Under the pieces are notes generated by a model that saw only the letters and a program-made list of their open reading frames with translations, was not told the DNA's origin and searched no databases. Shown piece by piece: positions 1 through 64,000 of a DNA stretch of 64,000 nt. Both the position numbers and the translations under genes were made by a program. How positions within the stretch are numbered: position 1 is the stretch's first letter; each line of letters opens with the position of its first letter. The stretch covers positions 5,567-69,566 of the forward strand of contig JADHVC010000001.1 in NCBI GenBank assembly GCA_016784175.1, given 5' to 3'. This DNA is from Patescibacteria group bacterium. GTDB taxonomy: Bacteria > Patescibacteriota > Patescibacteriia > Patescibacteriales > BS150m-G62.

Positions 1-3
1 AAA

Positions 4-537
4 TTACCTACTTGCAAAACGCCAATTATATAACTTAGTCGCCACCACATAATCATGATCCGCTCCCCGCTCACTCCACTTAACAGTAGATATAATTTCT
101 ACATACTCATTGTTGGAATTTATTTTTTCAATAATTCGCGAAAATAAAGTCGGGCTATTAGACGAAGAATCATGGGTATAAAAATTATCAACATCGATAT
201 ATAACTTTGAATTTTCATCATCAATACTACTAACCGGCTGAATATTATCTCTGCCACGATAATCAATTGCAAAAGCTTGATTAGCGTCCCCACCCTTACC
301 ATCTACAATATCTATCTTCCAGTCACTAGAATCAGGATCAAGCCAATTGTTATCACGTACATTTCGAACCAACTCAATACCCTCCTGGGCCAACTGAGCA
401 GCTACAATGCTATTCTTATTAATATCTTGCGCCTTTAAACTTTGGTGCAATAAAGACATAAGACCGAATAAGCCCATTGTTAATATATATATTGAAACTG
501 TTACTTCTATTAAACCAAAGCCTCTTTGATTATTCAT
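4..537 (-). CDS. prepilin-type N-terminal cleavage/methylation domain protein (minor pilin / pseudopilin-like)
   Basis: N-terminus MNNQRGFGLIEVTVSIYILTMGLFGL is a class III signal: G|F cleavage site, E at +5, then a hydrophobic helix. Overlaps the next pilin-like gene by 4 nt. Confidence 0.7.
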   Translation of the reverse strand: MNNQRGFGLIEVTVSIYILTMGLFGLMSLLHQSLKAQDINKNSIVAAQLAQEGIELVRNVRDNNWLDPDSSDWKIDIVDGKGGDANQAFAIDYRGRDNIQPVSSIDDENSKLYIDVDNFYTHDSSSNSPTLFSRIIEKINSNNEYVEIISTVKWSERGADHDYVVATKLYNWRFASR

Positions 538-1091
538 TGTATTACATCAATTAAGCCAATAAAATTAATATTGATTTTTTTTATTGTATTGTTCACATCT
601 TCTGTTAGAGTCAGCTCCACAGTTTGACCATAATCTCCGTTTATATATGTCCGCGGATCTGGAGGAAGAAAAATAACATCCACAGGACTTGCGATAGTCA
701 CACCAGTAATCCTAACATTTCTCGGCAAATAGGTTGTAGAATACTCTTCACCTTCATCAAAGATATAGTTGCCATTTAAATCAGCAAAAACCTTATAACT
801 GTTATCATTATTCTCGTAGTCAAAATGAACTCCCCAATTACTAAGAGGTGTAACATAGTTAAACTTTTTTGTTCCCAAGCTATAATTTTGTGCAATGCGA
901 ATTTTAGAAGCCATCTCTTCAGCTGCTGAACTTAAGTCTACTCCGACTCCGCCTTTATTATAGTTCGTAAAATACATAGTACTCATAATTCCAATAATCG
1001 AAACACTAACTAACATCTCAACCAAAGTAAAACCAGCTTGCTTATTGCAAAACTTAATAAACAACAATTGTATTTTAGCTTTTTCTTTCAT
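534..1091 (-). CDS. type IV pilin-like protein (minor pilin)
   Basis: N-terminus ...KQAGFTLVEMLVSVSIIGIMS is a prepilin leader with GFTLVE and a hydrophobic helix. Confidence 0.7.
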   Translation of the reverse strand: MKEKAKIQLLFIKFCNKQAGFTLVEMLVSVSIIGIMSTMYFTNYNKGGVGVDLSSAAEEMASKIRIAQNYSLGTKKFNYVTPLSNWGVHFDYENNDNSYKVFADLNGNYIFDEGEEYSTTYLPRNVRITGVTIASPVDVIFLPPDPRTYINGDYGQTVELTLTEDVNNTIKKININFIGLIDVIQ

Positions 1092-1122
1092 CTATTCTTA
1101 TAAACTTTATGCTCTTAAATCC

Positions 1123-2619
1123 TTAAGGACGCTTTTCCTGCCATAAAGGTAAACAAACACTAACATTTTCAACATTTGCTGAATTGTAACAATAATAGCC
1201 TTCATTATCAGTAACCTTCACAACCACATTCATGCTACCACCTTGTAAAAATTTAATTTCACTTGGCGCCATACTCATAGAAGTATTCGGTAAAGCCTGT
1301 TCAAAAGTCCACTCGTAATTACAAAAAGTATCATTACAAGTATGTTGATTGTCACCAGTTTCCGTTTTGTAATACTTTGTATTATCCGTAAAATACACAT
1401 TCTCACCAATATTCGGATATGTTGGCAACCAACTAAAGCTTGGATTTGGGAACTTATGATAATAAGTTGTAAATGTTAAATTTGGGTCAAAAGATTCTGC
1501 TAAATTTCCAGCTATATTATCTGTAACAACATGATTAAGTGCTGAGTCAGTATTAAATTGAAACCAATCTGATTCCTTTTCACGCTCATCCCAAACTTTT
1601 ATCCACCAATAATATGGCGTTCCATACTCCAACTCTGCCGTTGAACTCGCCCCACCATTTGCAAGAGCTGCCTTCAAATTAAACCTATTTGCAACCACTG
1701 TTGTCTGACAAGCAGATCCATCATATCCACCAGAGCATACCCCACCTGAATATGTACCTAAACATTTCCCTGTATCCAACACAGGAGAGCTAGTAGAATT
1801 TGTTGTATTTACAATAATTTGATAGGCCAATTCACAACCTCCAGCATCACGATCAGAAAAATCCCACTCTAAGAATGTTTGAAGCGAGCCATACCCAGAA
1901 CAGCCCTCTTCAAAACTCCAATTTGGAGCTGACAAATTTGCAAGCTCTGGTTTATTATTCACAAAATCACCAACTACTCTATAACCAATAATTAATGGGT
2001 TAGAACAGCCAGCTGGATCATCCTCGCAATTAAAACTTATCCATCCCACACCTACCTCTGAAGCAAGATCGCTATTCGTATTATTCCCATTCCAGCCATA
2101 TCCCCTAAAAAAACCAGTATCTGACTCCGCCCGAAGATTATACAAATCCGTTCCAGTACCACCATCGTGGTCAAATCTTATCCAACCAGAATCTCCAAGA
2201 CTCAATATCTTTGCCCAACCATACACCTTATTATCAATAAAATTATAACAAGCAGAACAGCTATTTTGATCATTACTATCACATGAACTTTCCTCAATAC
2301 ATCCATCAAAAAAACCAGCTGCTGAGCTATATCCATTCTCCTGAAAACTAATCCATCCCAAATTAGGCGACCAAGCATACCCCTCAAAATCACCAGTCAT
2401 TGGTTCCACATTCACTCCATAATTAACACTTCCACATGTAAAAGTATTAGTACAATTAAAACTTATCCAACCAAAATTACCTGCCCAAGCCCAACCATAA
2501 ACATTATCACTTGTATTAGCTTTAGCTACACTAAAACTAGCCAAAAACGTTAAAGCTAGTAAAAAAAATATTTTATTTATAAATAAAGTTTTCATTGTTT
2601 TAATATAATAACCCAACAT
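1123..2619 (-). CDS. secreted Cys-rich repeat protein with four G-W...GWISF repeats
   Basis: Signal peptide MKTLFINKIFFLLALTFLASFSVAKA. Four internal repeats: YGWAWAGNFGWISFNC, GYAWSPNLGWISFQ, YGWAKILSLGDSGWIRF, GYGWNGN..VGWISFNC. Many Cys. Sits between the minor pilins and pilD. Confidence 0.5.
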   Translation of the reverse strand: MLGYYIKTMKTLFINKIFFLLALTFLASFSVAKANTSDNVYGWAWAGNFGWISFNCTNTFTCGSVNYGVNVEPMTGDFEGYAWSPNLGWISFQENGYSSAAGFFDGCIEESSCDSNDQNSCSACYNFIDNKVYGWAKILSLGDSGWIRFDHDGGTGTDLYNLRAESDTGFFRGYGWNGNNTNSDLASEVGVGWISFNCEDDPAGCSNPLIIGYRVVGDFVNNKPELANLSAPNWSFEEGCSGYGSLQTFLEWDFSDRDAGGCELAYQIIVNTTNSTSSPVLDTGKCLGTYSGGVCSGGYDGSACQTTVVANRFNLKAALANGGASSTAELEYGTPYYWWIKVWDEREKESDWFQFNTDSALNHVVTDNIAGNLAESFDPNLTFTTYYHKFPNPSFSWLPTYPNIGENVYFTDNTKYYKTETGDNQHTCNDTFCNYEWTFEQALPNTSMSMAPSEIKFLQGGSMNVVVKVTDNEGYYCYNSANVENVSVCLPLWQEKRP

Positions 2620-3382
2620 ACCAATTTATAAGCTCTGAGCCCCAAAGCATCGTAATAACAGTGGAAAAAGTTAAAAAAACACCAAATGGAACCTCCGAGT
2701 CCATCTTCTTTTTTTTCATCGAGATTAAAGCAACCCCAATTATAGAACCAAGAATATACGAAATAAATAATGCCGCTAATATATTAGGCCAACCTAAGAT
2801 CATACCCATTAAAAATCCAAGCCTAATATCTCCACCCCCTATCCACCGACCACTAGAAACAATAAATTGAATTAAAAAGAAGCTCCCTCCAATTATAGCA
2901 GAAATTAACATACCCGACCAACTAGCTCCTGTTAGTAAGTTTAGCCCAAATATTAGAACAATAGCCGGCAAAGTCACTTTATCCAAAATTAAATAATATT
3001 TTAAGTCATAAATAAAAATCACCACCAATACAGCGATGATAAAAAAGTCACGGAATAGAGCAACAAACGCAACAGCATTATAATTTAAAAAGATATGATC
3101 ATGCCTTAACAAAAAGAACAGAACAAATAATGCCCCCGTAGCCAATTCGACCACAGGGTATTGCCAAGAAATAGATTTTTTACAATGTCGACATCTAGCT
3201 TTCAACCAAACATAACTTAAAACTGGCACATTGTCATACCAATCAATTTGAACCTTACATTTAGGGCACATTGATCTACCATCCACTCTCTTTTGCGCGT
3301 GCAATCGCCAAACAAAACAATTAATAAAACTTCCTATTGAAAGACCCAATATTAAAACTAACAGTATCGAAAATATAAGCAT
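2600..3382 (-). CDS. pilD: prepilin peptidase (A24 family), PilD-like
   Basis: N-terminal tetracysteine zinc-binding region: CPKCKVQIDWYDNVPVLSYVWLKARCRHCKKSISWQYPVVELATG. Polytopic membrane body. Lies in the pilus locus. Confidence 0.85.
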   Translation of the reverse strand: MLIFSILLVLILGLSIGSFINCFVWRLHAQKRVDGRSMCPKCKVQIDWYDNVPVLSYVWLKARCRHCKKSISWQYPVVELATGALFVLFFLLRHDHIFLNYNAVAFVALFRDFFIIAVLVVIFIYDLKYYLILDKVTLPAIVLIFGLNLLTGASWSGMLISAIIGGSFFLIQFIVSSGRWIGGGDIRLGFLMGMILGWPNILAALFISYILGSIIGVALISMKKKKMDSEVPFGVFLTFSTVITMLWGSELINWYVGLLY

Positions 3383-3403
3383 ACTATAATCTTACTAAAA
3401 AAA

Positions 3404-4777
3404 TTACTTACTTCCAAGCCCTTCCATATCTCCACGACTCTCATTGCCAAAAGTAACTCCGACAATCAGTACAGAGATCGGCGTATAGGTTAAAATGTTA
3501 CGCACAATAGCAGTGTAATTCAATACTGCCCAATAAGAATTTGTGAACAAATAAACCGCAAAAAATAACAATATTACCAAAAATAGATAAGCCCATGCAA
3601 AAATTAGATTCTTATCGCACATTATCTTTTTGAAATATACTAAGAATATAATAAAAAATATATACCACCAAACATTAAAACTATTTGTCAAAAAATATGC
3701 TGGCAAAATATTCTGAAATATTTCATAATGCAAGCCAAGCTCACCACCCTCATTCATGATCCCTAAATCATACTTAAACTTAAAAATCTCCCATGGCAAT
3801 GCCATCAAAAATACCACAATAAAATATCTTAATAATAGTCGACATTTCAAATCCCCTAACCTAGACATTAACATTAACATTATAAATACCGCGAAAACGA
3901 ATATTATACTTTCCGATTTAACAAAAAAAGAAATGCCATAAAAAATCGCAGATAGATACAAAAAAATCATTCTCCTTCTTTGTTGCCACATTAAGAGAAA
4001 ACCAAATCCACAAAGAATATAATAACTCAAAATTAAATCAGCATAAGCATTAAAACCATGATAAAAAAATAAAGGCATCGAGCTTAAAAAAAATACCAAA
4101 ACTAGACTATAAAATAGACTAACAAAATTAATCAACAAGCAAGAAAGCACAATAAGAGTAGCCACATAATATCCAAAAAAAATAAAATTAATATATACAT
4201 CATTATACTCACCGATTACATCATGCATCCAAAACTGTACAATTGAAACTAGCCACGGATAATTAGGATGAGATCCTCCTCCTAAATATTCAAAACTATC
4301 ACTATCTGTAAGTTCGACTCCTTGTGAAGAATACAAAAGCTTAGCCCTAAAAGCCCACATAGTAACACTATCGTAGGTTGCGACTGGACGTGAAAATGCA
4401 TTAAACGCAACCATGCTGATTTGAATAAAAATAAATAGCAACATCAATGCCTCCTTCAATCGTATTCTTTCCAACAAATGTGCAATTTTTTTTGCAACAT
4501 ATATTTTCTCATTTCGCACAAATCCTCTTTGATACATATCAGCTAAAATAACATTCTCAATCAATACTAAAAGCCAAAACCAATAAACATCTAGGTTCAA
4601 TTTAAAAAGAAATATCCAAATAAAAATTTGGATTGTAATAAAATACACTCCCACTCCATACGCCAAAGCTAAACGAAACAACAAACTAAATTTATTCTCT
4701 CGCAGAAATATACCAACAAGAAAATACCCTGGCACAAAAATCGAAATAAAAAAAATGGCTAAATTAATAATTATCAT
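3404..4777 (-). CDS. polytopic membrane protein of unknown function (possible GT-C-like partner)
   Basis: 457 aa, at least 10 predicted TM helices, no recognisable soluble domain. Overlaps the downstream GT-C gene by 14 nt, which suggests translational coupling. Confidence 0.4.
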   Translation of the reverse strand: MIIINLAIFFISIFVPGYFLVGIFLRENKFSLLFRLALAYGVGVYFITIQIFIWIFLFKLNLDVYWFWLLVLIENVILADMYQRGFVRNEKIYVAKKIAHLLERIRLKEALMLLFIFIQISMVAFNAFSRPVATYDSVTMWAFRAKLLYSSQGVELTDSDSFEYLGGGSHPNYPWLVSIVQFWMHDVIGEYNDVYINFIFFGYYVATLIVLSCLLINFVSLFYSLVLVFFLSSMPLFFYHGFNAYADLILSYYILCGFGFLLMWQQRRRMIFLYLSAIFYGISFFVKSESIIFVFAVFIMLMLMSRLGDLKCRLLLRYFIVVFLMALPWEIFKFKYDLGIMNEGGELGLHYEIFQNILPAYFLTNSFNVWWYIFFIIFLVYFKKIMCDKNLIFAWAYLFLVILLFFAVYLFTNSYWAVLNYTAIVRNILTYTPISVLIVGVTFGNESRGDMEGLGSK

Positions 4778-6269
4778 ATCTTATTGCTAAAATATTATTA
4801 CTTGGTTTAAAAATACTCACTACCTTAAGATGATATTTAGAAACCAAGAAAGCATCCTCCGGTCTTAAATAGTAAACATCATAAATATTATCTGGGCCTT
4901 TTCTAGTTATAGGGTCAATATCAAACATTCCAAATTTATATCGATAAAAACTAAGTGATGGTGCCAAAATCCAAGTAGAGCCAATCATATGAATGTTTAC
5001 TCCACTCTCCTTTAGACGCGCTATCTTCTCAACCGCTTCACGAGAATTTGCATCATAACCCCATACAAAACTTGAATTATAATTTAATGAATTTAAAAAA
5101 TGAATATAACAAAAAAATATTACCACGATCCCAATAACATTAAAAATATTTTTAACTCTAGCACGACTAGCGATAATGACCATCCACACACCTAAAAATT
5201 GCAACATAAACAAAGGCAATAAGAATATGGCCGCCCGCTCAACTAAGTATCGCGTGCCAAAAAAAATATTTTGAGCCTCAATCCCAAGTAAAATAGAAAC
5301 AATAAGCAAAAGGATCAAACCGAATTCCCTTCTGACAACAAAATATTTACCACATTTCGCCAACACCAATACAATGCCAGTCACCAATTGCATTGATAAA
5401 AAAACCCATGCGATAATCTTAATAATATCGTCTCGATAATTAATACCATATAGTGTTGCTTCAATCAGACTATTAATAGTATCGCTCCATAAATTATTTA
5501 CTCCACCAAAATAAAATTCACCAGAACCATTCATCGCAACAACAGGAAAATAGTAAATTGTTAAAAGTAGTAGCAATGAAGGAACAATTGGAAGCACGAT
5601 TTCATCCCGCACATAGACAAATTTTTGCACAATACTCTTACCACTATTTCTCAGCACCCCAGCTTCAAAGAACAACACAACAACAATACTTCCCAAGTAT
5701 ACATTTAAAAATGCCAAGTTCGACAAGGTCGAGATTGTAAGGCAAGAAAAAACAATAAACAAATATTTTCTTTTTACGCGACCATCATTTAATCCCACCC
5801 ACTTTAAAAAATATATTAAGGCCCAAATAAATGTACCAATTGCCAATGAATACCCACGAGCAAGGGAAAAAAAATCTATAACAAATGGATTTACACTTAG
5901 CAAAACTACACTTGAAAATATTAAGAAATTTTCGTTAAAAAGTTTTTTAGAAATAACAAGCACGCCAGATAAATATAATAGAGCGCCAAATAATACTGGC
6001 ACTCTAGCCACAAACTCATTCAAACCGAATATGGTTGTCGTAAACTTTATCAATAAAGTATTTAGCAAGTGATGATTAGACAAAAGCGAACCCTGAAAAT
6101 ATAAAATATCGTAAAGTGAATTTTGCACATGATACATTACAGTAACTGCCTCATCATGAGTAACTGACAAAAAAACAGAACGCATTAGTGCATACAAAAA
6201 AATTGAAAAAAGAAATAGACTCAATAATGAATCCAAAATACTAACATTTTTTAAACTCTTATAAACCAT
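4764..6269 (-). CDS. GT-C fold glycosyltransferase, ArnT/PMT-like (GT39/GT83-like)
   Basis: 501 aa polytopic protein. An acidic motif sits in the first extracytoplasmic loop (SVTHDEAVTV), typical of polyprenyl-phosphate-sugar-dependent GT-C enzymes. Confidence 0.55.
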   Translation of the reverse strand: MVYKSLKNVSILDSLLSLFLFSIFLYALMRSVFLSVTHDEAVTVMYHVQNSLYDILYFQGSLLSNHHLLNTLLIKFTTTIFGLNEFVARVPVLFGALLYLSGVLVISKKLFNENFLIFSSVVLLSVNPFVIDFFSLARGYSLAIGTFIWALIYFLKWVGLNDGRVKRKYLFIVFSCLTISTLSNLAFLNVYLGSIVVVLFFEAGVLRNSGKSIVQKFVYVRDEIVLPIVPSLLLLLTIYYFPVVAMNGSGEFYFGGVNNLWSDTINSLIEATLYGINYRDDIIKIIAWVFLSMQLVTGIVLVLAKCGKYFVVRREFGLILLLIVSILLGIEAQNIFFGTRYLVERAAIFLLPLFMLQFLGVWMVIIASRARVKNIFNVIGIVVIFFCYIHFLNSLNYNSSFVWGYDANSREAVEKIARLKESGVNIHMIGSTWILAPSLSFYRYKFGMFDIDPITRKGPDNIYDVYYLRPEDAFLVSKYHLKVVSIFKPSNNILAIRYDNY

Positions 6270-6271
6270 AT

Positions 6272-6943
6272 TTAAAGCGCATTACTACTTCTCTTAAAAA
6301 CTTCCGCACCAGAGTGAAAAGCATCTATAGTTTTAAAACCTAAAAGCTTTTCATACCCTTCAGATATTTTTTTATATAGTGAACCTTCCCGAGAAAGATA
6401 GTCCACAGGATAATACAAAACAACATATTCTGCCTCCTCTAGATTACTAGCAAAATCAAAGCTTGGGTAAAGATTGTAAACTAAGTAGGCGTAATAATCA
6501 TGAGGAGCCAATACGTAGATTCGCGAATCTAGTGGCAAGGTCCTCTTAATAAATCTCACATAACTCATAAGAGCACACCACCTCTCTCCATTGCCATGAG
6601 TATATCCAAGGTTACAAAGCCTAACTACATTCTTATGATAGCTCTGCAAATTTCTATCCACATAATCATAATTATCACGCATATCATGCGCATTATTGTA
6701 TGAGAAAATCAAATAAAGCGGAAGCCAAAAAAACAAACACACATATAGAATTGATATATTAAAATTAGTCTTGAATATTTCTATTCTCTTTTTAAACAAA
6801 ACGATAGACAATACAACAATAAAAAGCAGGATACCAATAAATAATCCAACCTCCACCTTGCCAATATATACACCCGGTATCATATTAATAGTATAAAAAG
6901 CTTCCGCCTGATTCACGAAGAATTTATCGAACATTATAAACAA
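6272..6943 (-). CDS. hypothetical membrane-anchored protein
   Basis: 223 aa. Two N-terminal TM helices then a soluble domain. Overlaps the upstream gene by 20 nt. Confidence 0.35.
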   Translation of the reverse strand: MFIMFDKFFVNQAEAFYTINMIPGVYIGKVEVGLFIGILLFIVVLSIVLFKKRIEIFKTNFNISILYVCLFFWLPLYLIFSYNNAHDMRDNYDYVDRNLQSYHKNVVRLCNLGYTHGNGERWCALMSYVRFIKRTLPLDSRIYVLAPHDYYAYLVYNLYPSFDFASNLEEAEYVVLYYPVDYLSREGSLYKKISEGYEKLLGFKTIDAFHSGAEVFKRSSNAL

Positions 6944-9362
6944 ACATATTATTAATTATATTCGGTTGCATGTCATATAATCCATTTAAATATTCAATAG
7001 TATTTCTTAATTGAACATGATAATAATACTCCGGATGAATTATAATATATTTGATATTCAACTTCTCAAAATTATCCAATGCGTCAACTTGAATATTTGA
7101 TATTTGGTTGTGAGGCATTGGTTCCTTAGGATTAATCAAATATGTCAGACCAACTAGCTGACTATAAAAACTATAATAATTATTCGGCACCCTAGAAATC
7201 CAAGCATTAATTAATTTTTTATGATGAATAGACTGATAATATTCAAGTTTAGAGGACACTGAAATATTTCCCAAAGTATAGAAGTTAGTACTTAGTGCAA
7301 ATGGCAACTCTAAGATCGAATAATCCGACTTATCCTGTGCCAATCTATAATAAAGACTTGGAATTTCTGCGTTCGATATTGGAATAGGAGCTAAAATATT
7401 TTCAAATAGAAATACACCGAAAAATAACAATGCTATACTTACCCTTATCACTTCACTCTTTATGCCACTTAATATAAATCTTAACCCAAATGCAGCTAAA
7501 ACAATCAAAGCTAAAATTACAAATATAATAAATCTAGCTGGCACTAAAATACCACTAATAAATGGAACTTTCATTGGCAATAAATATGGCAATGGCACAC
7601 TGAACTCATAATCAAACAAACTAAAAATAAATCCTTCCATATATAAATACGGACCCAACACAACCAATATATACGAAAATATAACAGTTACCCAAAAAGC
7701 GTATACCTTAATATTCTTCCTAAAAGAATTTAAAATCAAACCAACCAATGCAAGAAAGATCAAGGAATAACTCAAATATATCATAGAACCGTGAAAGCCA
7801 AGTGCTTTATAATAATCACCAACAATATCAGAAAATACAGTATGGTATTGCGAAGGCATAAAAAATGACCTGACATCTGGTGAATATAAACTAACTTGTG
7901 ACAAATTTGCTGAAGGATAAGCACCACTCAAGGCCGTTAATACAGATAAATAAATTAGTGGAGATGAAAGTATCAACCACACAACAATAAATATAATTAA
8001 TGATTTAATTTTTTGAAAATAGAATTGTCTCTCAACTATAAAATAGTAAACAATATATATCAGGGCAAATGCTAATAAACCCAACGTATAATAAAACTCA
8101 TTATATAAAGATACAGCTAAAATTATACTAGCAAAAACAGCATTTCTTACACGACTCTCGCTAAAAATTTTTAAAAAAAAGTAAATAAAAAAAGGAATAA
8201 CATAAACGCTAGTATATTGGAAATGTCCCCTTGCCTCACCCAAAACATATGAATTCAAAAAAAACATCAAACCACCGATAATTGCAACTAACTGATTTTT
8301 AACTAAATCCATAAGCAAAAAATACATTCCAAGGCCTGCAAGCACCAATGATCCCAAAAATATTATATTAAACGATATCACTGGCGAAATAACCAGTTGC
8401 AAAGGTATAGATATCAAGCCACTAAAAAATGTTAAGGTATGAAATACTAAATTAGTATCAAAGGGATAAGCTATAAAATTAACAAAATATGGATTTTGAC
8501 CCAAATCAATCAAAGCATACTTAACCCACCACTGGTTCCACAGAAACAAAAATGAATCGCCACCATCGCCAGGAATAGAAGTATCAACATTAATAATTAA
8601 GGGATATGTAGCGACTATTAATGTCAAAAAATATAAAAAAATTACCCAAGAAAGCTTTAGTTTTTTATTCTTTTTTTTTACTAATGTATTTCCTAAGCGA
8701 TGTTTAATTAAGGTTGCAATTGCAGTCAAGCCATCACGCCAACCAATCTTCTTACCCTCTTCAAAACTTCTACCATCATAATCAATTGGCAGCTCCATAA
8801 TCTCATGCCCAGCCAAAATAAATTTCGCAGTAATTTCCGGCTCAATATCAAAGCGATTAGCAACCAAATCAATATCATCTATAACACTTCTACTGAACAT
8901 TTTATAACAAGTTTCCATATCAGTTACCTTCTGGCCATACAAAAAACTTGTCAAAAAAGACAAGAACTTATTACCCACATAAGCCATAAAATACTGGGGC
9001 CTAAAACTCTTATTTAAAAACCTTGATCCATAAACAACCTTCACTTTTCCTAAAATAATTGGCTGAATCAGTTTTATAAAATCCTGGGGGTTATACTCCA
9101 AATCAGCATCTTGCACCACAACAATATCTCCACTTGCATTTTTAAAACCAGTTCTTATGGCAGCGCCTTTCCCACGATTCTTGTCTTGATAAATTATTCT
9201 ATACTTACCTTCTAACTTCGATAAAATATTTCGCGTCGAATCTGTCGAATAATCATCAACAATAATAATTTCTTTATTGATCGGCACCACCTCTACCCTT
9301 CTAATTATTTCTAAGAGGGTCTTCTCTTCATTGTAAACTGGGATTACAATACTTAATTTCAT
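6924..9362 (-). CDS. GT2 glycosyltransferase (polyprenyl-phosphate sugar synthase, DPM1/GtrB-like) fused to a large polytopic membrane domain
   Basis: N-terminus MKLSIVIPVYNEEKTLLEIIRRV...IIVDDYSTDST...VVQDADLEY is a GT-A/GT2 DxD catalytic domain of about 230 aa. It is followed by about 580 aa with many TM helices. Confidence 0.7.
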   Translation of the reverse strand: MKLSIVIPVYNEEKTLLEIIRRVEVVPINKEIIIVDDYSTDSTRNILSKLEGKYRIIYQDKNRGKGAAIRTGFKNASGDIVVVQDADLEYNPQDFIKLIQPIILGKVKVVYGSRFLNKSFRPQYFMAYVGNKFLSFLTSFLYGQKVTDMETCYKMFSRSVIDDIDLVANRFDIEPEITAKFILAGHEIMELPIDYDGRSFEEGKKIGWRDGLTAIATLIKHRLGNTLVKKKNKKLKLSWVIFLYFLTLIVATYPLIINVDTSIPGDGGDSFLFLWNQWWVKYALIDLGQNPYFVNFIAYPFDTNLVFHTLTFFSGLISIPLQLVISPVISFNIIFLGSLVLAGLGMYFLLMDLVKNQLVAIIGGLMFFLNSYVLGEARGHFQYTSVYVIPFFIYFFLKIFSESRVRNAVFASIILAVSLYNEFYYTLGLLAFALIYIVYYFIVERQFYFQKIKSLIIFIVVWLILSSPLIYLSVLTALSGAYPSANLSQVSLYSPDVRSFFMPSQYHTVFSDIVGDYYKALGFHGSMIYLSYSLIFLALVGLILNSFRKNIKVYAFWVTVIFSYILVVLGPYLYMEGFIFSLFDYEFSVPLPYLLPMKVPFISGILVPARFIIFVILALIVLAAFGLRFILSGIKSEVIRVSIALLFFGVFLFENILAPIPISNAEIPSLYYRLAQDKSDYSILELPFALSTNFYTLGNISVSSKLEYYQSIHHKKLINAWISRVPNNYYSFYSQLVGLTYLINPKEPMPHNQISNIQVDALDNFEKLNIKYIIIHPEYYYHVQLRNTIEYLNGLYDMQPNIINNMFVYNVR

Positions 9363-9570
9363 ATTTCCTTGACTACATTGAATTAATTAGCACAAAACTA
9401 TAAAACTTTAACAAAACTACATGATTATATCTTAATCTAAGAAGTAGCTTGATTATTTTCAATCTTACCTGGATTAGCTATATTTTACAAATAATATATT
9501 AACTTAACTCCAATTATGATAAAATAGAAAAAAGCTGACTATACTTTATTGTATTTTTAACAAAAAAATT

Positions 9571-10431
9571 ATGATCGAAATTCAAACCCTAAAAAAAAAG
9601 ATAGCTGGTGTAGTGATTATTTATAATCCGCCAAAAAGCTTAATATGCAATATTAATTCCTACATCAACTTTGTCGATACCTTAATTATAATTGACAACT
9701 CTCAACACAGGAATAAAGCAATAATTAATGAATTAAATCAAAATAGAAAAATCATTTACAATTTTAGCAATAAAAACATTGGAATAGCAAAGGCACTAAA
9801 CAAAGCAGCTAACATAGCAATACAAAAAAAATACAACTGGCTTCTTACAATGGATCAGGACAGTAAATTTAACCCAGGAGCACTTAACCTGATGCTTGAG
9901 TTTATACAAAAAAATAACACTGAAACTGTTGGGATAGTGGCACCCATACAAAAAAATAAACTTGAAAAATATCCAACTCACACTGCTGAGTATGAAGAAA
10001 TTCTAAGCAGCATGAACTCTGGAAACCTCATCAATCTAAATATATATAAAAAAACTGGACCATACCTCGAAAAATTATTTATAGATTATGTTGATCACGA
10101 ATATTGTCTAAAAATAAAATCTTATGGATACAAAATTATTCGAATCAATAATGCAATACTATACCACAACCTAGGTAACTTAAAAAAACATGCTTCTTTC
10201 TTAGTCACAAACCACAATGAACAAAGAAGATTTTTCATTACCTTAAATAGACTATACGTAATGAATAAATACAAAAAACAATTTCCGATTTTTTATAATA
10301 TCTGTCTACGCGCTTCAATAAGAGAGTTTGTCTTTATCATATTATTTGAAAATAGAAAATATCTTAAAATAAAAAATATTATAAAGGCAATTATCCATTA
10401 TAATAAAAATTTTAAACTTGATGCAAAATAA
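9571..10431 (+). CDS. GT2 family glycosyltransferase
   Basis: GVVIIYNPPKSLICNIN...LIIIDNSQ...LLTMDQDS is a GT-A fold with DxD motifs. It is the only plus-strand gene in the block. Confidence 0.65.
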   Translation: MIEIQTLKKKIAGVVIIYNPPKSLICNINSYINFVDTLIIIDNSQHRNKAIINELNQNRKIIYNFSNKNIGIAKALNKAANIAIQKKYNWLLTMDQDSKFNPGALNLMLEFIQKNNTETVGIVAPIQKNKLEKYPTHTAEYEEILSSMNSGNLINLNIYKKTGPYLEKLFIDYVDHEYCLKIKSYGYKIIRINNAILYHNLGNLKKHASFLVTNHNEQRRFFITLNRLYVMNKYKKQFPIFYNICLRASIREFVFIILFENRKYLKIKNIIKAIIHYNKNFKLDAK

Positions 10432-10455
10432 TGCACTCCAAAACTAAACACTCCG

Positions 10456-12933
10456 CTATTTTCTATTCAATAAAATTTGTTTCAACCAAAGTAAATAGTT
10501 AATCTCATTTTTTATTCCGGAAGTCACAATCTGATCATCCATTATAAGTAATTCTTTTCTATTAACTACCTCGTCGGGATAATAATTCAAAACCTTTTCA
10601 ATATATTCGTTAGCTTCCAATATTCTCTCCTGACCGATCAATAAATTTATCAAATTTATATAGTACCTGGGTCTGTACTTATCTAAAGATATTGCGCGCT
10701 TAAATTCATTTTCAGCTTTTAGTGTATTACCATCTGTCTCGAATAATTTTCCACTTAACTCATAATTTAACGAATCACCCTCGTCGTGCTGTATCAAATA
10801 ATTAGCAATAGATCTTGACTCCGCCAACTTCATACTCCTCATATTTTGATCATCCATCTGAAGCCCAAGAGTATATTTTATTATTGCAAGCTCACGCAAA
10901 TATTTTACACTCAGTATATTAACTTTAACGGCTCGTTCTAAATATATTTCTGACTGCACATAATCACCCTGATGTTTATGTGCAACTCCTATATTAAAAT
11001 TATAGTAACTCATAGTTATAACTACGCCAACAACTAAAAATAAACATAACCCGACTAACAAATAAAATTTACCAATATTAATTATATTTATATTAGTATC
11101 TTCAGTGTCGACTTCTACAAAAACTGCATTACTCAACAAACCTAAATAAATCCAAAATATAAAATTATTAACTTGATAATGAGATCCAATATCTATAAAA
11201 TTATGCATCAAAAAAGCTAAAACACATAAATAGATTACTAAACATAAATCATCTTTCCTGCTTAATAAAAAACCATAATACAACATATACAATAAAAATA
11301 AAGCAAAGAAAACAAAATTCACAACCCCTACTTCACTAAGCAATTCTAAATACCAATTATGTGCATATTTTCCAGAACTTAAGGGGTTCACCTGATATTC
11401 CGGATAAGCCAAGCTGAATGTACCAAGCCCACTCCCAAACAATGGATAATTTGCAATTATATCAACAGCACCATTCCAATAATCCAAGCGTATATTTGCC
11501 GACACGTCCCCCACCCCAATACTCGACTCTTCTCGCTCTATGAAAGACGCTTTTGAACCTTTCATAAAATCAATTACACTAAAAAATATACCGATCGATA
11601 GAGTCACTAACACTAAACTAAAATATATATTTTTTAAATTAACTTTCTTAATTACGAATAAAAACAAACAAACAATTCCTCCACATAAAAATGCACCCCT
11701 CGACCCAGTTAAAATTAGTGCCGTGATATTTATTCCAGATAATAGAGCAAATAGAATTTTTCTAAAAAAATCTGTAGAAACAAATAAAAAATACAGGCCA
11801 ATAGGAGTCGTCAAAAGCAAAAAACTAGCGAATGGATTAGGCCAATAAAAAACCGAAGTAAGTCTATTATAACTGCCGCCAAGATAAATATCCAAACCAA
11901 CTAAACTAAGAGTCACAGAAATCAACAATAAAGCGAACAACAATATTTTTACATATCGTCTTCTAAGCCTCAAATGCATAAATATAAAATAAACAATACC
12001 AAAAAATAAATAGTAAAACCAATTAACAAGACTCACTAACAATGAACTTGAAAATGGTAAACTTAAAAATGTTAATAATAGAAATAACGACAACATACTC
12101 ATGGCCGTTAACTTCACACCAGCATGACTTGAGCTCACCACTTTATTATGAATCTTTATAAACAATCTAATTGGACATCTTAATAATTTCATAATATATA
12201 ACTGCACAACACCTAAGTGCTTTCTAAAATAGTAATCTTGTGAAACATAGTACAACTCTTTCTTTAAACTAAATATCTTTGAACTTCCTCCACCCAAATG
12301 TATTAAATGTACTGAAGGTAACACCACGCTCACAAACCCAGCAACATTCACTTTTTTACACAAATCAATATCCTCAAAATACATAAAAAATTTTTCATCA
12401 AAACCACCAACCATATCAAAAATAGATTTTCTAATTACTAATGCAGCACCTGTAACCCAATCGGTCTCAAAATATCCATTCCTACATTCACGTTTTCCTA
12501 CTTTAAACTTATTAGAAATTAAACTGAATATATTTGGAAAATCACCATATGCATGTGCCTGCTCACTTCCATCTTCAAGGATCAACTTTGGCAAGACAAT
12601 ACCCACCCCCTCATTAAATATAAATAATTCATCTATCTTTTCTAGAATGTTATCACTTACAATTGTGTCAGAATTTAAAAAAAACAAATATTTACCAGTA
12701 GCAATTTTTGACGCTTGATTATTAGCACATCCAAAACCAACATTTGTTTTATTACTTATTATCTTAACTTTATTAATAAATTTATCTTTAAAATACTCAA
12801 CACTTCCATCGCAAGAATTATTATCAACCAAAATAATTTCAAACATCCTTTCTGAACAATGTTTTAAAACAGAAATTATACAGTTCTTTGTTAACTCTAA
12901 TGTATTATAATTTACTATTATAATTGAAAACAT
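10456..12933 (-). CDS. fusion protein: N-terminal GT2, central O-antigen-ligase-like (Wzy_C) polytopic domain, C-terminal TPR repeats
   Basis: N-terminus MFSIIIVNYNTLELTKNCIISVLKHC...ILVDNNSCDGS is a GT2 domain. The middle has about 10 TM helices with a long periplasmic loop, the Wzy_C/O-antigen ligase architecture. The C-terminus has TPR-like repeats (YLERAVKVN..., ENEFKRAISLDKYRPRYYINLINLLIGQERILEANEYIEKVLNYYPD). Confidence 0.6.
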   Translation of the reverse strand: MFSIIIVNYNTLELTKNCIISVLKHCSERMFEIILVDNNSCDGSVEYFKDKFINKVKIISNKTNVGFGCANNQASKIATGKYLFFLNSDTIVSDNILEKIDELFIFNEGVGIVLPKLILEDGSEQAHAYGDFPNIFSLISNKFKVGKRECRNGYFETDWVTGAALVIRKSIFDMVGGFDEKFFMYFEDIDLCKKVNVAGFVSVVLPSVHLIHLGGGSSKIFSLKKELYYVSQDYYFRKHLGVVQLYIMKLLRCPIRLFIKIHNKVVSSSHAGVKLTAMSMLSLFLLLTFLSLPFSSSLLVSLVNWFYYLFFGIVYFIFMHLRLRRRYVKILLFALLLISVTLSLVGLDIYLGGSYNRLTSVFYWPNPFASFLLLTTPIGLYFLFVSTDFFRKILFALLSGINITALILTGSRGAFLCGGIVCLFLFVIKKVNLKNIYFSLVLVTLSIGIFFSVIDFMKGSKASFIEREESSIGVGDVSANIRLDYWNGAVDIIANYPLFGSGLGTFSLAYPEYQVNPLSSGKYAHNWYLELLSEVGVVNFVFFALFLLYMLYYGFLLSRKDDLCLVIYLCVLAFLMHNFIDIGSHYQVNNFIFWIYLGLLSNAVFVEVDTEDTNINIINIGKFYLLVGLCLFLVVGVVITMSYYNFNIGVAHKHQGDYVQSEIYLERAVKVNILSVKYLRELAIIKYTLGLQMDDQNMRSMKLAESRSIANYLIQHDEGDSLNYELSGKLFETDGNTLKAENEFKRAISLDKYRPRYYINLINLLIGQERILEANEYIEKVLNYYPDEVVNRKELLIMDDQIVTSGIKNEINYLLWLKQILLNRK

Positions 12934-12944
12934 ATAATCTCAAT

Positions 12945-14954
12945 TTATTTATCTATTTGGCTAATTAAATTTTCAAATACCTCTCTCTCTATCCTTACCT
13001 CTTCTTTATGCTCCCCATGAATAATGAGATTTAACTTTTCATTTGCAAGATCAGGAAGCTTGTTTAGTCCCCTATTTAAATATGCTAATGCTTCCGTGGG
13101 CCTATCTTGCCAAAAGAGCAATTGAGCTAAGTTTCGATAATGTATCGTAAAATTTGGATTATACTCTATCGCTTTTTTATATTCCATCTCTGCCTCACTA
13201 AAATATTCAGAGTTATAGTAACTACCAATATATGTATATGCATGCGCGACACTAATCATCGACCTAAATGAATAATTCATTAATTTTATATCCTTAACAA
13301 TACTTAGTAAATCACTTACTAGCTCATGCTTAACTACGCCAGTCTCCATTTGTGATAAACACCTTGAACCATACTCTAAAAAATCTTCCTTGTATGTTAC
13401 TTTATTTGGATTTAAAAATATAGCCATATTTATATTCTCGACAAAATCAGAGCAATTATTTGACGTTAAATATTTGTCTGCGCGTGAACGAAAAAAATCT
13501 GCCCGAGCTACAAATATTAGTTCATAACTCATAAACAGTGCAAAAACCATCACAACCATTAACAATAATCTTTTAAAATATATTTCATTAAAGTACAAAA
13601 CAACAAAACTATCACTTAAAACACAAAGATTCTGAACCAAGATAACCATAAAACCTAAGCACAACAAAGCCATCATATTCCCAACTACTAAAGAAAAACT
13701 AAATAAATCATTAACTGTATGAGCAAATAAAGAGCAAGCTAAAGCAATTATAAGCCAGCACTCATCACGATTAGATTTATCAAGGCCTCTTATGCACGAC
13801 AAGCCGAGGGATAATATATAACAAAATATTGAAATCAATAATAAAAAACCAATAATACCAACTTGTAAAAGTGAGTCCAATACAAAGCTATGTGCACGAG
13901 AGGGATAAGTATTTACTTTTTCATAAATAGCCAGCTCTGGTTTATAATGCTTAGCAAAAATATAATCTAAAGTATCAGGACCATAACCAAACAAAACCCT
14001 AACACTAGTCGCACCTCTCAATTCATCTAATGCGGAACCCCAATGAATCATTCTATTTTTTACTGAACCACTGCTAAAATCTGCAATACTCTTAACTCGC
14101 TGAGCAAAAATGGGACTCAATTGCATTAAGACTATCCCCAAAAATAAAATACCAATCATTATAACATAATGAACCATATTTAATTTAAACTTTAAGGCGT
14201 CAAGGCGTTTAAGATTTAGTGCAAAGAATATCAAAATAATTAAAACAGCGAAGCCGAGCCCAAGCCAAGCTGCTCTTGAATAGGTTAAAATTAAACATAT
14301 AAATTGCAACACAACTAAGCCCAACAAGCTCACCCTCCAAAACATATTAGATGCTAGGAAATAGACTGAATATATAGAAAGCGGAATTACAATTATCAAA
14401 TAATGTCCAAGATAGTTTGGATGACCTAGTGTCGATGATAGTCTATCAGCAAAAGAGTTCTCCATAACACCAAAAAACTGCAATAAACCAAAAACACAAA
14501 CAACAAAAGAAGCTGCACAGAGACAAATTATAAATCTCTTTATCTGACTTAAACTCGAAACACTAAAAACAAGAAGCAAAAAAAATAAAACATAAAAAAA
14601 ATAACTTACAAATCCCTGTTCACGCAAATTTCCACCCCAAATACTTTGATTTAAATTTAAAGAAAAAACTGATGAGATAAATACAGATACTAAATATAAA
14701 AAACACAACGAGATTAAAGTAACTTGTACTTTACTAAACCTCAAACCAGTTCTCAAATTGTCTTTATCAACAAAATATTTAAATATTAACAATAACCACC
14801 CCCCCCCTACTAGCACTTGAAAAATAACCAACTTAGGTAAAATAAATATATCATAAAACTCATTAAAAAAAGCAATGTATACAGGAATAATTAAAACTAT
14901 AGCATATATCAAATAGTCAATAAACCGATCAATATTATTAATAATAACTTTCAT
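12945..14954 (-). CDS. O-antigen-ligase-like (Wzy_C family) polytopic membrane protein with C-terminal TPR repeats
   Basis: 669 aa, multi-TM with a large loop. C-terminal TPR-like segment (EMEYKKAIEYNPNFTIHYRNLAQLLFWQDRPTEALAYLNRGL). It is a paralogous architecture to the neighbouring fusion gene. Confidence 0.55.
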   Translation of the reverse strand: MKVIINNIDRFIDYLIYAIVLIIPVYIAFFNEFYDIFILPKLVIFQVLVGGGWLLLIFKYFVDKDNLRTGLRFSKVQVTLISLCFLYLVSVFISSVFSLNLNQSIWGGNLREQGFVSYFFYVLFFLLLVFSVSSLSQIKRFIICLCAASFVVCVFGLLQFFGVMENSFADRLSSTLGHPNYLGHYLIIVIPLSIYSVYFLASNMFWRVSLLGLVVLQFICLILTYSRAAWLGLGFAVLIILIFFALNLKRLDALKFKLNMVHYVIMIGILFLGIVLMQLSPIFAQRVKSIADFSSGSVKNRMIHWGSALDELRGATSVRVLFGYGPDTLDYIFAKHYKPELAIYEKVNTYPSRAHSFVLDSLLQVGIIGFLLLISIFCYILSLGLSCIRGLDKSNRDECWLIIALACSLFAHTVNDLFSFSLVVGNMMALLCLGFMVILVQNLCVLSDSFVVLYFNEIYFKRLLLMVVMVFALFMSYELIFVARADFFRSRADKYLTSNNCSDFVENINMAIFLNPNKVTYKEDFLEYGSRCLSQMETGVVKHELVSDLLSIVKDIKLMNYSFRSMISVAHAYTYIGSYYNSEYFSEAEMEYKKAIEYNPNFTIHYRNLAQLLFWQDRPTEALAYLNRGLNKLPDLANEKLNLIIHGEHKEEVRIEREVFENLISQIDK

Positions 14955-15042
14955 AATTATAGCCCAACCAAAACTAAAAAAAATTCTCTACCTAAGCAAA
15001 GAACTTTAATTTATTTTACAAAAAAATACAACCAACACGTCC

Positions 15043-15495
15043 TTAACCACCCCAAATTCCAGCTTCAGAAGCTGTTTGAACACCTGCTGGAATCCCACCA
15101 GTCACATTCTCAAGACTATACTGAAGTTTATAAGCCCTTTTATTTACTGGATCTACATTCGTATAAGTATATTCAACATCTCCATTGGGCTGAGGCGTTT
15201 TTGGCACCCTTGTCATATATATTAAAGACGCATCCGAACAAGTCGAATTAAAACCAGAATTTTTTGAATCCAAACACTTATTCCCAATATCAACATTTTC
15301 ACCAGGAGGATAAGAATATTTATCATTATAATAAATTTCCAATGCCGATTGAAGCTGCTTTATATCTGAAATACGACGAGCATCTCTAGACTTCGATCTA
15401 GCTCCATTCAATGCAATCACAGCAAAAGTTGAAAGCAAACCAATTATGGCAATTACTACTAGCAATTCTATAAGAGTAAAACCTTTTTTATTCAT
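15043..15495 (-). CDS. type IV pilin (major pilin-like paralog 2)
   Basis: MNKKGFTLIELLVVIAIIGLLSTFAVIALNGARSKSRDARRISDIKQLQSALEIYYND is a canonical class III leader plus alpha-1 helix. Two Cys near the C-terminus, consistent with a D-region disulfide. Confidence 0.85.
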   Translation of the reverse strand: MNKKGFTLIELLVVIAIIGLLSTFAVIALNGARSKSRDARRISDIKQLQSALEIYYNDKYSYPPGENVDIGNKCLDSKNSGFNSTCSDASLIYMTRVPKTPQPNGDVEYTYTNVDPVNKRAYKLQYSLENVTGGIPAGVQTASEAGIWGG

Positions 15496-15531
15496 AATTA
15501 TTATAATATATCATCTTTATCTCTAAAGGTC

Positions 15532-15540
15532 ATTATACCA
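15532..15540 (-). promoter_or_regulatory. extended -10 element (TGgTATAAT) upstream of pilin paralog 2
   Basis: The minus-strand sequence reads tggtataatgacc, about 36 nt upstream of the ATG at 15495. Confidence 0.4.
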
Positions 15541-15627
15541 CAAATTAAAAAATATATTTAAGATACATGCCGTGCAGAAATGTGCATAAGTTCAAATCTG
15601 TATTTCCAGCGCATAAAACAACAAATT

Positions 15628-15679
15628 CCCCGTTCTGATTTTTAATGAAACTTCAATTTCATTAAAAAATAGAACGGGG
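15628..15679 (-). terminator. long hairpin (about 23-bp stem) immediately downstream of pilin paralog 1, a probable intrinsic terminator
   Basis: ccccgttctgatttttaatgaaa-cttcaa-tttcattaaaaaatagaacgggg is a near-perfect inverted repeat. On the transcribed minus strand it is followed by the U-rich tract aatttgttgtttt. Confidence 0.55.
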
Positions 15680-15718
15680 AATATTGAATCTTTAAGCAGG
15701 ATCCCTTTAAAGACTCAA

Positions 15719-16198
15719 TTAATCAACAATTTTAGAAGCACCATAGATACCAGCTTGTGAAGCAGTGTTCACGCCAGCTGGAACGCCACCAGCACCATTT
15801 TCTAAAGTATATTCGATCTTGTATTCTCTAGCATTTGCAGTGTCTGTATTCCTATACTTATATGCACTTCCATTTGGTGCAGGGTTAGAAGGAACTCTTG
15901 TCATATAAATAGTACCCGTTGGGTTACAAGTAGTTTCTACGAATCCATTTGTGAATAGTTGCAAACATTTATTACCAATTTCAATCGGATTAGCTCCAGT
16001 AGTAGGAGGATATCCATTAGCATCGTTATAATAAAGCTCTAAAGCAGATTGAATTTGCTTAATATCAGAAACACGACGTGCATCTCTAGACTTTGATCTA
16101 GCATTATTTAACGCAATAACAGCTAAAGTTGATAGTAAACCAATAATAGCAATTACTACTAATAGCTCGATTAATGTAAAACCTTTTTGTCTTTTCAT
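15719..16198 (-). CDS. type IV pilin (major pilin-like paralog 1)
   Basis: MKRQKGFTLIELLVVIAIIGLLSTLAVIALNNARSKSRDARRVSDIKQIQSALELYYND. Strong Shine-Dalgarno aagggggtga 7 nt upstream. Two C-terminal Cys. Confidence 0.85.
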   Translation of the reverse strand: MKRQKGFTLIELLVVIAIIGLLSTLAVIALNNARSKSRDARRVSDIKQIQSALELYYNDANGYPPTTGANPIEIGNKCLQLFTNGFVETTCNPTGTIYMTRVPSNPAPNGSAYKYRNTDTANAREYKIEYTLENGAGGVPAGVNTASQAGIYGASKIVD

Positions 16199-16339
16199 TA
16201 TTTCACCCCCTTTCTATTATAAATTATTATAAATATTATAAACAAACCTAAATATACATTTATCCACATTATAGCATACGCTAAAGAAACTTTCAACTAT
16301 CTCTTTTCAACATATTATAAACAACCGATCTACGACGCT

Positions 16340-16531
16340 GTTTAACTGCTCATTATGTCTGCATTATTTTTGAGCGTATATGGAATATGTAATAATTTTT
16401 AGCATAATTTAACTTAAAAAAATTTTATGTTTGAGTGAAGCGAGTTTAAAATTTTTGTTAAATTGTGCGTAAAAAATTGCCCAATATTCCATCCTAAGCG
16501 AAAAAGTGATGCAGGTATAGTGAGTACTTAC
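16340..16531. mobile_element. MITE-like element copy A (about 192 bp, 23-bp terminal inverted repeats)
   Basis: The ends are an inverted pair: left gtttaactgctcattatgtctgcat, right atgcaggtatagtgagtacttac. The body is about 90% identical to copy B. The right end abuts the pilC stop codon. Confidence 0.6.
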
Positions 16532-17739
16532 TACGCTGTTGCCATATTATACATGGGCAATATTACAGCTGCCACCATAGTTCCCACCGCAATTCCCATA
16601 ATAACCATAATAATTGGCTCCATTAATGTCATCAAATTATCGATTGTAGTATTTACCTCACGCTGATAAAACTGAGCCACTCTACCTAGAATCATATCCA
16701 ATTTGCCCGTCTTCTCTCCAATACTCGCCATTTGTGACATCATCTGAGGAATCAATTTCGAAGTTGACAACACACTTGACATAGGACTTCCGTCCTCTAC
16801 TTCTTCCGTTGTTTTTTTGATTAATTTCGCAAAAACCTTATTATTTACTACCTCACCAGACACCTTAAGACTCTCAGTTACAGTAATACCACCGGAAATC
16901 AAAGTCTCCATCGATCGTGAAAAACGAACAATATAAATCTTTTGAAACAACTTACCAAATATTGGCAACTTAAGTAATACATAATCAGCAACATATCCAC
17001 CTTTTGGAGTAGCAACATAGTACTTAAAACCAACGCCAGCACATATTGCACCGATAAAAATCAATATCCAATAATTTTGCATAAAATCAGACAATCCTAT
17101 TAAAATTCGTGTAGCAATAGGTAACTCCACGCCTGATTCAGTCAATACACCAGTCAATTTTGGCACAACAAATACCATCATCACGACACCGACAACAGTC
17201 AAACCAGTCATAACAAAAGCAGGATAAGTCATAGCACCCTTAATCTTTGACATCATATCATAATCCTTTTCCACTTCATCGGCCAAATAAGTTAATGACT
17301 CTGCTAATTTTCCAGAACTTTCGCCACCTCGTATTACACTAGTATGAAAACCAGTAAATACCTTTGGATGACGCGACATAGCATCAGACAGCCTAGAACC
17401 AGAATCAACCTCGTCTGCAACCTCTGAGATAAGCATTTTAAGCTTAATACTTTCAGTTTGCTCAACAATAATCTTTAAAGCTTGCACCATTGCAACATTA
17501 GCAGAAACCATAACCGAAAATTGCCTAAAAAATATCACAAGATCACGAGTTTTAACTGATGAACCAAAAGAAATTACAAAGTTCTTCGATGTAGCCTTGA
17601 TTTTTTGCGCTTCAACAAAAATAACCTTAAGGCCCTCAGCGACAACAAGCCCAGAAGCCTCTTTCTCACTCACCGCGTCCACCAACCCCTCCACTTCCTC
17701 GCCCTGGGTATTTATTGCTTTATATTTGAATACTGCCAT
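16531..17739 (-). CDS. pilC: type IV pilus assembly platform protein PilC (GspF family)
   Basis: 402 aa with two T2SS-F type repeats. N-terminus MAVFKYKAINTQGEEVEG.. is typical of PilC. Three TM segments. Confidence 0.85.
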   Translation of the reverse strand: MAVFKYKAINTQGEEVEGLVDAVSEKEASGLVVAEGLKVIFVEAQKIKATSKNFVISFGSSVKTRDLVIFFRQFSVMVSANVAMVQALKIIVEQTESIKLKMLISEVADEVDSGSRLSDAMSRHPKVFTGFHTSVIRGGESSGKLAESLTYLADEVEKDYDMMSKIKGAMTYPAFVMTGLTVVGVVMMVFVVPKLTGVLTESGVELPIATRILIGLSDFMQNYWILIFIGAICAGVGFKYYVATPKGGYVADYVLLKLPIFGKLFQKIYIVRFSRSMETLISGGITVTESLKVSGEVVNNKVFAKLIKKTTEEVEDGSPMSSVLSTSKLIPQMMSQMASIGEKTGKLDMILGRVAQFYQREVNTTIDNLMTLMEPIIMVIMGIAVGTMVAAVILPMYNMATA

Positions 17740-17762
17740 ATAATTATAGATTATATTCTTAC

Positions 17763-17951
17763 GTAACTACTCACTATATCTGCATTATTTTTGAGCGCAT
17801 ATGGAATATGTAGTAATTTTTAGCACAATTTAACTTAAAAAATTTTATGTTTGAGTGAAGCGAGTTTAAAATTTTTGTTAAATTGTGCGTAAAAAATTGC
17901 CCAATATTCAATCCTAAGCGAAAAAGTGATGCAGATATAGTGAGCAGTTAC
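17763..17951. mobile_element. MITE-like element copy B (189 bp, 23-bp perfect terminal inverted repeats)
   Basis: Left end gtaactactcactatatctgcat and right end atgcagatatagtgagcagttac are reverse complements. Sits between the response regulator stop and the pilC start. Confidence 0.6.
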
Positions 17952-17955
17952 ATTC

Positions 17956-18387
17956 TTACTTCTTTACTAATTGTTTTTTCTTTACTACAGAACTTTTTTT
18001 AGATTTCTTTAGAAGACCCTCTACTTTTTCTACGACCTCAGAAGGCATAAAATGCGCCTTCACTAAATAATCATCTGCTCCCATTGCAAGCCCCCTATCA
18101 ATATCTTTTCTTTGACTCAAATTAGTTAGCAAGATAATTGGTATACCATCAGTTTTTTTGTCTTTTTTAATCTCTCTTAAAAATCCAAAACCATCCAATT
18201 TCGGCATCAAAATATCAAGCAAAATAATATCAGGACTCTTTACTTTCACTAAATCTAATCCCTCCATACCATTCGAAGCTACGAAAACTTTATAATTTTC
18301 ACCTTCAAATTTTGTCGAGTAAATATTTAATAAAAAATAATCATCTTCAACAATCAAAATTACTCCTTTTGGTTTTTGCTTTACCAT
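17956..18387 (-). CDS. stand-alone response regulator receiver domain protein (CheY-like) with Lys-rich C-terminal tail
   Basis: ILIVEDDYFLL...ILLDILMP...DDYLVK shows the conserved receiver Asp residues and a phospho-acceptor in the LLDILMP context. The tail is KKSKKSSVVKKKQLVKK. Confidence 0.8.
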   Translation of the reverse strand: MVKQKPKGVILIVEDDYFLLNIYSTKFEGENYKVFVASNGMEGLDLVKVKSPDIILLDILMPKLDGFGFLREIKKDKKTDGIPIILLTNLSQRKDIDRGLAMGADDYLVKAHFMPSEVVEKVEGLLKKSKKSSVVKKKQLVKK

Positions 18388-18470
18388 ATTTTACTAATAT
18401 AAATAATTATTTATAAAACTTATAGAGAGCTAAATTATACATCAAATATAAAATCGCCTCTTCATATTTT

Positions 18471-20219
18471 TTAACCAGACACAACTCTAAATATTTCCTC
18501 CAAAGTAGTCTTCCCCTGTAGTGCTTTAATAATACCATCTTGCATTAAATCAATAAATGTTTGTGTTGCCTGCACATCGTCTAATGATATCGGTCTATCT
18601 GGCTCATATATCAATTTACGCAATTCATCATTAATATCAATGATCTCCGTAATAGCTAATCGACCAGTATATCCAGTATTTCCACATCGAGGACAACCCT
18701 CTCCCTTATAAAATTGAATCTTATCTACATCATAGCCCTTAATACGTCTTTTTAATACATCTATTGGGGTTTTTTTAAGACTATCATACACTTGCTTAGA
18801 AGCACTCTTTGGAAGATCTGCCTTTACTCGACAATTTGAACAAATTCTGCGAACCAATCTTTGAGCTAAAATAACATTAATAGTGGATGCCAACAAGAAT
18901 CTCTCAGCATTCATATCGATCAATCTAGGAATTGCTCCAATGGCGTTGTTAGTATGCAGTGTTGATAGAACTAGATGGCCTGTTAAGGCAGCGTGTATGC
19001 CGAGTTCAGCAGTTTCATTATCACGAATTTCTCCGACCATCATAATATCTGGATCTTGTCTTAACAATGTACGCAAACCAGATGCAAATGTATAGCCAAG
19101 TAGAGGTCTAATTTGAGACTGATTTACTCCAGGCACATAATACTCAACCGGATCCTCCAATGTAGAGATATTTACACCTTCCTTGTTGATCAAGTTAAGT
19201 ATTGAAAAAAGAGTAGTTGATTTACCAGACCCAGTTGGCCCAGTAATCAAAAATATACCATAAGTCTTTTTCATCTGCTCTCTAATAACCTTCCCTTCCC
19301 TATCCTCAAACCCAAGTTCCTCTAAAGTTGGAGCTCCTTTCGTAACATCTAAAATTCTCATTACAACCTTTTCAGTATCCACTAATGGAATAATTGAAAC
19401 ACGGAAGTCAATCTCATTATCATTAATAAGCAATCGAATACGACCACCCTGAGGAATTCTTGTTTCGTCCAATTTTAAACCAGCCAAAACTTTAATTCTT
19501 GCCACAACCGCATAGTGAATATTTTTAGGTAAAACCAAAGAAGTATGAAGTATTCCATCAATACGATATCTAACCCTAGTCTCCCTAAGCAATGGCTCAA
19601 TATGAATATCACTTGCTTTACCATCAACCGCATGCCTAATAATAACAGAAACAATCTTTGTAACTGGGGCTGATTTAACAACTTCCTCAAGCTCTACACT
19701 TTCAACCTCCTTCTCTTTAATTTCAATCAACTCTTTATCATCCTCCTCCTTAGCCTGTAACGCGGAAACCACTTCCCTACTCATTGATTCGTATTGCTTC
19801 CTAGCATGATTATAGCTAGCAGATGAGATCAAAAAATATTCAATTCTTAGCTGCTTCTTTTTAGCCAAAAAATCCAAAGCACCGATTGCCTTAAAATCAT
19901 CAGGGTTAACTAAACCAACCTTCATAGTTTTTTCATCTTTTTGAAAACAGATAGCCTTATAATTTTCCGAAACCTCATTCGGAATCATATTAAGATCCAT
20001 GTCATTAATCTTTGCAGAAAAAAGGTTTATATATTCAATACCGCTCAAACTAGCCTTCAAATTAATTAACTTCTCTTCGTCAATAAGTTGTTTAGATATC
20101 AACACAAACTCTAAAGATTTCTTCTTTTCATTCGCTTGCTCTTCAGCCTTACTAATATTTACCTGACTTATTAAATTATTTTTTACTAGAGCTTTAATGA
20201 GCTCAGATTTTTTTACCAT
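18471..20219 (-). CDS. pilB: type IV pilus assembly ATPase PilB (GspE family)
   Basis: Walker A GPTGSGKSTT, Asp/His boxes, and the tetracysteine CSNCR...CPRCGNTG. N-terminal GSPII_E_N-like region. Confidence 0.9.
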   Translation of the reverse strand: MVKKSELIKALVKNNLISQVNISKAEEQANEKKKSLEFVLISKQLIDEEKLINLKASLSGIEYINLFSAKINDMDLNMIPNEVSENYKAICFQKDEKTMKVGLVNPDDFKAIGALDFLAKKKQLRIEYFLISSASYNHARKQYESMSREVVSALQAKEEDDKELIEIKEKEVESVELEEVVKSAPVTKIVSVIIRHAVDGKASDIHIEPLLRETRVRYRIDGILHTSLVLPKNIHYAVVARIKVLAGLKLDETRIPQGGRIRLLINDNEIDFRVSIIPLVDTEKVVMRILDVTKGAPTLEELGFEDREGKVIREQMKKTYGIFLITGPTGSGKSTTLFSILNLINKEGVNISTLEDPVEYYVPGVNQSQIRPLLGYTFASGLRTLLRQDPDIMMVGEIRDNETAELGIHAALTGHLVLSTLHTNNAIGAIPRLIDMNAERFLLASTINVILAQRLVRRICSNCRVKADLPKSASKQVYDSLKKTPIDVLKRRIKGYDVDKIQFYKGEGCPRCGNTGYTGRLAITEIIDINDELRKLIYEPDRPISLDDVQATQTFIDLMQDGIIKALQGKTTLEEIFRVVSG

Positions 20220-20245
20220 ATATTCTAAACTTCAATATATAAAAT

Positions 20246-20620
20246 TTATTTTATCTCAAAACTTTTAAACGGGTCTTTTTTGCCCAAATTTATATCAATA
20301 ACCTCAGCCGAATTTTCTCTAAGTGATCTAAACTTAGGATCATAAAATAACTCAATATCAAAATATCTTTGTATTTTAGACATTACATCCTCCCCATCCA
20401 CCTTATCCTTATTAATATCCACAATAGCACTCGATCTTGATCCATAATAAGCAGGTAGCCCCAGATCTGGCTCAGTCAAATCAAATGTCTTAACATAATA
20501 ACTATAAGTTAAATAAATAGTTCCAACCACCATAGTAAGTATAATAGCTGAATGCACTGCTAATTTTTTCTTTTGTGTTACTTTTGTTGCAATTAACATT
20601 TTATTTTTGATAATAAGCAA
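20246..20620 (-). CDS. small membrane-anchored protein (PilP-like position)
   Basis: 124 aa, single N-terminal TM segment, located between pilO-like and pilB. Assignment rests on position only. Confidence 0.35.
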   Translation of the reverse strand: MLIIKNKMLIATKVTQKKKLAVHSAIILTMVVGTIYLTYSYYVKTFDLTEPDLGLPAYYGSRSSAIVDINKDKVDGEDVMSKIQRYFDIELFYDPKFRSLRENSAEVIDINLGKKDPFKSFEIK

Positions 20621-21158
20621 GAATTATTAAACTAGAACCCTTTCCCCCAGGTGCAAAAGTTAATGATTGTATATCCATCAATCTTAAATTATTCTCAAGC
20701 GATCTTAACAAATTCTTAAAACCTAAATAATCAGCTCCCACAACATTAATATTAATTTCCGCACTACCAATGTCTGGTGTTAAATTTTTCGCCTCCCTAG
20801 TAGTAATATTAGAAAGAAACAGCCCATTTTGCATCATAATAACCTCCATCTGTTTTATCAACTCCTCAAGCTCAATTTTCTTCGGTAAAATTTTATCCAA
20901 CTTGGCTATATTCTTACTATCAATACTGTCATAAACAATTGTTAATTCTTCCAACCTAGACAACTCACTCTTCAATGACAAATATCTTTGTTCACGCACC
21001 GCAGCCTCACTTCCTACTCGCTCATCTGCTGATTGCTTCTTTGGCAAAAGAATAAAAAAATAACTACCGATTAAAATACCAAGTACAATAACAATAACAA
21101 TTGTATTAAAATAATACCCTAGATAATAATTTATTTGTTTTTGATACGGTATATTCAT
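20601..21158 (-). CDS. PilO-like pilus assembly protein
   Basis: 185 aa with a short cytoplasmic N-terminus, one TM, a coiled-coil segment, then a C-terminal globular domain. This is the PilN/PilO architecture, and it sits in the pilMNOP position. Confidence 0.5.
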   Translation of the reverse strand: MNIPYQKQINYYLGYYFNTIVIVIVLGILIGSYFFILLPKKQSADERVGSEAAVREQRYLSLKSELSRLEELTIVYDSIDSKNIAKLDKILPKKIELEELIKQMEVIMMQNGLFLSNITTREAKNLTPDIGSAEININVVGADYLGFKNLLRSLENNLRLMDIQSLTFAPGGKGSSLIILAYYQK

Positions 21159-21159
21159 T

Positions 21160-22995
21160 TTATTTTTTAAATACTTCAGGATTAATCTCTATATCGATAC
21201 TAAAATCAACCAAATCTACTGCTCCACCTTCCGAGCCAGAAACACTTCCTCCAGTAGTACTAACCATAAATACATTCTCATTCGTTCTCAAAGATTTTAT
21301 TTGCTCCGCCAACACATTAAAGCTACGAGCCTTTGCGTTCAACGCGTACTCACCAGACACATCACCTGAAAAACCCGACAAATACACATCATCAGATATT
21401 GAATTTTCAAGAAACTTAAAAAAATTGGTCCAATATATATGCTCTGACAATAAACCCTTTACAAGTTCCATTTTCTTTTGAAACCTTAAAATATTATCTA
21501 CATTTCGATTAGCTACTTCTATTTTCTGATTTGTTTGATCAATTTTTTCTAATAACATTTCACTAACTACCTGCTTTTGAGCCTCCTGAACATCCAGATA
21601 TCTATAAGATACTGCTACCGTCCCAACAGCCACCCCAACTCCAACAACAAGCATCATTAAATTTCGTTTCCAGTTTATATATATTGCAACCTCTCCTCTA
21701 ACAAGATTAGCTCTAAGAATATCAGGATTCATCCACTTAATCTTTTTTAACTCCTTCTCTCTAAGCTTTCTACCCGCCATATCCTCTTTAGCCTTAGCTT
21801 TAGCTCCCTTATCAATTTCATTTTTGGCCTCAACTTTCTTTTTAGCATCATCGGTTACTTTATCGCGAGACAACACTCGATGTAAAAAAGATTTTTTACT
21901 AACTAATTGTTTCCTTTCTAATTCCTTATCATTAATTTTTAACATCTTCTCTGCCTCAATAGACGCTACCTGATCAGCTTCCTTTTTCTCACCCGATTCT
22001 TTTTTAATAAGAGACTTCTTTCTTAAATCTAAAAGACCTTTTGCAGTTTCAGCTTTCTTTTTAGCTTCAGCTTTTTTTGATGCATTTTCTTGAAGTAAGT
22101 ATTGAAGCTTTTGCTTCATAAAACCATCTTGTGTTTTTTCTTGGCCATTAACTATACTACCAATTTTTCTTCCACGAAAAGCATTCACCAAACCACTAAA
22201 GGCGGAACTCAATTTCACTTGCCTACGTCTCTTTGCTTCCGCTCGCAATTGCTCTCTAGACCTACGCGCAGAAGCTTTTCTTTCCTTTTCTATTAAACTT
22301 TTTTTCTTCAGCGTTTTTGTGTACAACTTTGCAGCTTTCAAATACTTAATTCTCTCATTTTCCAACAACTCCTTCTTTTTCAATCTAGCATCTTTTAATG
22401 CTTTTCTTTTCTCTATAAATCCACGCCAAACTATCTTAAAATTATTACTTTTTGCCTTTTTACTCTTTGCTTTTGATTCTTTTAATTTCCTTAAAGCTTC
22501 AGCCCTTTTCAGCACAGAAGCTTTTTTATTTTCTTCTGCCAAAATCTTAGCATCAGCATGTACCTTCAACATCAATAATTTGTTTTTCTTTTTATCTAAT
22601 AACTTCTCTTTTCCAAATAAAAAATCTCTCAGATTAGTTACTGGCTTAGAATTCACTAGTGTATCTTTTTTTTCTGCTACTGATTTACCTTGAGCCTTCA
22701 CTGAAGTCTTTTTTAATTCTAAAGCTACCACTTCGCGAGACTCTTTTGCAGCCTTTTTTTCTTGCACCTTTTTTTTATTTTTAACTTTTAATGCAAGCTT
22801 TCTAGCTTTTTTTATCTCAAGCTTATTTCGACTTTCTTTTAATAAATCAATTTGCTCCTTTTTAATTTTATTAGCCTTCCCAGATGCAGTAAAGCTAGAA
22901 AAAAAAGAACTACGCTGTAGCTCATTCTTTAAAGAACTAAGCATTTTAGCGCGAGCTTCTTTTAAATCAATTTTAGAATCCCCCCTTTTGAGCAT
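21160..22995 (-). CDS. PilN-like protein with about 440-aa Lys/Glu/Arg-rich low-complexity N-terminal extension
   Basis: The C-terminal roughly 170 aa (..ILRANLVRGEVAIYINWKRN + TM LMMLVVGVGVAVGTVAV + periplasmic domain) match PilN architecture. The N-terminal roughly 440 aa is extremely charged and coiled-coil-like (KKAAKESREVVALELKK..., RRSREQLRAEAKRRRQ). Confidence 0.5.
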   Translation of the reverse strand: MLKRGDSKIDLKEARAKMLSSLKNELQRSSFFSSFTASGKANKIKKEQIDLLKESRNKLEIKKARKLALKVKNKKKVQEKKAAKESREVVALELKKTSVKAQGKSVAEKKDTLVNSKPVTNLRDFLFGKEKLLDKKKNKLLMLKVHADAKILAEENKKASVLKRAEALRKLKESKAKSKKAKSNNFKIVWRGFIEKRKALKDARLKKKELLENERIKYLKAAKLYTKTLKKKSLIEKERKASARRSREQLRAEAKRRRQVKLSSAFSGLVNAFRGRKIGSIVNGQEKTQDGFMKQKLQYLLQENASKKAEAKKKAETAKGLLDLRKKSLIKKESGEKKEADQVASIEAEKMLKINDKELERKQLVSKKSFLHRVLSRDKVTDDAKKKVEAKNEIDKGAKAKAKEDMAGRKLREKELKKIKWMNPDILRANLVRGEVAIYINWKRNLMMLVVGVGVAVGTVAVSYRYLDVQEAQKQVVSEMLLEKIDQTNQKIEVANRNVDNILRFQKKMELVKGLLSEHIYWTNFFKFLENSISDDVYLSGFSGDVSGEYALNAKARSFNVLAEQIKSLRTNENVFMVSTTGGSVSGSEGGAVDLVDFSIDIEINPEVFKK

Positions 22996-23060
22996 AGATG
23001 TTTATATTATTAAAAATATTTTTTTGAACCAAAGCTTTAATAAGACACACAAGAAATAGT

Positions 23061-24122
23061 TTAAGCGACATCTCTCATTGCCAGTCCAACCGCAACCGCC
23101 ATCTTCGGACCAATTTGATCCAATGTCTCTCGTAAATCATTGGGATAAATTACTCTTGCCCAAGGATCACCCACAACAACCTTCTTGTCCAATTCTTTTG
23201 ATAATAACGTACTAAAATTAATCAACATAGATGAACCACCCGATAGAATTATTTTTTCAACTTCAACATCGTTGCTATTTTTAAATAGATTTAACGCGTA
23301 TTTAATTTCATTTACAATCGGGGAAAGAGTTTCTTTGATTGTCTTTGGAACCGTCTCTTCAGCTAGGTCCAATGAGCTTAAACCTAAATCACACTTAAAT
23401 TGTTCTGCTCTACCGATATCTACTTTTAGGCTTCCTGCAACAGCCCTCGAAATAAGAAGTCCACCAATATCAATACTTCGGCTGTGCATAGGTATAGAAT
23501 TAATAATCATTGAAATATCTGTAGTATTTGCTCCCACCTCAACAATAAGAAATGGAGACTTATCATTCCCTACTAAAGCCCTAACCAACGAAAAAGTTTC
23601 CGTTTCAAGACTTAATAAATTTAGCTGAGCTTTTTTAAAAATATTAATATAGTTCGTTACAAGATTTTTTGGCGCACCCGTAATCAGTACCTTTATCATA
23701 TCATCGCCTTGCTTTTCTTCATTACCCACTACTCCAGGATCTTCAATCTTTCTCCAATCCAATACCATCTCATCAAGAGGTAATGGAATTATTTTTTTTG
23801 CCTCCCATCTAACTGCAGAGTCAAGTGATTTTTCTGGAGCTGACTTTAAACTTAAAACAGAAGAAAACACTGCAAATGTTGGTAAAGCGCCAACTACATT
23901 TCTCGACTGAATTTTACTTTTTTTCAAAACCTCACTAATCGATCGAGCAATATTATCAACATCTAGTTTTGCACCAATATCAATCTTCTCAATTTTCTTC
24001 TCACTGAACCCATAGTTCGACAACATAACAGAATTTCCACTTTTCAACAGCTCAACAATCTTAACACCAGATGTGCCAATATCAACTCCGACAAAATTTT
24101 TATTAGAAGAAAATATTCCCAT
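23061..24122 (-). CDS. pilM: type IV pilus assembly protein PilM (actin-like ATPase fold)
   Basis: N-terminus ..FVGVDIGTSGVKIVEL is the PilM/FtsA-like phosphate-1 motif. 353 aa. First gene of the minus-strand pilus operon. Confidence 0.8.
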   Translation of the reverse strand: MGIFSSNKNFVGVDIGTSGVKIVELLKSGNSVMLSNYGFSEKKIEKIDIGAKLDVDNIARSISEVLKKSKIQSRNVVGALPTFAVFSSVLSLKSAPEKSLDSAVRWEAKKIIPLPLDEMVLDWRKIEDPGVVGNEEKQGDDMIKVLITGAPKNLVTNYINIFKKAQLNLLSLETETFSLVRALVGNDKSPFLIVEVGANTTDISMIINSIPMHSRSIDIGGLLISRAVAGSLKVDIGRAEQFKCDLGLSSLDLAEETVPKTIKETLSPIVNEIKYALNLFKNSNDVEVEKIILSGGSSMLINFSTLLSKELDKKVVVGDPWARVIYPNDLRETLDQIGPKMAVAVGLAMRDVA

Positions 24123-24347
24123 ATTTAGAATTTATTTAAACTTAATTTTTTATCTATTATTATTAAACTAGAGCTTTTATATTCTACTTATTTATAATAT
24201 AATGATTATAGGCTCTTAATGAATAGACAAGTACACTTAAAAAGTTTTACACATTTTACATTTCTATTATATCACAATTAAAAACAACTACCTAATTTAT
24301 AAATGTGTACATTTTTACATAATTTAATAATTAATTAAAATAAATAA

Positions 24348-25580
24348 ATGAATTTTTTCACTCAATATAAAAAAGTTTTTCTTGTTATTAGCTTTATCGG
24401 AATAGTGTTTCTAATCGCCTATGCAATATATAGTTTATTCTTTAAAGCAATGCTACCGACAGATCAGGATGAAGAGCCAATTGATATTACGACCCCATCT
24501 CCATTACCAATTGCCGGTGAAGGCAAAATAAATATTCAAGAGCCTACTGACACTGAAGAACTTCCAAGCAGCGAAGAAATAAAAAAACCAAGTGCGATCG
24601 CATTGGGCGGAATAACACAAGTAAAAAACATAACAGACCATGCTACTATAGGTAATAGCATTTCCATGGATGGTAAAAATGTAAACTTTTATGACAAAGA
24701 AGATGGTAAGTTTTACACAACAACTAGTGATGGCACAATCAAAGCTCTCTCAGAAAAACAATTTTATAATGTAGGTAGTGTCACCTGGTCTCCAATAAAA
24801 CAAAAAGCTATTATCGAGTACCCAGATGGAGCAAATATCATTTATGATTTTGAAACAGAAAAACAAGTTACACTTCCGGCTCATTGGGAAGAATTTAAAT
24901 TTTCACCCAATGGCGATAAAATAGCACTAAAAAGTATTGGGCTTGACCCAAATAATCGTTGGCTTGCAACTGTTAATGATGATGGCTCTGGGGCAAAGAA
25001 AATTGAATCAATTGGACTAAATGCCGAAAATATCCATACTAGCTGGTCACCGAACAACCAAGTAATAGGTCTAGAAACTGAGGGGATTGATGGAGACAGA
25101 CAAAAAGTATACTTTATTGGACTAAACAAAGAAAACTTCAAATCAACTGTTATTAATGGAAGAGGCTTTGAACATCTTTGGACCCCACAAGGCGACAAAC
25201 TAGTATATTCAGCCTACTCTTCACTAACAGACGACAAGCCAAGCGTCTGGACAGTCAACGCCTCAGGAGATTCAATTGGGTCGAATAGAAAAAGATTAAA
25301 TGTCGAAACTTGGGCATCTAAATGCACAATCCACGATGAAAATAATCTATACTGCGCAGTTCCGGACGAACTACCAAAAGGTGCTGGAATATTTCCAGAA
25401 CTAGCCAAAACTACCAATGATAATTTTTATAAAATCGACATTAAAACTGGAACAAAAAAATTAATAGCCATTCCTGAAAGCCAAGTATCAGCTTCCGATT
25501 TGATTGTCTCTGATGATGGTCAATATCTATATTACAAAAATAATACGACCGAAGGAATTCAACAACTAAAACTAAAATAA
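24348..25580 (+). CDS. secreted/membrane-anchored PD40 (TolB-like) beta-propeller repeat protein
   Basis: N-terminal TM/signal segment. Repeated WSP..Q/SPNGDKIAL motifs resemble PD40 repeats. Confidence 0.45.
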   Translation: MNFFTQYKKVFLVISFIGIVFLIAYAIYSLFFKAMLPTDQDEEPIDITTPSPLPIAGEGKINIQEPTDTEELPSSEEIKKPSAIALGGITQVKNITDHATIGNSISMDGKNVNFYDKEDGKFYTTTSDGTIKALSEKQFYNVGSVTWSPIKQKAIIEYPDGANIIYDFETEKQVTLPAHWEEFKFSPNGDKIALKSIGLDPNNRWLATVNDDGSGAKKIESIGLNAENIHTSWSPNNQVIGLETEGIDGDRQKVYFIGLNKENFKSTVINGRGFEHLWTPQGDKLVYSAYSSLTDDKPSVWTVNASGDSIGSNRKRLNVETWASKCTIHDENNLYCAVPDELPKGAGIFPELAKTTNDNFYKIDIKTGTKKLIAIPESQVSASDLIVSDDGQYLYYKNNTTEGIQQLKLK

Positions 25581-25592
25581 TTTAAGAATTAC

Positions 25593-26324
25593 ATGCAAAA
25601 AAAAACAAAATTATTTATCATCGCCTCTTTTACAGCACTAATCTTTGTGCCAGTAGCTATCAAATATTTGAACTTTCAAGCATTTAAATATGCACCAGAA
25701 AAATCCGTTCAAGAACAAAAAGCCAACCAACAAACAAAAGAGTATCAAGGATACGACACGAGTGATCCCTTTATAACAAAAACTACCAACTTAGAGCAAT
25801 TGCTGAAAGGTCCAATCATCACAGACATTGATGAGGTATTCGGCCCAGCAACTGCAAAGGTTACAATTACCTATTTTGGAGATTACGACTGTAAGCATTG
25901 CCTCAAACAACTAGAAACAATTAAAAGCATTGTAAAAAAAGAATATGCAAAAGACGTAAAATTTGTCTGGAAAGACTTTCTGACTAGCTCTGATAAAGAA
26001 TCCCTTAGTTACAATTTAGCTATTGCCAACAGGTGTGCAGGAGAGCAAAATAAATTTTGGGAATTTCAAGATCAAATTATAAACATTAAAGAAGTTAATG
26101 TTTTCAACTCAATAGATACTGCATCAAAACTCAACTTAAATATCGATGATTTTAAAAATTGCACCGACAATAACAATGCAATATTAACCATCGAGGACAA
26201 CAAAAAAGAAGGTTACGCATTGAATATACCTGGAGTACCATTCATATATATAAATAAGCAAGAATTTATGGGAGAATTAACTGAAGAAGAATTAAGAAGA
26301 GTAATTAAACTAGAATTAAAATAG
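25593..26324 (+). CDS. DsbA-like thiol:disulfide oxidoreductase (thioredoxin fold)
   Basis: Signal/TM N-terminus and a CxxC active site (YFGDYDCKHCLKQ). Confidence 0.65.
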   Translation: MQKKTKLFIIASFTALIFVPVAIKYLNFQAFKYAPEKSVQEQKANQQTKEYQGYDTSDPFITKTTNLEQLLKGPIITDIDEVFGPATAKVTITYFGDYDCKHCLKQLETIKSIVKKEYAKDVKFVWKDFLTSSDKESLSYNLAIANRCAGEQNKFWEFQDQIINIKEVNVFNSIDTASKLNLNIDDFKNCTDNNNAILTIEDNKKEGYALNIPGVPFIYINKQEFMGELTEEELRRVIKLELK

Positions 26325-26336
26325 CTCACTAAACCA

Positions 26337-26360
26337 AAAGGCACTCAATGTGCCTTTTTT
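26337..26360 (+). terminator. intrinsic terminator after the dsbA-like gene
   Basis: aaaggcac-tcaa-tgtgccttt hairpin followed by tttttt. Confidence 0.6.
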
Positions 26361-26514
26361 GACACGAAAAATATTTAAATGTTAGAATTTAGATCTAAGT
26401 GTAAATAATCCCATGAATTTTAAAAAAATCAACAACTCAATAATTAGACTTGATCGTGACTACAGGCTAAACAGAAAATACTAGTTTTATTTAATTATTA
26501 ATTACCCTATATAT

Positions 26515-27753
26515 ATGAACTACTCTACCCTATCTCAAAAAGACCCAGAAATTTACAAATCGGTTTACAAGGAAATCAAACGCCAATCAGAAGAAATGGA
26601 GTTAATTGCTTCTGAAAACTATGTCTCTAAAGCGGTTCTAGAAGCTCTTGCAACTCCACTAACCAATAAATACTCCGAAGGCTATCCTGGTAAAAGATAT
26701 TATGGTGGCAATCAAGTAATAGACGAAGTAGAAACTATTGCTATCAATCGAGTAAAGAAACTTTTTTCCGCCGAACATGTAAATGTGCAACCCCTAAGCG
26801 GATCCCCTGCTAACGCTGCAGTTTACTTTGCTTTCCTTAAACCAGGCGATAAAGTTATGGGACTAAAACTTGACCATGGCGGTCACCTTTCACACGGTCA
26901 CCCTGTAAACTTCTCTGGCATGCTATATAACTTTGTTCAATATGGTGTATCAGATAAAGACGGCTATATCAACATGGATGAAGTTGAAGAAATTGCTCTA
27001 AGAGAAAAACCAAAGATGATAGTTGCCGGATTCAGTGCATATTCACGCGAAATAGACTGGAAACGCTTTAAAGAAATTGCTGATAAGATCGGAGCGTTCA
27101 CCTTTGGCGACATCGCTCACACTGCTGGACTAATTGCAGCTGGTGCTATGAACAACCCAGTACCAATATTTGATGTAACCTCAACTACCACACACAAAAC
27201 CCTCCGTGGGCCACGAGGCGCAATAATAATGTGCAAAGCACAATTTGCCAAACAAGTTGACCGTGCAGTCTTCCCTGGCATGCAAGGCGGACCACACAAC
27301 CATATGACAGCCGCTAAAGCAGTAGCCTTTAGAGAAGCGTTACAACCAGAGTTCAAAGAATATGCCGCCCAAGTCATAAAAAATGCTCAAGCCATGGCAA
27401 AAAGCTTTCTTGATCTAGGCTATAGAGTAATATCTGGCGGCACAGACAATCACTTAATCGTCGTAGACATGACCTCAAAAAACCTAAGTGGCAAAGAAGC
27501 TGAAGTTGCGCTAGAAAAGATTGGAATTTCTGTTAGCAGATCCACCATTCCAAACGACACAAACCCACCAATGAACCCAAGTGGTATAAGATTTGGCACT
27601 GCAGCTATCACAACAAGAGGTATAAAAGAAAAAGAAATCATCAAAATCGTTGAATTAATAAATAAAGCAATCGAGAACAAAGAAAACGATAATATATTAA
27701 GTGAAATAAAAAGCAATATTCGCGAAATGTGCTTAGCATTTCCAATTTACTGA
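26515..27753 (+). CDS. glyA: serine hydroxymethyltransferase
   Basis: Full-length SHMT. The PLP-lysine region TTTHKTLRGPRG is conserved. Confidence 0.9.
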   Translation: MNYSTLSQKDPEIYKSVYKEIKRQSEEMELIASENYVSKAVLEALATPLTNKYSEGYPGKRYYGGNQVIDEVETIAINRVKKLFSAEHVNVQPLSGSPANAAVYFAFLKPGDKVMGLKLDHGGHLSHGHPVNFSGMLYNFVQYGVSDKDGYINMDEVEEIALREKPKMIVAGFSAYSREIDWKRFKEIADKIGAFTFGDIAHTAGLIAAGAMNNPVPIFDVTSTTTHKTLRGPRGAIIMCKAQFAKQVDRAVFPGMQGGPHNHMTAAKAVAFREALQPEFKEYAAQVIKNAQAMAKSFLDLGYRVISGGTDNHLIVVDMTSKNLSGKEAEVALEKIGISVSRSTIPNDTNPPMNPSGIRFGTAAITTRGIKEKEIIKIVELINKAIENKENDNILSEIKSNIREMCLAFPIY

Positions 27754-28910
27754 TGAACTATAACGAAGAATCAATCAAACTACACCAAAAAACAAGAGGC
27801 AAAATCGAAATTAAATCAAAAGTAAACCTAATCACCAGAGACGATCTTTCTCTTGCCTACACACCAGGCGTTGGTGCTGTCTGCCAAGAAATTGCTAAAA
27901 ATCCGTCTAGCTCATGGACGCTAACTAATAGAGCTAACCAAGTAGCGATTGTCACTGATGGCTCTGCAATATTGGGTCTTGGTGACTTAGGCCCCGAAGC
28001 TGCCATGCCAGTTATGGAAGGCAAGTCGATAATATTTAAAGAATTTGCAGACATAGACGCAATCCCCCTTTGTATTAACACCAAAAATACAGAGGAGATA
28101 ATCCAATTTTGCAAAAATATCGAACCCAGTTTCGCCGGCATCAACCTAGAAGACATCTCTGCACCAAGATGTTTCGAAATACTCAAAAGACTAGAAGAAG
28201 AACTTAACATTCCAATTTTTCATGATGACCAAGATGGCACCGCAATAGTCGCCCTCGCCGCCTTAATCAACGCCTGCCAACTAACCAATAAAGACATCAA
28301 AACATTAAAAATAGTCATAAATGGAGCAGGTGCAGCCGGCATAGCAATAGCTAAATTACTCTACTTCTATGGCATAAGAGACATAACCCTTGTTGATAGC
28401 AAAGAAATAATATGTAATCTTAGGTTAGATTTGAACCCTATTAAACAAGAGATCATAAAACAAATCAATCATGAAAAAAACATAAAAACTCCTGACAGTA
28501 GTAAAATTTGTGGCAACCTCGAAGATGCTTTTGTCAAAACAGATGTCTTTATCGGAGTATCCGTTGGAAATTTAGTATCCAAAGAGATGGTAAAGTCTAT
28601 GAACGCTAACCCTATCATCCTTGCAATGGCTAACCCTATTCCAGAAATTATGCCCAACGATGCATACGCTGCTGGAGCAGCTATAGTCGGCACAGGCAGA
28701 TCAGACTTTCCCAACCAAATTAATAATGCCCTAGTATTCCCAGGAATATTCAAAGGCCTTCTAGAAAACAAAGTAAAGCATGTCACCAAAGAAATGAAAA
28801 TCGCCACCGCCATAGCTATCGCCCAGACCATACAACCCACAAAAGATCAGATCCTTCCCTCTATCACAAACAAAAAAGTAGTTGACGCCATCGCAGAGGT
28901 TATAAGATAA
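27729..28910 (+). CDS. NAD(P)-dependent malic enzyme (short form)
   Basis: Malic enzyme N-terminal and NAD-binding domains (VNGAGAAGIAIAKLL Rossmann motif). Overlaps glyA by 25 nt. Confidence 0.85.
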   Translation: MLSISNLLMNYNEESIKLHQKTRGKIEIKSKVNLITRDDLSLAYTPGVGAVCQEIAKNPSSSWTLTNRANQVAIVTDGSAILGLGDLGPEAAMPVMEGKSIIFKEFADIDAIPLCINTKNTEEIIQFCKNIEPSFAGINLEDISAPRCFEILKRLEEELNIPIFHDDQDGTAIVALAALINACQLTNKDIKTLKIVINGAGAAGIAIAKLLYFYGIRDITLVDSKEIICNLRLDLNPIKQEIIKQINHEKNIKTPDSSKICGNLEDAFVKTDVFIGVSVGNLVSKEMVKSMNANPIILAMANPIPEIMPNDAYAAGAAIVGTGRSDFPNQINNALVFPGIFKGLLENKVKHVTKEMKIATAIAIAQTIQPTKDQILPSITNKKVVDAIAEVIR

Positions 28911-28914
28911 ACTC

Positions 28915-28950
28915 AAAAAAAGAGCTTTCACAAGAAAGTTCTTTTTTTTA
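28915..28950 (+). terminator. intrinsic terminator after the malic enzyme gene
   Basis: aaagagctttc-acaa-gaaagttcttt hairpin followed by a T8 run. Confidence 0.55.
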
Positions 28951-29162
28951 TAATCATGATTAAGTTATTTTACTCGACAATTATACCAAAAGGCTATGAA
29001 TATCTATAAAAGTGTTAGAGGCACCTTTATTCTTTTTAACAATTAGATGAGCTCCGCTAATACTATGATTATCTCACAACAAGTTACACTTTATTTTAAA
29101 ATTATCATTTCAAAATAAAAATTAATTTTTTGTAAATTTATTTTTATTGCTCCCTTCTCACC

Positions 29163-29191
29163 TTGAAAAAAATTAACCCTCGAGTTATAAT
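29163..29191 (+). promoter_or_regulatory. near-consensus sigma70-type promoter cassette, copy 1 (TTGAAA-17-TATAAT)
   Basis: ttgaaa aaaattaaccctcgagt tataat. An almost identical cassette recurs at 30838. Confidence 0.5.
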
Positions 29192-29429
29192 AATAATCAA
29201 TAATCTAGCCAGTGCATCTAGGTGCCTATTTATAAAGCTAAGACGATGAATCGCTAAAACTAAATCTACAAAATGATTAATTAAGTATTATAATTTATAA
29301 ATATGAATAATTTAAAAAAAGAAGAAATTGAACAAATAATATTAGAATTTAAAAATTCTATTCAAGAAGAGACTAAAAAAGGTATCAAGGAAATAGAAGA
29401 AATTTTTAATAACTCAACAAAATAAATAT

Positions 29430-30122
29430 ATGTTTAACAAAATACCAACTAACAAAAGTCCACTTCAAAGTAATCCTATTGAGGATAACGTTGTTACAAC
29501 TAATAGGTCAGACACCTTAGAATTTGGAGAATCCCTCAGAAAAATGGATGAATTAAGTAAAAAAAAGATTGAAAAAATTATAACGAGCATGCTTGAAGAA
29601 TGCCAAACAAAAGAAGATATACAAAATATAATGAAAAGCTTAGTTGATACAGGCGAAATTGATACAATCGAATATAAAGAATTATTATTACTCATAAACT
29701 CAGATACTCCCGATAAAGACTTGTTTACAATAGGAATTAATAAAATAACAAATCTACCTGATTCTGTACGATTTAACTTTGTATCTGCCTTTCACAGAAT
29801 ATCCCAGAATATTGATGCTAAAAGTAAGACGAAGCAAGAAATAAAAGACAATATTAAAAGGCTATTTATTCTAACAGAAAATGAATATGAACGAGAAATT
29901 TTAATAGCAAGAGGATTTACAGAGTATCAAGTCAACGAAATTGTAAATATAGAAAAATCTGCATGGAACACTTTATACAATAAACTAATGGAACAAATTG
30001 ACTTACTAAAAGAAGAAAATATTAACAATATAATTATTAATATTTATTCATTCCTAAAGAGAAAAAATAAAAAAATCAGTGAGGTTTGGAAAGGAGTGGC
30101 TATGCACACAAGCGAATATTAA
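29430..30122 (+). CDS. hypothetical protein
   Basis: 230-aa ORF with no recognisable motifs. Confidence 0.3.
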   Translation: MFNKIPTNKSPLQSNPIEDNVVTTNRSDTLEFGESLRKMDELSKKKIEKIITSMLEECQTKEDIQNIMKSLVDTGEIDTIEYKELLLLINSDTPDKDLFTIGINKITNLPDSVRFNFVSAFHRISQNIDAKSKTKQEIKDNIKRLFILTENEYEREILIARGFTEYQVNEIVNIEKSAWNTLYNKLMEQIDLLKEENINNIIINIYSFLKRKNKKISEVWKGVAMHTSEY

Positions 30123-30170
30123 AAAAAAGCGTCCTAATTGTTAGGGCGCTATTATTTTAGCAAATCTATT

Positions 30171-30707
30171 TTAGATCTTTTTTATAAACTGATCTTCTTC
30201 ATAATTTTTCCAAATTCTGACTAAACCTTCATAATATATAACTTGATCGATACCTAACCACAGAAGAGAGAAGGCTCGTCTTACTGAGCCGCATAGCCTC
30301 ATCTGCCTTTTTTTTGATGTATATTCAGACTTCTTTGCGTCATAAATAAGTAACACATAGGCAAACTCCTCATTAATTGTGAAATAAAATGCTGGGTCTA
30401 TGTACATGTAACCAGGCTCATGCCATATTGAATACCTACCAATCCTAATAACCTTATCTTCATCTAGCTTACTCTCTTCAGCTAAACTAGTATTAAGATT
30501 GCCAAATCCAGGAACAGCAAGATCAAAATTAAAGAAAGTTTTATCTTTTTTCTTTATTTGTTTTGCCTGAAATATATCATATGGCACTCCTCCATAAGGA
30601 ACGAGCTCTATAAGTCTTTGTGCATCAGACAATTTAAATGTTTTTACTTTTGGGTCAAGGAGCCGGACAAGTAACTCGCCTGCCTCCATTTTTTGATACA
30701 TATCCAT
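30171..30707 (-). CDS. hypothetical protein
   Basis: 178-aa ORF, convergent with the upstream gene. No recognisable motifs. Confidence 0.3.
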   Translation of the reverse strand: MDMYQKMEAGELLVRLLDPKVKTFKLSDAQRLIELVPYGGVPYDIFQAKQIKKKDKTFFNFDLAVPGFGNLNTSLAEESKLDEDKVIRIGRYSIWHEPGYMYIDPAFYFTINEEFAYVLLIYDAKKSEYTSKKRQMRLCGSVRRAFSLLWLGIDQVIYYEGLVRIWKNYEEDQFIKKI

Positions 30708-30837
30708 GAAGGACTCCTCAATACCTTTAATTGTTAAAGTTCATTTCTTAAACCAATATTAAACCTATAATGATATTAGCAAACTATTGTAACATATGTC
30801 AAATACAATCATAATCCTCTTCTTGCATAAGCTCCTC

Positions 30838-30865
30838 TTGAAAAAATTAACCCTCGAGCTATAAT
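30838..30865 (+). promoter_or_regulatory. near-consensus sigma70-type promoter cassette, copy 2 (TTGAAA-16-TATAAT) upstream of rubrerythrin
   Basis: ttgaaa aaattaaccctcgagc tataat. Same spacer sequence as copy 1, including the CTCGAG palindrome. Confidence 0.55.
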
Positions 30866-30892
30866 GTAATTATTATTATTAGATACAATATT

Positions 30893-31468
30893 ATGGAAAC
30901 TTTAAAAGGAACAAAAACAGAACAAAATTTATTAAAAGCTTTTGCGGGTGAATCGCAAGCAAGAATGCGTTATGATTATTTTTCTAAGCAAGCAAAGAAA
31001 GAAGGTTTAGAGCAAATTTCTGCCATTTTTTCAGAGACCGCATTAAACGAAAAAGAACATGCAAAAAGATTTTTCAAATTTTTAGAAGGAGGAGCAGTTG
31101 AAATAACAGCCACTTATCCTGCTGGCATGATTGGAAATACACTTCAAAATTTAAAAGAAGCAGCTGGTGGAGAATATGAAGAGTGGGCAGAAATATACCC
31201 TAACTTTGCTCAAACCGCACAAGAAGAAGGCTTTATTGAAGTTGCTACTGCTTTTCGCTTAATTGCAAAAGTAGAAAAAGCACATGAAGAAAGATACAAA
31301 AAGCTCTATAACAATCTAGAAGCTGGTATGGTTTTTAAAAGTGAGGAAAAAGTGATCTGGAAATGCTTAAATTGTGGCTATTTACATGAAGGAGATTCTG
31401 CTCTTGATGAATGTCCAGCTTGCCTACACCCCCAAGCTCATTTTCAAATTAAAGAAAGTAATTACTAA
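30893..31468 (+). CDS. rubrerythrin
   Basis: Ferritin-like diiron E..EH motifs plus a C-terminal rubredoxin-like CxxC...CxxC (WKCLNCGYLHEG...CPACLHP). Confidence 0.85.
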   Translation: METLKGTKTEQNLLKAFAGESQARMRYDYFSKQAKKEGLEQISAIFSETALNEKEHAKRFFKFLEGGAVEITATYPAGMIGNTLQNLKEAAGGEYEEWAEIYPNFAQTAQEEGFIEVATAFRLIAKVEKAHEERYKKLYNNLEAGMVFKSEEKVIWKCLNCGYLHEGDSALDECPACLHPQAHFQIKESNY

Positions 31469-31750
31469 AGAAACGTAAGAAAGCACAAATAGACATTAAA
31501 CTTACCTGGATTACCACCGTCATTGCCGCTAAAATTTTAAGCATACTTGTCAACAATTGACATTATATAAACTTTGATAAATAATTAACTTACTATGAAG
31601 TTTAACTTATCAAACAATCAAATTACTTTGCACAAGAAATTTATGTTTACATACTGGCCTTGCCTAGAGATTGATTTTGGTTTGTGTAAATTTTAGCTCC
31701 TCAGTAATAAATTTATCTAGACCTAAGTCAGTCTCAAGGGACTGACTTTA

Positions 31751-32905
31751 TTGTTCATTCCAATTAAATACAACCAAAAAGGAAATACCATGTTCAATAT
31801 TGTTATATGTAACAATTTGTCATTTGCAGATCTTCGAGACTTACACAACCGTGGTATGCCAGTCATTAAAACACCTCATGTTGGGAATATGTATCCAAAC
31901 AACCTTGCTGTTGCGAAGATAGGCATCCCCCTACTGTTAAATGATAGAACGATAGGTTATAAAGACAAAAATTTTCATCCCCATTTAATTATTCAAAGTG
32001 GTAAGTATGAAGCTATTGCTTGTGATAAAAAATTTACCCCTCACAATGTATTTCAAAAACGAGTAAACGGATACGAGATCGGCTCAAGTGTCGTTAACAT
32101 TCACACAGCAAAGCTTCGCAGAATTTTTCCCAATACCAGAATCGAAACCTACACCGAATATCAGCAAAGGCATATCTCAATATTCACAGAAATTGTTAAT
32201 CTTCTCCTAAGAAATTATTATCAATTGTTTGGAAAATATGTAGACACCAATGGAACCATTCATCTTATTCAGCCAAGTAATGAAAGCTCGATAAGTAAAG
32301 ATAAAATTTTTGGCATAACAAATGCTCATGAAGGCTGGTTGCTTCCCAACATAATAACAATATTGATATGTGGAATTTGTGAAATTTTAGACTACCAAAC
32401 GTATCAATCATATCACCTTTCTGGACCAGACATGGTTCGCTACATTGGCCAACTAAGACCTACTCTAAACGATCTTTATGACCATATTTGTAAACACTCT
32501 TCTTTACCTATTCCGCCACACCTTGATTATTTCTTAATACCAGCCTCAGAGATGAGATTTGCAGTTCACAAATCTCAAGAATCTATTCTTAATGATCTTA
32601 TTGATAGCTATCTATCAACCAAAACCAATAGACAAAATAGATCATCTCAGATGCAAAGTGCGACAGAAGACCAAAAAAAAGAATTAATCGCAACAATAAC
32701 TAGAGAGAGAAAAGCTCACAATAATGTTTTTGCACAAGCAGTGAATACGTGTAAAGGTATATTTTATGATATCCATTCTGCAAAATATCTTAGCCAACAT
32801 GACTTATTTGAGTCTTCAGATCTCTACGTTCATCCTTGGGGTATCAAGACTCCCATCGAGGAAATAGTACATACCGTAAAATACATGAAAAAATTTCTCC
32901 TATAG
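31751..32905 (+). CDS. hypothetical protein
   Basis: 384-aa ORF with no recognisable motifs. Confidence 0.3.
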   Translation: MFIPIKYNQKGNTMFNIVICNNLSFADLRDLHNRGMPVIKTPHVGNMYPNNLAVAKIGIPLLLNDRTIGYKDKNFHPHLIIQSGKYEAIACDKKFTPHNVFQKRVNGYEIGSSVVNIHTAKLRRIFPNTRIETYTEYQQRHISIFTEIVNLLLRNYYQLFGKYVDTNGTIHLIQPSNESSISKDKIFGITNAHEGWLLPNIITILICGICEILDYQTYQSYHLSGPDMVRYIGQLRPTLNDLYDHICKHSSLPIPPHLDYFLIPASEMRFAVHKSQESILNDLIDSYLSTKTNRQNRSSQMQSATEDQKKELIATITRERKAHNNVFAQAVNTCKGIFYDIHSAKYLSQHDLFESSDLYVHPWGIKTPIEEIVHTVKYMKKFLL

Positions 32906-32966
32906 GTTGATTTGATTTAACAAAAACTTAGGGTTAGTCACACAACTAACCCTAAGTAATTCATTT

Positions 32967-33929
32967 ATGATTTCATCACTAAAAACAATTGATCTTCATC
33001 AAGACATATTATTAAACACAAAATATCCAGATTCTCAAAAAGACGATTCTCAAACTAGCTTTGATATGCTTAAAGCAGCAAACATTAAAATTGTTTTAGG
33101 TTCTGTTTTTCCCATACCACCACAAGAAAATTTTTTTCACCCCAAAGTTAATTCTCTAATAACAAGTGATATAAATTCATATATCAATCAATGCAAACTA
33201 GATATTAATTTTTCGATTATTTTTAATAAAGAAATTCTAAACGATATCATAACAAGCCAAACTAAATACGGCATAATAATCCACATAGAAGGACTAAATG
33301 TTTTTAAAGACCAATGCAGTGATTGGAGACTTTTAGAAAACTGGTTCAATTTGGGCCTCCGATCGATTGGTCCAATCTGGAATTTACACAATAGCTTTGG
33401 AGGTGGTGCACAAGACAATCAAATAGGTTTAACTAGCCTAGGTCATGAACTAATTGAATGGGCAGAAAACAAAGGAGTTCTTATAGATTTCGCTCACATG
33501 AACCCAAAAACTTTTATGGGAGCCGCTAAAATATCCAACAAACCAATACTAGTAAGTCATGGAAATGCTTATGATTTATGCTCAAAAATAAGGAACTACG
33601 ATAAATTACAGCTCAAGCAAATTGCCGAGTCAAATGGTGTTATTGGTATATTTTTTGCTGGTAATTTTATTAAACCTAGTGGGCAACTAAACCTTCAAGA
33701 TGTTGTAGATCATTTTGATTATATTAAAAAAACTATTGGGATCAATCACATATCTATCGGGTCCGATTTTGGTGGAATTATTAATCGAAAAATTAATGGC
33801 CTTGCAAAATCAACCGATCTCCCCGCCCTATATCAAACCCTAGAAAAAAGAGGATATACCCAAAATGAAATTCAAAAAATATCTTACGAAAATGCACTTA
33901 GAGTATTAAATAGTAATATACAATCCTAA
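32967..33929 (+). CDS. membrane dipeptidase (peptidase M19)-like protein
   Basis: N-terminal IDLHQD and later HGNAYD...GSDFGG motifs resemble the M19 renal-dipeptidase family. The last codons and stop lie inside a MITE fragment. Confidence 0.45.
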   Translation: MISSLKTIDLHQDILLNTKYPDSQKDDSQTSFDMLKAANIKIVLGSVFPIPPQENFFHPKVNSLITSDINSYINQCKLDINFSIIFNKEILNDIITSQTKYGIIIHIEGLNVFKDQCSDWRLLENWFNLGLRSIGPIWNLHNSFGGGAQDNQIGLTSLGHELIEWAENKGVLIDFAHMNPKTFMGAAKISNKPILVSHGNAYDLCSKIRNYDKLQLKQIAESNGVIGIFFAGNFIKPSGQLNLQDVVDHFDYIKKTIGINHISIGSDFGGIINRKINGLAKSTDLPALYQTLEKRGYTQNEIQKISYENALRVLNSNIQS

Positions 33930-33963
33930 GCGAAAAAGTAATGCAGATATAGTGAGCACTTAC
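33921..33963. mobile_element. MITE right-end fragment (43 bp)
   Basis: caatcctaagcgaaaaagtaatgcagatatagtgagcacttac matches the right terminus of the MITE copies at 16340 and 17763. Confidence 0.45.
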
Positions 33964-35108
33964 ATAATATCTTTCATTGTACCCGCCACCATCTCATCAA
34001 TATCAATACTTTTTTCAGCTAGCTCAACCTCGCTTAATTTTGCTTTTGTTTCTGGATGCTTTGGAATAAAACGAGTGCAACAATCATCATGTGGTTTAGC
34101 CGAAATATCGTACGTACCAATAAAACGGGCCTTTTCTATTATGTCTTCCTTATCAAAACACACTAAAGGTCGAATTATGGGCAAATTTACAACGGATCCA
34201 ATAGCACGCATATTTTCTAAAGTTTGAGAAGCCACCTGACCTACTGCTTCACCAGTCACAAGTGCTTTGCAATTTTTCTTAAAAGCTAAGCTTTCAGCAA
34301 TTCTCATCATAGCACGACGATATAAAACAACGCGTAACTTTTCCGGACACTTCATTATAATCTCTTTTTGAATATCAGCAAACGGAAATAAATAAATTTT
34401 AGAACTCGAGCCAAACTTCTCTAACACCTTTACCAAAGCCTTCACCTTATCAACGGAGGCTTGCGAAGTATATGGCATAGAATGAAAATGTAAAAATTCA
34501 ACTTGAATCCCTCGTTTAAGAGCAAACCAAGACGCAACCGGAGAATCAAAACCACCAGATATTAACACCATCGCCTTACCGCTTGTTCCAACTGGCATCC
34601 CACCCATACCCTTTATTTTGTCATAATAAACATAAGCTTGCTTACCTACTAATTCTATGTGACAATTTAACTCTGGGTTTTTTAAGCTAACCTTCTTGCC
34701 ATAGAGATCAACAACAGATGCTCCAATTTTAGTATTCATTTCAGGTGAGTCCATCGGAAAGCTTTTATCTGACCGTCGAGTGCTAATGCGAAAAGTATTA
34801 AACTCTCTATTCTTCAGACTTTTCAAAATTTCTTTCTCTATTAGATCGAAATTAGCTTCAATTACACAAACAAAAGAAAAGTTAGCAATGCCAAAAATTT
34901 TTTCCAGTTTATCACTTACCATATTTATCTCGTCAACACTAAACTCCTTTTTATAATCAACCAAAAAACGACCGAAGATTCTTCTGCAAGTAAAATCACC
35001 ATCCAGCACTCCTTTCAAAGCCACTTTAATATTTTGAACTAATTGGTTTTCAAAAAAATCCCTATTACCACCTTTTAGTCCAATTTCAGAATAATGTATA
35101 ATAATCAT
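33960..35108 (-). CDS. thiI: tRNA 4-thiouridine synthase ThiI
   Basis: THUMP-like N-terminal domain plus the PP-loop SGGFDSPVA motif. Confidence 0.85.
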   Translation of the reverse strand: MIIIHYSEIGLKGGNRDFFENQLVQNIKVALKGVLDGDFTCRRIFGRFLVDYKKEFSVDEINMVSDKLEKIFGIANFSFVCVIEANFDLIEKEILKSLKNREFNTFRISTRRSDKSFPMDSPEMNTKIGASVVDLYGKKVSLKNPELNCHIELVGKQAYVYYDKIKGMGGMPVGTSGKAMVLISGGFDSPVASWFALKRGIQVEFLHFHSMPYTSQASVDKVKALVKVLEKFGSSSKIYLFPFADIQKEIIMKCPEKLRVVLYRRAMMRIAESLAFKKNCKALVTGEAVGQVASQTLENMRAIGSVVNLPIIRPLVCFDKEDIIEKARFIGTYDISAKPHDDCCTRFIPKHPETKAKLSEVELAEKSIDIDEMVAGTMKDIM

Positions 35109-35131
35109 ATAAAATTTTAATTTAATTTATT

Positions 35132-35971
35132 ATGCCAGAGTTACCAGAGGTTCAAACCATTGTAAACGATTTAAACCAAAATATCAAAGGCGAGACTATT
35201 AGTCGATTTTGGAGTGACTGGAATAAAGGGATCAAGATTTCACTGTCCAAATTCAAAAAGAAAAATAAAAACGCTAAGATTGTTGACGCTGCAAGAATCG
35301 GCAAACACATAATCATCCACTTAGATAATAATTATTCTATAATAATCCACCTAAAAATGACAGGACATTTATTATACAAAAGGAAAAATTTAGACTCTCC
35401 CATTTTTCAAGAACGAGTTAACAACTACGTTCATCATATCTTTTACTTCATAAGTGGCAATACTTTAGAATTTTCTGATTTGCGAAAATTTGGCTGGCTA
35501 AACCTAGTTCCCACCAAAAATGTTAACGAACAAAAATCAATTAAAAAACTAGGCATTGACGCACTTCTATTAACTTCTATAAAATTCAAAAACTTGATAA
35601 ATAAATATCACAAAGCTAAAATTGGTATATTTTTACTTAATCAGGATATAATATCTGGCATTGGCAATATTTATCGAAGTGAAATATTATTCGATGCTCG
35701 TATTAATCCAAAAAAACTTAATAGCAAGTTGTCTAACGTGGAAGTAGAAAACATCTTAATTTCAACAAAAAAAATATTAAAAAAAGCTATAAAGCTAAGA
35801 GGCACAACCGATTCTGATTATAGAGACACTAAAGGTGAATCAGGAAAATTTCAAACGCAACTTAAAGTATACAGAAAAGAAAACCAACCATGTGTTGCTT
35901 GTGCCAAAATAATTACAAAAGAAAAGCTAGCTCAAAGAAGTGTATTCTACTGTCAATCTTGTCAAAAATAA
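35132..35971 (+). CDS. mutM: formamidopyrimidine-DNA glycosylase (Fpg/MutM)
   Basis: N-terminal MPELPEVQT (catalytic Pro2/Glu3) and a C-terminal zinc finger C..C...C..C. Confidence 0.85.
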   Translation: MPELPEVQTIVNDLNQNIKGETISRFWSDWNKGIKISLSKFKKKNKNAKIVDAARIGKHIIIHLDNNYSIIIHLKMTGHLLYKRKNLDSPIFQERVNNYVHHIFYFISGNTLEFSDLRKFGWLNLVPTKNVNEQKSIKKLGIDALLLTSIKFKNLINKYHKAKIGIFLLNQDIISGIGNIYRSEILFDARINPKKLNSKLSNVEVENILISTKKILKKAIKLRGTTDSDYRDTKGESGKFQTQLKVYRKENQPCVACAKIITKEKLAQRSVFYCQSCQK

Positions 35972-36023
35972 AACCTCCTACTTTCGTAAGAGGCACTAAA
36001 CAAAGAACACCTAAAAATTCCAA

Positions 36024-36380
36024 CTACTTAGTTTTACGTAAAAACGTAAAACAACTTATAAAAAAGAAACAAGACTCACAATCTAAACTTTTAACCCATC
36101 CAATCTCATGACTTCTCCTACCACGACAAGCCGCATCTCTCACCATCCAACAACACTTACCAGCATGCTTCTCGGTTATTATACCTTCTGGACAATGAAC
36201 AACAGGAACCGGACAAAACCGACCATCATGTCCGACCGGTTTTCTTACTCCTCTGCCACAGTCCATAGCCTCCCAACAATTTAAGCCCCGTCCTCGTATC
36301 AATGCTGCTTGCTCTAAAATATTCTCAATATGATCATCAGCTTTCATTACTACTCCCCATTGGATTGTTAGTAAAAACAT
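36024..36380 (-). CDS. small Cys-rich protein of unknown function, locally GC-rich
   Basis: 118 aa with at least 11 Cys/His in pairs (CWEAMDCGRG, CPVPVVHCPEG, CCW, CESC). Composition is visibly more GC-rich than flanking DNA. Confidence 0.35.
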   Translation of the reverse strand: MFLLTIQWGVVMKADDHIENILEQAALIRGRGLNCWEAMDCGRGVRKPVGHDGRFCPVPVVHCPEGIITEKHAGKCCWMVRDAACRGRRSHEIGWVKSLDCESCFFFISCFTFLRKTK

Positions 36381-36578
36381 TTCAAAAGAACAATATTTCT
36401 ATAAATCGTTTAAAACAAAAATAATGTCAATCAATGTCAACACTTATATAGTATACACCGTCCCTTCATAAATTCAAGTATATTTATCCCCACTTTAATT
36501 GACTAAATAATACAACTAAGGTAAGCTTAAAATAATTAAATTACTAATATACTTTAGTGATTATTTTTATATAATTAT

Positions 36579-38555
36579 ATGAATGTCAGTGAACTTGCAA
36601 GAAATCTAAAAGTGACACCTCAAGAGCTCCTAAGAACATTACCGGAGATCGGTTTTGATATTGGCGCAAGAGCTATCAAAATTGACTCTCGAACAGCACA
36701 AACCATCATTAGAGACTGGCGACGACTAACAACTCAGTTAAAAGAACAAAAAGAAGAGGAAGAAAATAAACTTAGAACCGAAGAGCGAATCAAAATAAAT
36801 AAAAAGGTCTTAATTCCCAAATTTGTTAGCGTAAAAGATTTTTCAAATATACTTGGATTACCTGTTAGTAAGGTTTTGCCAGAATTAATGAAAAACGGAA
36901 TCTTCACTTCTATTAACGAAAAAATTGACTTTGACACAGCTTCTATTATTGCAACTGACATGGGCTTTGAAGTAGAACAAAAAATTCAAATTGATGATGA
37001 AAGTAGCACAGGCGCAGATCAATTAAAGAATATTTTAGAAAATAAATCCAAGGTCGATAAAACAAAAAGACCGCCTGTTATCGTTGTAATGGGTCATGTC
37101 GACCATGGAAAAACTAGTCTACTTGATGCTATCCGCACAACAGATGTCATGAAAGGAGAAGCTGGTGGCATTACTCAACATATTGGAGCCTACCAAATTG
37201 AACGTAAAGGCGAATTGATTACCTTTATTGACACACCTGGACACGAAGCTTTTTCTGCTATGCGTTCTCGTGGTGCACGAGTTGCTGATATTGCTATTTT
37301 AGTTGTAGCGGCTGACGATGGAGTAAAACCACAAACCATCGAGTCATACAACATGATAAAAAATGCCGGTATTCCATTTATTGTTGCAATTAATAAAATT
37401 GATAAAGATGGTGCAGACATCAATAAAACAAAGCAAGAACTTTCAACCATCCTTAATATTACTCCAGAAGATTGGGGAGGTAAAACAATTTGCTCACCAA
37501 TTTCAGCCAAACAAAAACAAGGCGTTGAAGAACTACTAGACATGGTTCTACTTACCGCAGATGTTGAAAGCGACAATATTATCGCCAATAAGAATGGTGG
37601 CGCTATTGGTACGATTATTGAATCTCGTATTGATAAGGGTGAGGGTCCTGTTGCAACAATACTAATCCAAAATGGCACACTGAGACTTGGCGACCAATTG
37701 TGTTTTAATAACATGATTTATGGTAAAGTGCGTGCTTTAAAAGATTTTCATGGGAAAAATATAAAGTTTGCCGAACCATCCACTCCAACTAAGATTATCG
37801 GTCTAAAAGTTTCTCCGAAAGTTGGAGATATTATGCAAACAGGCGCGGGTGACGGAACCAAAACAAAATTTAAAAAAATCAGAACCAACGCAAGCAGAGA
37901 AATAACCAAGGATAGTTACGATGAATCTAGTGAAACTCTAATCGCAAGACTTAATATTATTTTAAAGACTGATGTACTTGGATCTGGTGAAGCTATCGAA
38001 GACTCTTTGCTAAAACTCAATACAAAAAAAGCCATTGTTAAAATTGTTTCAAAGGGCCTAGGAAATATTACAGAAAGTGATATTGCAAAAGCTGAAGCGA
38101 CAAAGGCTAAAGTACTTGCGTTCAATGTAAAAATACCACCAACAGTTGAAGGTTTAGTGAGAGATAAACAAGTTGAAGCAAAAATTTTTCATATTATTTA
38201 CGACTTGATCGATTACTGTCAAATTGAGCTAAACAAGATAATTAAACCTGAATACATCAGAGTAGAGATAGGAAAACTTAAAGTATTAAGTATATTCCGA
38301 ACAGAAGCTAATTCTCAGATTATTGGTGGCAAAGTGCTTGATGGTGAAGTCACAGAAGACGCTTTAATTGAAGTTTTTCGAAACAAAAAGCTTATCACTA
38401 CAGGAAAATTAACTAACCTACAATCCGGCAAGCAAAATGTGCACAGCGTTGAAATAAACAAAGAATGTGGATTAAAATTTGAAGGAAAACCACTCATAGA
38501 AGAAGGATGTATATTGCAATTTTACAAGAATGAAAAGATCACTAAAGAAGACTAA
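36579..38555 (+). CDS. infB: translation initiation factor IF-2 (short form)
   Basis: GTP-binding motifs GHVDHGKT, DTPGH and NKID. Full C-terminal domains present. Confidence 0.9.
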   Translation: MNVSELARNLKVTPQELLRTLPEIGFDIGARAIKIDSRTAQTIIRDWRRLTTQLKEQKEEEENKLRTEERIKINKKVLIPKFVSVKDFSNILGLPVSKVLPELMKNGIFTSINEKIDFDTASIIATDMGFEVEQKIQIDDESSTGADQLKNILENKSKVDKTKRPPVIVVMGHVDHGKTSLLDAIRTTDVMKGEAGGITQHIGAYQIERKGELITFIDTPGHEAFSAMRSRGARVADIAILVVAADDGVKPQTIESYNMIKNAGIPFIVAINKIDKDGADINKTKQELSTILNITPEDWGGKTICSPISAKQKQGVEELLDMVLLTADVESDNIIANKNGGAIGTIIESRIDKGEGPVATILIQNGTLRLGDQLCFNNMIYGKVRALKDFHGKNIKFAEPSTPTKIIGLKVSPKVGDIMQTGAGDGTKTKFKKIRTNASREITKDSYDESSETLIARLNIILKTDVLGSGEAIEDSLLKLNTKKAIVKIVSKGLGNITESDIAKAEATKAKVLAFNVKIPPTVEGLVRDKQVEAKIFHIIYDLIDYCQIELNKIIKPEYIRVEIGKLKVLSIFRTEANSQIIGGKVLDGEVTEDALIEVFRNKKLITTGKLTNLQSGKQNVHSVEINKECGLKFEGKPLIEEGCILQFYKNEKITKED

Positions 38556-38567
38556 TAGATATCACTT

Positions 38568-38915
38568 ATGTCTCGAATCACACAAGTAAATGAACTCTTA
38601 AAGAACAATCTATCGTATATTATTACCAGAGAAATTGAGATAGGCGATGCTTTATTAACAATAACTTATGTAGATACCTCACCCGACCTGCAAAATGCCA
38701 AAGTCGGTATATCTGTGCTACCAAAAAATAATACGGGAACTGTTTTACACAAATTAAAAAATAGCACTGTACAAATAGTTCAAAAACTAAACAAAATAAC
38801 TAAAATCAGGAAAATGCCTAAGTTAAACTGGGTTGTTGATGATACAGAAAACAGACTAGCAGACATGGAAGAATCTTTTTTAGAAATAAAAAGTGAAAGA
38901 CAAAGGACAAGATAA
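38568..38915 (+). CDS. rbfA: ribosome-binding factor A
   Basis: Size, and its position immediately after infB, fit RbfA. It is KH-like. Confidence 0.75.
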   Translation: MSRITQVNELLKNNLSYIITREIEIGDALLTITYVDTSPDLQNAKVGISVLPKNNTGTVLHKLKNSTVQIVQKLNKITKIRKMPKLNWVVDDTENRLADMEESFLEIKSERQRTR

Positions 38916-38926
38916 ACTACCAAGAA

Positions 38927-39775
38927 ATGTTTAGTCTACTCCACAACTTCGAACCTACTCCTATAATACTCTCAATTGGCTTTATCAAGATTTATTGGTA
39001 TGGTCTTTTTATGATCATCGCAATTTTAAGCGGACTCTTTGTTAGCTTTAAAATTGGTAAATACCATAATTTAAAAGAAAAAACTATTCTTGATTTAGCC
39101 TTCTATTTAATTATATTTGGCATAATTGGAGCTAGAATTTATGACGTATTTCTAGAACTTCCCTACTATTTAAAAGATCCAACCGCTATATTTAGAATCT
39201 GGCAAGGAGGCTTAGCAATTCATGGCGGCTTACTTGGTGGCGCTATAGGCCTTTATTATTTTACAAAAAAAAACAACTCATCTTTGATTAAGCTAGGAGC
39301 CATAATTGCACCAGGACTAGCCCTTGGACAAGCAATCGGTCGATGGGGAAACTACTTTAATCAAGAACTCTTCGGATTACCAACCACTCTGCCTTGGGGA
39401 ATCCCAATAAATATTATAAATCGACCGGAACTCTACATAACCAATACTTATTTCCATCCCACATTCCTATATGAATTTACTGGCAATTTAGTTATTTTTG
39501 GAATACTGCTATACTTAAATTTAACAATCATCAAACAAATCAATAAAAAATCCTCGCAAGAATCAATTTTTAAAGATCAAGAATTAAAAAAGGAGGCAAT
39601 CGACTTAAAATTTGTCATTTTGGCTTATCTATTTCTTTATTCACTTCTTCGACTTAGCTTAGAGCTTGTTAGGATTGACTATACCCCCACTCTCTTTGGT
39701 ATACGCTGGCCTCAAATTATTAGCATAATTATTATTAGCAGTATAATTTATTATAAAGTAAAAAATAAGGAATAA
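38927..39775 (+). CDS. lgt: prolipoprotein diacylglyceryl transferase
   Basis: Polytopic protein with the Lgt signature G..GRWGNYFNQELFG. Confidence 0.8.
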   Translation: MFSLLHNFEPTPIILSIGFIKIYWYGLFMIIAILSGLFVSFKIGKYHNLKEKTILDLAFYLIIFGIIGARIYDVFLELPYYLKDPTAIFRIWQGGLAIHGGLLGGAIGLYYFTKKNNSSLIKLGAIIAPGLALGQAIGRWGNYFNQELFGLPTTLPWGIPINIINRPELYITNTYFHPTFLYEFTGNLVIFGILLYLNLTIIKQINKKSSQESIFKDQELKKEAIDLKFVILAYLFLYSLLRLSLELVRIDYTPTLFGIRWPQIISIIIISSIIYYKVKNKE

Positions 39776-39786
39776 CTTATAAAAAT

Positions 39787-40470
39787 ATGACAAATACATA
39801 CATAATATCTCTTGGTGGCTCTTTGATTGCTACTCAACAAGGAATTGAAGTTAATTTTCTAAAGGAATTTAGGGAAGTTATAATCAACCAAGTTTCTAAG
39901 GGTGATCGATTTTTTATAATAACAGGAGGTGGGCAAATCGCAAGAACATCGATCGAATCAGCCAACGAAATAGTCGCACTAAATAATGAACAAAAAGATT
40001 GGATAGGCATAGCTGCTACTAGACTAAATGCAAGCATAGTACGAAATATTTTTTCCGAGTATGGTTATGAAAAAGTTGTACATAACCCAAGCGAAGAAAT
40101 AAAAACAGATAAACCAATAATTGTTAGTGGTGGATGGAAGCCCGGACACTCAACTGACTTTGTTGCTGCTTTCCTAGCCGAAAAACACAATATCAAAACA
40201 ATCATTAATCTGTCCAACATTGACTATGTTTACACAACTGACCCACGGGAAAATCCAGAAGCCACACTAATCAAACAAACTAGTTGGTCAGAGTTTCAAA
40301 AGATCGTCGGCACTCAATGGGAACCAGGTTTAAATGCACCATTTGACCCCATAGCATCACTTAGGTGCGCCGAATCTACTACAAGGGTCATAATATGCCA
40401 TGGTAAAAAAATGACCAACTGGGTTAAGATTTTCAATGATGAAGAATTTGAAGGAACAGTAATTCAATAA
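39787..40470 (+). CDS. amino-acid kinase family protein, probably UMP kinase (PyrH-like)
   Basis: N-terminus ISLGGSL...FFIITGGGQIAR is the aspartokinase/UMP-kinase fold. Confidence 0.55.
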   Translation: MTNTYIISLGGSLIATQQGIEVNFLKEFREVIINQVSKGDRFFIITGGGQIARTSIESANEIVALNNEQKDWIGIAATRLNASIVRNIFSEYGYEKVVHNPSEEIKTDKPIIVSGGWKPGHSTDFVAAFLAEKHNIKTIINLSNIDYVYTTDPRENPEATLIKQTSWSEFQKIVGTQWEPGLNAPFDPIASLRCAESTTRVIICHGKKMTNWVKIFNDEEFEGTVIQ

Positions 40471-40493
40471 ACAATATAAACACTAAAAAAAAC

Positions 40494-40548
40494 GTAACTG
40501 CTCACTATACCTGCATTATTTTTGAGCGCATATGAAATAAGCAGTTAC
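40494..40548. mobile_element. internally deleted mini-copy of the MITE (55 bp)
   Basis: gtaactgctcactatacctgcat + tatttttgagcgcatatg + aaataagcagttac: the left TIR and first roughly 18 bp of the element are joined to the last roughly 10 bp of the right TIR. Confidence 0.45.
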
Positions 40549-40550
40549 TA

Positions 40551-40590
40551 AAAAAAACACCTCGCTTAATTGTTATGCGAGGTGTTTTTG
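40551..40590. terminator. bidirectional intrinsic terminator between convergent genes
   Basis: acacctcgc-ttaattgttat-gcgaggtgt hairpin flanked by an A-run and a T-run. Confidence 0.5.
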
Positions 40591-41367
40591 CTATTTATAT
40601 TTCGCTGCAGAACATACTATAAAATATTGCTGAATTTTAAATAATATCCTCGCAACAACCATAAATATTGGAACGCAAAAACCATTAACACGCCAAGCCA
40701 TATACAACTCGCTCCATCCAGCTATTCTCTGTTTTAAACTTTTTGCACTATGCCCACACTCCCGCATATAAACCAAAGACTCGTCGATATAGGCTATTTT
40801 TATTCCACGCTTCAGCACCCTTAACATAAACTCATAATCTGCTGCGATGTTAAAATTTAAATTAAATAAACCTTGCTTAGAATAAACATCTCTTTTACAA
40901 AAGAATGTTGGGTGTGGCGGCATCCAACCATACTTTAGTCTTCTTTGCTCATACTCTCCCGCCTTCCAATATCTCTTTATTTTTCCTATATTATCTCTTT
41001 CTACATAAACTAAATTACCATAACAAGCATCAATATCATTTACTTCGAAGCTTTGTGCTACCCTTCCTAGCACTTCATTATTAAAATAAAAATCATCAGC
41101 ATTAAGTATCCCGACGATATCTCCAGTTGCCAACTTTACCCCCTTATTCATAGCATCATAAAGACCACTATCAGGTTCAGAAATAACCCTCGTGATTCTA
41201 GAATTTTTTCCCTTACTCCTCATGACAATATTCAATGTTCTATCTTTCGATACTCCATCAACAATAATATGTTCAATATCTAGATAAGTCTGATTGTTAA
41301 CAGAATCTATAGCATCTTTGATAGTCGCCTCGCTATTAAGACATACTGTTATGATAGATATTTTCAT
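40591..41367 (-). CDS. GT2 family glycosyltransferase
   Basis: MKISIITVCLNSEATIKDAIDSV..IIVDGVSKD.. and a later NADD motif indicate the GT-A fold. Confidence 0.7.
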   Translation of the reverse strand: MKISIITVCLNSEATIKDAIDSVNNQTYLDIEHIIVDGVSKDRTLNIVMRSKGKNSRITRVISEPDSGLYDAMNKGVKLATGDIVGILNADDFYFNNEVLGRVAQSFEVNDIDACYGNLVYVERDNIGKIKRYWKAGEYEQRRLKYGWMPPHPTFFCKRDVYSKQGLFNLNFNIAADYEFMLRVLKRGIKIAYIDESLVYMRECGHSAKSLKQRIAGWSELYMAWRVNGFCVPIFMVVARILFKIQQYFIVCSAAKYK

Positions 41368-42455
41368 AAACTAAAAAATCCTTTGACTTGCTTGATAACA
41401 AAATCTTGCTCGTCTTCTTTTAAGAAAGGATAACAAGGTAAAGACAAAATCTCCTCTTGAAATTTATCTGTATTAACAAGTACTACATTGTCATACTCAT
41501 CCTTATAACAAGGTTGTTTATAAATTGTCACAGGATAATGAACCAAAGAATCTACCTCATTTTTCTTAAGATGATCTCTAAGATTATCACGCTCCCCATT
41601 CAACACTCTTATGACAAACAAATGAAACGATGAAGAACTATTGTAATTATTAATTTTAATTTGCTCAAGATGCCCAAGTGATTCAATATATTTTTTTGCA
41701 ATTTCTTTACGCCTTTCAACGGCCTTATTTAATGAATCCAATTTAACATTAAGCAAAGCACACTGCAAAGGGTCAATCCGATAATTCGTTCCTTTAATTT
41801 CATGATTATATCTGCCATTCTGTCCATAATTTCTATATTTTAAAGAAAAATCTCTTACTACCTCTTCATTAGTAACAATTATCCCCCCCTCTCCAAATGC
41901 GCCCAAATTCTTTGTTGGATAAAAACTAAAAGCTTTGCTATTCACAGCTGACTCATTGATAAATTTGCAACCATGAGCCTGACATGCATCTTCTATCACG
42001 AAGATTTTATACTTTTTAGCTAACTCATTTATTGGTCTCATGTCGCATACCCCACCAAATAAATGCACTGGCAATATTGCCTTAGTTTTACTTGTAATTA
42101 ATGACTCGATTTGTTCAACATCGATTAAAAAATTTTCATTAACATCGCAAAAAACTGGCTTTGCACCAACACTTGAAATAGCCAAGCTCGTTGCAACTGC
42201 ACTATTTCCAACAGTAATGACCTCATCGCCACTTTTAACATCATAAGCTCGTAAAATAACTTCCAACGCGGCTAGTCCGGTAGAAACGCCTACGGAATAT
42301 CTATAACCACAATATTTTGCAAAATTCGCCTCAAAGTTTTCTACATCCGACCCAAGAGCATAAACTGCATTTTGACCGAATAGCTTAAAAGCTTTAATAA
42401 ATTCCTCTTCAAAAAAATCCCACTCTCTACATAATTCAATAAATGGCACCTTCAT
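41364..42455 (-). CDS. DegT/DnrJ/EryC1/StrS family PLP-dependent sugar aminotransferase
   Basis: Full-length (363 aa) match to the aspartate aminotransferase fold type I sugar aminotransferases. Confidence 0.8.
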   Translation of the reverse strand: MKVPFIELCREWDFFEEEFIKAFKLFGQNAVYALGSDVENFEANFAKYCGYRYSVGVSTGLAALEVILRAYDVKSGDEVITVGNSAVATSLAISSVGAKPVFCDVNENFLIDVEQIESLITSKTKAILPVHLFGGVCDMRPINELAKKYKIFVIEDACQAHGCKFINESAVNSKAFSFYPTKNLGAFGEGGIIVTNEEVVRDFSLKYRNYGQNGRYNHEIKGTNYRIDPLQCALLNVKLDSLNKAVERRKEIAKKYIESLGHLEQIKINNYNSSSSFHLFVIRVLNGERDNLRDHLKKNEVDSLVHYPVTIYKQPCYKDEYDNVVLVNTDKFQEEILSLPCYPFLKEDEQDFVIKQVKGFFSL

Positions 42456-42499
42456 AATAAAAGAAAGACTTAGACAAAATCAAGTTCATAAATTTTGAC

Positions 42500-42928
42500 T
42501 TAATCCCTAATTACATATTTTAAAAATTCCTTATAATCTCTTATATAATCAGATTCACTATAATAATCACTGGCCACAACAAGTATAACACAATCTATCG
42601 AGAACTTAGTCATTGTATGCCACAAAAAATTGCCTAACTTTATACCTACACTAGGATCATCCATTATAATGTCTTGTTTGTTAATACCATCATCTAAATG
42701 CAATAAAAATGACCCGTGAATACAAAAAATAATTTGCTCCAATTCCTTATGAGCATGCTTACCACGAATAGCAACACTATCACCAAAATTAGTAATATAA
42801 TAAATACGTTTAATTTCGAATGGCACACTTCTCAAAGACTCCCCAATCACCAAGACCCCATCCGGAGAATCATCATAATGCTGTAAATTTACAATTCCCG
42901 AATTATTTACTTTAATTTGATTTATCAT
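42500..42928 (-). CDS. cupin-fold sugar 3,4-ketoisomerase, FdtA/QdtA-like (WxcM C-terminal-like)
   Basis: 142 aa with a RIYYI...RG.HAH motif typical of dTDP-4-keto-6-deoxyhexose 3,4-isomerases. Adjacent to the aminotransferase. Confidence 0.6.
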   Translation of the reverse strand: MINQIKVNNSGIVNLQHYDDSPDGVLVIGESLRSVPFEIKRIYYITNFGDSVAIRGKHAHKELEQIIFCIHGSFLLHLDDGINKQDIIMDDPSVGIKLGNFLWHTMTKFSIDCVILVVASDYYSESDYIRDYKEFLKYVIRD

Positions 42929-42944
42929 ATCTCTAGTTTAATTG

Positions 42945-43913
42945 CTATCTTAAAAATGACCTTAGATAAAAAAGAATTAGTAATTTTCTTTTCACAAACT
43001 GCTTTAATCTTATTTCTAAAGTAGGTCTATTGTCAAAGCCATAAGTAAATTTCGGAAAATCATTGCGGATTTTCTTTATTATTGCATTTAAATGATCAAC
43101 ATATGGTGAATATACTACTTTTTCGTCAAAAAATGAAATTAAATATGAATTCAAATAGAGTGAAAAATTATCGTAACCATATATTTTCAATGAATGAAAA
43201 TGAAAAAAAATAAGAGGATCTTCGTCTACAAAAACCTGATCTTTATAACTTGAAACAATATAACGATTTAAATTCCATGGAGCCAGATTCGCACCCTTTT
43301 GCCTCAAAACATGAACACCTTTAAAACGAGTCGGCCAATCATTAAGGTACATCTGATCACCAAACTTTCCATTTTCATGCTTAGAATAGCACCATTTAAT
43401 ACATTGCCTGCGCCACCACTCCAAACAACGCCGACCTTCTTTATCATTCTTTATACAAACCAAACTAACATTATAAATTCCAGATCTTTCCTCCTGATAA
43501 TACAACTCCTTAGAATAATTATGCCTAACAATAAGAATTGAACCATCCCCGATCTCATCAAAAATTGGTTTAGGGGTTGAAAAAAAATAAAGATCAGCAT
43601 CCAAATAAGTTATCGATCTAATTCTCAAATCAGTTTTAAAAATATGCAACATAAATGAAGAAGTAATCGTCCAACAATACTCCCCAGAAGAACGGCTTTT
43701 CTTTATTGCTAATAGTTCATTATCTTCTACATCGCTCAGTTTAATTAAAAAAACGTTTGGTAAATTCATACCAAGTAAGAGATCATAAATCTCACCATCC
43801 ATACACAAAACCCATAAAACAAAATTTGAACAATGCTTAGCAAGCGAAAAATACATCGCCAACCCCCTATAGGCATAATTTTTATCAAATAAAGTACAGA
43901 AATTATATGTCAT
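42945..43913 (-). CDS. hypothetical protein (possible nucleotide-sugar transferase)
   Basis: 322 aa with a DxD-like LDADLYFF. No confident family assignment. Confidence 0.3.
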   Translation of the reverse strand: MTYNFCTLFDKNYAYRGLAMYFSLAKHCSNFVLWVLCMDGEIYDLLLGMNLPNVFLIKLSDVEDNELLAIKKSRSSGEYCWTITSSFMLHIFKTDLRIRSITYLDADLYFFSTPKPIFDEIGDGSILIVRHNYSKELYYQEERSGIYNVSLVCIKNDKEGRRCLEWWRRQCIKWCYSKHENGKFGDQMYLNDWPTRFKGVHVLRQKGANLAPWNLNRYIVSSYKDQVFVDEDPLIFFHFHSLKIYGYDNFSLYLNSYLISFFDEKVVYSPYVDHLNAIIKKIRNDFPKFTYGFDNRPTLEIRLKQFVKRKLLILFYLRSFLR

Positions 43914-44641
43914 ATTTTCTTCTTAGCTATTATTATATAGTCCAATGTAATCCAAGAATTCTTAAACAAAAAATCCAACGCAACAAATAATAACTGCACA
44001 GGAAAACAAAAAAATAAAGAAATTAACAATCTTAATAAAATATTTCTATTATTAAATTGCTCAAAAATAAAAGCCGAGAGCAACTGTCCGCAAACCCCAA
44101 ATACTCCACAGGTAGAAGCTATTTCCTCGATCTTAAAACCAGCCTGATCAAATATTTTCTTATGTCCATATCGAGTATACCTTCTAAAATCATATGGAAC
44201 TTCATGCTCATTCCAGATAAACGGCATAGTAAGAAAAATTTTACCGTCTTCTCTTAAAACCCTATAACACTCATCAAGTAAAATTTCAGGATTTACTGCA
44301 TGCTCTAAGACTTGTGTGCAAATTACTACATCAAAACTTTCATTATTAAACGGGATTCTTTCACCATCAAAATATTCATCTGCGCTCTTTGCCACATCGC
44401 TATGCCCACCGCCATCAATATCAATGCCTATATACTTTTTATAGTTTTTAAACAAATTTTTGTAAGGCCTATTCCCACATCCGACATCCAAAATAATTTT
44501 GCCAGAAAATTCATTTAAAGAAAATTTTCTTATCTTCTTAAACAAGCCGGACCTAGCAATATAGTAAGGATTAATTGTAATAGAATACCAATTTGGATTA
44601 AAAAAATTCTTATTAATAATGTCTTTTAATTCTTTTCGCAT
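43910..44641 (-). CDS. class I SAM-dependent methyltransferase
   Basis: Motif I ILDVGCGNRPY plus downstream acidic motifs. Confidence 0.7.
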   Translation of the reverse strand: MRKELKDIINKNFFNPNWYSITINPYYIARSGLFKKIRKFSLNEFSGKIILDVGCGNRPYKNLFKNYKKYIGIDIDGGGHSDVAKSADEYFDGERIPFNNESFDVVICTQVLEHAVNPEILLDECYRVLREDGKIFLTMPFIWNEHEVPYDFRRYTRYGHKKIFDQAGFKIEEIASTCGVFGVCGQLLSAFIFEQFNNRNILLRLLISLFFCFPVQLLFVALDFLFKNSWITLDYIIIAKKKI

Positions 44642-44657
44642 AAATATAGAAAAAATC

Positions 44658-45572
44658 TTAAGTTAAGGATTTTTTCAATAGCTTGATAATATTTTTTATC
44701 CTAATAATATTTATAACCACTAGCATTTTCGTAGAAGTAAGATATTTATTTATATATTCTAAAACTTTCTCATTCTCTTCCATTAAAATCTTTTTAATTA
44801 AAATTGGAACTCCAGAAACCTCAACATCAAACATACTATAAGTACCGCTATGCGTTCCACTGTCATCATTCCCAATGTTATGCACCAAGGATTTGCCAGG
44901 GTAAAGAGTAAGTTTATTTTTTAAAAATGCTGACGCATGCCATCTAATCGCCCAAGAATTATTTAATCCGACAATTTGCATCTTAAGCATTTGTGAATAT
45001 GGGTAAGCATTATCAAAATCAAACTTTTTAGTTAACTTTTTTTCTCTTAGCTCATTTAACAACTTCTGACCATCTGCCTCAAACATATCCCAACCCCTCT
45101 TCCATGTGCCCCAACCCCAACAATCAGCACCTTTAATAAAAAAAGTTTCTGGCAAATCCTCTTTAATTGGGTAGATATAACCATTAATACTGGCCACTTG
45201 CCTATCACATTCATACATATCGAGTGCATCATTCATATATTTCAGAAAATATTTAGAAGTCACCAAATCATCTTCTAAAACAACAATTTTACCATAATTA
45301 TTAACAATTTCTGTTACACCATTAATAATAGACTTTGCCAAGCCATAATTCTCTTCTCTTTCAACAATATCAACAGTCTTAAAGCCAGAGATACTTTTCA
45401 AATATTTTCTCACCTCATGCACCCCTACCGCCGCATCTTTATTTTTTGGTCCATCAGAAAAAATAATTAAATTACTTTCAATGGCTAAGTCATTTTTTCG
45501 TAAAGCCTCAATCGTTTTACGAGTATGCTCAGGACGGTTATAAACAAATAGTGCTATTGGAGCTATTGGCAT
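44658..45572 (-). CDS. GT-A type glycosyltransferase-like protein
   Basis: ALFVYNRPEHTRKTIEAL..IIFSDGPK resembles a GT2-like sugar transferase N-terminus. Confidence 0.5.
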   Translation of the reverse strand: MPIAPIALFVYNRPEHTRKTIEALRKNDLAIESNLIIFSDGPKNKDAAVGVHEVRKYLKSISGFKTVDIVEREENYGLAKSIINGVTEIVNNYGKIVVLEDDLVTSKYFLKYMNDALDMYECDRQVASINGYIYPIKEDLPETFFIKGADCWGWGTWKRGWDMFEADGQKLLNELREKKLTKKFDFDNAYPYSQMLKMQIVGLNNSWAIRWHASAFLKNKLTLYPGKSLVHNIGNDDSGTHSGTYSMFDVEVSGVPILIKKILMEENEKVLEYINKYLTSTKMLVVINIIRIKNIIKLLKKSLT

Positions 45573-45657
45573 ATTTCATTTAATAATATATTAACTATTC
45601 TCTCGCTAAACTTACCATCGCCATAAGGATTAATTACTTTTAACATTTGTCATATTA

Positions 45658-46431
45658 CTATTGTTCATACTTGGTTACAACTTCCTCCATTCCTCCAAAC
45701 ATCTTAACACCTCCTTTTTCTAGCCACAAACATTTCTTACAAAGCCTTCGTACTGTTTTTATATTATGACTAACAAATAAAATAGTACGACCATCTTCTT
45801 TTACAATCTCTTCCATCTTAGCTAAACATTTATCTTGAAATTGCTGATCACCTACAGATAAAACCTCATCGACTATCAAAATCTCTTGTCGTAAATGTGC
45901 AGCTACTGCAAATGCTAAACGCATTGTCATACCTGTTGAATAGCGCTTAATTGGTGTATCTAAAAATTGTTCAACTTCTGCGAACTCCACAATCTTATCA
46001 AACTGTTGAATAATCTCTCGCCTTTTCATACCCAATATCATCCCACTCATAAAAATATTTTCCCTACCACTTAAATCGCCATGAAAGCCCGTCCCAGCCT
46101 CCAAAAGACTTCCCACGCGACCATCCAGCTTTATCTCACCCGTTGTTGGAGGAGTAATTTCAGAAATAATCTTTAAGAGAGTAGACTTTCCCGCCCCATT
46201 ACGGCCAATCACTCCCAAAGTTTCTCCTTCCTTCACCTTAAAGCTTACATCTTTTAGTGCAAAAAATTCTTCTTGGAGAGCTAACCCAGCCACCTCCTTA
46301 GCCTTATTTTTAGCAAAAGAAAAAGGACTTTTAGCAATATTTGTTAAAACATCTCGCAGCGAAATATACCCAGCCGTTGCGTGCTGTATTTTATATTTTT
46401 TAGACAAATTGCTAACCTCAATGATATTCAT
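45658..46431 (-). CDS. ABC transporter ATP-binding protein (Wzt/TagH/KpsT-like polysaccharide export)
   Basis: Walker A GRNGAGKST, ABC signature LSVGDQQ, Walker B ILIVDE. No C-terminal carbohydrate-binding domain. Confidence 0.8.
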   Translation of the reverse strand: MNIIEVSNLSKKYKIQHATAGYISLRDVLTNIAKSPFSFAKNKAKEVAGLALQEEFFALKDVSFKVKEGETLGVIGRNGAGKSTLLKIISEITPPTTGEIKLDGRVGSLLEAGTGFHGDLSGRENIFMSGMILGMKRREIIQQFDKIVEFAEVEQFLDTPIKRYSTGMTMRLAFAVAAHLRQEILIVDEVLSVGDQQFQDKCLAKMEEIVKEDGRTILFVSHNIKTVRRLCKKCLWLEKGGVKMFGGMEEVVTKYEQ

Positions 46432-46464
46432 AAAAATTCAATTAACAAATATAGGCCGGCTAAC

Positions 46465-47280
46465 TTAAACTATGTCTGCAAAAAAACGTTCTGTTTTCTT
46501 AAAAAAATAAATACCTATAGATAAAAAAAACAGACAAACCACTCCAGAAAATGAAAGTAAGGGCCAATCAATTGGTCCACTATTTAGGGCAGACGATCTA
46601 GCTGCCTCAATCACCCCAGTCATAGGATTCAACTTTAAAATCCACTCATAGCTTTTAGCAATACTGGCTGGATAAATTACAGGCGTCATAAAAAGCAAAA
46701 GCTGAACAAAAAATGGTAGAACATAGCGTATATCTCGATATTTTACATTAAGTGATGCCAAAATTAAACCAGGACCAACCGCAACACCAAAGACCAAAAG
46801 AAATAAAAGCGGGAAAACAAATATTACCTCCCAATAAGGAACATAACTATAATAAATCATAATAAAGAACAAGATTACTAAGTTAATCAAAAGATCGACG
46901 AATTTAACTGTAACCACCGCTAAAGGTAAAATTAAACGCGGAAAGTAGACTTTAGTAACTATTCCTTGATAACGCACCAAACTATCGGCCGTATCCACCA
47001 AGGCACCAGAAAAAAATTGCCAAAAAATTAAACCAGTAAATACAAAAAGCGGATATGGAACACCATCTGAGGGCATCTCGGCTAATTTACCAAAAAAAAT
47101 ACTAAAAACAACCATAGTAATAAACGGCTGAAATACAGCCCACAAAACACCAATCATAGTTTGCTTATAGCGAATTTTATATTCTCTCCATACAAAAAAA
47201 TACAACAATTCACGAAAACGCCAAACCTCCTTAAAATCCTCCGTACTTAATATTTTTTTTGGTCTAATTATTTTTACCAT
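46465..47280 (-). CDS. ABC-2 type polysaccharide export permease (Wzm/TagG/KpsM-like)
   Basis: 271 aa with 6 TM segments, immediately upstream of the ATPase. Confidence 0.75.
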   Translation of the reverse strand: MVKIIRPKKILSTEDFKEVWRFRELLYFFVWREYKIRYKQTMIGVLWAVFQPFITMVVFSIFFGKLAEMPSDGVPYPLFVFTGLIFWQFFSGALVDTADSLVRYQGIVTKVYFPRLILPLAVVTVKFVDLLINLVILFFIMIYYSYVPYWEVIFVFPLLFLLVFGVAVGPGLILASLNVKYRDIRYVLPFFVQLLLFMTPVIYPASIAKSYEWILKLNPMTGVIEAARSSALNSGPIDWPLLSFSGVVCLFFLSIGIYFFKKTERFFADIV

Positions 47281-47329
47281 TCCTTACAAAATCTAAATAA
47301 TAATCAATAAATCTCTAATCAATATTTCT

Positions 47330-48039
<710 letters not shown>

Positions 48040-48059
<20 letters not shown>

Positions 48060-48186
48060 AATCGGATTTCGCTATCATCTCGACCAATTGGTCAAATTTT
48101 ATTTTTGGCTCCCAGCCTAAAATATTTTTAGCCTTTGAATAATCACCCAACACCACGTTCACTTTAATAGTTAAAAAGAATACCAT
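48040..48186 (-). pseudogene. C-terminal remnant (about 40 codons) of an NDP-sugar 4,6-dehydratase (Gmd-like)
   Basis: The translation ..[37 protein letters not shown] matches the conserved C-terminus of GDP-mannose 4,6-dehydratase. It overlaps the fcl start. No upstream body is present. Confidence 0.5.
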
Positions 48187-48205
48187 TTTTCATATTTTTA
48201 ATAAA

Positions 48206-48847
48206 TTAAGAATTACTGATAGCCTCCTGAGCATTAACTATAAAATCATTAGCAATCATACGATTATTCCACAATTTTATTATATTCATAACTAACTTAT
48301 TTTTATCCCCAATATCCACCAATAATCCATTCACATCGTTGGTAATAAATTTCGAATAAGCATCAATATTTGAAGCAATTATTGGCACACCCACCTTCAT
48401 CGCTTGTCTTAATCTATCCTGATTAAACCCCAAAGAATCATTTAGTACAAGCATATCGCTTGCCTTCATTAACTTATATAATTCTACATTATCAAGATTA
48501 GTAGAAAAAAATATCGATTTTCCCAACTCAAGTTCTTTAATTTTTGCCTTAATGCTCTCCTCTTGGTCCAAGCTACCAACAATAATTAATTTAAATCCTG
48601 GATTAGCTTGAATCAACTCTGGCATTATGCCGATAAGAACATCGCAATGTTTTTCTTTATTTGAATTAGTTATCGCAAGCACAATATCACCTTTTAAGCC
48701 TAATTCAATTTTAAGCGTACTTTTTCCTTGTTTTATTTCTGGAATATTAGCAATATGTATTACCTTATCGATAATACTTGCCTCATTTTTCCAATAACCT
48801 AGAACTTTATTTAAAATATTTTTCATATAAACTAACAATTGATTCAA
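48206..48847 (-). pseudogene. glycosyltransferase family 1 (GT4-like) C-terminal domain only, a probable truncated remnant
   Basis: The 213 aa contain the GT-B C-terminal nucleotide-binding half (..LIIVGS...E..LK..SD..V.......G..EA...G.P.I.S). No N-terminal acceptor domain is present. Confidence 0.45.
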
Positions 48848-48929
48848 ATTATTTCATTGACTTACAACTCTCTCACAATTATACTATTAATATAGTTAAA
48901 AAATCAAAAAAAATTAACATACGCACTAT

Positions 48930-49190
48930 ATGCTTGTTACAATAACAATAAGCAAGGGAGAAAAAAGAAAGAATATTGCATTAGTTAGTGCTGTTAGTTT
49001 ATTTATGGTTGTAATTATACTGTTTTGGGGGATAAATTTTAATAAAGGATTAGCTAGCGCTAATGACGAGCCTAGCTTACTTAACAATTTTGAAGAATCT
49101 AGTAATGGAATATACGAAGTAATATATACTTTTAAGAAAGATTATGAAAAGATAAAAGATAATCAAGAGATAATAGTCCCCGAACTATAA
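48930..49190 (+). CDS. small hypothetical membrane protein
   Basis: 86-aa ORF with one TM helix. Confidence 0.3.
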   Translation: MLVTITISKGEKRKNIALVSAVSLFMVVIILFWGINFNKGLASANDEPSLLNNFEESSNGIYEVIYTFKKDYEKIKDNQEIIVPEL

Positions 49191-49227
49191 CCAGAATAAT
49201 ATATTTAATAATAAATAACGAATAAAC

Positions 49228-51849
49228 ATGTCCGACAATAACGAAGAAAAAATAAATAACAAAGATGAAACAGGTGATGATATAACCAAAGATGAAATAA
49301 AAAAAGATGATACTGTAGCTGAAGCGGATATCAAAGATAACGAGGATAAAACAAAAGAGATTGTAGAAATAAACTCTAATATTGTTACAGAAAAAAAATA
49401 CACCGCTTTTGGTTTAGTTGAACCGCTCGCTATCACCGACGAAATGAAAAAAAGCTATCTCGAATATGCTATGAGTGTTATCGTCACTCGTGCTCTTCCA
49501 GACGTAAGAGATGGATTAAAGCCAGTACACAGAAGAATACTTTATGCTATGTGGACAGTTGGACTGAAAGCTAATGGTAAATTTAGAAAATCAGCTACCG
49601 TAGTCGGAGAAGTACTTGGTAAATATCATCCACATGGTGACTCTGCTGTTTATGATTCTATGGTAAGAATGGCACAAGATTTTTCAATGCGTTATCCATT
49701 AGTAAGGGGACAAGGAAATTTTGGCAGCATGGATGGAGACAGAGCAGCTGCTATGCGTTACACAGAAGCTAAGCTTTCGGCTATTTCTGAAGAATTGCTT
49801 TTTGATATAGACAAAGATACGATCGATTTTTCACCAAACTTTGATGGGTCAAACAAAGAACCAAAGGTCCTACCAGCCAAGCTTCCAAACCTATTATTAA
49901 ACGGCACTATGGGCATTGCAGTTGGAATGTCCACCAATATCCCACCACACAACTTAAGTGAATTAATTGATGCCATTACCTACCTAATCGATAAACCAGA
50001 GGCAACCATAGAAGAACTAGCAGAGTTTATCAAAGGACCTGACTTTCCTACTGCCGGCATTATCTATAACAAAAAAGACATTTTACAAACCTACATTACA
50101 GGAAGAGGTGGAATTGTGATGCGCGCAAAGACAGAAATCTATGAAACAAAAGAAGGTCGATTTCAAATCATCATTACCGAACTACCATATCAAGTTAATA
50201 AAGCCAATTTAGTAGAAAAAATTGCAGATTTAGTGCGCAACAAAAAAATTGAAGGCATTAAAGATTTGCGTGATGAGTCAGACAAAGAGGGCGTAAGAGT
50301 TGTTGTCGATTTAAAGAAGGATTGTTATCCAAAAAAGATACTTAACAGCTTATTTAAACACACTCAACTGCAAGACACCTTTCATGTAAATATGCTTGCT
50401 TTAATTGATGGATTGCAACCAAAAGTATTAACTCTCAAGTCAATCTTAGAAGAATATATTAAGCACAGAGAGGTAGTAGTTAAAAGAAGAGCTGAATTTG
50501 AGTTAAAAAAGGCCAAGGCACGCGCGCATATTCTAGAAGGATTAATGATAGCATTAAACAATATTGATGCTGTTATAGCCCTAATTAAGAAGTCAAAAGA
50601 TCGCGAAGAAGCAAAACTTGGCTTAATAAAACAGTTTAAGTTAAGTGAAATCCAGTCGATTGCAATTCTTGAGATGAGATTGCAAAGTCTTGCGAACTTG
50701 GAACGATTACGAATCGAAAATGAACTAAAAGAAAAAAATGAAATAATTAAAGAACTTGAAGGAATCCTAGCTTCTCGAGAAAGAATTCTTGGAATAATCA
50801 AAGAAGAAATCAAAGAAATCAAAGAAAAATACGGTGACGAAAGACGAACACAAATTATATCACGAGGCGTAAAAGAATTTGGCATAGAAGATCTTGTACC
50901 TAACGAAGAAACAATGATCGTTATGACAAGAGACGGATACATTAAACGCTTCCCTACTGACACATTTAAAGTACAAGGCAGAGGTGGCAAAGGTGTTGTA
51001 GGACTCTCAACTAAAGAAGAGGATTCTGTTGAGTTCATGTTCACCACTATGACACATACTGACATATTATTCTTTACTACTCGCGGAAGAGTATTCCAAT
51101 TAAAAGCTTTTGAAATCCCTCAAACATCAAGAACTGCCAAAGGACAAGCAATTGTAAATTTCTTGCAATTGCCAGGCAATGAGAAAGTAACTTCCATCTT
51201 ACCTCTCGATAAAATCAGCAACAAAAACTACCTATTCTTTGCAACTGAAAAGGGCTTGGTTAAAAAAGTTAAACTAGAAGAATTTTCAAATGTAAGAAGA
51301 TCAGGTCTAATAGCAGTAAAGATCAAAGACGATGATAAATTAATTTGGTCTAAACCAAGCTCTGGAAAAGACCACATTATCCTTGTAACAGCTAAAGGGC
51401 AAGCCATAAGATTCCCAGAAGAAGACATACGATCAATGGGAAGAACAGCAGCTGGCGTAACAGGCATCAAACTTAAAAAAGATGACTATGTGGTAGGCAT
51501 GGGAATAATTAACACCAATCCAGAAAAACTTAAAAAATATGAAGTATTTTCAATTTCTGAACAAGGCCTTAGCAAGAGAACAGCCCTTAAAGAATATAAA
51601 AAACAAGGTAGAGGTGGTAGTGGCCTAAAGACAGCAAAAGTAACTAGTAAGAGTGGTAATCTTATCAATGCCTTCGTAATAAACTCCGAAAAGATGCAAG
51701 ACAAAGATTTAATTATTATATCTACTGGAGGTCAAGTTATTAGACTCGCCTTTAAAAATGTACCGCAATCAGGTAGAGACACTCAAGGAGTAAAATTAAT
51801 GCGCTTTAAAAACACTGGAGATAAAGTAGCTTCTCTTATCTGGACATAA
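49228..51849 (+). CDS. gyrA: DNA gyrase subunit A
   Basis: The region around [28 protein letters not shown] has the conserved structure. The catalytic Tyr region and C-terminal beta-pinwheel repeats are present. A roughly 60-aa acidic/Lys-rich N-terminal extension precedes it. Confidence 0.9.
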
Positions 51850-51869
51850 AATTTAATTATCTATTAAAA

Positions 51870-52577
51870 GTGAATAGACAAACTCAAAAAGAGCTTCTTA
51901 AAATTGTAGAAAAAAATTATATTGAAATAGCAAAAGAATTTAATGAAACAAGAAAAAAAGAATTGTGGAGTGAATTAAAAAAAATCAGTGAACAAATAAA
52001 AAAAGGTAGTAAAATACTAGATGTTGGTTGTGGAAATGGAAGAATAATCGATGCCCTACTAGATAAAGACATTAAATATCTAGGCATTGACTCTAGCACA
52101 AATTTAATTGAACTAGCAAAAAGTAACCACAAAGAGCAAGGTTGGGCTCAATTTGAATTAGGAAAAATAGAAGAACTAGGAAAAATAAAAGAACACAATT
52201 TTGACTATGTTTTTTGCCTTGCTGTTATTCATCACATACCAGGAACTCAACTACAAATAGAAGCTCTAAAACAATTAAAAAACAAAGTAAAAAAAGATGG
52301 TAGAATTATAATATCGGCTTGGAATTTATGGAATAAACCTAAATTTAGGTCGCTTATTATTAAGTTTGCTCTACTTAAGTTAATTGGAAAAAACAAAATG
52401 GATTTTGGCGATATTTTATTTGACTGGAAAAATAAAAAAGGAGAAAAAGTCAGCAAAAGATATTACCACGCATTCACAAAAAGAGAGCTCAAAAGAATTG
52501 TGAAAAAATCAGGCCTAAAGATTGAAAAAATATACAAAGACACCTACAATTACTACCTTATTCTAAAATGGAGTTAG
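51870..52577 (+). CDS. class I SAM-dependent methyltransferase
   Basis: Motif I ILDVGCGNGRII. Confidence 0.65.
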   Translation: MNRQTQKELLKIVEKNYIEIAKEFNETRKKELWSELKKISEQIKKGSKILDVGCGNGRIIDALLDKDIKYLGIDSSTNLIELAKSNHKEQGWAQFELGKIEELGKIKEHNFDYVFCLAVIHHIPGTQLQIEALKQLKNKVKKDGRIIISAWNLWNKPKFRSLIIKFALLKLIGKNKMDFGDILFDWKNKKGEKVSKRYYHAFTKRELKRIVKKSGLKIEKIYKDTYNYYLILKWS

Positions 52578-52675
52578 TAAATTAAACTAAAATAAACTAA
52601 TTAGCGAATAACTTTTTAGCCATATCCTGCAACACATTGACTTTTGACCAATTTTTGATAAAATATTAAACATAA

Positions 52676-53290
52676 AATTTAAATTTCAAAAAAATACATT
52701 ATCTTTTTGAAATATTAAAAATTTTTTGTAAAAAGTTTTAAACATAAAGAACATACATTTTTTGAAAATTTTATGGCAGTAGAGCTTCGCTCGCTATAAA
52801 ATTTCAAAAAATACCTTATGTTTTTGAAATATTAAGAACTTTTTTGTAAAAAGTTTTAAGCTAAAATATTAAGAACTTTTTTGTAAAAAGTTTTAAGCTA
52901 AAATATTAAGAACTTTTTTGTAAAAAGTTTTAAATCAGTGCTCGTAGCTCAGCTGGATAGAGTGCTTGGCTTCGGACCAAGAGGTCGCAGGTTCGAATCC
53001 TGCCGGGCACACAACATTTGAAATATTAAGAACTTTTTTGTAAAAAGTTTTAAACCTAAAAAGCATACTTTTTTTTAAGTTTTATGGCGGTAGAGCTTCG
53101 CTCGCTATAAAATTTCAAAAAATACATTATGTTTTTGAAATATTAAGAACTTTTTTGTAAAAAGTTTTAAACCTAAAAAGCATACATTTTTTTAAGTTTT
53201 ATGGCGGTAGAGCTTCGCTCGCTATAAAATTTCAAAAAATACCTTATATTTTTGAAATATTAAGAACTTTTTTGTAAAAAGTTTTAAAAT
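52676..53290 (+). repeat. array of tandem AT-rich repeats (about 118-bp long units and 37-bp short units) carrying promoter-like modules TTGAAA-N17-TAAAAA around the tRNA genes
   Basis: The module ttgaaatattaagaacttttttgtaaaaagtttta(a/g) occurs at least 7 times, in intact or degenerate form. The long unit (..aacctaaaaagcatacatttttttaagttttatggcggtagagcttcgctcgctataaaatttcaaaaaatac..) recurs 3 times. Confidence 0.7.
52938..53011 (+). tRNA. tRNA-Arg (anticodon TCG)
   Basis: Folded manually into a 74-nt cloverleaf. 7-bp acceptor stem, anticodon loop cuTCGga, T-loop TTCGAAT. No encoded CCA. Confidence 0.8.
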
Positions 53291-53364
53291 GGCGGCGTAG
53301 CTCAGCTGGTTAGAGCGAAGGAATCATAACCCTTAGGTCAGAGGTTCGAGTCCCCTCGCCGCTA
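53291..53364 (+). tRNA. tRNA with CAT anticodon (Met; initiator, elongator or Ile-lysidine not resolved)
   Basis: 74-nt cloverleaf with acceptor GGCGGCG/CGCCGCU, anticodon loop auCATaa, T-loop TTCGAGT. One mismatch in each of the anticodon and T stems. Confidence 0.7.
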
Positions 53365-53494
53365 CATTAAAATATAAGTCCTCTTTTTGGTAAATAAAGT
53401 TTTCAATGATGTACAGCCCGATCGTTATGCTCGTTTAGTATAGGATCATCATTAAAACAAAACCAAAAAGAGTTCTTTTAAATTTTATAGCATT

Positions 53495-53570
53495 GCCCTT
53501 ATAGCTCAGTTGGTAGAGCAGACGCCTCTTAAGCGTAAGGTCGCAGGTTCGAGTCCTGCTGGGGGCACCA
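53495..53570 (+). tRNA. tRNA-Lys (anticodon CTT), CCA encoded
   Basis: Cloverleaf with anticodon loop cuCTTaa, T-loop TTCGAGT and a 3' ACCA. Confidence 0.8.
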
Positions 53571-53648
53571 AAGAAAAAAAACACCCTTTCATTGAACTGT
53601 ACCCCGTTTAGTAGACACGGGTAAAAAACAACTAAGTAATTTGTAAAA

Positions 53649-53689
53649 GATGATTTCGATATTGCACCGAAGTCATCTTTTTTAAATCC
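53649..53689 (+). terminator. intrinsic terminator downstream of the tRNA cluster
   Basis: agatgatttcg-atattgcac-cgaagtcatct hairpin followed by tttttt. Confidence 0.5.
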
Positions 53690-53758
53690 CATTGATAACG
53701 TGCATTATTATAATACTCTATGTATTCCTGAACCATCAAATTAAGCTCATTAAAGGTT

Positions 53759-54166
53759 TTGCATTCTTTGAAAGAAATGAATTATTATCAGCAGAACGAA
53801 TTTGCTAAAGCAGCGGAGGCATATAGACAAGCGCTGGTAATTAAACTTAATGATATTGATATTAATTTTACTCTAGTTGGGGCAGAGTCGGGTGCTAAGC
53901 AGTATCAAGCAGAAAGCAGAACGTTGGACAAGATTTGGCAGATTCAAACCATGGGAATCAAGATGGCGCCATACTATTATTATCGAGCCGAGATATTAGT
54001 CGCGGGAGAGAAATACAATGATGCGCGGGAACAGATTGATAATGCTATAGTGGCCGATAGTAGCCATTCGAAGTATTATCGTTTAAAAATAGACATCCTA
54101 ACTAAGCTAGGTAGATTAAGGGAGGTGAATGCGGTAAAGAAAGAATTAGCAGAGCTGGAGAAGTAG
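53759..54166 (+). CDS. hypothetical TPR-like protein
   Basis: 135-aa ORF, helical-repeat-like (AEAYRQAL.., YYYRAEILVAGEKYNDAREQIDNAI). Higher GC than the core. Confidence 0.3.
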   Translation: MHSLKEMNYYQQNEFAKAAEAYRQALVIKLNDIDINFTLVGAESGAKQYQAESRTLDKIWQIQTMGIKMAPYYYYRAEILVAGEKYNDAREQIDNAIVADSSHSKYYRLKIDILTKLGRLREVNAVKKELAELEK

Positions 54167-54401
54167 GGATTGTCGGTATATTGCCACCACCTTTAAAGCA
54201 TGGCAAGAACTACGTAAATATGGCTATTATAACCTATAGGACGATTCAAAAAGATTGAGGCGATGGATTTTACGGTTAAAGATTTTTCGATGCTCATGGG
54301 GGGCTAGGCGGGCTAGTTTTTGGTAGTATTGAGCGAGAAACTGGTGTAACTTTATAGTATTAATGAAGACTGATTAATTTACATTAATGGTAGTTTAATC
54401 G

Positions 54402-56011
54402 TTGCTTATTGTTTTAAAGGGTGGTAACTTTATATTAAAGTTAAAAAATTATGATTCTATGACTAAAGTAAAAGAGAAAAAACAATCCACCTCTGCCAAT
54501 ATCGGTTTTGAAGAAAAGCTTTGGGCAACTGCTGATAAAATGCGTAATAATATGGATCCGGCTGAATATAAGCATGTTATTCTAGGTCTCATTTTTTTAA
54601 AGTATATTTCCGATTCATTTGAAGAGTTGCATGTTAAATTAAAAAATGATTCGGAAGGACTGGACGATCCGGAAGATAAAGATGAATATAAAGCTGAAAA
54701 TGTTTTTTGGGTGCCAAAAGAAGCTCGTTGGTCATATATTACAATTAACGCTAAAAAACCGGAGATTGGAAAGTTAATTGATGATGCCATGGTTTTAATC
54801 GAAAAAGAGAACCCTAATTTAAAAGGTGTGTTACCTAAAATTTATGCTCGTCATGATTTAGACAAAGTTAAACTTGGAGAAATAATCGACACAATTGGCA
54901 CTATCGGCATGGGAGATAAAGAAAGTAAGTCAAAAGATATGCTTGGTCGTATTTATGAATATTTTATCGGTCGATTTGCTGGAGCAGAAGGCAAAGGCGG
55001 AGGAGAGTTTTTACGCCACAATCAGTAGTTAAATTATTAGTCAGCATGCTTGAGCCATATAAAGGTAGAATTTATGATCCTTGTTGTGGTAGCGGAGGCA
55101 TGTTTGTGCAAAGTGAAAAGTTTATTGAAAGCCACGGTGGTAACAAAGACGATATCGCTGTTTATGGTCAGGAGTCAAATCCAACCACTTGGAGATTGTG
55201 CAAAATGAATTTAGCTATTCGCGGTATTGCTGGGAACATTGGATCAATTCATGCCGATAGTTTTCGTAATGATTTACATAAAGATTTGAAAGCAGATTTT
55301 ATCCTTGCTAATCCACCATTTAACATAAGTGATTGGGGCGGAGAACAGCTTAAAGATGATGTGCGTTGGAAATATGGCATGCCACCAACCGGCAATGCTA
55401 ACTATGCTTGGATAGAGCATATGATCCATCACCTTTCACCAACAGGAATCGCTGGTTTTGTTTTGGCTAATGGCTCTCTTGCGTCTAATACTTCAGGCGA
55501 AGGAGAGATTAGAAAAAAACTTATTCAAAATGGTTTAGTGGACTGCATTGTCGCTATGCCACCACAACTTTTTTATACTACTCAAATTCCGGCTTGCCTT
55601 TGGCTTGTTTCTCGTGATCGCTATGATCATAAACTTCGCGATCGACATAAAGAAATATTGTTTATAGATGCTCGTAAAATGGGTACTATGGTAACTAGAA
55701 AGAATCGCGAATTAACCGATGAAGATATCGCTAAAATTTCTAGTACTTATCATAGCTGGCGTAGCATTAACGGTAAATATGAAGATGTAAAAGGATTCTC
55801 TAAGGCGGCGAACATGGAAGAAGTAGAAAAGAATGGCTTTGTTTTGACTCCAGGTCGTTATGTTGGATCGGATTATGTAGAAGAAGATGACGAAGTGTTT
55901 GAAGAAAAAATGAAAAGATTGACCGGTGAATTGTCAGGACAGTTTAAGCAATCAAAGGAGTTGGAGGAGAGGATAAAGAAAAATTTAGAAAGCATTGGTT
56001 TTAAGATATAA
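54402..56011 (+). pseudogene. hsdM: type I restriction-modification methyltransferase subunit HsdM, disrupted by a frameshift in a T5 run (annotated as two ORFs, 54402-55028 and 55046-56011)
   Basis: An HsdM N-terminal domain (..LWATADKMRNNMDPAEYKHVILGLIFLKYISD) is followed by ..GGGEF. The correct continuation [31 protein letters not shown]...NPPFN is in the -1 frame from the T-run at 55008-55012. One extra T would restore EFFTPQS. Confidence 0.7.
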
Positions 56012-56014
56012 AAT

Positions 56015-56665
56015 ATGTGGTATCTATATTTAGATGAAAGTGGAGATCTGGGTTTCGATTTTGTCAATAAAAAGCCGTCAAAATTTTTTACGGTTACTAT
56101 TTTAGCGTTAAGTTGTCACGATGCTAATCGCCAGTTGATTAAAGCAGTCAAAACCACAATTCGTCATAAGTTAAACAAATCAAAGAATCAAAAAAGAGTA
56201 GCGAAAGAACTAAAAGGTACTGGCACAACACTGGACGTCAAGAAGTATTTTTTTGAAAAGGCTAAGAATGTTAAATTTGGAGTTTACTCTATTACGCTAA
56301 ACAAGAAACGTGTTTTTGAAAAGTTATCTAAAGACAAGTCAAGAGTTTACAACTATATTGCCAGACAAGTACTTGATCAAATTCCTTTTGAAAAAAATAA
56401 TAGTGATCGTGTTGAATTGATTTTAGATAAATCTATGGCCAAACCGGAAATAAAAGAATTTAATGCTTATATAAGACGCCAACTTGAAGGTCGCTTGTCT
56501 CCGAATGTGCCGCTTGATATTTATCATTGGTTATCACATGAGAATTATGGCCTACAGGCAGCGGATTTGTTTTGCTGGGGAATATTCCAAAAATATGAAC
56601 GACAGAATAAGGACTGGTTTAATGTTTTTGCAGATAAGATATTGTTTGATGAACAATTTTTATAA
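56015..56665 (+). CDS. DUF3800 family protein embedded between hsdM and hsdS
   Basis: N-terminus MWYLYLDESGDLGF is the hallmark YxDESG motif of DUF3800. It starts 4 nt after the hsdM stop. Confidence 0.6.
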   Translation: MWYLYLDESGDLGFDFVNKKPSKFFTVTILALSCHDANRQLIKAVKTTIRHKLNKSKNQKRVAKELKGTGTTLDVKKYFFEKAKNVKFGVYSITLNKKRVFEKLSKDKSRVYNYIARQVLDQIPFEKNNSDRVELILDKSMAKPEIKEFNAYIRRQLEGRLSPNVPLDIYHWLSHENYGLQAADLFCWGIFQKYERQNKDWFNVFADKILFDEQFL

Positions 56666-56843
56666 ACAAAAAACCCCTTACGGGGAAGCAACTTTATAGG
56701 TTTGTTGTGTCCAGACTATAGCCAACCGATGGATGGGAATATCTAGAACAACCTATAAAAGATTTACGCTTATTTATAATATAGCATAAAATGATATAAA
56801 AAATCAATAGTTATCCACAGATGGAGAGTAAAAATACAAAAAT

Positions 56844-58085
56844 ATGGCTAATAACCAAACAAAATTTAAAGAAACAGAAATAGGAACCATCCCAGAGGAA
56901 TGGGATGTTTTTGATATTCAAACTGTTTCTGATGTTGTCGGTGGTGGTACTCCATCAACAACAAATAATAATAATTTTAACGGTGAGATTCCGTGGATAA
57001 CACCGAGAGACCTGTCTTCATATCAGGATCGGTTTATTTCCCGTGGTGAGAGATGTATTTCAGAGGAAGGACTTAACTCAAGCAACGCTAAATTATTACC
57101 GGTCAATACAGTTTTATTGACGACAAGAGCCCCTGTTGGGTATCTTGCTATCGCAAAAAATGAAGTTACTACCAATCAGGGATTCCACAGTCTAATTCCA
57201 AACAATAAGACAAATAGTCTTTTTCTTTTTTACCTTTTGAAAAATAATGTTGAAAAACTTATCAGCAATGCTTCTGGTAGTACTTTTCAAGAACTTAATG
57301 GCAAAACACTAAAGTCATTAGAGTTTGCTTTTCCAAGAATTAGCGAGCAAGAACAAATCGCCGAAATCCTTTCCTCTCTTGATGATAAAATAGAACTTAA
57401 TCGTAAAATAAATGCTAACTTAGAAAAGATAGCGAGTGCTTTGTTTAAGAGGTGGTTTGTTGATATTGGCGATGAATTGCCGGAGAGGTGGAAAATGGGA
57501 ACGATTGGAGATTTTGGAAAAGTTAAATCAGGTTTCGCATTTAAGGGAGAATGCTTTAATGATCAAGAGGGAGTGCCGGTTATTAAAATTAAAAATATTA
57601 TTGAGCCAAATGTTGATTTAAATAATGTTGATTATGTTTCTGATGAATTAGTGAACAAAAAAGCAAAAGAGTTCATTCTGGAAGCAGGAGATATTTTAAT
57701 CGCTATGTCCGGCAATACTACCGGCAAGATTGGTATTATGCCTAAGACAAAAAATGATTATGTTTTAAATCAGCGGGTCGGCAAATATTTTTTAAAAGAT
57801 AAAAATAATTTAGGCTATGTATATTTCTATTTAAGAAGCGGCGACATTCAAGAAAATATAATTCAGGCCGCATATGGCAGCGCGCAACCAAATATTAGTC
57901 CAAGTATTCTAGAAAATATAAAAATTATTATTCCCGATAATGCAGCATTAAACACTTTTAATAACGTGGCAAATAATGCTATAGAAATAATTGTAAGGAA
58001 CAATTTTGAAATTAATGTTTTAACAGAACTAAGAGATTCTATTTTGCCTCGATTAATGAGTGGAAAAATAAGAGTAAAAATATGA
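56844..58085 (+). CDS. hsdS: type I restriction-modification specificity subunit HsdS
   Basis: Two target-recognition domains separated and followed by conserved HsdS repeats (..LPEEWDV..., central ..LFKRWFVD.., C-terminal ..LRDSILPRLMSGKI). Confidence 0.85.
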   Translation: MANNQTKFKETEIGTIPEEWDVFDIQTVSDVVGGGTPSTTNNNNFNGEIPWITPRDLSSYQDRFISRGERCISEEGLNSSNAKLLPVNTVLLTTRAPVGYLAIAKNEVTTNQGFHSLIPNNKTNSLFLFYLLKNNVEKLISNASGSTFQELNGKTLKSLEFAFPRISEQEQIAEILSSLDDKIELNRKINANLEKIASALFKRWFVDIGDELPERWKMGTIGDFGKVKSGFAFKGECFNDQEGVPVIKIKNIIEPNVDLNNVDYVSDELVNKKAKEFILEAGDILIAMSGNTTGKIGIMPKTKNDYVLNQRVGKYFLKDKNNLGYVYFYLRSGDIQENIIQAAYGSAQPNISPSILENIKIIIPDNAALNTFNNVANNAIEIIVRNNFEINVLTELRDSILPRLMSGKIRVKI

Positions 58086-58920
58086 ACAATCCAATAAAAC
58101 AACACACGGTGCCTAATTTTTATTTAAAAAACTTTGCAGATAAAAATTTATGTGTTTGGGTATGTGATAAAAAGAAAAAGGAACTCAGGAAGCAACCAAC
58201 CAAAGACACGGCTATAATTAATGATTATTACACATTTATAAATAGTTCGAATGAAAAAGATTATAAAGTTGAAAAGGAGTTATTTGCAAGCACGATAGAA
58301 AAAGAAATGAGTGCCATACAAAATAAAATTTTAAATAATTTGGAATATGATGATAATGATAAAAAAATAATTTGCAGATTTTTAACATTTCAATTTTCGC
58401 GAACAACAAAATTCAAGGAAGATTTTGAAAAAATTTATACAAGCATCTTAGGAGAAACTTTAAATAATAAATTTTGTAATGAAAAAATAAAAAGAATTGC
58501 GTGAGTCCGCATAAAAAATTGCATCTAAGAGCAATGGCTAAATTTTATGAAAAATTTTATAATGCTTTTTTGAAATTAAACTTTTTATTTTTAATAACTA
58601 GTGGAAAGGGCGTTGATCAATTTATTACATCTGATAATCCAGTTATTTTATTTGGCTTTGAAAAGTTAAATGGAAAATTTTATAATTTTAAGACTATTTA
58701 TTTCCCTTTTTCGCCTTCAATAGCATTGTTACTAAATGATAAATGCTTAGGAATAAAAAATATTAATAAACAAAAAACCGAATTATTTAATAGCACAACA
58801 ATAAAACAATCTGATCAGTATTTAATATCTAATAGTCGGAAACTATTATTAAATATAAAGTTAATTACAAAAAGTTACGATCAGGAAAAAATTAAAAAAA
58901 TGATAAGTGAAATTTTATGA
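58082..58920 (+). CDS. DUF4238-like protein, present as two overlapping ORFs (58082-58504 and 58501-58920) embedded between hsdS and hsdR
   Basis: ORF1 begins ..[11 protein letters not shown], the N-terminal DUF4238 signature. ORF2 contains ITSDNPVIL, the central DUF4238 motif. The ORFs overlap by GTGA. The start overlaps the hsdS stop (ATGA) and the end overlaps the hsdR start (ATGA). Confidence 0.5.
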
Positions 58921-61900
58921 CCCACAACTACTACGAATCCGATCTTGAACAAGCTACATTGGAATGGCTGGAAGAGATTGGATATAAAACAATTTATGGA
59001 CCATCCATTGATCCGGAGGCAGAAGATGGAAAGGCAGAAAGAAAAAACTATTCCGAGGTTATTTTAGTTGACCGCTTGAAGTTTGCGATAGAAAGAATTA
59101 ATCCGAATATACCGATAGAGGCACAGCAAGATGCAGTTGATAAAGTTTTAGGCTTGCCTTGGTTAAAGCCGAATTTGGTAGAAAATAATTACGCAATGCA
59201 CAAAATGCTGACCGATGGCGTTGATATTACATATAAAGATAAGGATGGCTTAATGCGTGGCGATAAAGTTTATCTAGTGGACAAAAATAATTTAGATAAT
59301 AATGATTGGTTGGCGGTTAATCAATTTACAGTCAAAGAGGATAATAAAACTCGCAGACCGGATGTTGTTATTTTTATTAATGGCTTGCCACTTGCCATCA
59401 TTGAACTTAAAAATCCGGCAGATGAAAATGCAACCATTATCCAAGCCTATAATCAAATTCAGACTTACAAACAAGATATTCAAACATTTTTTACATATAA
59501 CAGTTTAGTTGTAGTTAGTGATGGCGTTAATACACGCATTGGATCTTTAACTGCCAACGAAGAACGCTTTATGAAATGGCGGACGATTGACGGCTCTGAC
59601 TTAGCTCCTGCCTCTATTCCTGAAATGGAAGTTTTAATTAAAGGCGTATTTGATAAAAAAAGAATTTTAGATATTCTTTTAAATTTTATTATCTTTAATA
59701 CTGACGGAGAAAATACTATTAAAATTTTAGCCGCTTATCACCAATACCACGCTGTAAACAAAGCTGTTATTCAAACAATAGAAGCTACCAAAGAAGATGG
59801 CGACCGGCGTTGCGGAGTGGTTTGGCATACCCAAGGCAGTGGGAAGTCTTTAACTATGGTATTTTATGCCGGTAAGCTCATACAAGTTTTAGATAACCCA
59901 ACTATTGTAGTTTTAACCGATAGAAATGATCTAGATGAGCAATTATCTACTACTTTTTCTTTATGCCAAGATTTAATCAGACAAACTCCGGTTCAAGCAG
60001 AAAGCAGAATGAATTTAAAAGAACTGTTGAAAGTAGCTTCCGGCGGAGTTGTCTTTACTACTATTCAAAAATTTTCTGAAGGTGACGAAATGTTGTCTAA
60101 TAGAAAAAATATAGTAGTTTGTGTAGATGAAGCACATCGATCACAATATGATTTTATGGATGGCTTTGCTCGTCATATGCGTGAAGCCTTGCCCAACGCC
60201 TCGTTTATCGGATTTACCGGCACGCCAATTGAATTAACCGATGCAAACACCAGGGCGGTATTTGGAGAATATATCGATGTTTATGATATTGCTCAAGCAG
60301 TAGAAGATAAAGCGACAGTTCCAATTTATTACGAAGCACGTTTAGCTAAAATTCAATTATTGGAATCAGAAAGACCAAAGATTGATCCAAAGTTTGAAGA
60401 ACTAACAGAGGGAGAAGAAGCGGATAAAAAAGAAAAGTTAAAAAGCAAATGGGCCAAGCTTGAAGCGATGGTTGGTTCAGAAAAAAGAATTGGCCTTATC
60501 GCTCAAGATATTGTAAGCCATTTTAAGCAAAGGTCAGATGTGATTAATGGTAAGGGCATGATTGTAACCATGAGTCGTCGTATTGCAGTTGAACTATACG
60601 ATGAGATTATAAAATTGAGACCGCATTGGCATAGTGATAATGACGAGAAAGGATTTTTAAAGGTAGTAATTACAGGATCGGCAACTGACCCGCTTAATTT
60701 TCAAAAACATATTAGAAGTAAACAAGCGAGAAAAGATTTAGCTAAGCACATGAAAAAACCCAGTAGCGATTTAAAACTGGTGATTGTGCGTGATATGTGG
60801 CTAACTGGTTTTGATGTACCTAGTTTGCATACAATGTATTTAGATAAACCAATGCAAGGTCATGGTTTGATGCAAGCGATTGCCAGAGTGAATAGAATTT
60901 ATAAAGATAAACAAGGTGGTTTAGTGGTTGATTATCTTGGAATTGCCCCAATGTTAAAAGAAGCTCTAGCCTATTACACTAATAGCGGTCGCAACAAACC
61001 AACTATTCCACAAGAGGAGGCAGTATCGGTTATGTTAGAAAAGTACGAAGTTGTTAAGGGTATGTATCATAATTTTGATTATTCAGATTTTTTTAGCAAT
61101 AAAGCCTCAAAAAGAACCAGAGTAATCGCTAGTAGTATTGATTTTATTCTTGGTCTCACAAATGGCAAGAAAAGATACGTTCAAGTTGTTACCGAGCTGT
61201 CCTATGCTTTTTCTTTGTCTGTTCCAAATGAAGAGGCTATTAAAATTAGAGATGAGGTGGCGTTTTTTCAAGTTATTAAAGGAGCAATTGTTAAAATGGA
61301 AGATTTTGAAAAACAAAACAAGAAAGATATCGGCATTCAAGATAGCTATGATCAAGCGATAAAACAAATTATTTCTCATGCTATTACTTCAGATGAGGTG
61401 GTTAATGTTTTTACTGCCGCTGGCTTAAAAAATCCAAATGTTTCTGTTTTATCAGATGAATTTTTAGAGGAAGTAAAGAATCTGAAATATAAGAATTTGG
61501 CCTTAGAAATATTGAAGAAATTATTGAACAATGAGATTAAAACTATGACAAAAAAGAATCTGATTAAATCCAGGTCATTTGCTAAATTACTTCAAGATAT
61601 CATCCGTAAATATCAGAATCAAACGATTGATGCGGCTCAAGTTATTTATGAATTAGTAGAACTGGCTAAGAAGATTAAGAATGAAGAGACTCAAGGAGAG
61701 TCTTTAGGTTTATCAGTTGAAGAAGTGGCTTTCTATGATGCTTTAATTGAAAATGAAAGTGCTGTATTAGAATTGGGAGACGATGTATTAAAACAAATTG
61801 CTAGAGAGCTAGTATCTATGCTGAGAAAGAACACCACCATTGACTGGACATTAAAAGAAAGTATCAGAGCAAAACTCAGACTCTATGTTAAAAAGTTATT

Positions 61901-61997
61901 AAAGAAATATAAATATCCGCCAGATAAACAAGAAAATGCCACGCGGACAGTATTGGAGCAAGCCGAAGTATTATGTAAGGATTGGAGCGGAAAATAG
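58917..61997 (+). CDS. hsdR: type I restriction enzyme endonuclease subunit HsdR
   Basis: 1026 aa. N-terminal nuclease region, SF2 helicase motifs ([24 protein letters not shown]) and a C-terminal HsdR helical domain. Confidence 0.9.
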
Positions 61998-62342
61998 GAT
62001 TTAAAAATTAAAATAAATAATATGACAATCTTAGAAAATTCAATTTTTATTACCACAGAATCCTCAATTACTTTTGGAGCCACTACTATACCAACCTAAT
62101 TTAAACAATCAGATAATCTGTGCGTAAAATCAGAAAGACAATTTTCAGAAGTGTCGTAAAAATTAGTCTGAAATAATAGCTTTGGGATTGAGCATTGTAT
62201 TTTTAGATAATTTTCTTTAAATCCGCCTTTTGCGTCGGCGGTCAAATGCTAGTTTGACACAAATAGAATATTCAAAAATCATGGATCATATATTCTCAAT
62301 ATGAGCTAATAAAGCATCTAGACAACCATTAATTTAAAAAAA

Positions 62343-62384
62343 ATGCAACTTGTATTATGCAACTCGTATTATGCAACTCGTATT
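62343..62384. repeat. three tandem copies of a 14-bp unit (atgcaactYgtatt)
   Basis: atgcaacttgtatt atgcaactcgtatt atgcaactcgtatt lies in the intergenic region downstream of hsdR. Confidence 0.6.
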
Positions 62385-62571
62385 AGTCACAACATATTGG
62401 ACAATTTACATTTCTAGTCAAAATGGCTTTGGATTTTTTTGCGATTAAAACAAAAATAGAAATTTATTAACAAAGAAAAAACCGCCAGAGGTCCATTTGT
62501 AGACTTAGCGGTGTTTTGGTTAGACTCAGATTTTTAACCTATTATTTCTTGCAGTATTAATGCGAGTTGAA

Positions 62572-63081
62572 TTACTTTGGCACAGTACGCCAAACGCCAC
62601 ATGGCTTACCATTCATATACGTTTGGGTTAGATACATATTTGTGATAGTAATATGTCCGTCTTTTCGGGCTAACCCATATTTAATATTCCTGATTGTCGC
62701 GGTCATAGTGGACTCATTGCCAACTTTAGCAGAAACAAATTGAATTGATTCTCCTTTAAACACATGACGTTCTTTTTGCACATATTGCTCAAATTCAGCA
62801 CGTGACATTGGTATTATTCTTGGACATGGTCCATCGCATGTACTCCTCATCTCTTCTACTGAAAGAAAATCTAAACCTTCTTTCGGTATTGACGACATAA
62901 ACTCTGTAACCTGACCTGTTCCTTGATGTTGATACAAGGAAATTTTTTCTACAATTATTGAGCAAGCATTAATTGCCGTTTCCTCTTTAGACATTTTTTG
63001 TGGTTTGCCAATGCTTGTCGCACAGCCACAGAGCAAAATGGTAAGTAATAAGGTTAATGGTAAAAAACGTTTTTTCCACAT
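62572..63081 (-). CDS. lipoprotein of unknown function
   Basis: Signal peptide with a lipobox (LLTILLCGC|A). 169 aa. Confidence 0.5.
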   Translation of the reverse strand: MWKKRFLPLTLLLTILLCGCATSIGKPQKMSKEETAINACSIIVEKISLYQHQGTGQVTEFMSSIPKEGLDFLSVEEMRSTCDGPCPRIIPMSRAEFEQYVQKERHVFKGESIQFVSAKVGNESTMTATIRNIKYGLARKDGHITITNMYLTQTYMNGKPCGVWRTVPK

Positions 63082-63136
63082 TGCAATTCTCCCGTTAACG
63101 TCAAAGATTTTACTATTAAAGTCTTTGTTATTAGTT

Positions 63137-63745
63137 TTATAGCAAAGGTATCAAAACCTCCTTTGCTCTTGGCCCTAAAAGCCAAATTTCTTCGCTTCCG
63201 TGTTCATGCTTAAAAACCAACTCCCAATTCTCTAGCTTTTTTAATGCCCTATCCAATAATATATCTGTCAGTCCGCTTATCTCATTTAAAATTTCATTTT
63301 TCGAGCTAGCTCGGTTTTTAGCGATAAGCTGCAATATCTCATGCATATAAGGACGATTCATCACATACGCATCATCAGCCTCAAATTTGCAATCTCTTGC
63401 GGCCAATAAATCCTCCAACATATCCAGCAACATCGCCCAGCGAAATCCGTAGTGTATATCAAAGCTATCTAAAGCGCTACGTCGAGCTGGATCACTTATA
63501 ACAATATCCAAGTGAAGAGCAAGCGAATGTAACTTATCAGTAGAGGCATGTCGCTTTAAAAGCAAACTAACGTTGGTTCTATAGGCAAAATCCAATACTT
63601 TAGCCCCGCACTCGCTCCATTTCTCTATATTCTCAATATGAGCTAATAAAGCATCTAGAGAATCCATTAAAGTGAAACAAAGAATTATAGGATCATCACG
63701 ATCTAAATCAAACGCTACCTTTTTATCGACATCGGGTTTAATCAT
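63137..63745 (-). CDS. hypothetical protein
   Basis: 202-aa ORF. An internal 33-bp segment is duplicated in the intergenic region at 62289-62322. Confidence 0.3.
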   Translation of the reverse strand: MIKPDVDKKVAFDLDRDDPIILCFTLMDSLDALLAHIENIEKWSECGAKVLDFAYRTNVSLLLKRHASTDKLHSLALHLDIVISDPARRSALDSFDIHYGFRWAMLLDMLEDLLAARDCKFEADDAYVMNRPYMHEILQLIAKNRASSKNEILNEISGLTDILLDRALKKLENWELVFKHEHGSEEIWLLGPRAKEVLIPLL

Positions 63746-64000
63746 TTCTATTTCCCCTTTTTATTTTAACCGTGAATAAGAGTGAAAACTGACTATTTAA
63801 AGAACATCTTTCAGCGGTCTTCTCATCTGCATGTATAGACTGATACTTCACTGCATTTTTCAGTATTCGCGAAGCTTGATTTAATGCAAATAATTACCTG
63901 CTTACCATTTGCGACTTTTTTATTGCTCCTTTAATTGTTAAAGAACAGCGCATAAATAACTCTTAAATTAATTATAGACAATTTACACAAATTTGTCAAT

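Follow-up and report, generated by a model that had tools for sequence, protein, structure and literature searches.

The type I RM operon and its inserts

The window analyzed here, a 64-kb stretch of patescibacterial DNA, carries on its plus strand a type I RM operon into which two unrelated genes are inserted. A Pfam search of the ORFs gave the order hsdM, DUF3800, hsdS, DUF4238, and hsdR, as an earlier note on this DNA had proposed, with the domains HsdM_N and N6_Mtase, DUF3800, Methylase_S, DUF4238, and HSDR_N, SWI2_SNF2, and T1RH-like_C from 5′ to 3′. The gene set is complete, since hsdM, hsdS, and hsdR were all matched (Pfam, PADLOC, and NCBIfam). The tight junctions described in the note were also found: a 3-nt spacer separates the TAA of hsdM (56009-56011) from the ATG of DUF3800 (56015), and ATGA overlaps join hsdS to DUF4238 (58082-58085) and DUF4238 to hsdR (58917-58920). 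The specificity gene hsdS (56844..58085, plus strand) encodes 413 aa with two target-recognition domains (Methylase_S in two stretches, 2.8e-58; PADLOC Specificity_I), and hsdR (58917..61997, plus strand) encodes an intact restriction/translocase subunit of 1026 aa (HSDR_N, SWI2_SNF2, T1R_D3-like, and T1RH-like_C; TIGR00348, 2.3e-188). Before hsdM come a fragment of a TPR ORF and a non-coding stretch of 235 nt.

The methyltransferase gene hsdM (54459..56011, plus strand; HsdM_N 9.5e-27, N6_Mtase 8.8e-90, PADLOC MTase_I) is read as two ORFs, 54459-55028 and 55046-56011. Frame analysis against its relatives indicates that 1 nt has been lost from a T run at about 55007-55011, and the gene is split because GAGTTTTTACG carries five T, unlike the relatives; the frame is intact in all 80 closest hsdM relatives. 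As sequenced, hsdM thus does not encode the intact methyltransferase subunit that is required for both modification and restriction, and the RM system is therefore possibly dead, with the DUF3800 gene and its RNA (see below) intact. However, this conclusion is uncertain, because the frameshifts in hsdM and DUF4238 may be assembly errors, and an unrelated epimerase gene elsewhere in the window is likewise broken by a frameshift in a homopolymer, an A8 run at 47628-47635.

In the DUF4238 gene (58082..58920, plus strand), the loss of 1 nt near 58501 leaves two ORFs, 58082-58504 and 58501-58920 (140 and 139 aa). Each fragment matches its own part of PF14022, positions 1-111 (1.5e-22, 80.7 bits) and 163-280 (7e-14, 52.3 bits). 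Intact homologs are single proteins of 272-325 aa that read ...IKRIEVHPHKN..., and in the alignment with four of them (P0121-P0124) the window copy reads IKRIA followed by a stop in one frame and VSPHKK in another. The GC content of the gene is only 23.7%. The note had held that the family lacks an assigned function, which is outdated, since DUF4238 was shown by experiment to protect E. coli against T7 as a single gene (Rousset et al. 2022, PMC9122126), and PADLOC includes a model for it, DUF4238-Pers, which the window gene matches weakly (E 0.0012). PF14022 is common to the defence gene and to both window fragments, but the window copy is frameshifted, shares only about 45% identity with the nearest intact relatives, and lacks the single intact ORF of about 270-325 aa expected of a DUF4238 defence gene. 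Elsewhere, a DUF4238 relative was seen near an hsdR-YgjP pair (L087).

It could be supposed that the whole island is pseudogenising, a functionless RM remnant with its embedded genes as inert passengers. The two frameshifts would fit this idea, as would the fragmentary DNA upstream of hsdM and a related locus (L015) in which the hsdM upstream of DUF3800 is frameshifted as well. However, DUF3800, its RNA, hsdS, and the 1026-aa hsdR are intact, the DUF3800 protein is strongly conserved, and the broken epimerase gene at 47.6 kb hints at assembly indels; we consider general decay very unlikely.

The note had also described the island as GC rich and its place beside a tRNA cluster as consistent with horizontal acquisition. 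The cluster is present (tRNA-Arg, tRNA-Met, and tRNA-Lys at 52938-53570). However, the GC content is 33.9%, compared with 32.9% outside the island, and the island's value is reached or exceeded by 16 of 112 segments of equal size. Pfam found no integrase among the island ORFs, and a search for an att-like repeat of the 3′ end of tRNA-Lys gave none. Neither argument for acquisition holds, and a tRNA-integrated genomic island was rejected.

The DUF3800 protein and its convergent RNA

The DUF3800 gene (56015..56665, plus strand) encodes a protein of 216 aa that matches PF12686 over nearly the full profile (positions 1-148 of 149) and, with 58.4 bits, exceeds the gathering cut-off of 21 (1.7e-15). 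The top structural match of its predicted fold is type 2 RNase H (RNase HII). D7, E8, D138, and D184 are invariant in 30 DUF3800 sequences, the alignment of which has a mean column identity of 77%, and on the model these carboxylates, candidates for the catalytic DEDD set, map to beta1, the end of beta4, and the helix after beta5. We infer that the protein is a putative RNase HII-like D-E-D-D nuclease. It matched no model of PADLOC v2.0.0. DUF3800 proteins are accessories of Cas12a2, Cas12a3, and Cas13 systems. The domain is also the effector domain of type VII retrons and a CRISPR accessory in published surveys (PMC7736814, PMC10910872, PMC13594972). The proposal that both inserts are linked to defence is thus borne out at the family level, by the anti-T7 activity of DUF4238 (PMC9122126) and by the type VII retron effector (PMC7736814).

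The 178-nt gap between DUF3800 and hsdS is occupied by a structured sRNA gene on the minus strand, with its own promoter and terminator. This defining partner of the DUF3800 gene was overlooked in the earlier note. The sRNA (56668..56773, about 105 nt, convergent with DUF3800) was identified by cmscan as the DUF3800-V RNA (RF02964; 46.1 bits against a gathering score of 37.4, E 1.2e-7), matching model positions 1-96 with the short P2 helix missing, and it scored 117.7 bits with a purpose-built covariance model; the Rfam scan returned nothing beyond DUF3800-V and tRNAs. The fold z-score is −3.7. Among 72 distinct sequences, in an alignment fitted to the model, 26 of 30 base pairs show compensatory (double) changes, and 91% are paired compared with 30-44% in slid controls, values reached by none of 500 shuffles. 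At its 3′ end the RNA forms the hairpin CCCCGUAAGGGG (56685 to 56674), followed by a U6 run (56673 to 56668) that stops 3 nt from the DUF3800 stop codon.

A sigma-70-like promoter was predicted on the minus strand at 56778..56807 (TTGATT, 18 nt, TG-n-TATATT). A TTGACA/TATAcT-like pair stands at the same position in most of 48 related loci, and the U-run terminator is conserved as well. Directly upstream of the −35 box lies a perfect DnaA-box 9-mer, TTATCCACA (56811..56819, plus strand), one of only two in the 64-kb window. At −39 to −44, in either orientation, 9 of 73 loci have a perfect box and 14 of 73 a box with no more than one mismatch; the background rate is 0.2% per 80-nt window.

Distribution of the module and cargo slots in RM operons

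We surveyed the best 80 DUF3800-V loci. Gene and RNA occur together in 72 of the 76 evaluable loci (95%); all 73 RNA matches adjoin a DUF3800 gene, with no other match in 786 kb. The RNA is invariably on the strand opposite the gene and lies about 30 nt or less from its stop codon, except at about 100 nt in L040 and about 150 nt in L012. The module spans about 0.8 kb, with homology running from the ATG to just past the DnaA box. It occurs at 50-84% identity across Patescibacteria, Omnitrophota, Nitrospirota, Elusimicrobiota, Nanoarchaeia, and Methanosarcinales, mostly in one copy per assembly, and is near-absent from viral contigs (one locus), which fits a host function without proving defence.

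The neighbors of the module are heterogeneous (152 Pfam families). Most copies lie beside ordinary genes (MFS, Pyr_redox, ArsP, RadC) outside obvious defence islands, and RM methyltransferases are the sole recurrent class. In nine loci the module is immediately preceded, at −1 to 30 nt, by a methyltransferase gene with the orientation of DUF3800: hsdM in six of the 80 (L009, L015, L018, L021, L051, and L072) and a type IIG enzyme gene in three (L026, L048, and L073). Type I RM genes are nearby in 10 of the 80 loci, namely those with hsdM directly upstream and L020, L033, L078, and L084, and about 85% of modules have no adjoining RM gene. One locus (L009) repeats the order hsdM, DUF3800, and RNA, with hsdM, hsdS, and hsdR intact.

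In related hsdMSR operons, ORFs are held in 20 of 60 hsdM/hsdS junctions and 25 of 39 hsdS/hsdR junctions. This cargo includes GmrSD, Schlafen, other DUF3800 genes, YhcG, Shedu, TIR, and AbiEii-like ATPases; other DUF3800 subfamilies account for 4 of the 80 embedded ORFs. The recurrence of DUF3800 in RM operons, a check proposed in the earlier note, was thus found, both in these ORFs and in the six loci behind hsdM. However, the DUF3800 module and the DUF4238 gene of the window are absent from all 80 closest hsdM relatives. The locus is consistent with the known habit of type I RM operons of gathering defence cargo. That defence genes are embedded in such operons is already documented (PMC11411939; bioRxiv 10.1101/2024.01.29.577857), and the idea itself is not new, having been established through PrrC, TgvAB (PMC11411939), and "guilt-by-embedding" (10.1101/2024.01.29.577857).

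The note, with PrrC as its example, had proposed DUF3800 and DUF4238 as candidates for an RM-coupled abortive-infection or defence module. On such a model, DUF3800 and/or DUF4238 would be suicide modules in physical and functional coupling with the type I RM complex, silenced by HsdM/S/R and released on inhibition of the enzyme by a phage. The tight coupling of the genes (the 3-nt spacer and the two ATGA overlaps) points in this direction, as do the methyltransferase gene directly upstream as the only recurrent context of the module and the DUF4238 relative near hsdR-YgjP. However, PrrC is almost confined to type I RM systems (10.1101/2024.01.29.577857) and is controlled by an RM protein (PMC12707154), and the scatter of the DUF3800 module among the 80 loci led us to reject a near-exclusive embedding of this kind. 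Obligate coupling to the RM complex is unlikely because about 85% of modules have no RM neighbor and none of the closest hsdM relatives carries the inserts. Moreover, the partner retained in 95% of loci is an RNA rather than an Hsd protein, DUF4238 protects E. coli by itself (PMC9122126), and hsdM reads broken with DUF3800 and its RNA intact. The broken DUF4238 also runs counter to this reading, and we regard the PrrC-like mechanism as unlikely.

It could also be proposed that the DUF3800-RNA unit spreads selfishly, as an addiction or mobile element of a toxin-antitoxin-like or RNA-guided kind, and merely lands at gene 3′ ends, including those of RM genes that are mobile themselves. Its compactness and sharp borders, its spread across domains, and the 19 of 80 copies that lie at most 32 nt behind an unrelated upstream gene agree with this proposal, and the RNase H fold is also found in transposases and RNA-guided nucleases. 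However, terminal repeats and target duplications were looked for and none was seen, the module is mostly single copy in the best 80 loci and has no recombinase partner, the 216-aa protein is a catalytic core only, and complementarity between RNA and flanks is not in excess (7.8 nt compared with 7.5 nt for non-cognate flanks). A selfish element thus seems improbable to us.

Comparison with known systems and a working model

DUF3800 genes were associated with 11 RNA motifs in 2017 (Weinberg et al. 2017, PMC5737381). The window RNA scores above the gathering threshold of one of them, DUF3800-V (RF02964), and adjoins a DUF3800 gene; the Rho-independent terminator and the possible opposite-strand position reported for these motifs are seen here too. 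As far as we found, the fixed convergent geometry, the conserved promoter, the DnaA box, and the recurrent docking behind RM methyltransferase genes go beyond that description.

In the EcoprrI type IC RM locus, the accessory nuclease gene prrC lies inside a co-transcribed hsd operon, as DUF3800 does here. However, the DUF3800 module is mostly found outside RM systems and has an RNA partner, and its protein has a predicted RNase H-like fold instead of an ABC-ATPase plus a nuclease domain. TgvAB and the genes embedded in type I RM, BREX, and DISARM systems (PMC11411939; Payne et al. 2024) are likewise independent defence cargo, placed between hsd genes, but the window cargo combines a protein outside PADLOC v2.0.0 with a non-coding RNA. 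The type VII retron (Mestre et al. 2020, PMC7736814) also pairs a DUF3800 protein, with an RNase H2-like model, with an adjacently encoded structured nucleic acid. However, the window partner is a plain sRNA. Q181-x-x-D184 and D138 are retained in the DUF3800-V subfamily, but in the retron clade the conserved Q of QxxD is missing and DEED replaces DEDD. With no reverse transcriptase domain among the island ORFs by Pfam, and only DUF3800-V and tRNAs from Rfam, a type VII retron was rejected. Type III toxin-antitoxin systems (ToxIN, CptIN, and TenpIN) resemble our working model by analogy, with a nuclease neutralised by an abundant sRNA and horizontal spread. This class was also rejected, since the window RNA is one structured unit, downstream and on the opposite strand, whereas theirs are tandem repeats upstream on the strand of the toxin gene; the folds differ as well (RNase H compared with ToxN-type).

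We suggest, with moderate confidence, that this type I RM operon carries cargo in the form of two independent modules, the DUF3800 gene with its sRNA and a DUF4238 gene inactivated by frameshift. The hsdM/hsdS and hsdS/hsdR junctions of this clade would be cargo slots, filled here by two unrelated, self-contained accessory modules. The first would hold the unit of about 0.8 kb, in which the DUF3800 gene, expressed through coupling to the upstream methyltransferase gene, faces an sRNA with a strong promoter and terminator; this unit would transfer horizontally between phyla and function autonomously. By analogy with the msDNA that holds retron effectors, including the type VII DUF3800 effector, the abundant structured RNA may bind the nuclease and either hold it in check or confer specificity, an RNA-held nuclease being our best guess. 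If the RNA or its transcription were lost or altered upon infection, the nuclease would be free to cut nucleic acid, with an abortive or defensive outcome. The second slot would hold DUF4238, a known single-gene anti-phage family.

More tentatively, DUF3800 and DUF3800-V might form a new two-part class of immune or addiction system, in which a dedicated and highly expressed sRNA gates or guides a minimal RNase HII-like nuclease; we consider this possible but doubtful. The repeated docking behind RM methyltransferase genes would then mark a functional link, with the module as a back-up triggered by a disturbance of methyltransferase expression or of RM function. In loci of the Patescibacteria-type subclade, replication status might also feed in through the DnaA box at the promoter of the sRNA.

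If the pair is not an RNA-gated nuclease, the locus is merely another type I RM operon with cargo, partly degraded. Docking behind RM methyltransferase genes is a specific genomic clue to the DUF3800-RNA pair, and the locus and its relatives offer a compact test object of about 0.8 kb, with a 216-aa protein, an sRNA of about 105 nt, and a defined promoter and terminator. If the pair is an RNA-gated nuclease, it would explain a widespread class of orphan RNA and add a protein-RNA type to the known defences.

Gene content and integrity of the RM operon

Gene families of the plus-strand operon were assigned with Pfam, PADLOC and NCBIfam. All three recognize HsdM (54459-56011), HsdS (56844-58085) and HsdR (58917-61997). 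The DUF3800 gene (56015-56665) is assigned by Pfam, with no PADLOC model matching its product, and the DUF4238 family membership of the gene at 58082-58920 was confirmed by database search. The order hsdM-DUF3800-hsdS-DUF4238-hsdR described in the earlier note is therefore confirmed, and the close coupling it reported was also found: the DUF3800 ATG follows the hsdM stop after a spacer of 3 nt, and ATGA overlaps join hsdS to DUF4238 and DUF4238 to hsdR.

Two of these genes read as broken. hsdM is split into two ORFs at GAGTTTTTACG, which carries five T where the conserved motif needs six. A programmed frameshift was considered and rejected, because the site lacks the X XXY YYZ heptamer form and hsdM is in frame in all relatives, namely L009, a locus with the same hsdM-DUF3800-RNA order, and all 80 of the closest metagenomic relatives. 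DUF4238 is frameshifted as well, reading IKRIA-stop/VSPHKK in the window versus IKRIEVHPHKN in intact relatives, which are 272-325 aa long. It is worth mentioning that L015, from a Saccharibacteria MAG, likewise has a frameshift in the hsdM (403-1961) that immediately precedes DUF3800: there are two ORFs, and the HsdM_C match is split across frames.

Restriction of the frameshifts to the RM island would have been evidence of true decay, an argument that we discarded because an A8 frameshift also occurs in an epimerase gene at 47.6 kb. This minus-strand NAD-epimerase (GDP-fucose-synthase-like) gene in the 47330-48186 region falls into two ORFs, 47592-48059 and 47330-47743, at the A8 run (47628-47635). 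Beside it, 48040-48186 encodes 48 aa from the C-terminal end of a dehydratase-like product and 48206-48847 is a short glycosyltransferase ORF, and the 47330-48847 region can be read either as a decaying polysaccharide gene cluster or as a product of homopolymer assembly errors. The overall pattern, in island genes and epimerase gene, is compatible with assembly indels as well as with general decay.

The proposal that the operon is a GC-rich island linked to the tRNA genes does not hold. The genes for tRNA-Arg, tRNA-Met and tRNA-Lys do lie upstream (52938-53570, plus strand), but neither an integrase nor an att-like repeat marking integration at tRNA-Lys was found, and the GC content is not deviant (33.9% versus 32.9% elsewhere, with 16 of 112 equal-sized windows equal or higher).

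Several small features were observed around the operon. A repeat of about 83-117 nt with the core TTGAAATATTAAGAACTTTTTTGTAAAAAGTTTTAA occurs in five copies at 52800-53310, both around the genes for tRNA-Arg and tRNA-Met and upstream of them, two copies being 97% identical and spaced 117 nt. The repeat may represent a tRNA promoter cassette present several times. Between tRNA-Lys and hsdM, the 53759-54400 region contains a 135-aa TPR ORF with a TTG start. It resembles the remnant of a gene, and the 235 nt that come after it are non-coding. A 15-nt inverted repeat (TTTTTAAATCCCATT at 53679-53693 and AATAGGATTTAAAAA at 61993-62007, 93% complementary) flanks the RM island almost exactly and may be due to chance because the DNA is AT-rich. 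On the 3' side of hsdR, the 14-nt unit ATGCAACTYGTATT is present three times in tandem in non-coding DNA (62343-62384), a 37-nt repeat with 97% identity occurs at 62289, in the same 62289-62384 stretch, and at 63626-63662, and Pfam gives no match for the two minus-strand ORFs further downstream (62572-63081 and 63137-63745).

The DUF3800 protein and its convergent RNA

Structure prediction for the DUF3800 protein, as proposed earlier, gave a confident AlphaFold model (pLDDT 86.6, pTM 0.86) with a predicted RNase H type 2-like fold. Type 2 RNase H enzymes make up all of its top structural matches, RuvC and PIWI domains come next, and Foldseek concurs (1eke at 7e-5). D7, E8, D138 and D184 are invariant and, judging from secondary-structure order in the model, probably sit at the RNase H carboxylate positions. 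This is in agreement with earlier modelling of DUF3800 as an RNase H-like fold (PMC7736814, PMC10910872). No solved structure matches the protein by sequence.

The 178 nt that separate DUF3800 from hsdS contain, on the minus strand from 56773 to 56684, a match to the Rfam family DUF3800-V (RF02964) that scores 46.1 bits, above the gathering score of 37.4. A putative promoter lies upstream on the same strand (TTGATT-18-TGnTATATT, 56807 to 56778), and downstream come a CCCCGUAAGGGG hairpin and a U6 run, the latter stopping 3 nt away from the DUF3800 stop codon. None of 200 shuffles folds as well as this stretch (z −3.7).

The protein has 2292 detectable homologs, the top one being 100% identical and from a Patescibacteria MAG, and a scan of one genome per species yielded more than 525 loci. 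The best 80 of these (50-84% identity) come from Patescibacteria, Omnitrophota, Nitrospirota, Elusimicrobiota, Planctomycetota, Actinomycetes, Nanoarchaeia and Methanosarcinales. A covariance model that we built from three copies of the RNA detects it in 72 of the 80 loci as well as in the window, and nowhere else in 786 kb; of the eight loci without a match, four are on contigs that end inside the gene. In every match the RNA lies on the strand opposite to the gene, at most about 30 nt from its stop codon except in L040 (about 100 nt) and L012 (about 150 nt). The latter, a Falkowbacteria contig, apparently carries two DUF3800 genes about 1.4 kb apart (2485-5153). One is a 214-aa ORF (2485-3129) whose RNA lies at 3277-3375, and the other (4518-5153) is located where the contig ends.

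Among 72 distinct sequences both partners vary in 26 of the 30 base pairs, and 91% of cells pair, versus 30-44% when the partners are slid; no shuffle attains the observed values, in an alignment which, being fitted to the model, favours the structure. Because TTGACA- and TATAcT-like boxes stand at a fixed distance upstream and a U run follows in most loci, their sequences indicate that DUF3800-V is an independently transcribed sRNA. A role as antisense controller of DUF3800 translation was rejected, since duplexes with the −30 to +45 region of the gene were not more stable than shuffled ones (28 loci, mean z −0.39). A bridge or guide RNA targeting the flanks was likewise dismissed, the longest shared words being 7.8 nt with own flanks versus 7.5 nt with foreign ones.

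A perfect DnaA-box 9-mer, TTATCCACA, lies directly upstream of the sRNA −35 box (56811-56819); the only other perfect box in the 64 kb is at 16260. The box is kept at the matching position, in either orientation, in L006-L009, L011, L014, L026 and L048, loci of a Patescibacteria-type subclade. It is perfect in nine and has at most one mismatch in 14 of 73 loci, against a background of 0.2% of 80-nt windows. Homology between loci runs from the ATG to just past the DnaA box, no terminal repeats are present at the module borders, and only one locus of the subfamily was found among 2.9 million viral contigs. We interpret the DUF3800-RNA unit as an autonomous one that moves horizontally.

Cargo at the junctions of RM operons

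The 142 immediate neighbours of the 80 modules comprise 152 Pfam families, the commonest being N6_Mtase (8) and HsdM_N (5), and the recurrent PADLOC classes nearby are mostly RM methyltransferases (seven type I, three type IIG). In nine loci the module directly follows a methyltransferase gene of the same strand: hsdM at a gap of 2-30 nt in L009, L015, L018 (Nanoarchaeia MAG, distant HsdM), L021, L051 and L072, and a type IIG enzyme at a gap of −1 to 4 nt in L026, L048 and L073. L009 repeats the hsdM-DUF3800-RNA order of the window with intact hsdM, hsdS and hsdR and carries other extra ORFs further on. Two small ORFs of 164-182 aa that are absent from the window lie between the RNA and hsdS in the bacterial locus L009 (6825-7895) and the Nanoarchaeia locus L018 (3573-4668), and one in L018 has a weak HEPN_RiboL-PSP match. 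About 85% of the modules have no RM neighbour, their upstream genes being unrelated (ArsP, Pyr_redox, hydrolase, RadC-N, KilA-N and others). PrrC-like dependence on the RM complex is thus possible for the subset behind methyltransferase genes and is not a general rule.

The expectation that DUF3800 and DUF4238 recur inside hsdMSR operons was borne out in part: besides the six loci with hsdM upstream of the module, four operons of hsdM relatives hold other DUF3800 subfamilies, but the window's own types occur in none of the 80 closest hsdM relatives. In these relatives, ORFs are held at 20 of 60 hsdM/hsdS junctions and 25 of 39 hsdS/hsdR junctions, including GmrSD (5), Schlafen/AlbA_2 (4), YhcG, RhuM, AbiEii-like ATPases, Shedu and TIR. 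This cargo agrees with published defence genes embedded in type I RM loci, such as PrrC (PMC12707154), TgvAB (PMC11411939) and those from guilt-by-embedding (10.1101/2024.01.29.577857). The four other DUF3800 genes lie in the hsdM/hsdS junction of L159 and the hsdS/hsdR junction of L123, L131 and L139, and no known DUF3800 RNA motif was found near them. In the latter three a different, 236-aa subfamily directly follows hsdS, and after it comes a same-strand ORF of about 170 aa (L131 and L139) or an opposite-strand 196-aa ORF (L123). This subfamily may use a protein partner rather than an RNA.

DUF4238 had been considered a family of unassigned function, but it has been validated as a one-gene defence against T7 (PMC9122126), and surveys of defence systems regard it as moving between contexts (PMC12629846). 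Close relatives of the window copy are few (five, the best at 45% identity), one adjoining hsdR-YgjP and another in a SocA/HTH/resolvase island. Its GC content of 23.7%, about 10 points under its operon neighbours (33-37%), suggests that it was gained separately from the hsd genes. The predicted model of an intact homolog was too poor for fold assignment.

An RM operon with two probably independent cargo modules

The evidence best supports reading the locus as a type I RM operon that carries two independent modules as cargo. Neither family is new, nor is the presence of cargo inside type I RM loci, and DUF3800 had already been associated with RNA (PMC5737381). In the literature searched, we found no report of the fixed convergent architecture of the DUF3800-V unit, of its recurrent docking behind RM methyltransferase genes or of its DnaA box. 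Drawing on the parallel with msDNA-held retron effectors and type III toxin-antitoxin pairs, we favour the reading that the DUF3800 protein would be an RNA-held or RNA-specified nuclease. The interest of the locus would lie in this putative RNA-nuclease module and not in the RM embedding itself.
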